Made by a program: the position numbers and the translations under genes. Source: Gracilinanus agilis (taxonomy: Eukaryota). From it: DNA of 64,000 nucleotides. The DNA lies in assembly GCF_016433145.1 (NCBI RefSeq), contig NC_058131.1:711108069-711172068 (forward strand). Reading direction: 5' to 3'. The notes beneath the pieces were generated by a model. It was not told the DNA's origin and made no database searches. It saw nothing but the letters and a program-made list of their open reading frames with translations. Each line of letters starts with the position of its first letter. Position 1 is the stretch's first letter. Of this stretch, positions 1-64,000 are shown piece after piece.

Positions 1-1300
1 GGCTGTTGGGAAGTACTATCATCACACCTATTTTGGTGATTGGGAGACTGAGGCTCACAGAAGTTAAATACCTCATTTGGGGTCCCCCAGTTAAATCTGT
101 GTTGAGAGAGGATGTAAGCCCACATATGAGTTTTTGTACTTTCTCCCATTATAATAAGCTGCCCCTTTGGAGAGCCACATTTTGAATTATCTACTCAGAG
201 CTTTGCTCATCTTTACTGTGATTTCCCTAAGTGCCATTTTCTTGCATTCTTCATTCAGTTCATCTATTCTTGGTCTTCCCAGGCTGCTTCCCTCTTGCCT
301 TCTTTTGTTCTTAGTATTCTCATCAATCCACTGAAACAGTGGAATTTTCTGAGCCATCCCCAGGCTCGTCTGCCTCTAGGGAAAACAATGGGGCTGTTCA
401 GATGGAAGATCGTGAGTTCCCCCTGCTTGGAAGTGGGGGCCAAGAATGGGCCAAGAAAAAATCTAAAGTTTCCACCTAGTTCTTAAACACACACACATAC
501 ACTCGGGCATCCACACCAGCCTGTTAATTATGTATTAAATGAGGATCTCATCTGCACCGTGCAGATGCAGCATCAAAGTTCCGAGTGCCAATGGTTTCTC
601 ATTAGCATCCGAGTCAGATTTTTATCCTATATTATCACAGTCAGAGGCTGAAACCAAAGGAGTTTAATAAGCACCTAGCTCCTGATGGTCAGGCCCCTCG
701 CTGCGTCCTTAATTAGAATGTCGTCATTTTATTGATGACAAAGCCAGACCAAGAAAGGACATCCTTTGCTCTTGGCCAATTCTTTCATGTTGGCAAAAGA
801 TGGTGTTAAACAATCCTGCTGTCTATGCTAGATGTAGACTCGCTTGTCATCATGGTTCCATACTGTCTGTGCTCATAAGTTGACACAAGGTCACCTGGGT
901 CTAGTCTGCAACCTTCCTTGATTATCATAATTGAAAGTGATAAAGCACTTTAAGATGGGCCAAACCCTTTCCATGCTGGTAGGATGCTTTGTCTCTCAGA
1001 ATCCTCTGAATGATTCTGTGTGGTACCAGCATTATTGTTACCATTTTGCAAATGAAGAAAGTGAGGCTTAAAGAGGTTTGGTGACTTGCCTGCTTTCACC
1101 TAAAATAATGATAATAATGGCACGAATATTACCTCATTTGATCTTCAAAATAACCTTGGGTGGTAGGTGCTATTATCACCTCCATTTTATAATTGATAAA
1201 ACCGAGACAGTCAGAGATTAAATAACTTGCCCAGGGTCACACAGATAGTGTCTGAGGCTAAATTTGAACACACATCTTCCCAACTCTACATCCAACATTC

Positions 1301-1508
1301 TTTTTTTTTTTTTATAGATTTTTTTTTATTTTAAACCCTTAACTTCTGTGTATTGACTTATAGGTGGAAGAGTAGTAAGGGTAGGCAATGGGGGTCAAGT
1401 GACTTGCCCAGGGTCACACAACTGGGAAGTGTCTGAGGCAGGATTTGAACCTAGGACCTCCCGTCTCTAGGCCTGGCTCTCAATCCACTGAGCTACCCAG
1501 CTGCCCCC
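1301..1508 (-). mobile_element. SINE1_Mdo-type tRNA-derived SINE, full length, nested in an older MIR/Mar1-like SINE
   Basis: Characteristic cttaacttctgtgtattg...gggtcacacaactgggaagtgtctgagg...gagctacccagctgcccc; TSD tccaacattc on both sides. Confidence 0.85.
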
Positions 1509-2469
1509 TCCAACATTCTTTTTATTGTACCATCTAGCTGCCTCTAGTCTGTATCTGAGGCAAGGTACAAATCCAAGGTTTTCTGGACTCTGTCCTATCA
1601 CTGTACCATAGTGTAGCATTGCTGGAACAGGAATAATAATAAGAAATCTTGCTGGGAACAGATGGCAAGCAAATACAGGAGCTGAGTCTTACTGAAGCCT
1701 TTAGAAAAACAACCCAAGATGAAGATGGTACCATGAAACTCTTCTTCAGTCACCTGATGGTCTTGCCTAACTGGCCTTTTTGGTATTTCTCCTTGTCTGT
1801 GTCTTTGTATGAGTTATCTTACTTGGAATGCATGTCCTCCTCACCAAAGACTATGAGGTTCTGGCTCAACCCCTCAGAATCCCCAGTATTGGGAATCTTG
1901 AGTATTTGCTTTAAGTTTCAGAGTAGTTGTGGGCATCTCTTACCCTCTAATATGAGTTGTGACAATTGGTCCTACCTAATTCTCCCCTAATTCCTTATAG
2001 GATCAAGATGTAGGTGTTTTGGGTTTGACTCTATGTACTGCTACTCATGGTTGTCCATATTCCCTGCCTGCTCTTCCTCTTACCTTCCTCATTCCTTAAC
2101 CCTTTGCATTCTGGGTTTTGATCTCATTACTTACCTGAACTGTTCAGTCTTTGTTCAGTCAGTGCATGGGGTCTGATACTTCATGACCCCATGTATTTGA
2201 CCAGGGGTGGGGTTTCCTTGGCAAAGATACTGTAATGATTTGACACTTCTTTTTCCTGTGTGTCCCATTTTAAATGAGGACCTGAGGCAAATAGGGGTTA
2301 AGTGACTTAGCTAGGGTCATGCAGCTGGTAAGTATCTAAAACAGGATTTGAATTCAGATCTCATTGACTCCAGGCCAGGTGCTCTATCTACTCTCTAGCT
2401 CTATCTTCCATTTAGCTGCCCTGAGTTGTAATTATATGATCTTAAAATAATAGAATTGTAAAATCTCTG

Positions 2470-2830
2470 ATTTGAGAGAGACTTTAGAGGGTGTCTGGTC
2501 CAGTTCATACTTGAAAGAGAATCCCTTCTACAATACAGTTGATTTTGATCCAAGATCGCTAGTGAAAGTTTTTATCACTCTCTTGAGGTAGTCTGTTCAA
2601 TTTTTGGACAGCCTTAATTATTAGGAAGTTCTTCCTTATGTCAAATCAACATCTTCTCTTTGCAATTTTTACCTATTATTTCTTGTTCTGCCCTCTGGGA
2701 CCATGCAGAACATGTTTAATAGCTTTTCCTTATGACAGCCTTTGAGATTCTCAAAAATATCTGTCATAGCCCTCCTAAATCTCCTCTTTGGCCTGAATAT
2801 TCATCTCAGCTCTCATCACCATCCTCTTTG
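2470..2830 (-). mobile_element. Degenerate L3/CR1 LINE 3' fragment
   Basis: ttaggaagttcttccttatgtc...ttgttctgccctctggg...atgacagcctttgaga motifs typical of L3. Confidence 0.55.
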
Positions 2831-3215
2831 CCCTCTTCTGGATGCTTTTCATAAGATCATATTATAAGGATGTAGTTTCACTACTGCCTCAATGAATGTA
2901 ATCACAGAAGACTTAGACACTCAATTCAATCAGTTACTCAATCAAAAGAATAAATTGAATGTAGGTCCTTAATCAATTTGAGAGGATCATAGGGCTTTGG
3001 TCACTGGATGAAAATCAGATATTTCCACAAAGGAAACACCCTGTGATTAGTTGAAAAGATCAAGTCTTACTTCTTGGCTTAGAATAAACATTGAGCTAGT
3101 TCAGAGCTGGCCAGAGCTGGTGAAGCAGCCTAGTGGTGGAAGAGTACGAGTTCAGATGATCCCCATTAAAGAGTCAGAACCAGGACTTTTAGAGGGAATT
3201 TTTCTTGTGCAGAAT

Positions 3216-3283
3216 TCCTCCCTCCCTCCCTCCCTCCTTCCCTTCATCCCTTCCTTCCTTCCTTCCTTCCTTCCTTCCTTCCT
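3216..3283. repeat. (CCTT)n/(CCCT)n microsatellite running into an assembly gap
   Basis: Directly visible tandem tetranucleotide. Confidence 0.95.
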
Positions 3284-3658
3284 NNNNNNNNNNNNNNNNN
3301 NNNNNNNNNNNNNNNNNNNNNNNNNNNNNNNNNNNNNNNNNNNNNNNNNNNNNNNNNNNNNNNNNNNNNNNNNNNNNNNNNNNNNNNNNNNNNNNNNNNN
3401 NNNNNNNNNNNNNNNNNNNNNNNNNNNNNNNNNNNNNNNNNNNNNNNNNNNNNNNNNNNNNNNNNNNNNNNNNNNNNNNNNNNNNNNNNNNNNNNNNNNN
3501 NNNNNNNNNNNNNNNNNNNNNNNNNNNNNNNNNNNNNNNNNNNNNNNNNNNNNNNNNNNNNNNNNNNNNNNNNNNNNNNNNNNNNNNNNNNNNNNNNNNN
3601 NNNNNNNNNNNNNNNNNNNNNNNNNNNNNNNNNNNNNNNNNNNNNNNNNNNNNNNNNN
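3284..3658. other. Assembly gap (N run)
   Basis: 375 N. Confidence 1.
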
Positions 3659-4183
3659 GGACTTGACTGAAAGACAATGAGGGCAGAACATCTTCTCTTT
3701 ATATATATATATTATATACATATATAATGTTATATACCATATTATTATAATGTATTATATAAATCTTCTCTATATAATCTAGACAGATTACATATCCCTA
3801 TATATTATTATGTAAACTCCTTGAAGGCAAGGATTGTTTTTGCCTTCCTTTATATCCCCAGAGGTAGAACACATCCCATGCCTAGAACACAGTAGAGCTC
3901 AATAAGTGCTTGTTGATTGACTGGCTGATTGTCAAAAGGGCCAGAGTAGGAAACACCTGGAGGCAATTAGAGAAAAGGACAGTTCCATGGTTCATCTTTT
4001 ACTTTCTTTCCACATGGACCTTTTAGCAATTCCAATGCCATCATTTGGCAATGAGTGATAGAGACCGATTGTTTAATGATGATTTTGCCATGATTTGTGA
4101 ACACCGCCTCCCCAACCTATCACAAGCCTCCTCCATTTCTGTGATGCCTATTAATGACTTTCCAAAAAAGTCCACAAAGAACT

Positions 4184-4303
4184 ATTTTTTAAAACCCTTA
4201 ACATCTGTGTATTGGCTCATAGGTGGAAGAGTGGTAAGGGTGGGCAATGGGGGTCAAGTGACTTGTCCAGGGTCACACGTCTGGGAAGTGTCTTAGGCCA
4301 GAT
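4184..4303 (-). mobile_element. 5'-truncated SINE1_Mdo-type SINE
   Basis: 3' part of the SINE flanked by TSD tccacaaagaact (4171-4183 and 4304-4316). Confidence 0.8.
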
Positions 4304-5545
4304 TCCACAAAGAACTCTTAAGGAAATAAGACCATCCAGACATTTCTGGCTGTTATTGCCTACCACAAGTCCAACTTTTAAAAGAAGGCTATTGATGTAG
4401 TGAAGTGAATAGTCTTCAATAACCCTCATCTTTCAAATCTCATTTTTTATTTCTGGTATCATGAATCATCCACAGCTTCTCTCTCACTGTGATAAGGGCG
4501 AGTTGGCCGGGGATGGAGTCTCTGCCTGTGAGTCCATCCCACAGGGCATGGTTCACTCACTGTGATCCATCATTTTGGAATTGAGGGCCAACCTGCTGCC
4601 TTCCCCACGTTGTGCTTCCCAGCAAAAGCTGCTCACCAGCCAAGATGGTGTAAAGCCCTACCTTACTGCTGGCTGCCCCTGACACCCAAAGCTATTAATC
4701 ATTGGAAGAGGGGAAAAACCCAACAACAACATGTGTGGACTATAGTAGAGAGAACAATTCTATCAGTGCAATGTCCTCTCTGGTCTGAAGCGATAAATAA
4801 CACACACTTGGGCATATTTGAGAGCAGACCCTTCAAACCAAATTGATCACAAGTTTTAAAATGGGACGTCCCAGGAAATACACTCCTCTCCAGAGGCCAG
4901 AGCAGGGATGACTTTTAAGTGAGCGGCACGTCATGTTCTTTTCTTTAGAAGGGCGCTGGGGACCCCTCAAACCTGCAATAGTGTCTCTTTGTATAGAAGG
5001 ACCTTAGCTCAGGGAAAAAAGAGTCATCTTGCAGGTGACAGTTATTGCCCCGATGTTTCATCTTCTTCTCACGCTTTCCTCTACTCTTTCCCTAGAATGA
5101 CAGTGATTGAGTTGGTGTCCAAAGGATGAGGACAAACCTAGTCTGTGACTGTTAAGCACAGCCCTCGTGGCTCCTGGATTCAACCTTTCCTAATATGAAA
5201 GAAGAACAATATGTGTACATGTCCTTTCCGCCATCCCTGGAGAGCTCTGCTCTCTCAACTGCCTTTCATTTGTAATATATATTGAAATCTAGAGCGTAAA
5301 ATATGTATTATATGTCACACACATATAATAGACCCACACGTAACACAACATATATCACACACAGTGGATATACACATGTAACATAACATTATACACACAT
5401 ATGCTACTACATATGTATACAATATAATACACATCACACACACAACATAGACATACATGTACGTAATAAGATAGTATATATATATGCATGCATGATATAG
5501 AAATAGGTATACAATAACATGTATCATACCCATGATATTATAGAT

Positions 5546-5769
5546 CAGTGGTTCCCAAACTTTTTTGGCCTCCCGCCCCCTTTCCAGAAAAAATACTACT
5601 TAGTGCCCCTGGAAATTAATTTTTTTGGTTGGTCCAATCTGGAAATTAATTTTTAAAAAATTTTAATAGCAATTAATAGGAAAGATAAATGCACCAGTGG
5701 CCATCACTGCTTCCCTGGATCGCTGTAACACCCACCAGGGGGCGGTGGTGCCCACTTTGGGAATCACTG
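5546..5769. mobile_element. hAT MITE with perfect 8-bp TSD
   Basis: TIRs cagtggttcccaaa...tttgggaatcactg; TSD ttatagat at 5538-5545 and 5770-5777. Confidence 0.9.
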
Positions 5770-5779
5770 TTATAGATAT

Positions 5780-6399
5780 TGTAAGAGGGGAAAGTAGATA
5801 TTTAAGGTATGGTCGCCAGAAATCAGATTAACTCGATTTCAAATTATATTAGACCCAAGCCAGGATGACTTTTATGGAAGTTTATTTACAATTAGGAAGG
5901 TTGAAGGTAGGGAAATTGAGAGAGAGAAACTCTCACCTGGACCAGATGTATGGACCAGATAAGAATTTAGAGGCCCCAGCAGAGGGGCACAGAGGTTAAT
6001 TCAACAAGGCTTCTAGCCACAAGTCCTTTTACAATTAGAGAGGCAAGAGAGGCCTCCCTGAGGGTAGAGCCTCCAGAAATGCCAAGGGAGGAGAAAGGAG
6101 GTCAGCCTAACTTACCCACGTGACAATTCAGAGGGAAGCTGTATGAGGTCTCACCAGAGATCCTTCAGCACCAAGTTCTAAGCTCCAACTACTCTACAGG
6201 AAGTTACCATCATATTTAAAAGGTAGCATCTTTTGTCACTTCCTCCATCCACCTCTAATTTCAAGTGGCCAAATAGCAGCCTCAACACTGTTTTGGACTG
6301 CCCAAAGGGCAGTCCCTTGTTTTTGATTTGTTACTTATTGCCACATGTGGGTAACTGATCTTCCCCTCCCCACTTAATTCTAAGTTGGGTGGGGTGACA
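5780..6399 (-). mobile_element. Solo ERV LTR (~620 bp)
   Basis: tgtaag...gtgaca termini; reversed AATAAA (tttatt) near the left end and reversed TATA-like/CCAAT region toward the right. Confidence 0.6.
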
Positions 6400-7175
6400 T
6401 TATTTCTGATGGCTAGAGTCTAACAATGAATGAGGATGAGCTAATTCCATTTATACAATATACATATATTATAACATATAATATCATAGATATGTACATA
6501 TATAAGATATAACATAGAGTTATCTTGTATACACACAGGAATTTGTATATTTTTTCTTTCATAAAAATGTGAGTGAGATCTTTGAAGGCAGGGACTGGGT
6601 TTTTGCCTTTCCTTGTATTTCCAGCACAAACCAACCAGGCAATCTACAAGCATTTATTAAGAACTCATTTCTTTCCACACAGAACTATTTTTTTTTTTTT
6701 TAGCAATTCCAGTGCTCTCATTTGGCAATGAGCGATAGAGCTGCAGATTGCTTAATGATAGCATTGCCATGATATGCGAGAGTTCCCCACCCTTTCCTGA
6801 TGCTCCTCCATCTCTGTGAGGCCTATTAATGACCTAGGTGCTAGGCAACCGGAGACACAAAGGAAACAGGACACACTTATAGGTCTTGCTAAGAGGAAGG
6901 GTTTTTGTTATGGTCATAGGAAACAGTCCACAAGTTGAAGAGCACCCCAGCAAAGTAGAGAAAGACTATTTTCTAAAAAACCCTTTACCTTCTGTCTTAG
7001 AATCTTTACTGCATGTTGGCTTCAAAGCAGTAGGAGCTAGGCAATTGGGGCTAAATGACTTGACCTAGATCACACAAGTAGGAAGTATCTGACACCAAAT
7101 TTGAACCCAGGACTTCTTGTCTTTAGGTCTGGCTCTCAATCCACTGAGCTACCTTGCTGCCCTTGAAAGACTCTT

Positions 7176-8197
7176 TGCCAGGATGCTGGATTTTGATGAT
7201 GATTTAGGGTTTTAATGTGAAGAAAGGAATTTGCAGGAACATGCAAACAAGGTAAAAATCCAGAAAAGCAAAGGAGAGGAGCTTTGGAATGTTTGTGGGA
7301 GAGAATTCTGAAAGGCAACGGAATCTGAGGGTGACTGTTGGAAACCTCAAGGTCTTTGAGCTTGAACTCTTGGAGGGAGACTGCTCTGGACCAGTTCTCC
7401 TGATCTAGCCAGCATTTCCTGTCCTAAAATGACTCCTGTGAGAAGACTTGTTGCATTCCTGTTCCTGTTCCTAAATACCTGGAAATCTCTACCTGTGTGG
7501 ACTCCATCAAGAATCAGTTTGCCTGAAGAGCTTGCCCAGAGGGAAGACTGAGGGAGCCAGCAGGAGTTCCCACAACCTGATCTGCTAACAGCCTAGAGAC
7601 TTTTAATCCATTTATTTAGCCTAGGGTTGGTTTTGATAGGGAACAACAAGATCAGATAGGATTCTCGAGGGTTGCCTCCCTACTGAGGCTGAGGGCTGAA
7701 CTTTGTCACCCATTTTGGGGTATTAGCCAGGGCTCCTGCATCCTTTTTCCTGACCTACTCTTACTACCTTTTAAAAGAAATCTTTAAACTTATAGGAAAG
7801 CAGTCAGATTGATTCACAGAAGAAGAATAAAGGGAGCCTGGTGGATGGAGGTTTTTTTCCCAGAGGAAGAGCTTTCTCAGACCAGGTTAAGTCAAAGTGC
7901 TGAGTCCCCTGATACTGCTCTCCCTCTGGCAGCTTTCTGTTCAGAGGAGTACACCAAAGGAGGGCTAGGATTGGCCAAACTTCCTAGCCACCAGTTTATT
8001 CTATTCTCCTGAGGTGTTCCCTATCCTGACACAGACTGCTGCATTATCTTGCCCATCATTCTACTCTGGCTAGAGACAGGGGGTAGCCATTTGCTCTCTG
8101 TCTAAAGGGGGGAATACCCTGATAGGTCAACTTACCCAAACCAGCTGACCATTCAATAACAACAACCACCACCCAGGGTTTCCTTTACCTTTTTACA
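7176..8197. mobile_element. Probable ERV LTR (~1 kb)
   Basis: TG...CA termini and LTR-like composition; no TSD found. Confidence 0.4.
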
Positions 8198-8810
8198 GAT
8201 GAATGAAGTAGTAGGACACTAGATTATTCTTACACATTATGTTCCAACTAAACTGACTGACTTTCTGTTCTCCCTCTCTGAGATTACATTTTCCATCTCT
8301 ATTCTTTTGCACAAGCTGGGCCCTGTTCCTGTCATGTAATTCATCTTTCCCTCATCAAATCCGTAGGTCCCTTCAAGGTTCAGCTCAAGTGCCACCTCCT
8401 AAAACAAGCCATTCCAGTTGCTACTCTGTGCCACTCCCCCCACCCATCCCATGCCGAGTAGACTTTGTATCTGCTTCTTGTATGGATCTGGCCTTTTCCA
8501 AGTCCATCGTTCTCTTTCCAACAGAATGTAAGATCTTTGATGGGAAAAATGACTTCCTTTCGATCTTTTTACTCCCCCACACCTAGCACAGGGCTTGGCA
8601 TATATAGCATGTACTTATTTATTTATTGATACATGATCTTGGCAACCAACACTATGTGCTGACTCACTCAGACGTGTTGTATACATTGTTAAATGCTATC
8701 GAATGGATAATCCGTGCATTGATACATCACCAAATTAATCCTGAACAGGTATTGTAGATTGATACTGGTGTGAGCATGCAAACAAGTAGTTCAAAACCTT
8801 CATTCTAGGT

Positions 8811-9026
8811 CAGTGATGATGAGCCTTTTAGAGACCAAGTGCCCGAACTGCAACCTCAATGCTGCATGAGAGCCCCCTGCCTTACCCCAGACAGGGGAGG
8901 GAGGAAGTGCTCCCATTGGCCTGCTGGGCAGAGGGGCAGGTGATGGAGAAATGTCCTCAGGCAACGTGGAGAGGGGGAAGGGAGCGGGCCCTTCTGGTAT
9001 ATGTGCTATAGGTTTGCTAACATGGC
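8811..9026. mobile_element. hAT MITE (cagtgatggcgaacct-type TIR family)
   Basis: cagtgatgatgagcct...ataggtttgctaacatgg; internal similarity (cctcagg/cctgaggaca, cccattgg/ccaatggg) to reverse-oriented copies at 44518 and 50466. Confidence 0.65.
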
Positions 9027-9040
9027 TCCAGGTAGCTTTT

Positions 9041-9254
9041 ATTTATTTTTAAAAATCCTTTCTTTCTGTCTTGGAGTCAATACTGTGTATTGGCTCCAAG
9101 GCAGAAGAGTGGTAAGGGTGGGTAATGGGGGTCAAGTGACTTGCCCAGGCTCACACAGCTGGGAAGTGTCCGAGACCAGATTTGAACCCAGGACCTCCCA
9201 TCTCTAGGCCTGGCTCTTAATCCACTGAGCTACCCAGCTGCACCCCCCCCCCCC
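9041..9254 (-). mobile_element. SINE1_Mdo-type SINE
   Basis: Full length; TSD ccaggtagctttt. Confidence 0.85.
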
Positions 9255-10217
9255 CCAGGTAGCTTTTAGAAAAATTGTCTAGAACTTTCCAGGATCCTAA
9301 GCTTCTCTCTGCCATCACGGATCATCTTTTTGTTTTGAACACCAAGTAGTCTTTCTTGGGGATGATTTATGACTGAAAATCATGGGATGCCACTATTGCT
9401 AAAGAATAAAAATTGCAGGTGACCCAAAGAATAATGGTGAAGAGGCATGGTCGTGGGTTTCAATCCACCATAGCATATGGCAAATAATGTCTTGTGACAA
9501 GAAGGAGGAATAAAAGGTATCAAGGAGATGTGAGACCAGAGAAAGAGATGGGTCAATCCTTTAGGGCTAACTGATGGTCAGACCAAATTCTGTGCTGGTA
9601 CCCACTGAATAATAATCAGACAACTGACAATCAGCCATCTGACCACCAATGAAACAGCCAATTAGCCAACTGACAACCAAGCGATCAACTAATGACCAAC
9701 CAGGGAAGGCATGTGGTGCCTTGGGCATATTCTTTTTAGGTTTATGGAAATGTTAAGCAAGAACCGTGCAGGATGAGAACATGTGAAAGTTTTGGGATTT
9801 GTTGGAGTGAAAGTGAATACTCATCCTGATTATATCATGTATATTAATGGATGACTGAAGCACAGAGGCACAATAGAATGGATTTTTGATTCCTCATTGA
9901 TTTTATGATCATAAATTTAGTGTTGATAGTGACCTCAGGGTCAGCTAGTCTAAACTCAGTCTTTTACAGTTAAAAAAATTATCTAGGAGAAATATTTTAT
10001 AGGCAAAAGGGGTCTGGATTCCATTTAGTCACTAACATTAACATTGATATTAAATTGCTTGATGGGGGAAAGCAGTGATTTTCCAAGAACAGTAAGAGCT
10101 TGATTCTCCTGGGACAGCAGCACCGTAGTCCTGCTCATTCTCTACTGTCCCCCACAGACATCAGGAGAGGGAGTACTGCTTGATCACCCAGCTTTCCTTT
10201 TAAAATCACAGGCTCAC

Positions 10218-10409
10218 GGGGCAACTGGGTAGCTCAGTGGATGGGGAGTCAAACCTAGAGACGGGAGGTCCTAGGTTCAAATCCAGCCTCAGACACTTCC
10301 CAGCCGTGTGACACTGGGCAAGTCACTTGACCCCCATGGCCCACCCTTACCACTCTTCCACCTAGGAGCCAATACACAGAAGTTAAGGGTTTAAAAAAAG
10401 CAAAAAAAT
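10218..10409 (+). mobile_element. SINE1_Mdo-type SINE
   Basis: ggggcaactgggtagctcagtgg...agttaagggtttaaaaaaa; TSD aaaatcacaggctca. Confidence 0.88.
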
Positions 10410-11409
10410 AAAATCACAGGCTCAAACTGCGGCCTAGTAATTTTAAATAACAGTATCATGGGGGGAAGCTAAGTGACTTAGTGGATTGAGAGGCAGGCCT
10501 AGAAATGGAAGATTCTGGGTTCAAATTTGGCCTCAGACATTTCTTAGATGTGTGACCCTGAGCAAATTACTTAATCTCCATTGTGTATCCCTCATTGCTC
10601 TTCTGCATTGGAACCATTACACGGTATTGACTCTAAGATGGGATGAGTTAAAAAAAAAAATCACAGTATCATTGATTTAGGGCTCAAAGACCTAAATCGA
10701 GGCCAAACCCTTCATTTTACAGATAAAGAAACAGACACAGAAAGTTTAAATGACTTCAGCAAGGTCATACAGCTAATAAAATGTCCAAGGCAGGATTTGA
10801 ATCCAGGTCCTCTGGCTTCAGAGCCAGTTCTCTTTCTATACAAGTAGCCAATTATAGATATCAGATTTGAACCTAGGTTGTCTGTTCCCAAATCCAGCAC
10901 ACTTTGTCATCAGCAATATGTCTAATATTGAGTGCTACAGTATCATAGAATTATGGAATTTGAGCTGGAATAGACCTTGGAGACATTTTTATATATCTTA
11001 CATATCTTATATATCATATCTATCTCTATATCTCTATCTCTATATCTATATCTATATCTACCCCCTCCACTTCTGCCCATTTTATAGATGAGAAAATTAA
11101 GAACCAGTGAGTTCCCAGGTGCAAATCAGGTAGTTAATTTGTCAGATGCCATATTCAAAGCCAGCTCCTTTTAGGCCAAATCCAGGCCTCTTTCTAATGT
11201 ATTATGCTCCTTCTTAACATAAGAACATACAAATTCAGATGAACAGAGAAAATGCAGTCCAAATTTATGAAAAAGACTGCATTAATTTTTTTTGAAGAAA
11301 TGCAATTTCCTGACAAACAAAATCTTCAAGTCCAGCTTTTATAAATTGATGAATATGGCTTGGACTGAGCATGTCAGTTAACCGGATTGTCCTGGAGTTT
11401 TATTGTTTC

Positions 11410-11632
11410 TATTTTATTTTATTTATTTAAAAAAATTTTAAACCCTCACCTTCTGTCTTGGAAATAATACTATGTATTGGTTCCAAGGCAGAAGAGTGGT
11501 AAGGGTTAGGCAATGGGGGTTAAGTGACTTGCCCAGGGTCACACAGCTGGGAAGTGTCTGAGGCCAGATTTGAACCCAGGTCGTCCCATCTCTGGGCCTG
11601 ATTCTCAATCCCCTGAGTCAACCAGCTGCCCC
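11410..11632 (-). mobile_element. SINE1_Mdo-related SINE
   Basis: Same diagnostic core, with a T-rich tail on the plus strand. Confidence 0.8.
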
Positions 11633-14129
11633 TATTTTTTCCATTTTAAATGATGCTTTTGAAGTGTTGGAAACGTTTTCTTTATTCTCATTTGTGTCTT
11701 GTTTATACTATTAACCCATGTTTGTTCAAGTTTTATAAAGACATATGAGACCTGGGCTGCTATGAATGATTGAAAATGCTGCATTAGCAGGATACAAATT
11801 AGTGAGATATGTAATTTGAATGAAAAAATAATAGTATGCTTAATTAATATGTTGGCAAACTTCATGTATGTGTGCATATACACAAACCTGTCAGACCAAG
11901 ACCAAAAGATCCCACCTACTGAATATCCTGTTTGTATGTAATGCCTACACAGAAGGCAACTAGGAGACTCAGTTGATTGAGTGCTGGGCTTGGAGTCAGG
12001 AAATCTGAGTTCAAATCTGGCCTCAGATACTTCCTGGCTATGTCTAGACAAGACCCTTAATCTCTGGTTGTCTGCAAAAATAATCCACTGAATCCATAGG
12101 AGAAGGAAATGGCAAAGTACTCCAATATTCTTGTCAAGAAAACTCCATGGAAACAGCTAGGTGACTCAGTGCATAGAGAGCTAGGACTGGAGATGGCAGG
12201 TCTTGGGTTCAAATGTGGCCTCAGATATGTCCTAGCTGTGTGACCCTGGGCAAGTCACTTAATCCCAATTGCTAAGCCTTCTGAATTATAACCGGCACTT
12301 AGTATCGATTATAAACCAGAAGGTAAGAGTTGAAAAAAAAATAGAAAACCCCATGGGTAGTTCTGGTCCATGGAGTCATGAAGAGTTGGACATGACCGAA
12401 CACAACAGAGCTTACATAAGTCATAACCATGAGAATTTTTTTTTTGGTTAACCTTTTTATGGTAAAATTACCTTTCTTTTTCTTTCATCTGCATTGTTAT
12501 AAATCCATATCTGCACATGAACATTTGCTTTCTTCAGTATTTCCTCACATATCAGAACATTAAAAATCACACTTTATAGGTAACCCTCATCTCCACATTA
12601 TTGAGTTAAAGTTGAGGCATATTTATTTCATCATTACTTCATGAATGTCAATATTATCTCCATCTATCTCACTGTTGCCAGAATCTATTTTCAGGGCTCA
12701 AAAGAAAATTTATATGTCACTTATTGCCATGGAATTGCTGGCATGATGAGTTTGATAGAAATTATTCCTTTGGTATTTGTCAATTTCAGGAATCGTTCTC
12801 TGAGTGTCCAGAACCCAAACTTGTGGGTTCTGGATATGAGACAACTCTCAAAGTTTTAGTAGGTAAAATTGGAGATCTCAAAAATGTATTGTAGGGTTAG
12901 CTAGGTGGCACAGTGAATAGAGTGCTAGAACCGGAGTCAGGAGGACCTGCATTTAAATCTGTCTTCAGACACTTACTAGATATTTGACCCTGGATAAGTC
13001 ACTTAACCCTATTTTCCTAACTCTTCTTGCCCTTCCATCTTAAGAGTTGTTACTAAGATAGAAAGTAAGGGTTTTGAAAAAGATATAAAAACAAATTCTG
13101 TAAAAATTTTCAGGTGAATTGAAGGCTTTAGCTTAGGTTTTTTCTGTGTAATAATAGCACATAATAAGACCACTGTGTCTAGTCAGGAAGATGTGCATCA
13201 GATTCTCCCCCTGTTTGATGTTTGTGACTTGGGAAAGTAATAAACACTTAGTGCTGAAATTCTGTTTCTGGTGCTTAATTTGAGTACTTGAGCAAAATCC
13301 ATCTCATTAAGCCTCAGTTTCCTCATCTGTAAAGTGAGAGAGTCAATGACCTAAAATAGCTTCCAACTCTAAAATGTGAGTCTATGGTTTATGATCCTAT
13401 ATTCCCCTGAATCTGAATCTGAACTTGACTCCTCCCTATGTAAGTCTGTTGATCTCTCTGTCCCTTATTTATTTCATATGTAAAATGATCCCAATACCTC
13501 CTTGTCTATGTCACAGGGCTGTAGTAGTCCAATGAAAGACATTTTGAATGGCTTTTCTTCTGCCATAAAGAACTCTATTAAATATCATTCAGTATCTTTA
13601 CTATTTAGTGATTGAAAAAAGCCTTTACTGGAAATCATAGAATGGAAAACACTATCAGGGAGTTGATATCCCAACTGTGGAAGGAGATGGAAGGTAAGGG
13701 AAAAGGGAGCTATTTTTGGCTTTCCCAGATGAGCTACATTTTGATTTCTGAAAAAACCTGGCAAATAAAACAATAGCAATATTAGCATTTTATTATTTAC
13801 ATAGTGTTTTATGATGTTATCTCATTTCATCCTTACCCATCCCTGGGAAGTTGAATGATAACTATAACAATAATAGTAACTAACATTTATATAGCCCTTT
13901 CTGCATGCCAGGCACTGGGCTAGGTGCTTTACAAGTATTATCTCATTTGATCCTTATAAGAACCCTGGGAGGGAGGTGCTATTATTGTTCTCATTTTAAA
14001 GATGAGGAAATTGAGTCAGACAGAGATTAAGTGACCTGCCCAGGGTCACACAATGGTAAATATCTGAAGGAGGATTTAGACTCAGGTCTTCTGGATCTAC
14101 TCTCTATTTACTGTACCACCTACCACCTT

Positions 14130-14940
14130 CTCTGATGAGCCATTATCAGTGATAGTTTAAAGATTGTGTATAATAGGAGAGACACTGCATGGGTTTATAG
14201 AAAGGGAAGTTTCCCAATTTTTGAAAAAGGGAAGAACATAGTCTGTAAAATCTAGGGCAGCGAGATTGTCTTTGATTCCTGGAAAATGAAGAGATAAAGG
14301 CCTAGATGGCATGATGACACAAAGCTGGGAGGGATAGTTAGCGTCCTATCATAGTAATGGAATCAAGCAGGATCCAGAAAAATTTTGACAAGCTACAGTG
14401 TTGGTTTTCATCTAATAAGATGAAATTCAATAGACAGATGTAAAGTCTTATCTTCATGGCCAAAAAACAAACATCCCCAATCCAGGATGGGGAAAAAAGA
14501 AATGATTTGAGATTTTGTCTAAAAAATCTTTGGAGGCTTTAGCAAGCTCAATATGAGTCTGAGGTGGCAGGGAGAAAAAGCTAATGAGATATGGGATTAG
14601 ACATATCCTTCAGCACTGAGGAGGGGACAGCTCCACTCTACTTTTCTCTGACAATATCCCACATAGTGTGTTCATTTTAGGGACTCACAGCTTACAAAGG
14701 TCATCCATAAGCTAGAGATTGCCCAGAGGAGAAGGAGGACAAGAATAATGAAGGGTTTGGGGGTCCAAGTCATATGAAGATCCAGAGCCAACAATGGAAG
14801 ATGCAAAAAGACCTACTTTAGGTTTGACATCTGGAAAAAGGATTCTAACCATTCAAATGGAATGGGCTGCCTGGAATGAGAGTAGGCTCCTTCCTCTTAG
14901 AGGTTTCCAATGAGAAGCTGAATTAGTGTACAAGCATTAT
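14130..14940 (+). mobile_element. Degenerate L3/CR1 LINE reverse-transcriptase fragment
   Basis: ccaatttttgaaaaaggg, ttgattcctggaaaa, gatgacacaaagctggagggatagt, aagatgaaattcaatag are typical CR1 RT remnants; no open frame. Confidence 0.65.
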
Positions 14941-16692
14941 TATCTGTGCCAGTGTGGGGCTCCTAGCAAGGTCATGAATTCTTGAGGTAAATTGAAGAAT
15001 TATAAGGAACCAGTGAGGTACAATAAGGTACAATCTCAGCTTTTGTAGAGCTCGAGGATTAGAGAAGGAAATATTCTCTCCACCCATTAGCAACAACAGA
15101 AAAGCATTCACTGAATGAGAAAGAAAAGGTAAAAATGAGTTGAGTGCCAACTTTAGTGTCTAAATGTGAAGGGAATGCTGATGAACATTGAGGTTGGGCT
15201 TGAACTGGGTTCATGGCTGGCAATTACTCCTTGGCTGTAAATTCCTCTTTGGTGGCTACTCTGGAAAAGGGAAGAAAAGGCCATCCCCTACCACAAATAC
15301 TGTTAGCTTCCTCCAGAATAAATAAGATCTTTCCCCTTCAAAGTGAAAAATAGCCTAACTTTGAATGAGGATTAGTCTGAGCATTCTCTTAAAAACTGAC
15401 AGGCACTGAAGGACATATGCCTGGGCCATTTTTACCTCTGGACTCAATTGACAGCTTGTCAATGGGCAGTTCTTTGGGCTGCTACATTTACCATTCCCTG
15501 CTTGCCCCTGCTATGAGACAATTCCAATTCAGAAACATACTTGTCAGAAGTGATTTTTACATTTTGGAGAGATTAAAATCCTTTATTAAATTTACATTGC
15601 TTGTGCTTTCTGATAAAGAACTAACCCCCCATGACAGCCCATATTTCCAATTACCTCCTCCGGGTGCCAGGGAGTCCCCAAGTAGGAAGGATCTAATAAT
15701 CTCGATTATGGGCAGCAGCGGGAAGTCTCTTAAGTACCAGGGAAAGCATTTATTAGACAGAAAGTATTAGCAGCCAGCTTTGCTGCTCCGGGAATGGGCT
15801 TGCATTTGTTAAGGACAGTTCTTGCTGGTTTTTTTTTTTAAAAAAGTAAACTAAAACTATGACATCATGGCAGCTGAGAGTAACTTTGAATCCTCCAGAA
15901 GGAATCCCAGTCTGCTACTCTTCCTATGGAGACAGTCAATGTTGGGCTGGTTGCTGACTTAGGCTAGATAGAGAGGAAGTTCACTCGGAATGGCTCCTTA
16001 GAGACTAGAAACCTGAGCTCAGGAAGCCAGGCAGCCAAAAAGCACCTACTGTGTACCAGGCATTGGGGATATCAAGAAAGGCAAAAGACAGTCTGTGCCC
16101 TCAAAGAGTACTCAAATTTAATGGTCCATATGGGGACTGAAAGGAGGCCTGAGACTCGGCCTCTCCCTTCTCCTTGAGGTCTTTCAGAAAGGGTTGTTGG
16201 GTATTTGAAAATGGGTACAGTGATGATGGTCTTCTCAATCAGTGACCAAGATGCCAAGAAGAACCTTCCATGGAGCCTCATCATAGTGTAGAGATAAACG
16301 ATGCAGTCTCCAAGGCTCTGACGATGCAGCCCAAGTTCTGGACACTTCTACCAAGATGTGGTCTCAATTGAAGATTCTGCTTTAGGCCAGCTAGTTAAGC
16401 ATAGAGTAGCTTCTCAGGAGATGGGCCACTTGGTGTTCACAGTTATATGACAGAGCAACTCTTGTCCTTCATCTTCCCATCCACCCAGTTTCCCCATCTC
16501 CTAGCAGTAGGAGATAATCAGAGAGATGCACAGTAGAGACCTTTCCCTTTGGTTGCCATAAGAGGCAGGGTTTGAGCTGAGATGGGGGAAAGATCCTTAG
16601 TGAACACATTTGCCTTCCTGTAAATCATTACAGCCCAATGTAGGACTGTAGAGACGGATAGGCAAATGCCATCATTACTTTGAAAAGTACAT

Positions 16693-16886
16693 CAGTGGTC
16701 TCAAACTGAAGTAGAAAGGAAGTCTGGGGTTGCTCATTGACTCAGGAAACCATATGTTAACATTCTCTATGTTCTATTATATTTTTATTTATTTTGTTAA
16801 ATGTTTCTCAATTACATTTAATTTGCTTTGGGTCTGAGACTGTTTCTGGCTGGCGGTATGCACCTTCCACATGTTTGATACCTCTG
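16693..16886. mobile_element. Old hAT-Charlie-type MITE
   Basis: cagtggtctcaaact...tgtttgatacctctg termini. Confidence 0.55.
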
Positions 16887-17092
16887 ATCTGTATGACCTT
16901 GGACAAGTAACCTCTCTGGGACTCAGTTTTACCCATCTGTAAAATGATGGGATTAGAAGAGATGAATCCTAATATCCTTCAATTACTACGATCCTATAAT
17001 TTCATAGTTACATTGATATGGGTCTTCCCTTCCCTGAAGCATGGTAGAGAGCCGGAATGAGCTAGAGACCAAAAATTGTCATTACCCTTCAT

Positions 17093-17296
17093 TAATGGAT
17101 TTCAACCTTTTTGGTCTCAGAATCCCTTTATACTTATTGAAGATCTTTCCAAAGAGCTTTCATTTATATGAATTATCTCTATTAATATTTACAATTTGAG
17201 AAATGAATAAAAATAAGTTAATACACTTAAATACTTATTGTTATCTAAAAGTAACAGTAATAGACCCATTGGATAGGAACACAGACAACATTTTTT
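17093..17296 (+). mobile_element. hAT-Charlie non-autonomous DNA transposon (Charlie1b/MER33-like), left part, split by the retrogene
   Basis: ttcaacctttttggtctcagaatcccttta...ccaaagagcttt...aatagacccatt...aaca resembles the Charlie1/MER33 5' end as recalled. Confidence 0.7.
17281..17296. repeat. Left target-site duplication of the retrocopy (acagacaacatttttt)
   Basis: Matches acccacaacatttttt at 19401-19416: a 12-bp exact core acaacatttttt, 14/16 overall. Confidence 0.8.
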
Positions 17297-17301
17297 TTTT
17301 T
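17291..17301 (-). repeat. Retroposed poly(A) tail remnant (T11 on plus strand), partly overlapping the left TSD
   Basis: ttttttttttt lies directly after the AATAAA-defined cleavage site. Confidence 0.85.
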
Positions 17302-17840
17302 GAGGCCTCATCCCGTTTTATTGCAATTTCTCATCACAGCCAAAGAGTAAGAGAGGAAGACACAAAAAGCGACCAACACGGGGATGGGCCAGGCTCAGGC
17401 TCACCCCCCACCCCACCCCTCAGGGCTACACTAGCACAAGGATCCAGGGACTCCTCCCACCCACAAAGAAGTAGCTAGTCCTGAGGGCAGGGCTTGTTGG
17501 GGGAAATAAATAGGGTCAGAAGGGAAGGAGGGAGGGAGAGGGGGGGGGGCCTTCCCAGGGAAAGAAGGAATTTGGGCTTTCTTATATATTATACATTCAC
17601 GGAGCAAAGGGCTACACCTGGGGGGAGGGGAGCTTCCCGCTGCCTCGGGCTTCTAGCTCAGCCTCCCAGTCCTCGGAGTGGGTCTGGGTCCTAGACAGCA
17701 GCAACTGCTTTTTGTTACCATGGACAGAGCAAGGAAAGGCGGGCTGAGGGCCACGGGGAGGGAACTGGTAGCGGGAGCTCTTCCCAAGGGTGTGAGCACC
17801 CCTCCGCCCGCACCGCGGGCCCCGCTGGCGGCTGCAGGGG
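17302..17840 (-). other. 3'UTR of the ATP6AP1 retrocopy
   Basis: GC-rich segment between the stop codon and the poly(A) remnant; composition changes abruptly to AT-rich flank at about 17300. Confidence 0.85.
17317..17322 (-). terminator. Polyadenylation signal AATAAA of the retrocopy
   Basis: Plus-strand tttatt at 17317-17322, about 15 nt upstream (in gene sense) of the poly(A) remnant. Confidence 0.85.
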
Positions 17841-19274
17841 TCACTCGGTCAGGGGCACGGAGAGCGTGCTCCCCTTGTGGTCGTCGAAGCGGTCCATGGT
17901 CTGGAGGTTGAGGATCATGTGCAGCCCGTAGGTGAAGACGAAGAGCAGGATGAGGGAGGAGACGAGCCCCATCCAGATGCCGGGGGAGAAGAAGCCGGCG
18001 CAGTCACTGGCGTACGAGAAGTTTCCCCCGGACAAGTGGAAGGCCTGGATCTGGAAATCCTGGAAAGTCACGTGCCAGGCCGAGGAGCCGGGCAGAGCCA
18101 CCAGGAGGCTATTCTTGGACCGTTCGCTGCTGACATACTCGCAGTGGAAGGAGTAGATGCTGGGCGCTGCGATATGGGACGAATTGAAGACAACGACGGA
18201 GTTGTTGATGTGGATCTCCAGTCGATCCAGGGTGAACCAGCTCCGGGCCGAGACGGGGTACAAGCGGTTGTTCAGGAAGAGCTTGACGGTCAGGAAGGGG
18301 CCAAAGACGTTTTGGTACGTCATGGCGAGCTGGGCAGAGGAGCTGTTCCAGCTGGAGCCGCTCAGGTTGAGGGCCGGGTTCCCGAAGGTGAGCGCGGTCA
18401 GGTCCCTCGACTTGTCGTTGTAGGTCACCGTGAAACTCTGGGCCCAGAGGAGGATTCGAGGCTCCGGGTCGTTGTAGCTCACTGGCGGAAGGGGCGGGGA
18501 CGGGGGTGGCCCAGGCTCCGAATCCTCGTTCTCTCCGAGGAGGTGCCGCCCCAGACCCCCGGCCACCATCGGCAAGTCCCGAATGGCCCGGGAAGGCCTC
18601 TCCGCAGTCAGTAGGGCCGTATAGGGCACGCCTTCCGCCTGGAGGGTGTTCATCACCCGCCCAATGATCTCGTCGTTGCCGGTGAGCACTTCCTTCGGGG
18701 CCATCAGGCCGGAGCCGGCGGTGTAGGGCAGCCTCAGGAGTAGCAGAGCAGGGAGGGTGTCGTTGAGCTTCAGCTCCCGCAGGGTGGCCCCGTCTACGTG
18801 GAGGGGACTCGCTCCCAGCTTCCCCGTCAGGAGGGAGGTCAAGCTGCTGGCTGCGTGCCAGGCCACCGAGGGCAGGACCAGGGCGGAGGGAGCCGACTCC
18901 AGGGCGTTCTCCAAATTGGGGAAAGCGCTGTCTGGCTTGTTGCCAAACACGCCGCCGTACGCAGTGAAGTCTTCCACGCTTAGCTTTTCCTGCAGGAAGA
19001 GCAGCACGTTTCGGGGGCCCCTCTCCAGGGCGGGGGCCAGGTAGGCGGCCAGCTGGCCGTCCGTGGTGATGTGCCCTTCGTGGGCGTTCTCCAGCGGAAC
19101 CCACAGGTCCCGGGAGCTCGACCAGAGCACTATCGGCACCTGCTGCTCCGCGGCGGCAGCGGCCGGGGCGGCGGCGGCGGCCAGCAGCAGAGCCAGCAGC
19201 AGTGACTGCAGCCGGGCCGCCGATACACCGGCCATCGCTTTAAGCGCCGCAGGCCGGGCTCTCGCCGCCGCCAT
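17841..19274 (-). CDS. ATP6AP1: Intact intronless retrogene of V-type proton ATPase accessory subunit S1 (Ac45), 477 aa
   Basis: The ORF track start (19331) is a GTG. The first ATG is at 19274 in strong Kozak context (gcggtcATGg), and TGA is at 17841-17843. The translation follows human ATP6AP1 as recalled: [57 protein letters not shown], furin-type [42 protein letters not shown] helix, [10 protein letters not shown]. No introns, stops or frameshifts. Confidence 0.96.
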
Positions 19275-19400
19275 GACCGCGCAGCCCCTTCGCAGGCCAG
19301 CGCCGCTCAGGTGACTGATGTCGCCGGCCACTCTAGGCCGAGCCCGCCCCTGCCGTGCTCTCCCATTGGCCGGGCCCGCCCTCGTCCTCTTCTCCTATGG
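19275..19400 (-). promoter_or_regulatory. 5'UTR and core-promoter-like segment of the retrogene (two GC boxes flanking a CCAAT box)
   Basis: On the minus strand: GGGCGGG (19375-19381), CCAAT (19365-19369) and GGGGCGGG (19343-19350), in a CpG-rich TATA-less context. All lie inside the TSD boundaries. Confidence 0.65.
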
Positions 19401-19416
19401 ACCCACAACATTTTTT
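19401..19416. repeat. Right target-site duplication of the retrocopy, followed by AA (L1 endonuclease TTTT/AA site)
   Basis: acccacaacatttttt|aa; this is the geometry expected for a minus-strand L1-mediated insertion. Confidence 0.8.
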
Positions 19417-19747
19417 AAGGGAAAAAGAACTCTATTTTCCCAAACGAAAAAAGGAGGGGAAAGAATAGTCTCGTTTTACAGATTCTGGCAGATCTAATGC
19501 TTGGCTTCCGAGAGGACGTGGGGAATCGGGGATCCGCTTCTGCAGTCGCCCTGTCGTGATGTGTCCTTCCGCTAGAAGTCGGGAACAAAGCTCCGCCTCA
19601 CCCTGAGGTCTGCTTTGAAAAGGGGTCAATATTTCAATAGGGAGATAACACTCGAGGCTTCTTATGAAACTAGATTTGACTTCACAGACTCTGTGAGAGA
19701 GTCTTGGGAACTTTCAGTGCTCTGTGGACAAACTTGGAGAATTGCTG
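19401..19747 (+). mobile_element. hAT-Charlie non-autonomous DNA transposon (Charlie1b-like), right part
   Basis: Continues the recalled consensus across the TSD (aacattttt...aactctattttcc...gttttaca...gcttctgca...gcctcac...gaaaaggg) and ends in a Charlie-type terminus (tttgacttcacagac...tggacaaacttggagaattgctg). Combined length is about 0.53 kb. Confidence 0.68.
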
Positions 19748-20339
19748 TCATATTTTCATCGTTGGAAAGTGCTTAGAGATCATTTAGTAGTCAAACCCCT
19801 TCACTTTGAAACGGAATTAGGGCTGCGGTGAGTGACCTTAGAGAAGCACCAGGTGATCTTTTCTTTGAGGAATAATGAGGGCTTTTAAATAACGTCCAAA
19901 GAACGCGAGACTTTTAGCCTTCTGCTTTGTGACACTTAATGATCCTTTTAAGGGCATCCGGACTTTCGGAAGCCAGGATTCTTGGGATCCGTCTCTGAAG
20001 ACAGTCAGGCTTGCTCTTGGGCAATTCAGTTCAACAAACATTTCTGATTGCTTAGCACGCGCCTTGCACATACCTACTAGGTACTTAATAAATGTTTACT
20101 GACTCACTGATCCCTTGGGTACGTAGAAGAAGCAGCCTAGTCTAGCACTGAATGAAGAGTTAACTTTAGAATAATGAGGTTCTGGGTTCAAGTTGCTTCT
20201 GAAACATGCATACAAAGTAAAGGGAAATCATTTTGAGAGAGAGAGAGAGAGAGAGCACTAAAAACTGAAGGGATCAAGAAAGGCCCCCCACCCCCTACAA
20301 ACCCCCCCTTGCAGTTGGGCTTTGAAGGAAGCTAGAGAT

Positions 20340-20705
20340 TGTAAGAGGAAGGGACTCCAGATAGGGAGGGTCGGTTATGCAAAGGCCTGGAGGTAGGAGC
20401 TTGAATGGTGTGTATGGGAAATAGCCAGAAGGTTAAGATGGCTATGATGGAGAATGATGACAGGAAGTGATGTAACAGAATACTGGAAAGGTAAGTGAGA
20501 GTCACCGTGTGAAGGGCTCTGTCTAGATGGAGGGTGGAGGATTTTGTATTTTGTTCTTGAGGCAATTGGAAGCTGCTGGAGTTTTTGGTAAAGAGGGTGA
20601 CTTGGTCAGAGCAGTATTTTAGGAATATCAATCTGGCAGCTGTGTGTGGGCTGGATTGGAATGGAGAGACCCTTGAGACAGGGAGACCCATTGGGGAGGC
20701 TGTTG
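20340..20705 (-). mobile_element. L2 LINE fragment
   Basis: Reverse complement of the L2 core (ctggcagctgtgtg...ggattggaatggagagac). Confidence 0.7.
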
Positions 20706-22234
20706 CCTCTGGCTACATATTCCAGTTGACAGACAACCATGACCAGGCTGTACTCAAAGCCTTTCCCATTTTTTAGTAGCTACTGGTAGACTTCAGGGCC
20801 AATTCCATGCCTTGTTGAGTCATTGAATTAAGGATTTAAATTCTATCTAATTTGGGGGATACTAATCCCCATCCTTGAGAGGGGGATTTAAACTTAGGGG
20901 TGGAGGATCTAGTCCAACACTCTAATTTTGCAAGATGAGGGAATTGATGCAGACAGAAGTAAAGTGGCTTACTCAGGGTCACTCATCTATTAAGTATCCG
21001 AGATAAGATTCGAACCCAGATTTTATATCCATCATGCTACCCACTATGGCAGACTGCCTTTCAAATTCCTTTTGCAGAAACAACGAGTTTTCCAGCTAAT
21101 TTTTGGTGCTGGCTGATTTTGCTCACAGATATTAATTTTGATTGATATGCATGATGTTTTCTCAATTCCATTTACAGGGACCTGAGGAACCTGAAGCTCC
21201 CAAGGTAATTGCTTCTAAGAACTGTTTTCTTTAAAAGAAGACTTAGAAAATAGCCTTGCTCATTCTGCTTGCTAGAAGCTGGACTCTTACCTGAGACATA
21301 GACTCTCCTCAGAGAGAGATGATTTTTACCTTAACAAAGGAAACTTTGTGCAAGGTGACATGAGTAGAGGTGGCAAGGCAGCAAAAATGATTAACTTGTG
21401 CTTTTCCCGGAAACAACTTGAATTCTCTTTGGAGAGTCCAGTCCTGGCTTAGAATGTCATTACAGGAATTTATCTGAGGCTCTTTTTAATTTCCTAAGGA
21501 GCTTGCATCCAAATGAGGCCTCAGTAGCCCAGTTTGTGTTTGGCAGGCATGCCCCAGTCTGTGTCCTGAGTGGTCAGCCACAACGAGGGTCACTGAGCTG
21601 ACACCACACTGATGAGAGTTCATGCCCTTACATTGGCTCTGATGATTGTACTTAAAAAGCAGATGGAGACTCACTAGGAGACCATGACCCGGGAAGAGAG
21701 TCAAAGGCACTTCTGAGTGAGGGCACTCTAGAAGCTCTAGGGGAGTCCATAGGGGGAGGAAAGAGAGAAGAGACACACATAGACATGTAGGCTGCTGGGC
21801 ATTATGTGGACTTGTAAACAGTGTCACAGGCTATGTTGCTTCTCCAGGGAGCCAGATGGGTTTGTGACTCAATGTCAGGGAGAGATATAGAAGGAAAAAA
21901 GATGGAAGCACCTTGTGATCCTGAAGAAAGAGATTTGGGCTGTTGGGGCTAGGAGATGGGAGAAGAGATGGAAAGGCCCCAGCTCACTCTGAAATGGAGA
22001 GAACTCCTCCAGCTACACTGTCTGAGGGGTCTGGGAGGGGAAGAAGTGTTGGCATGGGCAGCAACTGTGTGCATAGAAGACATATTCCTTCACTGGGACT
22101 TTGATTCATGTGATAGAGACCTAAAATCAGGCAAGGGTGCTTGATGCCCTCTTAAAAGGGAAGGAAAGGTTTCATGATTTTTGATGGGGCTCCTCCTATG
22201 ACAGTAATCTCATGTTTACTAGAAGAAGCCTATC

Positions 22235-22554
22235 TTTTTTTTTTTCAATCTAAATTTTAATGTGATTTTAATTTTTTTTTCCAGATTACATGTCAACACA
22301 ATTTTCTTTTTTTTCTTTTTTTAAAAAATTTTCCATGGTTCCATGATTCATGTTCTTATTTTCCCCTTCACCCCCCTCTCTCCCCCAACCCCATAGCCAA
22401 CACACATTTCCACTGGTTTAACATGTGTCAGTCAAGATCTATTTCCATATTATTGATAGTTGCATTGGGGAGGTAGTTTCGAGTCTACATCCCCAATCAT
22501 GTCTGCATCAACCCATGTGTTCAAGCAGTTGTTTTTATTCTGTTTCCACTCCTG
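22235..22554 (-). mobile_element. 5'-truncated marsupial L1 3'UTR insertion
   Basis: T-tail, L1 3'UTR motifs (catttccactgg...gtctacatccccaatcat); TSD tagaagaagcct(a/g)tcttt. Confidence 0.8.
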
Positions 22555-25427
22555 TAGAAGAAGCCTGTCTTTTAGATTTTCATCATTGTTCACTTCATAC
22601 TAAGAGTTTCTGCGTGGGGGCTACCTAGCTACATGACTTACTCTCTCATTCCTGCTATGAGATCCAATCAAAGGAAGACATTTTCTGGTTAGTCCCAAGT
22701 GTCCAAGGTTCAGCCTTTGTATTTTCACCCTCTTAATTATTACTGATTAGGCACTTTCCACCTGGAAACTGAACTGAACGGAAGCTCTTAGCCTCTGGAC
22801 TTACCTGCATTGACTCATTCACCCTCAATTACACCCAAAAGCATACCTAGGAAACACTCACGCTACAACCGCTGCCTTTTCTTTTACATTACTGATGGGG
22901 TCAGTACAATCTGGCTGGCTTCCAAACCCTCCCAAATCTGGCTGGCTGTGGACGGCAAGTGGGGAAAGCAGCCCTGAAAAGGGCTCAGCAAGCCCTCACA
23001 TCAGAGCTACTACTCTTCCCCAAATGCCCCATATACCTTACCCTCAAAAGGACAAAGCTTGGCAAGCCTTACAAATATGTTATTGCTATTCTTCTGCTAG
23101 TTGAATGAGTCATAACTCCACAGAAGCACATTCTACCTGAGGACTACTTCAGAGAATTAATAATAACTGACATTTACAGATTTCTTTAAAGTTTGCAAAG
23201 CATATGGATTGCAGCATTTCATTTAAGCTTCCTAACAATTGTGTGGTTGGTGCCACAGGTATTCTCATCTCCCCAGTTATCACATCTGCTATGCAGTGGA
23301 GTCTCTTAAACCAGCCTCCCCCACCCTCTACTTGCCTTTTGAAAATGTGCAAATACTACTAATCCCCACCAGATCATTTTGGGAAATAATGGAAACAGCA
23401 GGCAGTCGCTTTGGGCTTGCTGCTGGCTCAACAGTATCTAAGAGCTAGGGCTGAATCTTAATGATGCTCTTCCCTCTCCCCTAGGTTGTGGTCAAAGTGG
23501 GTTGGAGGTGTTAAGAAATAAAAAGAAGGGGAAGCTAGGTGGCTCAGTGGATTGAGAGCCAGGCCCAGAGATGGGAGGTCCTGATTTCAAATCTGACCTC
23601 AGACACTCCCCAGCTGTGTGACCGGGCAAGTCACTTGACCCCCGTTGCCTATCCTTTACCGCTCTTCTGCCTTGGAACCAATACACAGTATTGATTAAGA
23701 TAAGGAAACAAAACAAAAAGGAGATGGAGGAAAGGCAACTGGAATTAGGGATAAAGCATGGACAAGAATGTGGATCCCATTCAGAAAGGAAAATGGCAGC
23801 TCGCTAAGATATGGTTTGGACCTTTAAAGACCAAGATCAGTTACAATTTGTTTGTAAGGCACCAAGGTTTAGGCCAAGTTCTTTCAGAAAGCTGGACAGA
23901 GGTAGCTGGGTAACTTTAGCAGATTGGGAGCCAGGCCTGGAGATGGGAGGTCCCGAGTTCAAATTCCTAGTTGTATGACCAAGTCACTTAACCCCATTGC
24001 CTAGCTTTTAACACTCCTCTGCCTTAGAACCAATACACAGTAGTGATTCTAAGATGGAAGGCAAAGATTTTATTAAGAATAGTAAAAAAGAAAGCTGAAC
24101 AGAAGAGGAGGAGGAAAACCTCTCGCATTAAAACATCCGGGAGAGAGACACCTGTAATTGGCCTGTAAGAAACTGGAGAAGGGCCTGAACAATAGACTCG
24201 TTTGATGCATTTCTCTTGAGCAGTGGGGCTGCCAGCATTAACCTCCACAAAGTTTCCATTATCAGGCCCTGACATAAAACTCACTTTGTGGCTGAGCAGT
24301 GTGGATAATTTTGCCCAAAGTAGAAAACATTTTTCACAAAAACAGTTTTCTTGAAGCTGTCAAGGCAGTTGATATGGAGGAGAAAGGGCTTAGGGGGTGA
24401 ATTGAAATTAAGCCTTTCTTAACTCTAGGTCTCTGAGATTGTGTGGCAGGGGAGGGCGCTGCCCCCTCTTGGGAGGGGATGGTGGAGAGAAGGAGAGGGG
24501 AAGAGAGCATAGATGCAGAATAAAAAGGGAAAGAGATGGCTGGGAATGGGCATGGCATTGGGGGATAAGTTATTTGGACTGGAGCTAGAAGTCCCAATGT
24601 TCATATGATGCGGAGTAGTTACTTTTTACTTCCCTGAATTTTTATGGTTGATGTAAAACTGAGGGGTTGAAGGAAAAGAAGGCCTTAGAGGGAAAGTCAG
24701 CAATCAGAGGCAGCAGGGATGGAGTGGCCATCAGTCAGCCTCCTCCTCTAGGCCCATGTCCGCCCTCCCGTTAAGGAATCCCTGAGAGTTGTGGAAACGT
24801 GGGTCTGGTGGTAGCAAAAAAAGTAGGGATGGGTCAGGGGGGCCCCAAGATCTGTCAGGAGATGGTGATTTGGTGTTAGGGGCAACCTGTGCTTGGAGAA
24901 GGAATTTGGGTCAGTTGGATTTGATTCAATCCAAATCATTCAATTGGATGCCAGCAACTCTTCAATTCTGTTTAATGACATTTTTTTTTCAAAAGCACCT
25001 ACTATGTGCAAAGCATTAGGGATGTGAAGAAGAGACATAATAGAGTCCCCAACCCCGTGAAGTTTGTAAGCTAATGAAATGCAGGGAGATATGCCTGTAT
25101 ATGACATAATGCAATTCAAATCAGTCAAATTCAAGCATTATTTAGTTATTTTTATAAATCCTACCTTTGACACATTTTGTCTTAGAATTAATTGGCTCCA
25201 AGGCAGCAGAGCAGTAAGGGTTAAATTAATAGGGGTTAAGTGTCATATAGCCCAGGGTCACATAGCTAAGAAATGTCTGAGGCAATATTTGTCTGTCTCT
25301 AGACCTGGCTCTCAATTCACTGAGCCACCTAATGGCCTTCAAGCACCATTTATTAATCACCTACCTGTAGGTGACTACTTGTAGCCATACTGTCTCCTTC
25401 AGAGTCAGAATAATAGCTGCCATTTAT

Positions 25428-25640
25428 ATTTTTATTTTATTATTTTTTTTAATTTTATTTTTTTAAACCCTTAACTTCTGTATATTGGCTCCTAGGTGGA
25501 AGAGTGGTAAGGGTGGGCAATGGGGGTCAAGTGACTTGCCCAGGGTCACACAGCTGGGAAGTGTCTGAGGCTGGCTTTGAATCCAGGACTTCCCGTCTCT
25601 AGGCCTGACTCTCAATCCACTGAGCTACCCAGCTGCCCCC
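25428..25640 (-). mobile_element. SINE1_Mdo-type SINE
   Basis: Full length; TSD atagctgccatttata. Confidence 0.88.
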
Positions 25641-28600
25641 ATAGCTGCCATTTATAGATGGCCATGGATGCCAAGATGAAGGTAGAAAAGTCTCTGCCCT
25701 TGAGGAGCTTACATTTTCCTGGCCAATAGGTGACATTTTGTAACCCTTAGAACCATAGATTTAGAATGGAGAAGAGACCTTAGAGACTTCTCATTCAGCC
25801 TCTCATTTTCACACTGAGCCCTGAGTGATCATTTTCTTCATTGATGAGGTGAGTCTTAGGCACACGCCCAGGCTCGACCCTCAAGTTGCCATAAGAAAGA
25901 CGAAACCAAGGCCAAGAGAAGAGTGATGTATGGAAGGCTGCATAGAAAGTAAATGACAGATGTAGGATTTGAACCCAGGTCATTTATTCCAAATCCAGTT
26001 TTGTTTTCTCTGTGATGCAATGTTAACTCTTATTTGGAGGTTTTAAAGTGTAGACATCCATTTGCTCATTTGAGCTTCATGGTGACCCTGAGAAGCGGAG
26101 GGCTTATTATTCCCAGATACAGAAAAGACTCAGAGAAGGAGAAATGACTTGCATAGGGTCACACATCTAGCCATTACTAAAATGTGTCAAAGGTAGGCTT
26201 CTGGACTCCAAGCCTAGCACTATTCCCTTCACATAACATTGCCTCTAGCTGTGTAGCCTTGCAAAAATCACTTTGCATCTCTGGGCTTAGACTTTCTCCT
26301 CTCTAAGACATTCTGATTTCTACCACTCTCATAGCTGTGATCCTATTCTTGTAAATTGTAAAGTACTTAGCTCAGTGCCAAATAAGTTCTATAAAATGTT
26401 ATTATTTTAATTATTATTTTTTGTTATTGTTCAGTCATTTCAAATGTGTCTGGACCCTTTGTGACCCATTTGAGGTTTTCTTGGCAGAAATACTGGATCC
26501 TAAAATAGAAGAAGAGAGGTAGCTTAGTTAGTGCTTGCTTTGACCAAAGCTGAGGCTGGGAACAGAATTAGCCCATGGTTGGGGACTTCATGGCAGTAGC
26601 CAGCTTGTTTGAAGCCATCTTGTCTTGTTTCATCGGTCAGAAATGTCAGTTTGTCTCTTGGCAGTCCTGACATCGGCTCTAATTCAAAAGAAATTGAGCT
26701 GAAAGCCTCTATTTGGGTCTCTGAGGTTTGATAGTCTACAGGTACCCTGATTTTTTCTGCCCTTTACATTCTACCCCCCTCCCCCCACTCCCAAAGACCC
26801 TTAGGGAACCAATGCCAGCAAAATACCATTAAAGAATAAGAAAGAATCATTAAAGAATCTTTAAACAATAAAATGAAGAAGGATGAATAAGATGATGGTG
26901 CAAACTACTCAGTGAAATTTCTTCTACAGAAGAGGCATGGTGTGATGTAAAGAGCATTGGATTCAGAGTCAGGAGGGGCCTGGGGTCAAATCCTCCTCCC
27001 AACACTTGCTAACTAGGTGTATCAGATTAAAAGTGATGACACCCAAGTTCCCTACTCAGCTCTGAGCACAAGTGCCCCACTCACTTAAATAAACAAAACT
27101 TGGAGTAAAAAGTGGCAATTGTTTATTTCCTTCATGAAAGAGAGTACCTCCATGATGGGCCAAGAAGGGCCAACAGACTAGTCAACAAACAGGCAATATA
27201 TACAAGTTCCCAACACAAGGCTCCTGCCCCCCTCCTCTGTCAGGCTCTGGCACCAGCCCTGATATATAATCCAAAACACTTGTGCCTGGGTTGTGTATTC
27301 TTCCATCCCAGCTCAGATGAGGTAAGGGAAACAAGCGAGTTGTTCATTGCCCTTTTGGTCTTTCATCAGTCTCTCTACTAAGCTTGTCCTGGAATCCTCA
27401 ATCAACAAAAGATAACAAACTAGCCTTTGTCTCATTCTGAGAATTGCCCACTCAGTTCTGTCTCACACTTAACAAATTACATCTGGGAGTCTCAGTTTCT
27501 TCACTTGTAAAATGGGTACATGTACCTGTAGTATAGACCTCCAATTATCAAATGAGATAATAATTGGAAAGTACTTAGCACAGTGCCTAATAAGTTCTAT
27601 AAAAATAGTATTTAAATTATTATTATTTGTTATTGTTCAGTCATTTCAATTGTGTCTGACCCATTTGAAGTTTTCTTGGCAGAAATACTGGAGTGGTTTG
27701 CTATTTCCTTTTTTGGCTCATTTTACAGACGAGGAACCTGAAGCAAACAGTATTAAGTGTCTTGGCCAGGGTCACACAGCTAGTAAATATCTGAGGCTAG
27801 GTTTGAACTTAGGAATATTAGTCTTCCTGCCTTCAAAATTGGTATCTTATCCATTGTATCACTTATCTGTCCACAAAATAATTATTATAGTGACATTTAA
27901 GTGATAGCTGTTATTATTTTTGTTATGGACAATTAATGCTGACTTGTGATGTTATGTAAAATTGTTTTCTCCATAAACTTCCCAAGGTGAGACTGAAATA
28001 TACTGATAGTCCATAGACTTTGAAAATAGGTCAGGACCTTCTTTCTTTAATTAAGATCTTAGAAGGGTAAAAGGACTAAGTTTGGGCTGATTAGCCATGT
28101 TGAATTTTGATTTATTTCAAGTATAGTGGTCGAGTCTTATGACTGATAAAAGAATGTGCTGGCATCTTCTGGATCCCAGCAAGGTCCTACCTCCTCTGAG
28201 ATGAAATAATGAGAGAGGAGTTGAGGTCTCTAGGTCCATCTCATCTTATGAAATATCCACCAGTGGGGGCTGTCGGGGGAGGTCCAAAGGTTGAACTGGC
28301 AGGCCAATCAGAAAGAGGATATAATTCCCTTTATAAGCAAGGGGAAGGACTCACTTGAACTCTTTTTTGAGGAAGGAGCCTGGGGGAAAAGAATCCATTT
28401 TTTGTTTGTTGTTTTAAACCTTTGCCTACTGTCTCAGAAGCTATGCTGTGTATTGGTTTCAAGACAGAGGAGTGATAAGGGCTAGACCATGAGGGTTAAA
28501 TGACTTGTCCAGGCTCACACAGCCAGGAAGAGTTTGAGGTCATATTTGAACCCAAGACCCTAATATCCCTAGGTCTGGCCTTTAATTCACAGAGCCATCT

Positions 28601-29812
28601 AGCTGCTCAACAGATCCATCCTTTGTTAATGGGAATGGCATTCCCCCATTAATAAATGATGCTATTCTTAGAGAAACAGCCTCATATTCTTTATTGGCTA
28701 AAATCTGAACACTACATTATTATTATTGTTGTTGTTGTTGCAGTCATGTCCAACTCTTTATGACCCCAGTTGAGGTTTATCAAACTCTACCTTATAACAA
28801 ATTTATTTATACGCTCTACTAGATTGTAAATTCCTTGAGGGTAGGAACTGTGCCAGTTTTGTCTTTACACACTTTATATATAAATTCTTTCTCTATTTCT
28901 CCAGCTCCTAATTTCTGGACCCCAAGTTAAGCACAGAGACTAGAAATATCATTCCAGTAGAACAGGGAACTCCCAGGTGAGGAGAGTCTTACCAATGTAG
29001 GTTGGTACCTTCTCAGCAGCTTATGATCCTAGAGAGTTGGCTGAGCACTGAGATAGTAAGATAGGGTCACAGAGCCAGTGTGTGTCAGCTGGAGACTTGA
29101 ACCAAGGTCTTCCTGGCTCTATGGCTAGCTCTCCATCCACCTTGTCATCATGCCTCTTTACCTGCCCTCAGAGACTCTTGTCTGTAACTATTTGTTTGTT
29201 ATCTACTTCCATATACCCATGTCTACCCTGAGAGGAGGTGATGGGAGGGACTTTCTCTTTGTCCTTGAGCCCTCAGTGACTAACACTGTGCCTAGCATAC
29301 AGTAAACCCTACTTTTTGATCGACTGATTGACCAGGAAGAGGCTTCCACAAAGAAACATTTCATAAATGTTTATAAACTGGAATTGAATGGAGATTGAGA
29401 AAAGGAAATAGAGAGATGCTGAGATGAGCTCTTTCTTTTGTGGGGTGGGGCAGGGCTAATTATAATTGCAAAGGAACTGACAGAATTAGACTGAAATCTA
29501 AATGTGAGTGGTAACCAATAGAGTGCAGTGGGTAGAGCCAGCCAGCCCTGGGCAAAAATGGGAATTCTGCAAAGCCTCTCTTGGCCCTCTCCCACTTCTG
29601 TTTCTGTCTGCCCATTTCCTCCCACTTCCTATCCTGAATCGCCTACTCTTAGGGCAAATGTCAGGCTGAGTATCTCCCACAAAGTAGAGATTAATAAGAA
29701 TTTAAATTTGCACCTTCCCCAGGAGTATTTTAAGAGGTGATTTTTGACATCCCCAAAGAATTCATCGCTAATAGTGGAATTTCAATTTTTAATGAAATGT
29801 GGGTGGGAGAGA

Positions 29813-30066
29813 TATTTTGGAGTAGGTGAAGAGACTTCATAACCTCACCAGTGGGTGGATGCCTAGTCCTTCTATCTACTGGCGAAGAAGGCTTTATTAG
29901 TCAGCTCTCTCCACCCCTCCCTTACTCTTGGGCGGGGATATGGTTTTGTTAGAGTAAGGGAGGGGTGGAGAGAGCTGACTAATAAAGCCTTCTTCCCCAG
30001 TAGATAGATGGACTAAGCATCCACCCACTGGTGAGGTTATGACGTCTCTTCACCTACTCCAAAATA
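29813..30066. repeat. Near-perfect inverted repeat: 116-bp arms, 22-nt spacer
   Basis: Arm 29813-29928 is the reverse complement of 29951-30066 with 4 mismatches (hand alignment). Confidence 0.95.
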
Positions 30067-31870
30067 CCTAAGACAAAAGGGTATTTAGCATTTACCCTAG
30101 GGTCCATTATTCAGTCTGCAGCTGCCAGCCTGAGATTCCCTTGACTCTAACACTTTTCATAAAAGAGAAAACTGAGGTCCTAACTCTCCCATGCCACACA
30201 GGTAGAGAGTAGCAAAGCTGGGATTTGAACCCAGATCTCTTGACTCCAAATTCAGCACATTTTATTGGTTAACTTTCTAATTCTTTTAGCTGTTAATGCT
30301 TCATCCTCACATCACCACTTATAGAATCATCATCTGCCATATCTTCTAGTAGGACATAAGATTCTAGAAGATGGGGAGTCATTATTGTTGTTGTCATTGC
30401 CTTTATATCCCTAGCACTTAGCTTAGAGCCTTATTTTTTTTTTTTTTTACTAGACTTAAGGTTTTGTTGACAAGTTGTTGCCTAGTCAATTTCAATATGT
30501 CTGACTCTGTGGGACCCTTTGGACAATACTGTCCATGAGATTTTCTTGACAAAGACATTGGAGTGATTTTCTATTTCCCTCTTCAGTGGATTAAGATAAA
30601 TAGAAGTTAAGTGACTTGCCCAGGGTCACACAACCTGGATGTGTTTGAGGGAGAACTTGAACTCATCATCTCAGTTCTCTAGTCACTCTACTACATTGCC
30701 TCTCATCTTGTACGTACTAGTTGGTTAATAAATGCTTTTTACATTGGACTGAGTTGGGGGTATGGACAGATTTGATGAGTTCATCTATGAATGCCAGTTT
30801 CTGAGAATGTAGAAGAGAGTGGGAGAGTCAGAGGTCTGTCATTTTTCCTTGGTCTGCTGCTGGTCCTGTGCCTACCCCAGAACCCTATTCAGTAAAGAAT
30901 GCCAGGGTCTAAAGGACTCTTGACCCTGGGTATTATGGAGTGATCTATTTGGGGCATCTCACATTGAGTCTTCTCTCAAGCCTCATCAGATATCTCCTTC
31001 AGCTCGGTTTCCCAGAATCTATTTTGCACATTCACTAACCATCACTTCAGTTGGTGCTAGAACCCCAGGCCAAGTGGGGATGCCTTGATTTCAGAGAAAA
31101 CCAGGGGCCTTAAGAAAGGGAGAAATACCTTCATTTATGAAGCTCTATAGAGTAGAAATGAGCAGATCCTGGGGATTTCTTTCTGTGGTTACATTTGAAA
31201 TCTGATTTCTGCCTAAACAGGGGCAGGGAGATACACTTGCTGTTGGTTTGATGCCAAGTGGCTGGGCTGGCATCATTCTCCCTGCCTGGTCATCACTGTG
31301 CTCATCCCCCTCACTGGGAGCTGTGTGCAGAGATGACAACTTCTTTTTCTTTTATGTCTTCTTTAAAATACTTTCCAGGAAATAGCACATATTATCATCC
31401 TTCTGATAATATAATTGAAATACAGTAGAAAAATAGAATCGATTTGGTATAGTGGATGGAGTGCTGCCTTTGAGTCAGGAAGGCCTGGATTCAAATTCTG
31501 TTTCTGATCAGCTGTGTGACCTTGGGTAAGTCACTTAGCATTTCTGAGACTCAATTTCCTCAAATACAAAACAAGGGGATTTGAGCTTGAGCCTCTATGA
31601 TCCTTTCAAACTTTAAATCTATGAGTCTTTAATAGATATGCTAAGATCTTCTTGGAGGGTTCTATTCCCTCAGCAGGAAGTTCTCCCACTGGTAGAAACT
31701 ACACATCTTCCATGTTTTTACTTGATATAAAGACCCCAGGCTAGGCTCTAGACATGGATTTTTGGCTCCAGATCTAGTTTTGTGACCTTGAATAATTACT
31801 TAACCTTCCTCATCTTGGTTCTATTGTTTGTCAAAGGAGCCTCTGTGACTCCTAAAATCTTTTCTGATGT

Positions 31871-32303
31871 TGTGGAACCTAGAAAGAGTCAGAATTAAAA
31901 ATCCTGACCCCTGTATGACATTATGGACCCAACCCTTATATGACATTATGGTGAAATAGAATTATCCACAAGAATCCCAACCTTGCAGACCCCCAGTCTC
32001 CAGGGACTTACCTTATCTACACTGAAGACCTTCCCCTTCTCCCTTTGATCTCTTCCCCTCTGGAATTCACCTTATCTACCTTAGGACATTCCCCTTATCT
32101 ACAAGACGTCCTAACCTTAGGACATTCCTCTACCCTGTTCCATTCTGACTACTACTCCATAAAAACTCTAGCCCAGGCGCAGCTTAGGGTCACTCACCAA
32201 CTTTAGGTGGGAGACCCTAGCTCAAGCTAGACAATAAAGTCCCTTTGCATATTGCATTGTTGGTTCAAGACTCATTTATTGGGATACTTCTCTGGGCATA
32301 ACA
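31871..32303 (+). mobile_element. Solo ERV1-type LTR (433 bp)
   Basis: tgtgg...ataaca termini, cataaaa TATA-like motif, AATAAA at about 32233, 4-bp TSD atgt. Confidence 0.85.
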
Positions 32304-32578
32304 ATGTTTAGATTCTTTGAAGCTTCATTTTTGCATTGAGGATTAGGTCATTTTGGGCAGAAGTTGAGGAAGGAACCTATAGGAAAAGATACAAGAGAAG
32401 CTGTTGCTTTTAAGTTTGGCAGAGCTTACTGGAGAAAGGGAAGAGGGAAAGGATAGGCACTTTTTTAGTACATACCATGTGCCAGACATGGTACTTAAAT
32501 GCTTTATGAATGTCTCTTTTGACAGGAATTCATACATATGTTTTTCTACAACTATGCTCTAGTTTTTTTATTTGAGAT

Positions 32579-33075
32579 TGTTGGATTTAAAAATCAGTTT
32601 GGCAGACTACTGAACTATTTCTGGCCTGGACAAGCTACCTCCAGCCCCCAAGGTTTCCCTTACAGTCTTCCTTATTTTCCCCTATTATAAACCTAAAACT
32701 GAAGCTATCTTATCTGATGGACATTAACCTTCTTGTGGAATGTTTGTCTATCTTTGCCTGCTTAACAATATTTGCCTATTTAATGTATGTTTGCCAAATG
32801 CTTTCGGACCCCTAACCCTGAAACCCCCCTCCCCAGATGCCTCCTGACCTGATGCTACCTTGATAATTATGTATGCACCAACCCCCTTCCCCAAACATTT
32901 CTATATAAAGTCTTGGCTAAGAATTCCAAGGGGTCGGTTCAGGCACTCCTCTCTGCCTAGCAACCCTAGCTATTATTGCTAGTAAAGAATGAGCCTCTTC
33001 TTGCATATTGCATTGTCAGTGTGATTCTTCCTCCGGCCACGAACCTGGGTTAGGTATTAAAATTTGGGTACAACA
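32579..33075 (+). mobile_element. Solo ERV LTR (497 bp)
   Basis: tgttgg...caaca termini, ctatataaag TATA, agtaaa poly(A) variant, 5-bp TSD gagat. Confidence 0.85.
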
Positions 33076-33147
33076 GAGATTATTTGAGAAAAAAATATAT
33101 GATACAGCTAGAATCTCTTTATTTTTGGCAAGGTTCCCAATACCCTC

Positions 33148-33419
33148 NNNNNNNNNNNNNNNNNNNNNNNNNNNNNNNNNNNNNNNNNNNNNNNNNNNNN
33201 NNNNNNNNNNNNNNNNNNNNNNNNNNNNNNNNNNNNNNNNNNNNNNNNNNNNNNNNNNNNNNNNNNNNNNNNNNNNNNNNNNNNNNNNNNNNNNNNNNNN
33301 NNNNNNNNNNNNNNNNNNNNNNNNNNNNNNNNNNNNNNNNNNNNNNNNNNNNNNNNNNNNNNNNNNNNNNNNNNNNNNNNNNNNNNNNNNNNNNNNNNNN
33401 NNNNNNNNNNNNNNNNNNN
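33148..33419. other. Assembly gap (N run)
   Basis: 272 N. Confidence 1.
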
Positions 33420-34979
33420 GCAGAGACTCAGAGATGGTAAGTAATTTGCTCAAGGTCACACAGAAAGTCCTTTGCCAAAGCTGAAAATAGAACCCATATC
33501 CCTCAGCCTGTGTCCAGGGCTCTAATGTATGAGACCCCACTGAGTCCCTGGCAGGATTTCTTTGACAGTGCTGAGATAAGCTATTACTAAGGGTTATTTA
33601 TCTGTGGGGTCATTTAGCCTTGAGATAGGAAGTACTGTTGATGAAACTCTCTTAGGCAGGAGGGGAGACTCAGCAAGGTCTTGCTGCAGCTGGCTCAGAA
33701 GGGCTTTTCAGGAGTCATGCCCTGTGAGATTCCGTGGAGGACACAGACGGATGGGTCACTGCGGTCACAGGCTGTGGGAAATGAGGTGGAGAAGAACAGG
33801 TCGGGAGCAATGAGCACTTTTAATTGCTGTGAAATGGTCAGAAAGCTTTTGCCCAGCCAGAGCAACAACCTCAAACCATTCATTTAGTTTATAAACGAAA
33901 CAGAGCAAGATGGATGTCTTCTATTCCTTGAGTAATAAGCACAGATTGCTTTCATAAGGGAGAAGGAAACTGCCTGACAAGTCCAGTACCTGGGAGATAA
34001 ATAGGAGAGACTCACCACTGACCATCAGGAGAGGGGCCAATTCTAATAAAAGGCTGGAATCCTTCCCCTCCTCCAAATGAAAGAAACCTCCTGGTAAAGA
34101 GAAGATGTCTAACACATGCAATAATATAATGGGCCCCTTCTTTCTCTTGGGAGTTTCAAGGGCATATTTATTCCATATCAAATTATTATTTTGCATATTG
34201 ATTAACTTTTTCATTGACTCCCAAATCTAGATACTGTAATGTAAAGAGTACTAGACTGGGAACAGGGTCCTGGGTTCAAATTCTGGTTCCAGGACTTTCT
34301 CTTAAGAAGCTGTCCTATCACTTTCTCCTTGCATTTTATTTGTTTTTAACTTCATTAACAGAATCTGAGTTAGAAGGGTTCTCAGAGGTCATCTTGTCCA
34401 TCCCATCCGTGTATGAGAATCCTTCTGCAATATATCAAACTTATCATTATCTACCATTGACTTGAACACTTCAAGAGAGGAGAAATAAACATCTCCCAAA
34501 TTATCCCCTTGGGCTGGGATAGGCTACTCCTTACATCAAGCATAAATTGGCTTCTTTTCAGCTTTTAACTCTTGCTCCCAGTTTTCTTCTCTGGGATCAC
34601 TCAAGATGAGCTTGGTTCTTCTTCCATGTGATAGCCTTCCAGGTTCTTGAAGATAGCTGTTGCGCCCCACTCTAAGTCTTCTCTTCTCCAGGGTAAGCAA
34701 GCTAGGTCTTTTGGTTGATCCTCATGGAAAAAGAATTCAAGTCTTCATCATCTTGGTTGCTATCTTCTACTCTTTTACCTATATCCAGTGATCTTTTATT
34801 CACCAAATCCATCCAATGACCTTTTCTCAATTCTCTTCCTTCCTGTCCCCTCTGCAACCTTTGATTCTATCACTCTTTTCCCCCTTGATCTTCTCTGGTT
34901 TCATGACTGCCTTTTCTGGGTTCTCATCCTTCCTCTATGACTGTTCCTTCTGTTTCCTTTGCTAGTTCTTCATTTAGGT

Positions 34980-36776
34980 TGGTGATGGCAAACCAATGAC
35001 ATGTGTGTCAGCACTGACATGCGTAGCCATTTTTGATGACATGCAGCCACCTGCGGAGAAGTATGGGGCCACATGCTGTAAGTGTTAAAATTAATGGTCT
35101 GGCTAAATCTATGAAAATTATAAATCTTTTATTTATAAAGTAGAGAAATACAAAAGGGGAGAAAAGACACTAACATATCTAATGAAATATTGTTCCAGTG
35201 CTTAACTCAGCCAGGACTTGTTAACTTTCAATCAGAATTAAACTATCTCCAGAAGACAGGAAGGGAAAACCAGCTATTCACTCACCCAAGGCAATGACTA
35301 GAGTTGAAGGTGACTCCTGAGGCCTACTTTCTTCTTTGAGCCCACCTTTTTCTTGAAGCCGACTTACTTCTTGGAGTGACTCTTGGAATTCATTCTCTAC
35401 TTCTTGGAGCGACTCTTTTCTTGGAATTCACTCTCTACTTCTTGGAGTGACTCTCTTCTTGGAGTTCATTCTCTATTAGCCTCCTTCACCAGACTTCTTC
35501 ACCAGACTAGACCCCTGCTCATGGATTTTCATGGCTTTTATGGTGGTTTCCTGTTCCTGCCTCTTTTTACAGGGGTCAATCACAGTTTCCAAATTGTCTG
35601 AGTTCTCACCTTTGGAACCACACCTTTCTGAGTGTGTGAACTCTTAAATTTCTGGCTTGTTCTATTATGGGGAAAACCAGAGGTGTTAACTTAAATATAA
35701 AATGTGGGCTCAGTGGGGTGGATAGAAGACTGGAAGGAACAATGGGTAAGACTTTACCAGCCAGGGAACCAGGTTTAACTATATGGGGAATGACCGTTGA
35801 CAGAAATGGCAGTTGGGCCCTAACTGTCACCCTGCACCATCTAGACAAGAGGCCTATGGAAACTAGAAGGCAAAGAGTTTATAACAATTTTAATTAAGGA
35901 AACTATGGTAAAGGATGGGAATAGGGGTTTCTACACTTTCAGCCTAAGGACAAACCACAGGGTCAGGGGAGGGACTTATTTACACTCATCTGAGACCTAA
36001 GCCAGACAGGGCCTAGAGAATAGCAGGACTGAAGTGGGTATCCTCACAGCAGAGTCCAGACTCACTCCAGTGATGTACTCTAGGACCACTAGCAGTGTTC
36101 TTTCAGGTGGGTAGATTCTGGGAGCTAACCCAGCCCAAGTTAACCTGCAACTCAGGTTGGGATTAATAGTCTCTACCAAAATCTCCCACAAGTAGATGTC
36201 AATCTTCCTTCAGGATCTTTGGAAATCTGAGGTCTCCTAGAGTCAGTTGCAACTTGTCCCAACCACCATGGAGTCCGTCTCAGAGAGCAAGGCACACTTC
36301 CTGCTTCCCCATTCCATTTGCAATTCTCTAGCCCTTCCTGTTAGGTCTCCTAAATAATAACTAAGTAATCCTCCTCACAACAGTTCTCACCTATCATCAA
36401 GTAAGGTGTGAACTCACTAAGTGGTTTGTGAGCTCCTCCACCTAGTTCAAGCTTGTATTGATTCAAAGTTATTGCCAACCAAAGTGTTAACTAAGCAAAG
36501 AGAACAAAGAATTCCCTTTTACAATGTCAAGGATGAAACATTTGCTGTAGTGTAGTGTAGACACTCTGTGCACTGTAGATGACAATTCTACCTATATTAA
36601 TTTACCTATTTTGGTTTATTAAATACAGTTATATATTACAATTATACATTTTTGTTATTTAAACTATAAATATTGCAAAATTATGGCTTTTTTCTTGAAG
36701 TGACATACCACCCGAGTTCTGCTCGGTTTTTTTGACGAATTCTGACACATGGAGCTCAAAAGGTTGCCCATCACTG
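34980..36776. mobile_element. OposCharlie1 (OC1)-like non-autonomous hAT element interrupted by an LTR
   Basis: (t)ggtgatggcaaacc...ggttgcccatcactg TIRs; perfect 8-bp TSD atttaggt (34972-34979 and 36777-36784); gacatgtgtgtcagcactgacatgcgtagcc resembles the OC1 5' end as recalled. Confidence 0.75.
35077..36523. mobile_element. LTR element (~1.45 kb) nested in the hAT element
   Basis: tgtaa...ttaca inverted termini; 4-bp TSD atgc/atgt; the host sequence ggccacatg|...|tcaaggatgaaac rejoins across it. Confidence 0.75.
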
Positions 36777-36784
36777 ATTTAGGT

Positions 36785-37865
36785 CATTCTTAGTTTCCTC
36801 TCAAGGCTCTATTCTGAGCCATCTTTTGTTTTCCCTCTACCTTATTCTACTCTGTGATCTCATCAGTTCCTATGGATTCAATTGTCATCTATAAGTAGAT
36901 ATTCTCTCATCTACTCAGCTCTAATCTCTCTCCTTAAACTCCAGACTGACATCTCTAGCTGGCATCTCAGATTATATTTCCTGTAGACACCTCAAATTCC
37001 AAATGTCCCAAACTAACCTGATTGGCTACCCTCCTCCTCCCCAACCCCATTTCCCTACTACTGTCCAGGGTACCACCATCCTTCCGCATTTTACCCCTTT
37101 GATGTCATAGTCAATTCTTTACTCTCTTTCAATCCCAATATCCAACAAATTCTTAGGTATTGTTGATTTCACTTTATTACATCTCTTGTAAATGCCTCAT
37201 TCTCTTCTCTGACACTTCTACCTTGGTACGGATCCTCATCATTTCCCACCTGGACTACTGTAACAATCACAGTTGATATGCCTTTGTCAAGTCTCTCTCC
37301 ACTGCAGTCCATCCTCTAGTCGGTTTTTAGTGATCTTCCTTAAGCACACATCTGGTTATGTCCATTCATAGTCTATAAACTCAGGTGGCTCCCTATTACC
37401 TTCCTAATCAAATATAAAATCCTGTTTGATTTTTTAAAGCTCTTCGTAACCTAGCTTCTTATACTTTACATCCTTCCACATACTCTGAAATCCAATGACA
37501 TTGTCCTCTTTGCTATTTCTAGGAAAAGACATTCCATTTCCAAACTCCCTGTATTTTCACTCATTATCCCTGATTCCTGGAATGCTCTCCTCCTTTTTCT
37601 TTATCACCTGATTTTCTTCAAGTGTCAGCTCAAATCCTACTTTTCATAAGGAGACTTTCTAGATCCCTTTTAAAGCTAGTTCCTTCCTCCTGAGATTCTC
37701 TCTCATTTATTCTGTATTTACCTTGTTTAAACCTCATTGTTTGCATATTGTCTCCCTTATTAGGTGATGAGATCTTTGACAGTAGAGACTGTTTTTTTGC
37801 CTTTCTTTGAACTCTTAGCACAGTACTTGGCACATGGTTGACATTCAGTAAGTGATTGTTGATTC
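36785..37865 (+). mobile_element. L2 LINE 3' fragment (~1.1 kb)
   Basis: ctccagactgacatctc...cctcaaattccaaatgtccc...ctggactactgtaac...cttagcacagtacttggcacatgg L2 motifs. Confidence 0.75.
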
Positions 37866-40759
37866 GACTTCTTCTGGTTGTGCCTGCCTGGTCCTGGGTG
37901 CCATACCTCTTCTAATGCAGTTTGGGGATGTGTTGGATTTCTTGTTTTCCATATCACAGCGTAGGATCACCTTGGACTCACCTCAACCCTCTATATATAC
38001 CGCAGAAGCAGGACCGAGGACTTGGCTGAAATGTAGAGGAGATACATCATGTTGATTTGTCTTAAATTTGGACTGAACTGTCCTTTGAGAGTCAGGAGTG
38101 TTGGAGCTGATTCATCAGTCTTCTGACTTTACAGAGAAACATGCTCTCTGGTCTGTTTCCTTCTTTGCCAGCCCAATCAACTCTCTGACTTGAAGGTGGA
38201 TGACCCTCATGAAAATCGGTGTTAGGGCAACTCCTCCTTCCTTCAGTCTGGGTGAAAACAAGTTTACTAATTCCTTTGTCAGTTAATCGTCTCCATGTTC
38301 CCATAGAGGGAGGCGTTCTAAATGGAGTAGAGGGCTAATGGATCCTATCAACAGCTTCCCCCAGTCGCCCTTATGTCACCCTTGATTGAACATTTCAGTG
38401 AGAGAACATTTGCTGACCTCTTAGAAGACACTTCTACTACAATGAGAAGAGCCTCAATGACCCCCAAAGGGGAACTTCCATCAGAATAATCTTTGAATAT
38501 TGGCGGCATTGACAGGCATGCTGATCAAGGCTACTGTTCTTAATGTTATTAAAATGAATAAGCTAACTGCAGTTGACTTTATATTATCCTCTGGAAGGTT
38601 ATTTAGACTCCTACTATACCTGAAGGAGAACTTCACAGGCAAATGCATGTCTATACACAGGATATGCATTCTCATGGTTATGTGATCTGATCTTTAACTG
38701 TAAAGATGTTTATGAAATGTCTCCTACATGAAGAGCTCCATACTTTTCCCCAATAGCAGTTGCGGAAGACATAAAATTAAAAAAAAGACAGAATCTCTGC
38801 TCACATAGAACTTAGAGTTTAGTAGGGCAAAGATAGAACCACAGATAACTGGAACCAGGAGTCCACTCATTACTGGGACCTCTTACGGCCCTCTTCCTAA
38901 ATGAGTAACTAGAATTACCCAAGTATTACTGAAATTCCCATTCCAATGGATGCTCATGCACTGGATAGGAATCAAATCAAAGAGATATTTCATTGAAAGA
39001 GGGAAGGGAGTCAAATCTGACCTCAGACACTTCCCAGCTGTGTGACCCTGGGCAAGTCACTTAACCCCCATTGCCTAGCCCTTACCACTCTTCTGCCTTG
39101 GAGCCAATACACACAGTATTGGCTTAAAGACAGAAGGTAAGGGTTAAAAAAAATTTCTTATGTGGAAGCACTGTCTCTGCTAGGTCTGGGTTAGATGGAA
39201 GAATATCCAGCTTGCTCTGTGCCCCCTTTTTTGCATTGGAAAGGATATCCTGATCTAGGCTCTGATGGGGATTCAAATCTCCAGTCACTACCTCTTCATA
39301 TCTATGTGATCTGGGCTGAGTTACTCCCTTGGCTTCAGTTTCTTTATTTATTGGCAACGATCTTTCTGGCAAGGCTCAGACATCTTGCCCTTTGAGGGGA
39401 CCTGTGGCATGAAGGACCTGGAGAGTTCTGTTTCTTTCCAGTGTGGAAAGAGAGGAAGATGATGTGAATTTAGAATTGGAGGGCAGGGACAGTTGAATTG
39501 CTCAGTGGATAAAATGGCAGGCCTGGAGTCAAGAGGACCTGGATTCAAATCTAGTCTCAAACCCTTCCTAGCTGTGTAACCCTGAACATGTCACTTAGGC
39601 CTGATTGCCTAGCCCTTGCTGCTCTTATGCCAAAGGACTGATCCTAAAACAGATGGTTGGGGACTGAAAAAAAAAAAGAACTGGAGGGACGAGTTTTCTA
39701 CTATAGTCAGAATGTTAAGATTTCTCTCTTAAGAAGAAAATACACTGAAAAGAGGAAGGTGGCAGGAAGGTTCCCAGGATATAAGCCCATGCTTTTAAGG
39801 GAGAAAGAGTGAAAAAAAAGCTAAAGGGGGAAGATAGGAAATATAAGGATATATTGTTATTATTATTGTTATTGTGATAAATTGTTACTATTATTGTGAT
39901 ATATTATTATTATCATTATTATTATTAGCATTGCTTAGGCGACTAATGTGCTAAGGAAAAAAATACTGGGATGAGCCAGAGGAACCGACACCCCTTATCC
40001 CCTTTCTAGGTTTTTTCCAGCCAGATATGAGCAAGCCCTATTTCTAAAAGAGCTCTTTTATGCTGTCAAGGACTGTACCTGCCTGAGCCAATATTATTTC
40101 TCAAAAACACTTGCCATTGACTCTGTCCCGTGCATTTTTATGTCCCTTTGTTTTTGTCTGAGGACTCAGCTTAGCTCAGGATGCCACACAGCAGAGGGCT
40201 TTTCCTGGTGTAGGGCGTCCCAACCCTGGAAGCCACTGTAAGAGAGTTTCCATTCCCTAACTAGGGGCATAGCTCCAGACATTCTGATGTTTCCTAATAC
40301 TAGGGCAGAATTGCTATGAACTTTTAATTTAAATTAAATTTGCTTCTAAAATAGTTAAATTTGCTTCTATCAGTCCATCAACCTAAACATCTTGTGATCC
40401 CCTAATGATTGCACATCACATAAAGATGTCTAAAGGCCCTTCCAGCTCTGTATTAATGATCTGATCTCCTTGATCTGCTGTCAATCCATCATCCCAGATC
40501 CAGTAGGATCCTGGCTTTCAGGTCCCCCAGGTTATTCTATGTCATTGGCAAGTAGGCTTTGTGGATGATCGTTTCCCTTTTGACCTTCTTCCATGACCAT
40601 GAATAGTTCTCCCACATTGGGTTTTTCTTTTTGAATATGTCAGCCAGAGACAAGTTTAATGGTGTGTCCATTCAGAGGACTCCAGTGAGGCCCCTCTTTG
40701 AGTTTTTGAGGCTCCTGGAGAGTGTAGTCCTTCCAAACAGGTGGGTGCTCAAATACGCT

Positions 40760-41210
40760 TGGTGAGTGCATTAGAGATACCAAAAAACATGCTTTGTAAG
40801 ACTTGAAGAGGAAATGTTGTTATAAATGGGGAGAGCAGGGAAAGCTTCCCAGAGGTAGCATTGGAGTCGATCTAAAGAGGATGAGTTGGAATTAAATGAA
40901 AGAAGAGGGTGGCAGCCAATAGTGTGAGAAAAAGCAGTGGTAAATGCAGTGTGCATTTGGGAGATAGTAAACAAAGAGTCTGGGCTGCAGTATAATGGCT
41001 ATTGATGGGAGTAATATGAGATAAAGTGTGAAAAGTAGAGTAGGACCAGATTGGGGAGGGCCTCAAATGCCAAGAAAAGATATTCTAACTGTACTCGGGC
41101 CATTGGGAGGTGAAGATTGAAAATTCTTGAGCGGGGGAGGGACATGCCCACAACTATTCATGAATAGGATTATTTTGGACATGTTTATGGAGGATGAATT
41201 AGAGAAAGAT
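40760..41210 (-). mobile_element. L2 LINE fragment
   Basis: Reverse-complement L2 motifs (gggaaagcttcccagagg, gagggcctcaaatgccaag). Confidence 0.65.
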
Positions 41211-42449
41211 CATCTAGACAGATTGATTTTATTAATTTTATTTTATTAAAAAATAGCCCTTATCTTCTGTCTTTTTGTTCATTTTAAGACAGAAGAAAAG
41301 CAAGAGCTAGACAATTAGGGTTAAGTGACTTGCCCAGGATCACATAGCTAGAAAGTATCTGAGACCAGATTTGAATCCAGATCCTCCCCATTCCAGGCCT
41401 GGTGCTCTGTGTACTATACTACCCACTTGCCCCAAGGCAGAAGATTTTAGAACTTCAAGGCAACTTAGAGGTCATTTAGATCAACTTTCTCATTTTAGAT
41501 CTCTCATAAGTAGGGGGGGGGAAAGCTCTTCACAACCAGTCCCATTCCTATTCTTCCAGTATTCTTAAACAATATTCTCCCCCTCACACTCAGTTATCTA
41601 GCCAAAATGGTTCATTTCTTGATCCCTCTCTATGTTGCTCCATCTTTTGTCTCTGCACCTTAGCATTGGCTGGCTCTTCTCCCTGGAGTGCATTTCCTCC
41701 TCAGTTCTGTCTCTTGGACTACTTGGTTTCCCTCCAGACCCACCTCAAATGATACAATCTCTTTGAGGTCTTTTCACCGAGCCTCCATCCCAACTCTCCC
41801 TACCCTGTATGGGATGGGGCAGGGTGTAGAAAGAGAGCTGTAATGAGGTGGTTGATGAGAAGGGTGTTATGACCATAACTTCCGGTAGGACCATTCATTG
41901 TCTTTAGACTATCAGAGTTACTAGGGACCTTAGAAATAATCCTTTAATTTTATAGGAGGAAGAAATTGAGGCTCAAGTAGCTTAGATGATTTTCTCAAAG
42001 TTATATAGCTAGTAAGTATCCAGAATGAGATTTGAATCCGCAGAATCACTGAATTTCCCAGTTGGGTTCCAATCTCAGCTGTCATACTTACTAGCGACAT
42101 GAACTTGGGAACCTGCCATTAAAATCCCATTCTAATCTTTCCATTAACTACACTTTGCTCCCTGTCCTCAGGCAAGTGTGACTATTTAGTCCAAGATGCT
42201 CTATTCCTTTAGGTTTTACTTATTTTTGTTCCTTTTAGTCTTTGAATGACTTTGTCAAACCTAAAAATGAGCAAACATTTCATATTGATATTTGTGATTG
42301 ATTCTGTTCATCATTCTTATGTGTGAGGGCCATCATTTTATCTTTTAAACATTCGATTTGGAAAAAGTTGTAAAAAGGTTGAAAACATTTGTATGTAGAA
42401 GTTTACACTGTAATGGAGTTAGACTTTTTTTCCCCCAGTGGGATGTTTT

Positions 42450-42635
42450 TTTTTTTTAAACCCTTAACTTCTGTGTATTGGCTCCTAGGTGGAAGAATGG
42501 TAAGGGTGGGCAATGGGGGTCAAGTGACTTGCCCAGGGTCACACAGCTGGGAAGTGTCTGAAGCTGGATTTGAACCTAGGACCTCCCGTCTCTAGGCCTG
42601 ACTCTCAATCCACTAAGCTACCCAGCTGCCCCCCC
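42450..42635 (-). mobile_element. SINE1_Mdo-type SINE
   Basis: TSD cccagtgggatgtttt. Confidence 0.88.
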
Positions 42636-43258
42636 ACCCAGTGGGATGTTTTAATAAAAGCTAATGGGAAAGTGATATTTGGTAAGGAGAAAATGTTCTT
42701 TTCAGAAATAACATAGTCAAAACACTGGATTTGGGGGCAGAAGATCTGGAGTTAATTTCTGGTTTGGCGAATAATCTTGAACATGTCTACTCCTTTTTCT
42801 GTGGCTCATTTTCCTCACTTATTTAATGAAGGGGTTAGACTAGAAAACTTCCAAGATCCGTAGTAGGACAACATCCAGTGAAAACAACAAATGAATAAAA
42901 AAAATGAATAAGCATTAGTGTGTCAGGTACTGTTGTACCTGCCAAGGGTATGATGGTAAGAATGAGATCGTTCCTGTCCTCAAGGAGTCACCATATTTTG
43001 TATTCAAGTGAGTACAAGGTCTATACAAAATAATTGGAGGTAATTTCAAGATGGTCAAAGCTCTGACAACTCGGGATGGGAGAAAGGTCTTCTTGTATGG
43101 GAGGTGGCAGCTGAGTTGTGCTTGGACGTAAATTGGGGGTTCTGAGGCAGAGATGAATAGATATAGCATGTTCCAGATATCAGGGATAACCTAGGCAAAG
43201 ATGTGCTTCTTTTTACCTATCTGACTCTCCTGGCAACTTTCTCTGAAGATATCATTTC

Positions 43259-43461
43259 TATTTTTTTTTAAACTCTTACCTTCTGTCTTAGACTCAATAC
43301 TGCATATTGGTTCCAAGGCAGAAAAGTGGTAAAGGCTAGGCAATGCGGGTTAAGTAACTTGCCCAGGATCACCCAGCTACGAAGTATCTGAGGCCAGATT
43401 TGAACCCAGGACCTCCCATCTCTAGGCCTGGCTCTCAATCCACTGAGCCACCCAGCTGTCC
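43259..43461 (-). mobile_element. SINE1_Mdo-related SINE
   Basis: TSD tgaagatatca. Confidence 0.82.
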
Positions 43462-43759
43462 CTTGAAGATATCACTTCTGAAGCTTCAGAAGATTCTTAG
43501 GTTATAAATATAAGATTTTGGAGATCTGAAAAAGATATTTCTAACTTCTCTCATCTCTTGGAAATATCAATGAGTTAATCTCAACTGTGGAAATAAATGA
43601 ATGGATTAAAATGAGTGAATAATCAGAAAAACCAAACAGTCATCATATAACGGTTAGAGACTTTGGAAAACTCAATTTATGTATGCCTAAGTGGTTCAAA
43701 CACATTGCAGTTTAATATAAAGAAAAGAGAATCCTTATAATTTTTGATTATTTGAAGGG

Positions 43760-43990
43760 TGGCCATGTGGGGAGAGGAATTAGATTTACTCTCTTTTTTG
43801 ACCAGAAGTCAGAACCAGGAACAAGGGGTGGATGTTATGGAGGGTGAGGTTTTGGAACCACAAGAGACAAGGTTTGCTGACAATGAGAGCTGTCCAGCAG
43901 TGAAATGGGCTTTCTTGGGAGGCAGTGGCTTTCCTCTCACTCGAGGTCTTCAGGTTGAGAATGGAATGGATGGCCACTTTTGGGGGTGAT
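43760..43990 (+). mobile_element. L3/CR1 3' fragment
   Basis: gaattagatttactc...gagagctgtccagcagtgaaatgggc...gaggtcttcagg. Confidence 0.6.
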
Positions 43991-44517
43991 TTCAAATACA
44001 TTACTGTTCAAGCACATAGAGAACCTCTGAGGCTCCTTCAATGTTAAGACCATGTGATTTTTATGAAGATTTAGTTGATCAGGAAATAAAATTCAAGTCA
44101 ATGCAAAATGAGCAGGTTATGTCAACACATACACCAAGTGGAGGTTTTTAACTGACCAGGTTGTTCAGAACCCCTACTGATGACTGACATAATGGATAAT
44201 TGACTTTTAATCAAGAAGACATGAATCCAAATCCCTTCCTTGACACTTACTGGCTGTATGACCCTGGCAATCCATTTAATCTCTCTGAGACTCACTTTCC
44301 TCATCTATAAAATGAGGATATTAACACTACCTATCCCACCTAGTTGTTGTGAGAGTCAAATAATATAATATGTATAAAACTCTTTTCAATACAATTCAAG
44401 TGCTATATAAATGTTATTATTATAAATAATAATGATCGCCTAGCCAGTGTAGGCAAAACAATTCAATGGGTTGTGTTAAGACTGACTCCTAGGATTTAGG
44501 CTGAGTTAGAGAGATAG

Positions 44518-44854
44518 CATAATGGTGAACCTATGGCACATGTGCCAAAAAGGGCATGCAGAGCTCTCTCTGTGGGAATGCCTGCAGTCTTTTTTTTTTT
44601 TTTTTTTTTCACTAGAAAGCCAGAGGGAACCAGGATAGAGCTGTTCCCCTCTCCTTCTCCATGCACCTGAGGACATTTCTCACTTCACTGGCCCCTCTTC
44701 CCAGCAACCCAATGGGAATGCTTCCTCCCTTGCCTGGGTTAAAGGTATGTGTGAAATAGGGGTGGGCCAGGGGGCAGGGTACAGCAATTGCTCTGGAGGG
44801 GATGGGGTGGGGTTGGAGCCTGGCACTCCATCTCTAAAACGGTCACCACCGCTG
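44518..44854. mobile_element. hAT MITE (same family as 8811)
   Basis: cataatggtgaacctatggcaca...ggtcaccaccgctg termini. Confidence 0.7.
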
Positions 44855-46354
44855 GTATAGTAGAATGGATATTGGCCTTGATCCTGGATTTACTACTTAC
44901 TGGGTGACCTTGAGTTAGTCAGAAGTTAAATCTCTGGGCTTCAATTTCCTTCTCTGTGAAATGGAGGTTGGACTAACTTCCCCCTGAGAACAGCTTCTAG
45001 GAATAAATTTTACATGTTTGCTTTGCCTTTATATCTCTATATATCTCATACATAGTAGGTATTTAATAAATGTCCGTTGGATTAGATTGGAAGCTATAAA
45101 TTCATGCCTCATGGATGATCCCCCAAAAGTAAAATTTTCCCCTATTGGGTACATGTAGCAATACTCTGGAGTATTTTTCTCAAGTCCAATTCCTATTGAT
45201 GAGGTGGGTACCCAGAACACAAAAGCTGTTTCCCACTTACAGTCTAGGAACCTTTGAGGGATTAGGGGTATTTTTCTAATGCTATTTGTTTGAGCCCCCA
45301 CCCGTATACTACTCTCCAGAATTATCAATTGAGAACCAATTGAATCAATTAGTCTTTTGTTGCTTTTTAGAAAAGAATATTGACTAAAGTGTTATTGTCA
45401 GCAGAGCTGGCACAAAACATCGTGCCTCTTGCAAATTCTGATGCATTCTTCCACCAGCATATATGATCTAGGGAAAAGGGGTCTCAGGCTTCTCATTCTT
45501 GCACATGTAGAACAAGTTATCCCCTCCTCCCCTGGTATATTATTTCTCCTGCATTTTCTTGAAAGAATCTCATCATATTGCCCATGGGTAAGGATTGTCT
45601 TCTGGAACTGGCATCCCCTGGGACCCATGGTGTAGAGGAAAGACAGTTTTAGAAATGAACAGGAGATATTAATTAGAATCCTGGCTCTCATACTTTTATG
45701 ACCTTGGGCCAGTCATTCACCTTTATGAACCTCTATTTCCACATCTGAAAAATGGGGTTAATAAATTCACTACCTTTCTCCTGGGGTTACCATAGGGAAA
45801 TTGCTTTGTAACTCTAAAGTGCTATTGGTGCGTGAGCTGTTATAATGAACAATTATGCTGTCAGCACCAGACAAAATATAATTTCAAAAAAGTATGGATT
45901 TAGTACAGTCGGCTAAATTTTTTTCTTCCTCCAATTTGCTGATGAAAACTCACCTTAAGTTTCAAGGCAGCAGGCCTGAACAAGTGACTTTTTAGCTCAG
46001 ACAAGGGACTTACTGGCCCAGTGGAGAGTCAGCCATACCATGGAGATAATATGGTACATTGCTTTAGGGTCAGAGGATCTGGGGTCAGACCCACATTTGC
46101 TGTTCATCATCTGTGTTACCCTGTATGAGTCACTTTACATTTCTGTGCCTCAGTTTCCTTTTCTGTAAAATTCAGTGGTTGGATTAGATTACTCAGCAAC
46201 TCTACATCTTTAAGCCAGAAGTAGAAGCAGCTCAAAGAACTCTTTAGGGGTTACATGAACCTGTGAGCTTGGTTGCAATGTCCTATAGGCTGTCTCCTTT
46301 CTTATTTGCTTTCTGTTTAGGTAGAACTAAACATAATACTGGACAGCTAGGTGG

Positions 46355-46580
46355 CACAGTGGATAAAGCACTGGGCCTGGAGTCAGGATAATTCCTCTTC
46401 CTGAGTTCAAAGTTGGCTTCAGATACTTACTAGCTGTGTGATCCTGGGCAAGTCACTTTACCCTATTTGCCTCAGTTTTCCCATCTATAAAATGAGTTGG
46501 AGAAGGAAATGGCAAACCACCCAAGGGACTTTGCCAAGAAAACCCCAAATGGGGTCATGAAGAGTTGGATAAGACTGAAG
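46355..46580 (+). mobile_element. Mar1-type CORE-SINE (MIR core plus RTE-derived tail)
   Basis: cagctaggtggcacagtgg head, ctcagttttcccatctataaaatg core, ggagaaggaaatggcaaaccac...ttgccaagaaaacccc tail. A similar copy lies at 48835-49075. Confidence 0.75.
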
Positions 46581-46933
46581 AAACAAATAATAGCCAGCAT
46601 GTATAGGGCACTTGAAAGTTTGCAGAGCATTTTAAATGTTTTCTCATTTGAGTCTCACAACTACCCTGGGAGGCAGCTGCTGTGATTATTCCCATTTTAC
46701 AAATAAAGAAACTGAGGCAGACAGAAGTTAAGTGACTTTGTCCAAGATCACACAGCTAGAATATGTTTGAGGAAAGATTTGTCCCCAGATTTTCCTGCTT
46801 TGACACTCAGTGTCCTATCCATTACACCACCCAGCATTCCCTTACAAGCTGGGATAAATCATTTAACTTTTGAGCCTCAGCCTCTTCAGGGGACTTTATA
46901 TTTGATCCTAGGGGAAATGGGGAGCCATATTCT

Positions 46934-47142
46934 TTAAACAAATGGTTTTTTTAAACCCTCACCTTCTGTCTTAGACTCAATTCTGTGTATTGGTTCCAAG
47001 GCAGAAGAACAGTAAGGGCTAGGCAATGGGGGATAAGTGACTTGTCCAGGGTCACACAGGAAGTGTCTGAGGCCAAATTTGAACTTAGGAACTCCTGTCT
47101 CTAGCCTTGGCTCTCTATCCACTGACCCACTGTGCTGCCCCC
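46934..47142 (-). mobile_element. SINE1_Mdo-related SINE
   Basis: Diagnostic core; approximate TSD ggag(cc/tg)atattct. Confidence 0.78.
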
Positions 47143-49621
47143 CAGGAGTGATATTCTGTTAGCACCTTAAGGTCCAGAGAAGCACCCCTGGGAGGCAGCC
47201 AGCATAAAGATCAAAATAATCAGATAGGCCTTTCCTAAGCCCCCTTTTCCCCTGCTCCCACTCAATTATATTGCATATTTCAGCATCTGCTGCCAAACCC
47301 TGGCATTTCTACCTTCACATTTCTCTGCTGTGTTTCCCTCTCTCCACTTGCACAGCTACCAAAGCCCTGGTGCAGACATATCTGATGCCTGAACTATTGA
47401 AATAGTCTCACCATTGGCCTCTTTGCCTCCAATCTCTTCCCACTCCAGTCCCTCCACCACATAGCTATCAAAATGATTTTCCTAAAGCTTTACTCTGACC
47501 AGTCACTCCCCTACTCAATAAACTCCATTGGCTCCCTATTACCTCCAAGATCAAAGAAGAAGTTTTAGAAGAATGTGTGAAGTTTAGAAAGTGATTCAGC
47601 CCAGCTCATTAGTTCCTGAGGTTTGCCTAGGTCTTTCTAAATGCAAGTCCCCTGGTAGTAGAATATGGTGGCTACAATGACTAACATTTACCTAATACTT
47701 TCAGGTTTACGAATCGATTTATGCATGCATTCATAAATACATATATAATACACATATAAAATATATATGTTCATGCAGACATACCTATACATATCCATTC
47801 TGATATATAGACATAGCTACGTACATACTAGAAGTCTCATTTGCTTCTCACAACAACTGTGGGCAGTAGGTACAATAATATTGTCTCCATATTACAGATG
47901 AGGAAACTGAGGCTGAGAAAGGTGACTTCTACAGGGTCTCATGGTGAGGAATTGAATTCAGGTCTTCCTCCCTTCATCCAGGCCTACGTTCTACTCATTA
48001 TGTCTTCTACCTGACTTCAATGAAATTCTTTTGAGGTCAGGGATGGGCTCACTTTGAAATTTGTGCCCAAGACAGTGCCTGGCACATAGTAGGCACTTCA
48101 GAATTCTTGTGGATTGATTGATTTGTCAACTGGCCGAGATAAAACAGAACCCAGAGCAGCAGGGTCCAGGCACAAAGGCTGCACCGAACCACGTCCAGCC
48201 GTCCCATGTTAACTCTTTCCATTTCAGCTATCCAGCTGGAACGCGCCCATCCTTTTTGATGGTTGCCAGAAACAAACATTGCTGTTTTTATCGACCCAAT
48301 TTTTAATTCCAGCACGAAAGAAGAGCCTCTATTCTACTAACCCCTTCTGGGGCATCTGGAGGCAGCCCGGGGGCAGCGAGAAGATAAATCGAAGCTCTCA
48401 GGCAATTAGGTTTTTTAAAAAATCTATATAAATGGAGGCTGCATTTATCAACCCCTGTCAGTCCTGGAGGGAGATCCCTGAGGCAAGCCCTGCATGCGTT
48501 ATCTGCTATATCTTTATTGATATTGCAGGTTTCCATCAGTCTTCTCCCCTTCCCTTATCAGCACCCTTATAAGCCTGCAATCACAGGGAAAACCCCAATC
48601 TGATCTTTCCCATTGTTTTGCTCACTCATTTATTATCCGTTAACAGTTTCATATTCTTTGATCTGCAGAAGAACCTTTTCATCTTACCACAGACTTCTTT
48701 TTAATATCCGGAAAACAGAGTGTGAGTGGGATGGTGAGAGGCTCAGAGTTACTGTCCTTCGATGATTAGTTGAAGAAACTGAGAATATTTAGTCTAGAGG
48801 AGAAAGGACTTGGAGGGGGAGACATGATACTCTGGAGCAGCTAAGTGGTGGAGGGATAGAGTCAGGAAGATTCCTCTTCCCGAGTTCAAATCTTGCCTCG
48901 GATGCTTACTAGCTGTGTGATCCTAGGCAAGTCCTTTAACCATGTTTGCCTTAGTTTCCTCATCTGTAAAAGGAGCTGCAGAAGGGAATGTCAAAACACT
49001 CCAGTATCCTTGCCAAGAAAACTCCAAATGGGGTCCCAAAGAGACAGACGTGACTGAAACAGCCGAGCAACAACAATCATCATTACAACGTCCAATGGAT
49101 TCTTGATCAGGTTTGAGTTGAACTAAAGGATGCCAGAGGTCTCTTCTAACTAGCATTCGGTGCCTCTTCCTTTCAGAATTCACAGGCTGTACACGATTGA
49201 AAAGGAAGAAAATTCTAAACAAAAATTCAGTCTAATGAGAAGGGAGCTGTGACTAGAGCCAAGAAAAAACCCACATTATGTTGCTGGCTTGTTTGAGAAC
49301 GTTATTATCAAGTTGTTTTAAAGTCCACATTGTGCTTACATGGACGGACGCGAGAATCCCAAAGCAGAGCACGTGGCTCGACTTTGACTTTCATTTCTTT
49401 GCATTTTTCAGAATTCCAGGCAGAAGAAATGGGAAGCCTGTTTCTATAAGGGGTGCATAGTCAGTGGGAGACATAGGGAAAGCCTGAAGGTCTTGTTAGT
49501 AGAGGCCCATCCAGTTGAATACAAAAGCATTTATTAAACACCTACCACATATATGGCACCGTCCTAGTGCTGAGGATACAAAGATAAAACAAAAACCAAA
49601 AGAAAAACAGTCCCTGCCTTT

Positions 49622-50026
49622 ATTTTTTATTTAATTTTAATTTTATTTTTATTTCTTTTAAACCCTTAACTTCGGTGTATTGGCTTCTTGGTGGAAGAGT
49701 GGTAAGGGTGGGCCATGGGGGTCAAGTGACTTGCCCAGGGTCACACAGCTGGGAAGTGTCTGAGGCCAGATTTGAACATAGGACCTCCTGTCTCTAGGCC
49801 TGACTCTCAATCCACTGAGCCACCCAGCTGCCCCCTCCATAATTTTTTCAATAAACCCTTAACTTCTGTATATTGGCTCCTTGGTGGAAGAGTGGTAAGG
49901 GTGGGTAATGGGGGTCAAGTGACTTGCCCAGGGTCACACAGCTGGGAAGTGTCTGAGGCTGGATTTGAACCCAAGACCTCCTGTCTCTAGGCCTGACTTT
50001 CAACCCACTGAGCTACCCAGCTGCCC
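49622..50026 (-). mobile_element. Two head-to-tail SINE1_Mdo copies inside one TSD
   Basis: Monomers 49622-49835 and 49836-50026; TSD cagtccctgccttt at 49608-49621 and 50027-50040. Confidence 0.85.
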
Positions 50027-50465
50027 CAGTCCCTGCCTTTAAAACATTTACATTCTATAAAAGTATAAAAAAATATATTCTAGAAAATAGTGTAGTGAAT
50101 CAATACAGTATGTAACAGAGAAATATGTACGTAGTCAGCATTTGGGAAGAGAGAGATCACTAGTGACTATGGGGATGAGGCAAGGATTCTTGTGTATTGT
50201 CCAGAAGCAGAATAGGCTTCCTCAAGAGGGGGCAGGTTCCCTAACAAGCAGGGGACTGGATAATCCCTTGCCAGGTATGGAATTGTTTGGGTTCTGGAGT
50301 CCCCTGGCTTTCAAAATCCTCAGTTCCTTCTGGCTAGAGGTTAGATAAGATGACTGATAAGGCCCTTTCCAATGAATAAATTCTGTGTGTCTGTGAGTGC
50401 AGATTCTTACAAAAGAGCAAGAAGGGAGCCTGAAGGTTACTGGTGTAGAACAGTTCCTCCAAGGC

Positions 50466-50637
50466 CATGGCGGTGAATCTATGGCACACATACCAGAGTG
50501 GGCACTCAGCATGAGTTCAGCAGAGTTCATTACTAGAAAGTCACAGAGACTCTCTGGGTTGCTCCCCTTCCTCTTTCCACAGGTCCCTGAGGACATCTTT
50601 CCCATCATCCACCCCTCTAAAAGGTTCACCATGACTG
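50466..50637. mobile_element. Short hAT MITE (same family as 8811 and 44518)
   Basis: ggtgaatctatggcac...aaggttcaccatgactg termini. Confidence 0.65.
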
Positions 50638-52463
50638 CTCCAAGGAGCCAAGAAGGTGGTGTAAATGAATATGTTTCCATTTCTCAGACTACCTTAGTAT
50701 TAAGTAGAATGAATTTAGAGATCCTATTTCTTAAGTTGCTGTGCCATAGGTCCTCATCTGGGAGGTCAATCAATGCGCGTTCATCAAGCATCTACTGTGT
50801 GCAAGGCTTTGAGTGATCACATTTATATAAAAATTGCTCTTGTGCCATTCCTGCTTAGTAGATGTTAGCAGGGAAGATTCTTTGGATGTGTTTTCCCTGA
50901 GATTTATAAAACGATTGGCTACTCCCATTTTAATTATAAATTGCCCTGACAAATCCTCCTTTTGGGAACCACTTTGCTTTAAACTTCATTAAGAGCCTGT
51001 AATGGAAAATGGACCCTTTCTAAACATGGGGGAATAGGGAGCCAATATCCCTTGGGTAGTTCTTCACTTGCATCAGTATAATGGGATTTATAGAACATTC
51101 ATATATTACCAGATGCACTTCGGCTTGTAATTTTAAAGAGGGATAGCTGGGCTTGCCAACCCCATTCTCATAATTAAAATAATGTTCCAAAAGGCATCCA
51201 GGCAACTGAAAAAGTATGGCTTGTGAAAGATGACTCTCTCCTCAGTCACTGGGAAGAGTCTTCCTTTCTCCTCTGGGGATGAAGCGTTATATCACCATAT
51301 CTCAATTTAATTTCCTTTCTAACATGGTGTCAGTCTGCCACTGCTGAGCCCAGCAACTAGGTACAATGGGTCAGAAGAATCCCTCCAGGTGGCATTCCTA
51401 TAGTGCAATGAGCAAAGTGAACGATGATACAAGCAATTGACCACTGGTCACCTGAAGGGCATGTTCCATGGATGGATGGGTGTTTGAAGGACCATATTTT
51501 GGCAGGTAATATTTGAGTAAAGTAGTGCTATTTTCTTCAGCTGTTTAGTAAGTGAGTAGGGAGATTGGAGACTAGGGGTATTTGGAGAGCAGTGAGGAAA
51601 AGAAGTGGAGAAAGAGAGAAACAATTTGAAGTGGCAAAGAGAGATCTTTGAGTAGGAGAGAGGTTGTTGATGTTGAATGTGAAAGGGATGAATTGGGACA
51701 AGTATGGTATGGTGGGAAGACTACTGAACTTGGAGTCATGAGGCTTGAGTTCAAATCCCCAGTTGGCCATATACTTCCTGTGTGATCTTGGGTAAGTCAC
51801 TTTAGCTCATTGTTTCTCAGTTTCTTCATTTGCAAAAAAAAAAAAAAAAGATTAGGCTGGATGGCCTTAGAGGGCCTTTTTAGCTTCAGATCCAAGATCT
51901 TATAAATATTAGAGCTAGGAAGTATTCAGACACCTGCTCTCACCCATCACGTGCTTTTCCTTTACCCTTTGAGTCATCTGCAATTTCACTTCTGATAAGC
52001 TCGCGATATTCTATGACTCACAGCCATATAGTTTCCCTGGGAGAATATTTGTATGAAAAAGGTAGATTTTTGGGAAAGTGAGTGGCTTGGGATCCCAGAA
52101 AGTGTTAGTCTTTTCTGCCTCTTGAATAATGATGTCTAGCCCTTTGCTTCTACCTAGTTCTGAAAAAAGTTGAGTAAAGGATGACATTGAGAACACATAA
52201 GCCAGGAAGAAGTAGTCAGGCAGGGCCAGTTGGGTAGTAAGAGGGAGAGAATGGAGGGCCCAAGGGCCTCAGAACATAGCTGCATAAACTATGGGAATTG
52301 AAGTCTTAGAGAAGAACGTATGTCCTGTTGGACTTCAATTACTGTAAGTCCATTATGCAGTGATGCTTTGAAGCTCAGAAGCCTGGTTACACTGAAAAAT
52401 GAAAAGACTCACAGGAATTATATTATTAACCAGTTGAAGATAAATAAGACTTTGCTCCAAAAT

Positions 52464-52469
52464 ATGTGT

Positions 52470-52526
<57 letters not shown>

Positions 52527-52530
52527 TGAG
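52464..52530. repeat. (TG)n microsatellite
   Basis: Directly visible. Confidence 0.95.
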
Positions 52531-53309
52531 TGTATGCATGTAGGACATTGATTTTTTTTCCTTTTAAACCTTTACCTTCTTTCTTAGAATCAATACTGTG
52601 TATTGTTTCCAAGGAAGATCAATAAGGACTAGGCAATGGGGGTTGAGTGACTTGCCCAGGGTCACACAGCTATGAAGTGTTTGAGGCCAGATTTGAACCC
52701 ACGACTTCTGATCTATGAGCCTGGCTCTCAATTCACCAAATGACCTAGCTGCCCCCTGATGCTGATTCTTCGTGGAGATCACCATCCCCTCACTTTGCCT
52801 ATTGGTCCTCCACTTCCAATCTTTGTGATGCTTCTATCCTTGATATCAGCTGTTTTGGTCCCAGGTAACAATTTCTAGGTCCTGGGTAAAAAATTGTGAC
52901 CCTAAGGGGTATATTTCTGGGATGATGGGTATATTCCTTTTGGAGGATGCTTGTGACCTTGATGAGATTTATCTACCATGTTGTTTGATTAGATAGAGGC
53001 ATAAAAGTAAAACAGGGAAAGAAAACCAGTGGTAGCATCCAGATATGAGATTGTAAGAGCATGATTGATATGGTGAGTTTATTATAATTTTTAAATTGGC
53101 CACAAAGGTCTGGGCAAATTCCCTAGGATGCCCAATCCCAGGGGACAAATCAGATATGTGAACCCCAGTGTCTCATGGAGTGTGATATCCACCACAGAAC
53201 CCACGACTATGTGCCTTAGGACCCATAGCAAGGCTTCTTGTTTCAAATTTGAAGAAGCCTTCAGAAAGAAAGATGAACTTCTTGTTCAGAGACTTGGGAT
53301 CTTCTTTAA

Positions 53310-53830
53310 GACCTCACTTAAATCCCAAAGAAATCAAGGCAAGTAGAACTGGACCCATATTTACAAAATTATTTATGGTTGCTCTTTTTGTGATGGGAAA
53401 GAACTGGGAGTTTAAGGTGGTTTCCATCAATTGTGAGAATGTTTGAACAAATGGTGGTATATGAATATAATGGGATAATATGCTTTAAGAAATGAAGAGA
53501 GGGTTTCAGAGAGAATTGGGAAAGCTTGTATGACCTGACTTAGGGTGAAGTGAATGGGAACACAAAAATGTATACAGGAACAACAACTGTAAAGACAAAT
53601 ACCTCTGAAAGGCTTAAGAAGTCTAACCACCTATTATTCCAGTTGATGGATGCTATTTGTCTCCACCAAGGCAACTTCTGGCAGACTGGTAGTAAACTTC
53701 AGATGAAGGAAGACTTATTCTTTTTGGACAAGTCAATGTGGGAATGTGCATTGTTGCTTTACTCTGCATATTTTCAAAAGGATTTGTGTTCTTTTTGTTT
53801 TTCCTTGGGAGGGGTATAGAAGATGGAGAG
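53310..53830 (+). mobile_element. Old L1 fragment (ORF2 C-terminal region and 3'UTR)
   Basis: atttacaaaattatttatggttgctctttttgtgatgg...gaacaaatggtggtatatgaatataatgg are typical L1 ORF2-end remnants. Confidence 0.65.
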
Positions 53831-53932
53831 AATAGCAATGTTAGTTAAAAAATTAAAATAAAAATCTCTCTGTCTTCAATGAATGTCTACCCTGGGGGGA
53901 ACATTATTTAGGAGGTGCTGAAGTACACTGTT

Positions 53933-54209
53933 TTTTAAAAATTTGTTCAATAATTTATTTATTTGATTTAAAATTTTTGATTTTGAATATTTTCCCATAG
54001 TTACATATTCATGTTCTTTCCCTCTCCACCAAACCCCCCAGTCCCCTGTAGCTGACTCACAGTTCCACTGGGTTTTACATGTATCATTGATTAAGACCTA
54101 ATTCCAAATATTGATAGTTGGACTAGAGTTATTGTTTAGCGTCTACCTCCCCAATAATATCCCCATCAGCCCATATGTTCAAAAAGTTGTTTTTCTTCTG
54201 TGTTTCCAC
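53933..54209 (-). mobile_element. 5'-truncated marsupial L1 3'UTR insertion
   Basis: Same family as 22235; TSD tgaagtacactgtt. Confidence 0.82.
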
Positions 54210-54429
54210 TGAAGTACACTGTTAAAAGACCAATCCATGCAGTTAAACAATAATTCATTTACATTTTGTTAAATTTTGTGCTAGGTTGTCACCTAACCAA
54301 GAAAGAAAACTCAGGCTTAGGTTCTAACTTGACTCAAACAGGAATTTCCGTTAATAGAAGTTTTTGTTTTGAGAGATTTTGTGTAACACTTTTAAAGAGA
54401 ATGTGTCATAGAATCACAATATTTCAAAG

Positions 54430-54950
54430 ACGGAATTTATTAGTTGACAGGTGGGCCAAACCATACTTGAAAAAGATGTCCTACTTCAACATGTGGCTTT
54501 TGCTTGAAGATCTCCAGGAACCAGGGAGCCATAACCTTCTGAGGCATTCCATCTTATGCTGGGATATCACAAATCATAGGGAAGTGTTTCATTTTTATCA
54601 AGTCTAAATTTGCCTATTAGCAATTTCCACCTATTGTCAAAAGGCAAATTTAGACCTTCTTTCTGAAGACTTGAGATTTCCCAGAGTTCTGCTCTTTGGT
54701 TTATCCTTCTTGGGCCATGGATGTCAGATCTAAATCCTTTTCCACATGATGGTCCTTCAAATACTTCTCCAAAAAATGATCCCAGTTTCTTCAATGGTTC
54801 TTCATGTGTCATAAACTCAAGGTCTGTTCCTATGCTAATTTCTTCCTCTCTATACTCTCCAAATCTACTGCACTGAGGTAAGTATCTAGCTGACTGGGAT
54901 TCCAGGTCAAAGGCTGCAACTTTGACAGAGTATCTTGGTACCACCATAGG
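54430..54950 (-). mobile_element. Degenerate L3/CR1 fragment
   Basis: ggcaaatttagacct...ttgggccatgg...ctaaatccttttcc motifs. Confidence 0.5.
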
Positions 54951-54984
54951 AAGCTCAGGGCTCTGACCAGGCAGCTGGTGGGGA

Positions 54985-55922
54985 GGTGGCTGGCAAAAAG
55001 GAAGAGAGGAGGATGAAGGTAACTACCTTCAGCCTCCCCACCTTCACCTTTACCTTCAGCTTCTGCTGGCAGCTGGGGAAGATCTGGTCTCAGGGCTCAT
55101 TAAAACAACAGGCCAGCTCCATCAGCCTAATCCAGTTAATCAGCAGAGCAGAGAAGAAGCCCCTTCAGGACAGAATGACCAATACCCACAGATCCAGCAA
55201 ATAAACAGAGGAGCAAGAAACCAATGATGAGGGGAAAGAAGGAAAAAATATGAGTAAACAACAGAAAGAGAGAAAAGAAATTACAATCAACAGCTTCTAG
55301 CTAGATAATGAACAAAGAACAAATGGAACAGAGGAGGACCAAGGAACACCAAGAAAAAATGCAGACACTCCAGCAAATTGGGCACAGGCTTTGGAAGAAC
55401 TCAAAACACAATTAAAAAACAATTAAGAGAGGCTGAAGAAAATTGGGAAAAGAACTTAGAAAGCAAAATAGGTCATCTAGAAATAGGAACATTAACTAAA
55501 ACAAGAAAATAGTTTCTTAAAAACCAGAATTGACCAGCTTGAAAATGAGACAAAGAAGTGAAAGATGACCTATAAAGAAAAAAAGATCGAAAGGAAAAAA
55601 AGATGATAAAAAAAGCCAGGGATAAAATTCAGTCTTAAAAAATTAGAATCCAACAACTTGAAGCAAATGACTTCACAAGGCAATAAGAGTCTATGAAACA
55701 AAATCAAAAGAATGAAAAAATTTAGGAAAATATGAAATACCTCATTGATAAAACAACAGACCTAGAAGATAGATCCAGGAGAGACAATTCAAGAAGTATT
55801 GGACTACCAGAAAAACATGACAAAAGCAAAAGCCTGGACATCATTCTACAGCAAATTATCCAAGAAAACTGCCCTGATATTCTTGAACAAGAGGGAAAAG
55901 TAGAGATTGAAAGAATCTACCA
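54985..55922 (+). mobile_element. L1 5'UTR/ORF1 fragment (degenerate ORF1p)
   Basis: ATG at 55250 (MSKQQKERKEITINSF*); downstream frame KTTDLEDRSRRDN..IGLPEKHD..LDIILQQIIQENCPDILEQEGKVEIERI is typical L1 ORF1p; stops and frameshifts present. Confidence 0.88.
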
Positions 55923-57481
55923 GACCAAGGAAAAGATACTATACAGTCTCCAGACTATCAATGCCTTTACTAAACTGTTCCTGCAGAACTGAACAAACAA
56001 TCCTAGTTGTAGTTTGACCATAGTAGAGTGCATTTGGACAATGACCTCTCTTGTCCTGGATCCTATCTTAATGTAATTCAAATTTGCATTTTTTTCGGGG
56101 ATGGGGGGCTGCTGTAGGATTTCTTGGATTTCCTTAATAATTCCATATTAAATGGGAAAATTATTTACTCTTAAACTTTAATTCATTTTTGAAATTCCTT
56201 ACTGGAAGTTTCCTTAACTTGATACTTGGGATCCATGATCTCATTGGTTGTAGAAACCGTTTCCTTCACTATGATGGCTCCACTTCCAAGCTTTACTATT
56301 TGTACTTTTTTTTTCATGGATTTCCATCCATCCTAGAGCATCCACCTTAAGATGCAAGGATTTTTTTTTTGTACTTTTATTATCTGTCAGATATCAATAC
56401 AACATGGACCATTTCTCACTCTCACATACCAGAGTCCCACCTCCTTTCCTGGTTATATATATATTTTATGATTTTTTTATGTGACTTCTTGGATACAAGT
56501 CTGATGACTTATGGGCTTTAGAAGGCTTATACCCATCAGCTACCCCTTGATTGCCTTTTGAACTGCTTATAGTTCTGGATCTCAACATGTTGTCATTTTC
56601 CATGATCTCATTCCAGGGAGCAGCTTGGGGTCATTTAAGTTATTGCCCAATTTCCCAAATGTGATTCAGCTCAGTGTTCTTCTATTCAATTCTCAGCCTA
56701 GCTCACTGTCCAAAATTGGTAGATTGATTAACTCAGTGAGATACCATGTCTCCATGAAGCCAATATTTATTTTTAGTTCCTTTGGATTTTTTCATGGTGG
56801 ATTTTTCAAGGTAGTCCTTTATCTTTGGAATGACTGAATTTCATTGAGGAGATTTTGCAGTATCATGGGTCTTAATATAATTTATAAAATATCAAGAAAT
56901 AGGAACACTGGAGAACCTCTTCATTGATAGAGAATACTTCTATTTAGTTTCTGCTTAGGATATCATGGCTTATCATGTCTGGACATGACACTTTGGATAA
57001 GCATCCATCTCTCTGATTTATGCCTCACTTGAGACACATCAGGTGAGCAGATCAATGAATGGCATGACCTCCATGATCAGATCTATGGTGATGTATGAAA
57101 TTTTTACATGTGCCTGACACTGTTTCAGGAGAGGTACTAAGGGTGTAATATGTTTTAGTGAATTTATCCACCAGATATGAAATGACCTCCTTCTTCCTCT
57201 TACCACTTTCCCTGGCTTCTTTTAAGACTCAGCTCACATCCCACTTTCTTCAAACTGCCTGTTCTGGTTCTTGAGCTGTTAGTGCTTTCCCATATGAGAT
57301 TACTTTCCACTGAATCTATGTAATAACTTCTTGGGAGGTTCTGTTATCACCTCCATTTTATACATGTAGAAGCCAAGGCAAATAGAAATTAAGTGACTTA
57401 ACTAAGGTTACAAATCTAGTAATAGCTGAGACTGGATTTAAACACAGAGCTTCCAGGTTCCAGATCTTCCTGACTTTCTTT

Positions 57482-57610
57482 CTTTCTTTCTTTCTTTCTT
57501 TTTTTTTTTTTAATTTTAAACCCTTAACTTCTGTGTATTGACTTATAGGTGGAAGAGTGGTAAGGGTAGGCAATGGGGGTCAAGTGACTTGCCCAGGGTC
57601 ACACAGCTGG
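57482..57610 (-). mobile_element. 5'-truncated SINE1_Mdo-type SINE
   Basis: 3' half only; TSD tgactttcttt. Confidence 0.75.
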
Positions 57611-57636
57611 TTGACTTTCTTTATCTACCATGCCAC

Positions 57637-58258
57637 TGTAAGATTTAGAACTGATTTGACTAAATATATGAATTAAAATAATTGAATCGTGGTAACCGTT
57701 TATAAAAATAATTAACTTCTACAGTCAAAATGACTGTAAGCAGCTTTTATCTACAACTGGGTAGAGTATTGAAATATAGGAAAGAGATAGGAAAAAAAAT
57801 TGCCTAGCTACAAATACCCTAAATCCTAGACCACAATGCAGATCTGAAAGTGAGTCTCACCAGAATCCAAAGTCCCAGTTGGGAAGCTGAAATCTGAAGA
57901 GCTAGGAGATACTGAAAAGTCCACTGAGAGTCTTCAGTACACAAGAGGCTAAGACTGCTAAAGAATCTCACCAGAGCTCATGCTGAAGAGAATATTCCAC
58001 CGAAGCACCAACTGAGAGAGATCTCACCGAAGAGCCAAGGAAAGAAGAAATGAATGCCCTCAATCTTCTTGGTCTTGCCTTTTATAGTCCTTTTTCCATG
58101 TTACTTCTTGTGTCTCTCCAACTTCACAGGAACCAATCACAGCCTCCCAATTTGCCTAGCATTGCCCAAGGTGGGGCAGTGCTTGTGGCTTTGTAGTAAG
58201 TGACTTGTGAACTCTCTTACTTAGTGACCTATTATGTGCTATGTAGGGGCACTTCACA
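57637..58258 (-). mobile_element. Solo ERV LTR (~620 bp)
   Basis: tgtaag start, reversed TATA (cttttatag) and ccaatca, organisation similar to 5780-6399; right end approximate. Confidence 0.55.
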
Positions 58259-61200
58259 TTCTTGATGGATTAAATTAAAGGTTGCTGATTGATTACATTA
58301 AAAATAAACAAAGTTCAATTCTCTCTTCCCACTACCTTGATGCCTGTTTTCTATACATGTTATTTTAAGCTATCTTTCCCCGTTAAAATGTAAGCTACTT
58401 GAGGAAAGGGGCTGGCTTCATTTTTCTTTGTAAGTGCTTAACCAGGCCCTGGCACATCGTAAGGGATTAATAATGCTTATCATTTGGTTGACTGCCATTG
58501 TCTATTGGAATCAATAAACAGTAAATAGAGAAGAAATGGATATTACCCATGCTTTTAGTTATTTGTATGACAGTGAGTATGTGGTCTGTTGTAGGAAGTC
58601 TTCTGAGAAAATGTCTCATAGTTCCATGTTTTCATTAAAGACACCCTTAATGTCTATATACGACAATTTTTGTAAGGATTTTTTTGGAAATTAAATTTGC
58701 TATTTTTAATCAACATTTATTTCTCAAAATATTCTTTAGAGATGAGAAATTGGGGCTGTGGATTAGGAGTTACTGAACTTTTTTATTTTTAATTTTTTTG
58801 CCTTCATAAAGTTACTAAATGTGATCATTCCATTCTTCTGGAGCATTCCTTTTCTTGAGATATCATCAAAACTGATTGCTGGGTAAGTTTAAATTCCTGT
58901 AGTTTCTAGTAGAGATATCTTCCTTATGTATTTGATTGAGTCTGTCCAGGGAACCTAAGTTCATCTCTGACAGCTATTGCTACTTTCTTAGAATCTAAGA
59001 TATGGTAGAGTCTCTCATGAGGCTGACAACTCTAGATCACTACAGCAAAGCTACCAGATCTGTTTCGTTCCATGTTCCTTTGTCCGAACTCTTCTTTTTG
59101 GTGACAATTACACTTGGGATGTTACCTTATCTGGGTCTTAGGAAAAAACTCTGGTAGGCCGTCTCTTCCTTCAATTGCTTTTTAGCTCTTTTGTGAAGCA
59201 ATATAACTTACAATCCCCATCCTTTTCCTGCATGATGCTTTGTGAATGAGCCAGTCTGGTAAAGTAGCATTACTCTTGGTTGCTATATCTCTTTGCCTGG
59301 CAAGGAGATTAAATTGTGATATAATGCAAAGATTCCTGGATTTAAAATATGACTTCAAATTCTGGCTCTGCCATTTGTTCTCTGTGTAGGTTGGAGCATC
59401 CCGGGCCACCACCAGTCACTCCGACTTTCTTGCCACTGGACTTTGATGATTCTGGAAGAGAAAATGAGGCTGATGACTTTGAGCATCTCTGTCTCACCTA
59501 AATCCAATTTACCTGCAAGTCAGGACATCACCTCATGATGTCACTGGTCCTCTTCAAAATGAAAGACAGACAATAATAAGTTGGGCCAAATCTCTGACCG
59601 AGCCTCAGTTTCTTCATACATAAAGTGAGATGGAAATAACTTCCTTTTCTGCTTGAAATTTTATGATTTTAAGTGCTTTCCTAGTTGAAGTAATTTCAGT
59701 GTTCTTTTGACCTCCTAAGGTGGCATTTGTTTTTACATCCGTTATGGTTTGAAGAATTGGTGGTAGAGTCAGTGTCTTCACTTTTAATTTATTCCCACCC
59801 CCACCCCTGACCCTTTTGTTCTTGGAGTTGACAGCTTTTGAAACTAGGTCTGGCCACAGTTTCTGTAATTATAAGAGTTTCTGTAATTACCCGGAAGACC
59901 TTCTTTTCATCTTCATCCTTCTAATTCGATGTGGATTTTGACCTTTGCTCTCACTAGTCAATCTGATTGCACACATACACAGAACCCTCCTGACATGATG
60001 TTTATCTCAGTAACGAGTTATTTCTTTTCCATTAAATTTTATCTACTTTGATCTTTTTTTTGGGGGGTCATGTTTGGGCCTCACTATAGTCAGCATCTTC
60101 CAACTTTGGGAGGAAATAATGAAATTTTGAAGATGTGCATCATGGGACTTTTGAATCCTCTGAACTTGAGATCATAGGATCAAAGACTTAGAGCTGGAAG
60201 ATGCTTCAGAGGCCATCTAGTCTAAGCCCTTTGCTCATCAGATGAGATCTCTGAGGTTCAAATTTGACCAGGGTAGTCATAATGAGTTGGGATTTGGGCA
60301 GAGCTGAGGTTTGAACTTTTGACTCAGATGCATAGATTTCTTCTTTTTTATTCTTTGAAATGGATGTTGGTGCAGAAACCAGAATTATTTTCTGTTTACA
60401 TGTGTTCATTACAAATACTGCAAGACGAGATGGATAAATATCCCCCCAAAGGCTTTTTGTTTCTTAATGTTTTTGTGGACATAATGAAAAACTTCTCTAG
60501 TACCTTTTTCTTGTCTCCAAGGAAACCTGTGGTTCATCTTCTTTAATTGCAATGTTCTTATATCTTCTGGTTTCTTTTAGTGGGAGAATATCAGTATGAA
60601 TGGAGTTCAGTTCTTTTGGGACTATGTTGGTTTATTGTTTGCTGGCCAAAGATATTGCCATACGAGTACCAATAGTTAAATTGGACCACAAGATCATAGA
60701 TTTCAAGTTGGAGGAGACTTCAGGAACCATCTTGTCCAACCTTCTCATTCCCCATGGAGGTAAAATATCTTGCCCAGGGTCATACAAATAGTAAACATCA
60801 GAAGTGGGATTAGAACCTAGTTCTTCTGACCACAGAAGCCTTGTCCTTTCCATTGCACGCCTCCCACATACTTATGGATCTTTTTTATGTAGAAAATACT
60901 TTGTAAGCTTTAAAGGACTTTAGAAAAAGGATTCAATCAATAATCAATCAATCAACAAACATTTACTAAGCATCTCTTGTGAGCCAGGCATTGTGCTGAG
61001 CTCTAGGCTTCTTTTTAAGTGCTCAGAACTTAAAATTGATTAAGCAAAGGTTACAAGACTTCTTGAGTTTGTTGTAGAAGATTTGTTTTTTTTTTTTTTT
61101 GAGTGGGTGGGACTAGATGTCCTTAGGGATCCCTTCCCACACTCTCTATCTCCTATAATCTCCTTGAGAACAGGGACTGTCTTTTACCTTTCTTAGCACA

Positions 61201-61364
61201 GTGTCTGATACATAATAGGTGCTTAATGAAGTTTGTTGGATGATGACTGAAACTGATAGGTTGCAATTTGCAATGGTGGAGGTTGTTTCTATACCAGGAG
61301 ATAACCATCCTTACTTCTCCCCCCCAAGATCCTTCACAAGTACATATTTCTAGGGGATAGCTAG

Positions 61365-61545
61365 GTGGCTCAGAGATGGGGAGGTCCTGGGTTCAAATCT
61401 GACCTCAGACACTTCCCAGCTGTGTGACCCTGGGCAAGTCACTTAACCCCCATTCCCCATTGCCTAGCCTTCTTGCTCTTCTGCCTTAGAACTGATACAC
61501 AGTACTGATTCTAAGACAGAAGGTAAGTAAGGGTTTAAAAAAACA
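61365..61545 (+). mobile_element. SINE1_Mdo-related SINE
   Basis: Diagnostic core; approximate TSD atatttcta. Confidence 0.78.
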
Positions 61546-62366
61546 AACAAACCAATATTTCTACTTTAACTTGGCATTAGTAGAAAACAAAACAAACTCA
61601 TGCGTCTGACTCATCAGTTAACTCAGTTTATGCTCTAAGTGGATTTCTGAGCTTTTTGTAGAGTCTTGAAAGGAAGCCCCATTAATAAACCTCTGTTAGG
61701 ATCATAGATTCTATGAAGGAAACTTGGAGGACATTGAGTCATAGGAGAAAACTAAGGCAGACAGCAGTTAAGTGACTTGCACAGGGTCACATAGTATCTG
61801 AAGCAATATTTGAACTCAGATCTTCTGACATGTATCCTAACCATCTATCTCAAATGAGCCTATTATTTATTGACATTGTGCTCCTGAAAGTTCCAATGAT
61901 TAGTAGAATGAAAAGAAGGAGAATCCTTCTGTGTCATTGGGCAGAAGGACCTTTCTGGGTTCAGAGTGAGGTTCCATCAGGGCTCCTTGAGTAGCAAAAT
62001 GAATGAATGGAATGGCGCACTCAGGGAAGCCTCATTGTTAGAGGGCTGTCATTTGCAGTTAGCCATACATAATAATTTTCTTTAGGAGAGTGTGGCTTAG
62101 AGTGCTGCCAGAAGTCAGGAGGACTTGGGTCCAAATCCTGTCTTTGAAACATACTGACTGTATGATCCTGGATAAGTCACTTAATGTTTTGGTGAGCTAG
62201 ACAAATTTCTAAGATTAAGTTATAAATGAGTTCTCCATCAACACATGTGGAGGGGTTTTCACAGCAGGAACTCTCCAGGCTGATGAATGAATGCAACAAT
62301 CTACACATATGCAATCATTTTTGGTTACATCTAGGTTACAAGCATTTTTTTAAAAGTGAATTCTCA

Positions 62367-62566
62367 GGGGGCAGCTGGGTAGCTCAGTAGATTGAGAGCC
62401 AGGCCTAGAGACGGGAGGTCCTAGGTTCAAATCTGACCTCAGACACTTCCCAGCTGTGTGACCCTGGGCAAGTCACTTGACCCCCATTGCCTACCCTTAC
62501 CACTCTTCCACCTATAAGTCAATACGCAGAAGTTAAGGGTTTAAAAGAAAAAAAAAAAAAGAAAAA
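62367..62566 (+). mobile_element. Young SINE1_Mdo SINE
   Basis: Near-consensus sequence, long A tail, TSD aaaagtgaattctc. Confidence 0.9.
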
Positions 62567-63561
62567 AAAAGTGAATTCTCCCCAGAAATCGGGGATGTGG
62601 TTCTTTTTTGAGAATTAGTTGAACATTGAATGAAAAACAGTGTTCCTGGAAACCTATTGATGTTCTGGAGAAGGCCAGCGGGGCCTGTGAAACGCTCTGA
62701 TCCCGAGTCATAAATAAGCTACGGGTCTTGTGTCACTCCAGACACTGGAAAATGAGGCTCCTCCACAGCCTTGACCACACCACCAGCTTATTGACATTTC
62801 CAGTTTCATTGCTTACATTTAGACAAACGATGCAATGCTTCACCAATCTTTAGAAAAAACAGACAGGGAAGATTCAAAGCCGAGGTACTCTGGGCATGAA
62901 AGACTGTGGATTTTCAGAATTTTAGAATTCAGTTGGGCAAAGAATGATAATATCATTTTAGAGAAGGGATGGAGATATGCTGTGTAGAAACAATTCAAAT
63001 CAAGAAACCTTGGTTAAGTACCTTCATGTGGCGGAGTTCTGAATTGCTGTGGCTGGTACTTGTTGCTTCTGGGGTCAATACTCAGTTGGGAGAAGGGTTC
63101 CTGGGAGTGTAAGGAGCAGGGGTCCTGGGGACTTATTAGTGATATTTACAGCTCATGATACAATGGAGAGACTGCTGGTTTTGGAGTCAGATTTGAATTC
63201 AGGAAGTATTATAGTGGATAGAGTGGTAGGATCTGGGTTCAAATCTGATCATAGACACTTCCAGCTGTGAGACCTTGGGCAAGTCACTTAACTCTGATTG
63301 CTTAGCCCTTACTCCTTTACTGTCTTAGAATTAATACTAAGACAGAAGGTAAGGGTTAAAAAAATTGGAATTAAAATCTATCCTTAGATACCTATTAGCT
63401 ATGTGCTTAGCAAGACACTTAACCCCCATTGCCTAACCCTTACTGTTCTTACCTTACAGAAGGTAAGGGTTTAAAAGGTAATAGTTTGAAAAAAAACATC
63501 TGAATTAAAATCTGCCCTTAGAATCTTGCCAGCTTTGTGACCCTGGGCAAGTCCCTTAGCC

Positions 63562-63765
63562 CAGTGATGGGCAAACTATAGCCCATGGGCCAGATGTGGC
63601 CCCCTGAAATATTCTATCTGTCTGCCTGACATTATTCCTAATCTGACAAATACAATGAGTAGGATACAATACAATGAAACTTCGAAAGAGTTGCCTTAGA
63701 ACCAGACTGACAGATGAGCATTTCTTTTCCTTTGGCCCCCTCTTTAAAAAGTTTGCCCATCACTG
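63562..63765. mobile_element. hAT MITE inserted into a MIR-like SINE
   Basis: TIRs cagtgatgggcaaact...agtttgcccatcactg; perfect 8-bp TSD ccttagcc. Confidence 0.9.
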
Positions 63766-64000
63766 CCTTAGCCTCTTCTACCTATCTCAGTTTCTTCTTC
63801 TGTAAAAGGGGGACAATAATAACACGGACCTCATTTTCTCCTGTTGTGAGGATAAACTGAGATGTTTGTAAAACTCTTCCCAAGACTTAAAGTGCTTTGT
63901 AATTATTGTGTTAGCTATTATTTGCGAAGAATTAAATGATAGATTAGCCAAAGACAATGGAGAGCTAAGTGGTAAGTCTAAGAAGACTGCCACACATGGT

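Follow-up and report, generated by a model that had tools for sequence, protein, structure and literature searches.

A probable lineage-specific retrogene of ATP6AP1 on an autosome of the marsupial Gracilinanus agilis

The retrocopy and its predicted protein

The window analyzed here is a stretch of 64,000 nucleotides from contig NC_058131.1 of Gracilinanus agilis, to which all coordinates refer. On its minus strand it carries an intron-free open reading frame for ATP6AP1 (Ac45) that starts with an ATG at 19274, ends with a TGA at 17843-17841 and encodes 477 amino acids (Table 1). A preliminary description of this DNA had reported a full-length intronless ATP6AP1 frame of 477 codons, and the Pfam matches, colinearity with the human protein and the positions of exon junctions all bear this out. 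The exons of the parental gene were mapped in Dromiciops and koala, ten in each, and the codon alignment of the window copy is gapless over all nine of their junctions, indicating that it is a retrocopy without introns. Reading this DNA in other frames also yields two long but spurious open reading frames, of 331 and 245 amino acids.

The 3'UTR is homologous to those of the parental genes up to an identical AATAAA, and on the other side the parental genes become alignable precisely where the repeat ends, at about 19402. The run of T at 17291-17301, the parental AATAAA and a 12-nt repeat at both ends are the marks of a processed retrocopy, and the 3'UTR, polyadenylation signal, poly(A) remnant and target-site duplication listed in the preliminary description were thus all found. 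The A-rich target that was duplicated fits L1-type priming. An independent assembly of reads from run X1, identified as genomic DNA by its even depth over the flanks, matches 16793-17938 with 0-2 letter differences.

The target-site duplication had also been read as a sign of age, because it seemed to contain two substitutions. That reading requires a 16-nt repeat with mismatches, and an exact 12-nt reading (ACAACATTTTTT) is equally valid; the two "substitutions" are therefore unreliable as a clock, and we rejected this use of the repeat. The 11-nt tail described earlier is present as a T-run, although as many as 6 of these T could be part of the duplication.

Table 1. Features of the ATP6AP1 retrocopy and its surroundings, in window coordinates
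Feature	Position	Strand	Evidence
ATP6AP1 CDS, 477 aa + TGA	17841..19274	-	ORF, Pfam, alignments; GC 65%, GC3 86%, 118 CpG, observed/expected 0.79
3'UTR from parental mRNA; CpG-poor compared with CDS	17302..17840	-	Aligned with Dromiciops and koala 3'UTRs; CpG profile; 31-mers in runs X4, X5
AATAAA polyadenylation signal, the same as used by the parents	17317..17322	-	3'UTR alignment
Remnant of the A-tail, read as 11 T in plus-strand orientation, of which as many as 6 may be target-site duplication	17291..17301	-	Sequence
Target-site duplication, 3'-side copy, ACAACATTTTTT	17285..17296	.	Exact 12-nt repeat
Target-site duplication, 5'-side copy, ACAACATTTTTT	19405..19416	.	Exact 12-nt repeat; parental homology starts directly beside it
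5'UTR and proximal promoter from the parent, ~125 nt	19275..19402	-	Alignment with Dromiciops and koala parents
CCAAT box in the 5' part of the retrocopy	19363-19369	-	Also present ahead of the ATG of the parental gene in Dromiciops and koala
Two GC boxes in the 5' part of the retrocopy	19343-19350, 19372-19381	-	Also present ahead of the ATG of the parental gene in Dromiciops and koala
CpG island, ~1.8 kb: whole CDS, 5'UTR and ~200 nt of non-retroposed upstream flank	17800..19600	.	CpG profile

Two Pfam domains score above cut-off in the 477-aa protein, VAS1_LD (PF05827, 2e-38, 132 bits) and Ac45-VOA1_TM (PF20520, 8e-20, 71 bits), and residues 26-473 are colinear with the solved human ATP6AP1 chain 6wlw_U. 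The domain order is that of ATP6AP1/Ac45 itself: a signal peptide, an N-terminal luminal part, furin-type motifs (RPSR/RAIR), a C-terminal luminal domain with both conserved cysteines, a transmembrane helix and a cytosolic C-terminal tail identical to that of the parent. Sequence identity is 88% to the parent in the same species and about 66% to human. ATP6AP1 is essential for V-ATPase assembly, and the conservation of helix, tail and cysteines suggests that the retrocopy protein may enter the V0 sector. The copy differs from parental ATP6AP1 in being intronless and autosomal, in its GC3 (0.86), in the loss of three N-glycosylation sequons (T270P, N280S, N413H), in a K458Q change at a tetrapod-invariant juxtamembrane lysine, and in a rate of amino acid change that is about 14 times that of the parent (42 vs 3 changes). 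A further change, V225E, adjoins the furin motif.

Parent gene, chromosomal location and other marsupial copies

The window lies on the largest scaffold of the Gracilinanus agilis assembly (725 Mb), whereas the X of this species is chr7, and the copy is therefore autosomal, as a movement out of the X had implied. In Monodelphis, Dromiciops and koala the parental gene contains introns, spans 9-15 kb and adjoins GDI on X-sized chromosomes of 78-89 Mb, in agreement with the X-linked, intron-containing parent that had been postulated. Gracilinanus has such a parent as well: P0003, with a gene range of 9.0 kb, lies on a separate unplaced contig of 9.3 kb in the same assembly. Because this intact, intron-containing gene coexists with the retrocopy and evolves slowly, the earlier suggestion that the retrocopy might have replaced the X-linked gene is refuted.

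Three residues (I133V, E288K and M443L) are common to the window copy and P0003 and absent from Monodelphis, indicating that the copy arose after the split from Monodelphis. Among database proteins no ortholog was found in other species, and a fragment search found no transcript-derived didelphid proteins. The window copy is specific to the Gracilinanus lineage, and the Gracilinanus genome contains two further intact intronless copies of ATP6AP1. It is consequently not "the" marsupial out-of-X copy as first presented.

Intact intronless copies of ATP6AP1 arose repeatedly in marsupials. Gracilinanus, Dromiciops and Sarcophilus share an older retrogene (P0083, P0087, P0090), which is flanked by a CASP9-like gene and by DNAJC16 and is annotated merely as "subunit S1-like". 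Its dN/dS of 0.16-0.20 indicates clear purifying selection. It resembles the window copy in being intronless, derived from ATP6AP1, autosomal and enriched in GC3 (0.75-0.82), but it goes back to an insertion event of its own that took place far earlier (its stem in the tree has a length of 0.85), is common to American and Australasian marsupials, and is 56-59% identical to the window protein.

The window gene nests within the didelphid ATP6AP1 clade (100/100 support) and has kept the furin-type motifs; identity with Ac45LP (ATP6AP1L) was rejected. Ac45LP is an ancient Ac45 paralog that has several exons and lacks a furin site (Jansen et al. 2010, PMC2812417), and is similar in that it, too, is a second Ac45-type protein within one genome. 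Inside the didelphid clade the tree groups the window copy with P0004, the second Gracilinanus copy, which lies on a 313-Mb scaffold (100/97 support for the grouping). Twenty-six sites are changed in both, 17 of them at the same A/T nucleotide. Convergence is able to produce these 17 when both copies are subject to the same G/C drive and the same constraint, and we therefore downgraded the claim of a retro-ancestor common to both. V225E is the only change they have in common outside the G/C drive.

At 11 of the 26 sites the new residue is not the same in the two copies, and the position is one that other mammals conserve (D138, Y140, T144, S187, K212 and others). Together with V225E beside the furin motif and K458Q at the juxtamembrane lysine, these sites would suit a neofunctionalized Ac45 variant, in which the clustered and recurrent changes of the N-terminal luminal part and the loss of glycosylation sites would result from positive selection for an altered role in regulation or trafficking. 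We consider this very unlikely, however, as nearly all of the changes are single A/T-to-G/C steps of the kind expected from a non-adaptive fixation bias.

G/C drive and selective constraint

Substitutions in the lineage of the window copy were strongly directional. Non-synonymous changes from A/T to G/C outnumber the reverse by 35 to 2, compared to ratios of 1:4 in the didelphid parental stem (p=6e-4) and 6:12 on the pooled parental branches (p=3e-6). Synonymous A/T-to-G/C opportunities were used to about 86% (77 of 89.5) and non-synonymous opportunities to 8% (26 of 325), for a corrected ratio of 0.04 that is assigned to the retrocopy branch by inference. If the GC3 of the didelphid parent was already about 0.86, the flood of synonymous changes could be older than the copy, and omega on the retrocopy branch could be near 1. 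The Australidelphian parents have a GC3 of 0.60-0.64, well below that of the window copy, and their CpG observed/expected ratio is 0.38-0.47, compared to 0.79.

The CpG island extends beyond the insert on the upstream side, where positions 19500-19599 contain 9 CpG (observed/expected 0.97); the ratio in the downstream flank is 0-0.29. Most of the island seems to have been built after insertion through A/T-to-G/C substitutions. No second copy of the flanking repeat was found in the window or in the compared loci. Loss of PRDM9 was considered as a cause of promoter-centered conversion but found no support, the gene being reportedly retained in marsupials (PMC10166821).

Retrogenes are generally taken to be functional when dN/dS relative to the parent is significantly below 1, and customarily below 0.5. 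The values of 0.17-0.21 obtained here describe the whole path from the window copy to the Dromiciops and koala parents, not the retrocopy branch alone. Purifying selection had been proposed earlier from the finding that no disabling mutation occurred, an argument that proved weak. When the observed substitution spectrum was simulated, a frame free of stops survived by chance in 64-74% of cases; with such an A/T-to-G/C spectrum the open frame is uninformative about selection, and we rejected it as evidence.

Other observations nevertheless indicate constraint. Among sites that are invariant in tetrapods, 1 of 93 is changed, whereas the variable sites are changed in 43 of 313 cases (Fisher p=1e-4, or 1.5e-4 when G/P/A/R sites are excluded). 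Mutational opportunity does not account for the difference, because 20.4% of the non-synonymous A/T-to-G/C opportunities lie at invariant sites, which received 1 of the 44 changes (opportunity-weighted p=5e-4). Over residues 60-477 there are no indels relative to the parent, and hence no frameshift in 1.25 kb. The contrast between synonymous and non-synonymous sites is of the same sense, and purifying selection on the window copy, as judged from its substitutions, is supported.

These data bear directly on the alternative of a processed pseudogene, either without function or dead since recently, whose frame stayed open through GC-richness and because G/C-biased fixation rarely makes stops. The CpG island and G/C drive would then be side effects of a local hotspot of recombination or hypomethylation and not of gene function. 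The simulated survival of the frame, the spurious frames of 331 and 245 codons, the 14-fold acceleration, the lost sequons, the lack of an ortholog among database proteins outside the species and the lack of reads on the 3'UTR in two runs (see below) would all be natural for a pseudogene. They do not explain why invariant sites were avoided even when opportunity is taken into account, or why no frameshift separates the copy from its parent. In P0004, likewise, invariant sites changed less often than variable ones (4 of 93 vs 57 of 313, p=4.5e-4) and the deletions are all in-frame. The copy-specific 31-mers in four small runs are a further point against a dead copy, and we judge this explanation unlikely.

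Transcription, probable origin and known systems

Four small sequencing runs from the genome project (X2-X5; run type unrecorded) contain between 24% and 56% of the 31-mers of the locus, or of its 3'UTR, as exact matches. The project's deposits (PRJNA565840) comprise only whole-genome sequence and RNA-seq from kidney, muscle and liver, the latter in six libraries, and the runs with these 31-mers are probably RNA-seq from one of the three tissues. The copy-specific 31-mers thereby point to somatic transcription of the window copy. X2 and X3 reads were compared over 15800-17963. None fall on the downstream flank (15800-17290), which counts in favor of transcription, and none fall on the 3'UTR, which counts against it, so that the case for expression consists of the 31-mer shares.

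The copy is also a candidate for a male-germline back-up of its X-linked parent under meiotic sex-chromosome inactivation (MSCI), active in spermatocytes and spermatids and possibly in acidification of the acrosome, which is the reading preferred in the preliminary description. Its movement from the X to an autosome agrees with this idea, as does the recurrence of intact intronless ATP6AP1 copies in marsupials. MSCI occurs in marsupials and the opossum has an excess of X-derived functional retrogenes (PMC2276528), and in mouse, dog and man the expression of ATP6AP1 declines as spermatocytes give rise to spermatids (PMC4399420). Against it, the RNA-seq of the species comes from kidney, muscle and liver only, most likely the source of the runs with copy 31-mers, and the promoter that was carried along is the housekeeping type of the parent, with its CCAAT and GC boxes. 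Moreover, the CASP9-DNAJC16 retrogene was already available for such a role in Gracilinanus, Dromiciops and Sarcophilus; this old pan-marsupial gene is the better candidate for germline back-up. For the window copy we regard the role as improbable.

The explanation we favor, and consider probable, is a functional retrogene specific to this lineage. A full-length mRNA of the X-linked ATP6AP1 was reverse transcribed and inserted into chromosome 1 of Gracilinanus once that lineage had separated from Monodelphis. The source mRNA appears to have started far enough upstream to include the CCAAT box and the GC boxes, so that the copy would have arrived with a minimal CpG-type promoter. It may then have been unmethylated in the germ line and transcribed, yielding a complete Ac45 protein predicted to enter the ER, undergo cleavage and become part of V0 in the V-ATPase. 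A local bias toward fixation of G/C after insertion would have brought silent sites near saturation, the likely causes being biased gene conversion, protection of CpG in an unmethylated island, or both. The same bias may have moved many tolerant amino acid positions to GC-rich codons, while selection preserved the invariant core and the reading frame.

A broader reading, which we put forward as speculative and rather doubtful, is that Ac45 was exported repeatedly from the marsupial X (one ancient conserved copy and at least 4-5 lineage-specific intact copies), which could hint at an alternative V-ATPase assembly module specific to marsupials, and that two separate Gracilinanus loci were rewritten near saturation. 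Here a copy with its own promoter would become a stable CpG island open in the germ line, subject to G/C-biased fixation at silent and tolerant sites. If this were true, the loci would be a natural experiment on biased gene conversion versus purifying selection in a young gene.

Should the window copy be functional, it would be a clean and datable export of a gene from the X to an autosome in an American marsupial, and an instance of a retrocopy able to bring the core promoter of its parent along. It presents an unusually clear G/C fixation bias on a young gene, at both replacement sites (35:2) and silent sites (about 86% of opportunities), and with so strong a bias the shortcut that an intact reading frame means selection is misleading. 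The recurrence of intact marsupial ATP6AP1 copies, one of them ancient and conserved, makes the idea of compensation for MSCI testable for an assembly factor of membrane proteins.

Retrocopies with inherited or acquired CpG-island promoters are known (Carelli et al. 2016, PMC4772013), as are imprinted retrogenes with new islands (PMC3217256). In those cases the island exceeds the insert, as it does here; the island in the window differs in spanning the entire coding sequence. Functional retrogenes that moved from the X to autosomes include PGK2 from PGK1, three marsupial PGK retrogenes, CETN1 and the UTP14 copies (Potrzebowski et al. 2008, PMC2276528). In the searchable literature we did not find ATP6AP1 as a source of retrogenes. 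PGK2-type retrogenes are defined by meiotic or post-meiotic expression in testis, whereas the window copy is known from its sequence and 31-mers. Unlike them it carries the CCAAT/GC-box promoter of its parent and is apparently transcribed in somatic tissue, and it is young and restricted to one didelphid lineage. It shares with them an intronless structure, an X-linked housekeeping source, an autosomal location, an intact reading frame, evidence of constraint and a recurrent, independent origin.

Anatomy and origin of the retrocopy

The window's copy has the anatomy of a processed copy at both ends. When the parental ATP6AP1 genes of Dromiciops and koala were mapped exon by exon (10 exons each, ~15 kb), the window's ORF was found to cross all nine exon junctions colinearly and is therefore without introns; its protein can be aligned over its full length with the human subunit of known structure (6wlw_U, residues 26-473). 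On the 3' side, 540 nt are homologous to the parental 3'UTR and end at an identical AATAAA, followed by an A-run of 11 nt. On the 5' side, parental homology starts exactly at a flanking direct repeat, 125 nt ahead of the conserved ATG. The full-length intronless ORF of 477 codons, the 3'UTR, the AATAAA and the tail remnant claimed in the preliminary description are thus confirmed, on the minus strand. The flanking repeat is also real. It can be read either as 12 nt exact, ACAACATTTTTT, or as 16 nt with two mismatches, so the mismatches are no dependable guide to its age. An independent contig assembly of X1, a genomic run of the Gracilinanus genome project, reproduces 16793-17938 with 0-2 differences. 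The G>A and A>G differences seen in this read assembly at window 17392 and 17397, within the retrogene 3'UTR, could reflect either heterozygosity or the assembly.

Coordinates of the window's retrocopy and of other intact ATP6AP1 copies
Feature	Location	Strand	Remarks
ATP6AP1 ORF, 477 aa	ATG 19274, TGA 17843-17841	minus	window's copy
CpG-rich zone	~17800 to ~19600		CDS, 5'UTR and ~200 nt of upstream flank not parent-derived
P0004, Gracilinanus	313-Mb scaffold		gene range 1416 nt
P0083, Gracilinanus	between CARD/caspase gene and DNAJC16		gene range 1428 nt
Old CASP9-side retrogene loci	L003:10001-11437; L005:10001-11434		plus P0083 in Gracilinanus
Further intact ATP6AP1 copies	L001:10001-11422; L002:10001-11341		also P0011, P0012, P0066, P0005

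The database record of the window's protein places it on a 725,203,407-bp scaffold (NCBI GCA_016433145.1). The Gracilinanus genome comprises seven pseudochromosomes, of which chromosome 7 is the X, with a scaffold N50 of 683.5 Mb (PMC8390783); at 725 Mb, the scaffold must therefore be the largest autosome. Parental ATP6AP1 genes with introns are present in Monodelphis (89-Mb contig), Dromiciops (85 Mb) and koala (78 Mb), and in all three a GDI gene directly adjoins them. On human Xq28, ATP6AP1 and GDI1 are adjacent. The partial Gracilinanus parent, P0003, has a gene range of 9.0 kb and lies on an unplaced 9.3-kb contig. These locations uphold the proposed move out of the X.

The tree places the window's protein within the didelphid clade (100/100), where its neighbour is the Gracilinanus parent (93/89). 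Three residues, I133V, E288K and M443L, are common to these two and absent from Monodelphis, so the copy arose in the Gracilinanus lineage after the split from Monodelphis. Since copy and parent separated, ~42 changes have accumulated in the copy and ~3 in the parent, which is intact and evolves slowly. The suggestion that the retrocopy replaces the X copy is thereby excluded.

Substitution bias and constraint on the protein

Substitutions in the window's copy are strongly biased from A/T to G/C. Replacements on the retro lineage that can be resolved to one nucleotide step number 35 in this direction and 2 in the reverse, and a second, unlinked copy, P0004, is driven likewise (32:2). At replacement sites the corresponding counts are 1:4 on the didelphid parental stem (p=6e-4) and 6:12 on the pooled parental branches (p=3e-6). 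The CDS has a GC content of 65%, a GC3 of 86% and 118 CpG (o/e 0.79), compared with a GC3 of 0.60-0.64 and a CpG o/e of 0.38-0.47 in the Australidelphian parents and a GC content of 42% for the entire window. CpG enrichment extends into upstream flank that is not parent-derived (9 CpG at 19500-19599, o/e 0.97), while the 3'UTR and downstream flank are CpG-poor. A further 8 CpG lie upstream at 19800-19999, in the non-parental flank 19417-20000; the downstream flank is nearly CpG-free. The simplest cause of CpG gain and retention against a CpG-depleted background would be a locus unmethylated in the germ line, like active CpG-island promoters, and a G/C fixation bias this strong would be the expected product of biased gene conversion. 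PRDM9 is reportedly kept in marsupials, and a study of meiosis in a related thylamyine brought up the possibility of promoter-type hotspots, which is a lead only (PMC10166821).

The bias alters what an open reading frame can prove. The preliminary description had argued for selection from the lack of disabling mutations in 1.4 kb. Simulation of 52 replacements with the observed spectrum gave a 64-74% chance of no stop codon, compared with 5-8% for an ordinary pseudogene spectrum, and ORFs of 331 and 245 aa occur spuriously in other frames of the GC-rich stretch. We therefore reject the intact frame as proof of selection.

Three other lines of evidence indicate constraint on the window's copy, and they support the claim of purifying selection. 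Among sites invariant in 84 tetrapod orthologs, one of 93 has changed (K458Q, an invariant juxtamembrane lysine), compared with 43 of 313 variable sites (Fisher p=1e-4). This avoidance persists (p=1.5e-4) when Gly, Pro, Ala and Arg sites are removed because they offer no A/T-to-G/C step, and also when opportunity is weighted: 20.4% of the possible non-synonymous A/T-to-G/C steps fall at invariant sites, which account for only 1 of 44 changes (p=5e-4). Residues 60-477 contain zero indels relative to the same-species parent, and the sole length difference, in the low-complexity signal-peptide region, is in frame. Codons on which the Dromiciops and koala parents agree served as the ancestral proxy, on a path that takes in the didelphid parental lineage. 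Of the A/T-to-G/C opportunities, 77 of 89.5 (86%) were used where the change is synonymous and 26 of 325 (8%) where it is non-synonymous; corrected for saturation, the ratio over this path is 0.04. Because replacement-site drive is specific to the retro branch and P0004 is likewise driven, the data suggest that the synonymous flood belongs to that branch. If so, omega there would be ~0.1; with a parental GC3 near 0.86 it could approach 1.

The protein keeps its hydrophobic signal peptide, two furin-type motifs at 226-232 (RPSR and RAIR) and the two conserved cysteines, C378 and C425. Its transmembrane helix has changed by I-to-V and K-to-Q alone, and its C-terminal tail is identical to that of the parent. 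Three N-glycosylation sequons are lost (T270P, N280S, N413H), the first two also in P0004, and V225E adjoins the furin motif. We conclude that the window's copy is a retrogene that moved out of the X and is probably functional.

Repeated retroposition of ATP6AP1

Gracilinanus carries three intact intronless ATP6AP1 genes: the window's copy, P0004 and P0083. In the tree P0004 is the partner of the window's copy (100/97); on that reading, one retrogene would derive from the other. A serious alternative is that their likeness reflects parallel change under common drive and common constraint, since 17 of the 26 sites changed in both were hit at the same A/T nucleotide and V225E is the only shared change outside the drive. 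Whichever their origin, the coinciding sites show that change in both copies is restricted to one set of tolerant positions. Protein residues 138-162 (~18789-18863, minus strand), in the N-terminal luminal part, form a local hotspot of parallel replacement: the otherwise conserved D138, Y140, T144, K150, E151 and Q162 are replaced in both copies, by different residues.

P0083 looks like an ancient pan-marsupial retrogene on which purifying selection clearly acts. Its orthologs adjoin the same CARD/caspase (CASP9-like) gene in Sarcophilus and Dromiciops, and in Gracilinanus P0083 also lies beside DNAJC16; the group forms a 100/100 clade on a long stem, with a GC3 of 0.75-0.82 and, between Sarcophilus and Dromiciops, a dN/dS of 0.16-0.20. 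P0083 would suit the part of an MSCI back-up better than the window's copy, for which the preliminary description proposed a possible testis- or acrosome-related role. Our literature search found no paper describing a CASP9-side marsupial ATP6AP1 retrogene.

Other intact intronless copies occur in Dromiciops (within a TRPM intron, dN/dS 0.32-0.46 relative to its parent), in Trichosurus (grouping with a Vombatus sequence) and in Antechinus (grouping with a second Sarcophilus sequence). The intron check covered these three; related sequences are P0066 (Sarcophilus), P0012 (Vombatus) and P0005 (Monodelphis). Taken together, they point to a minimum of four or five separate origins among marsupials. 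Public annotation calls the other marsupial intronless copies just "subunit S1-like", and rodent and pika entries so named (P0063, P0075, P0094, P0118) hint, by name only, at like events in eutherians.

Promoter, transcription and comparison with known retrogenes

The 125-nt leader contains one CCAAT box and two GC boxes, whose order is kept upstream of the ATG in Dromiciops and koala genomic DNA. The source mRNA therefore started upstream of core-promoter-like elements, and the window's copy inherited what look like elements of the parent's core promoter. An upstream ATG that overlaps the CCAAT box (window 19332-19369, minus strand) opens a 19-codon uORF that ends before the main ATG; for the mRNA to include this uORF, transcription would have to begin upstream of the CCAAT box, as in the source mRNA.

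Exact 31-mers of 17281-19416 were found in two small runs of the 2021 genome study (45% in X2, 24% in X3), and those of the 3'UTR alone in two others (56% in X4, 33% in X5). No X2 or X3 reads were found on the downstream flank. The depth of X1 is even across the flanks, and X1 is therefore genomic DNA. The small runs yield contig sets of 23-91 Mb, which cannot be whole-genome data covering half of one 2-kb locus; and besides whole-genome data the project deposited RNA-seq of kidney, muscle and liver only. We therefore read X2-X5 as probable RNA-seq and the window's copy as apparently transcribed in somatic tissue. A segment of ~30-70 nt at window 16749-16821, with a summed X1 word depth of ~69,000 compared with 20-60 nearby, is a very high-copy repeat fragment and the only part of 15800-17963 matched by X2 and X3.

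A literature search for ATP6AP1 with retrogene or retrocopy found no paper, and none of the papers found that mention ATP6AP1 together with marsupials describes these copies. Whether marsupials have a V0 assembly variant of their own is a speculative question, worth asking. Retrogenes moved from the X to autosomes are a known kind, with an excess documented in opossum (PMC2276528). The window's copy is marked out by its extreme G/C drive, the promoter it carried with it and the repeated export of ATP6AP1 in marsupials.
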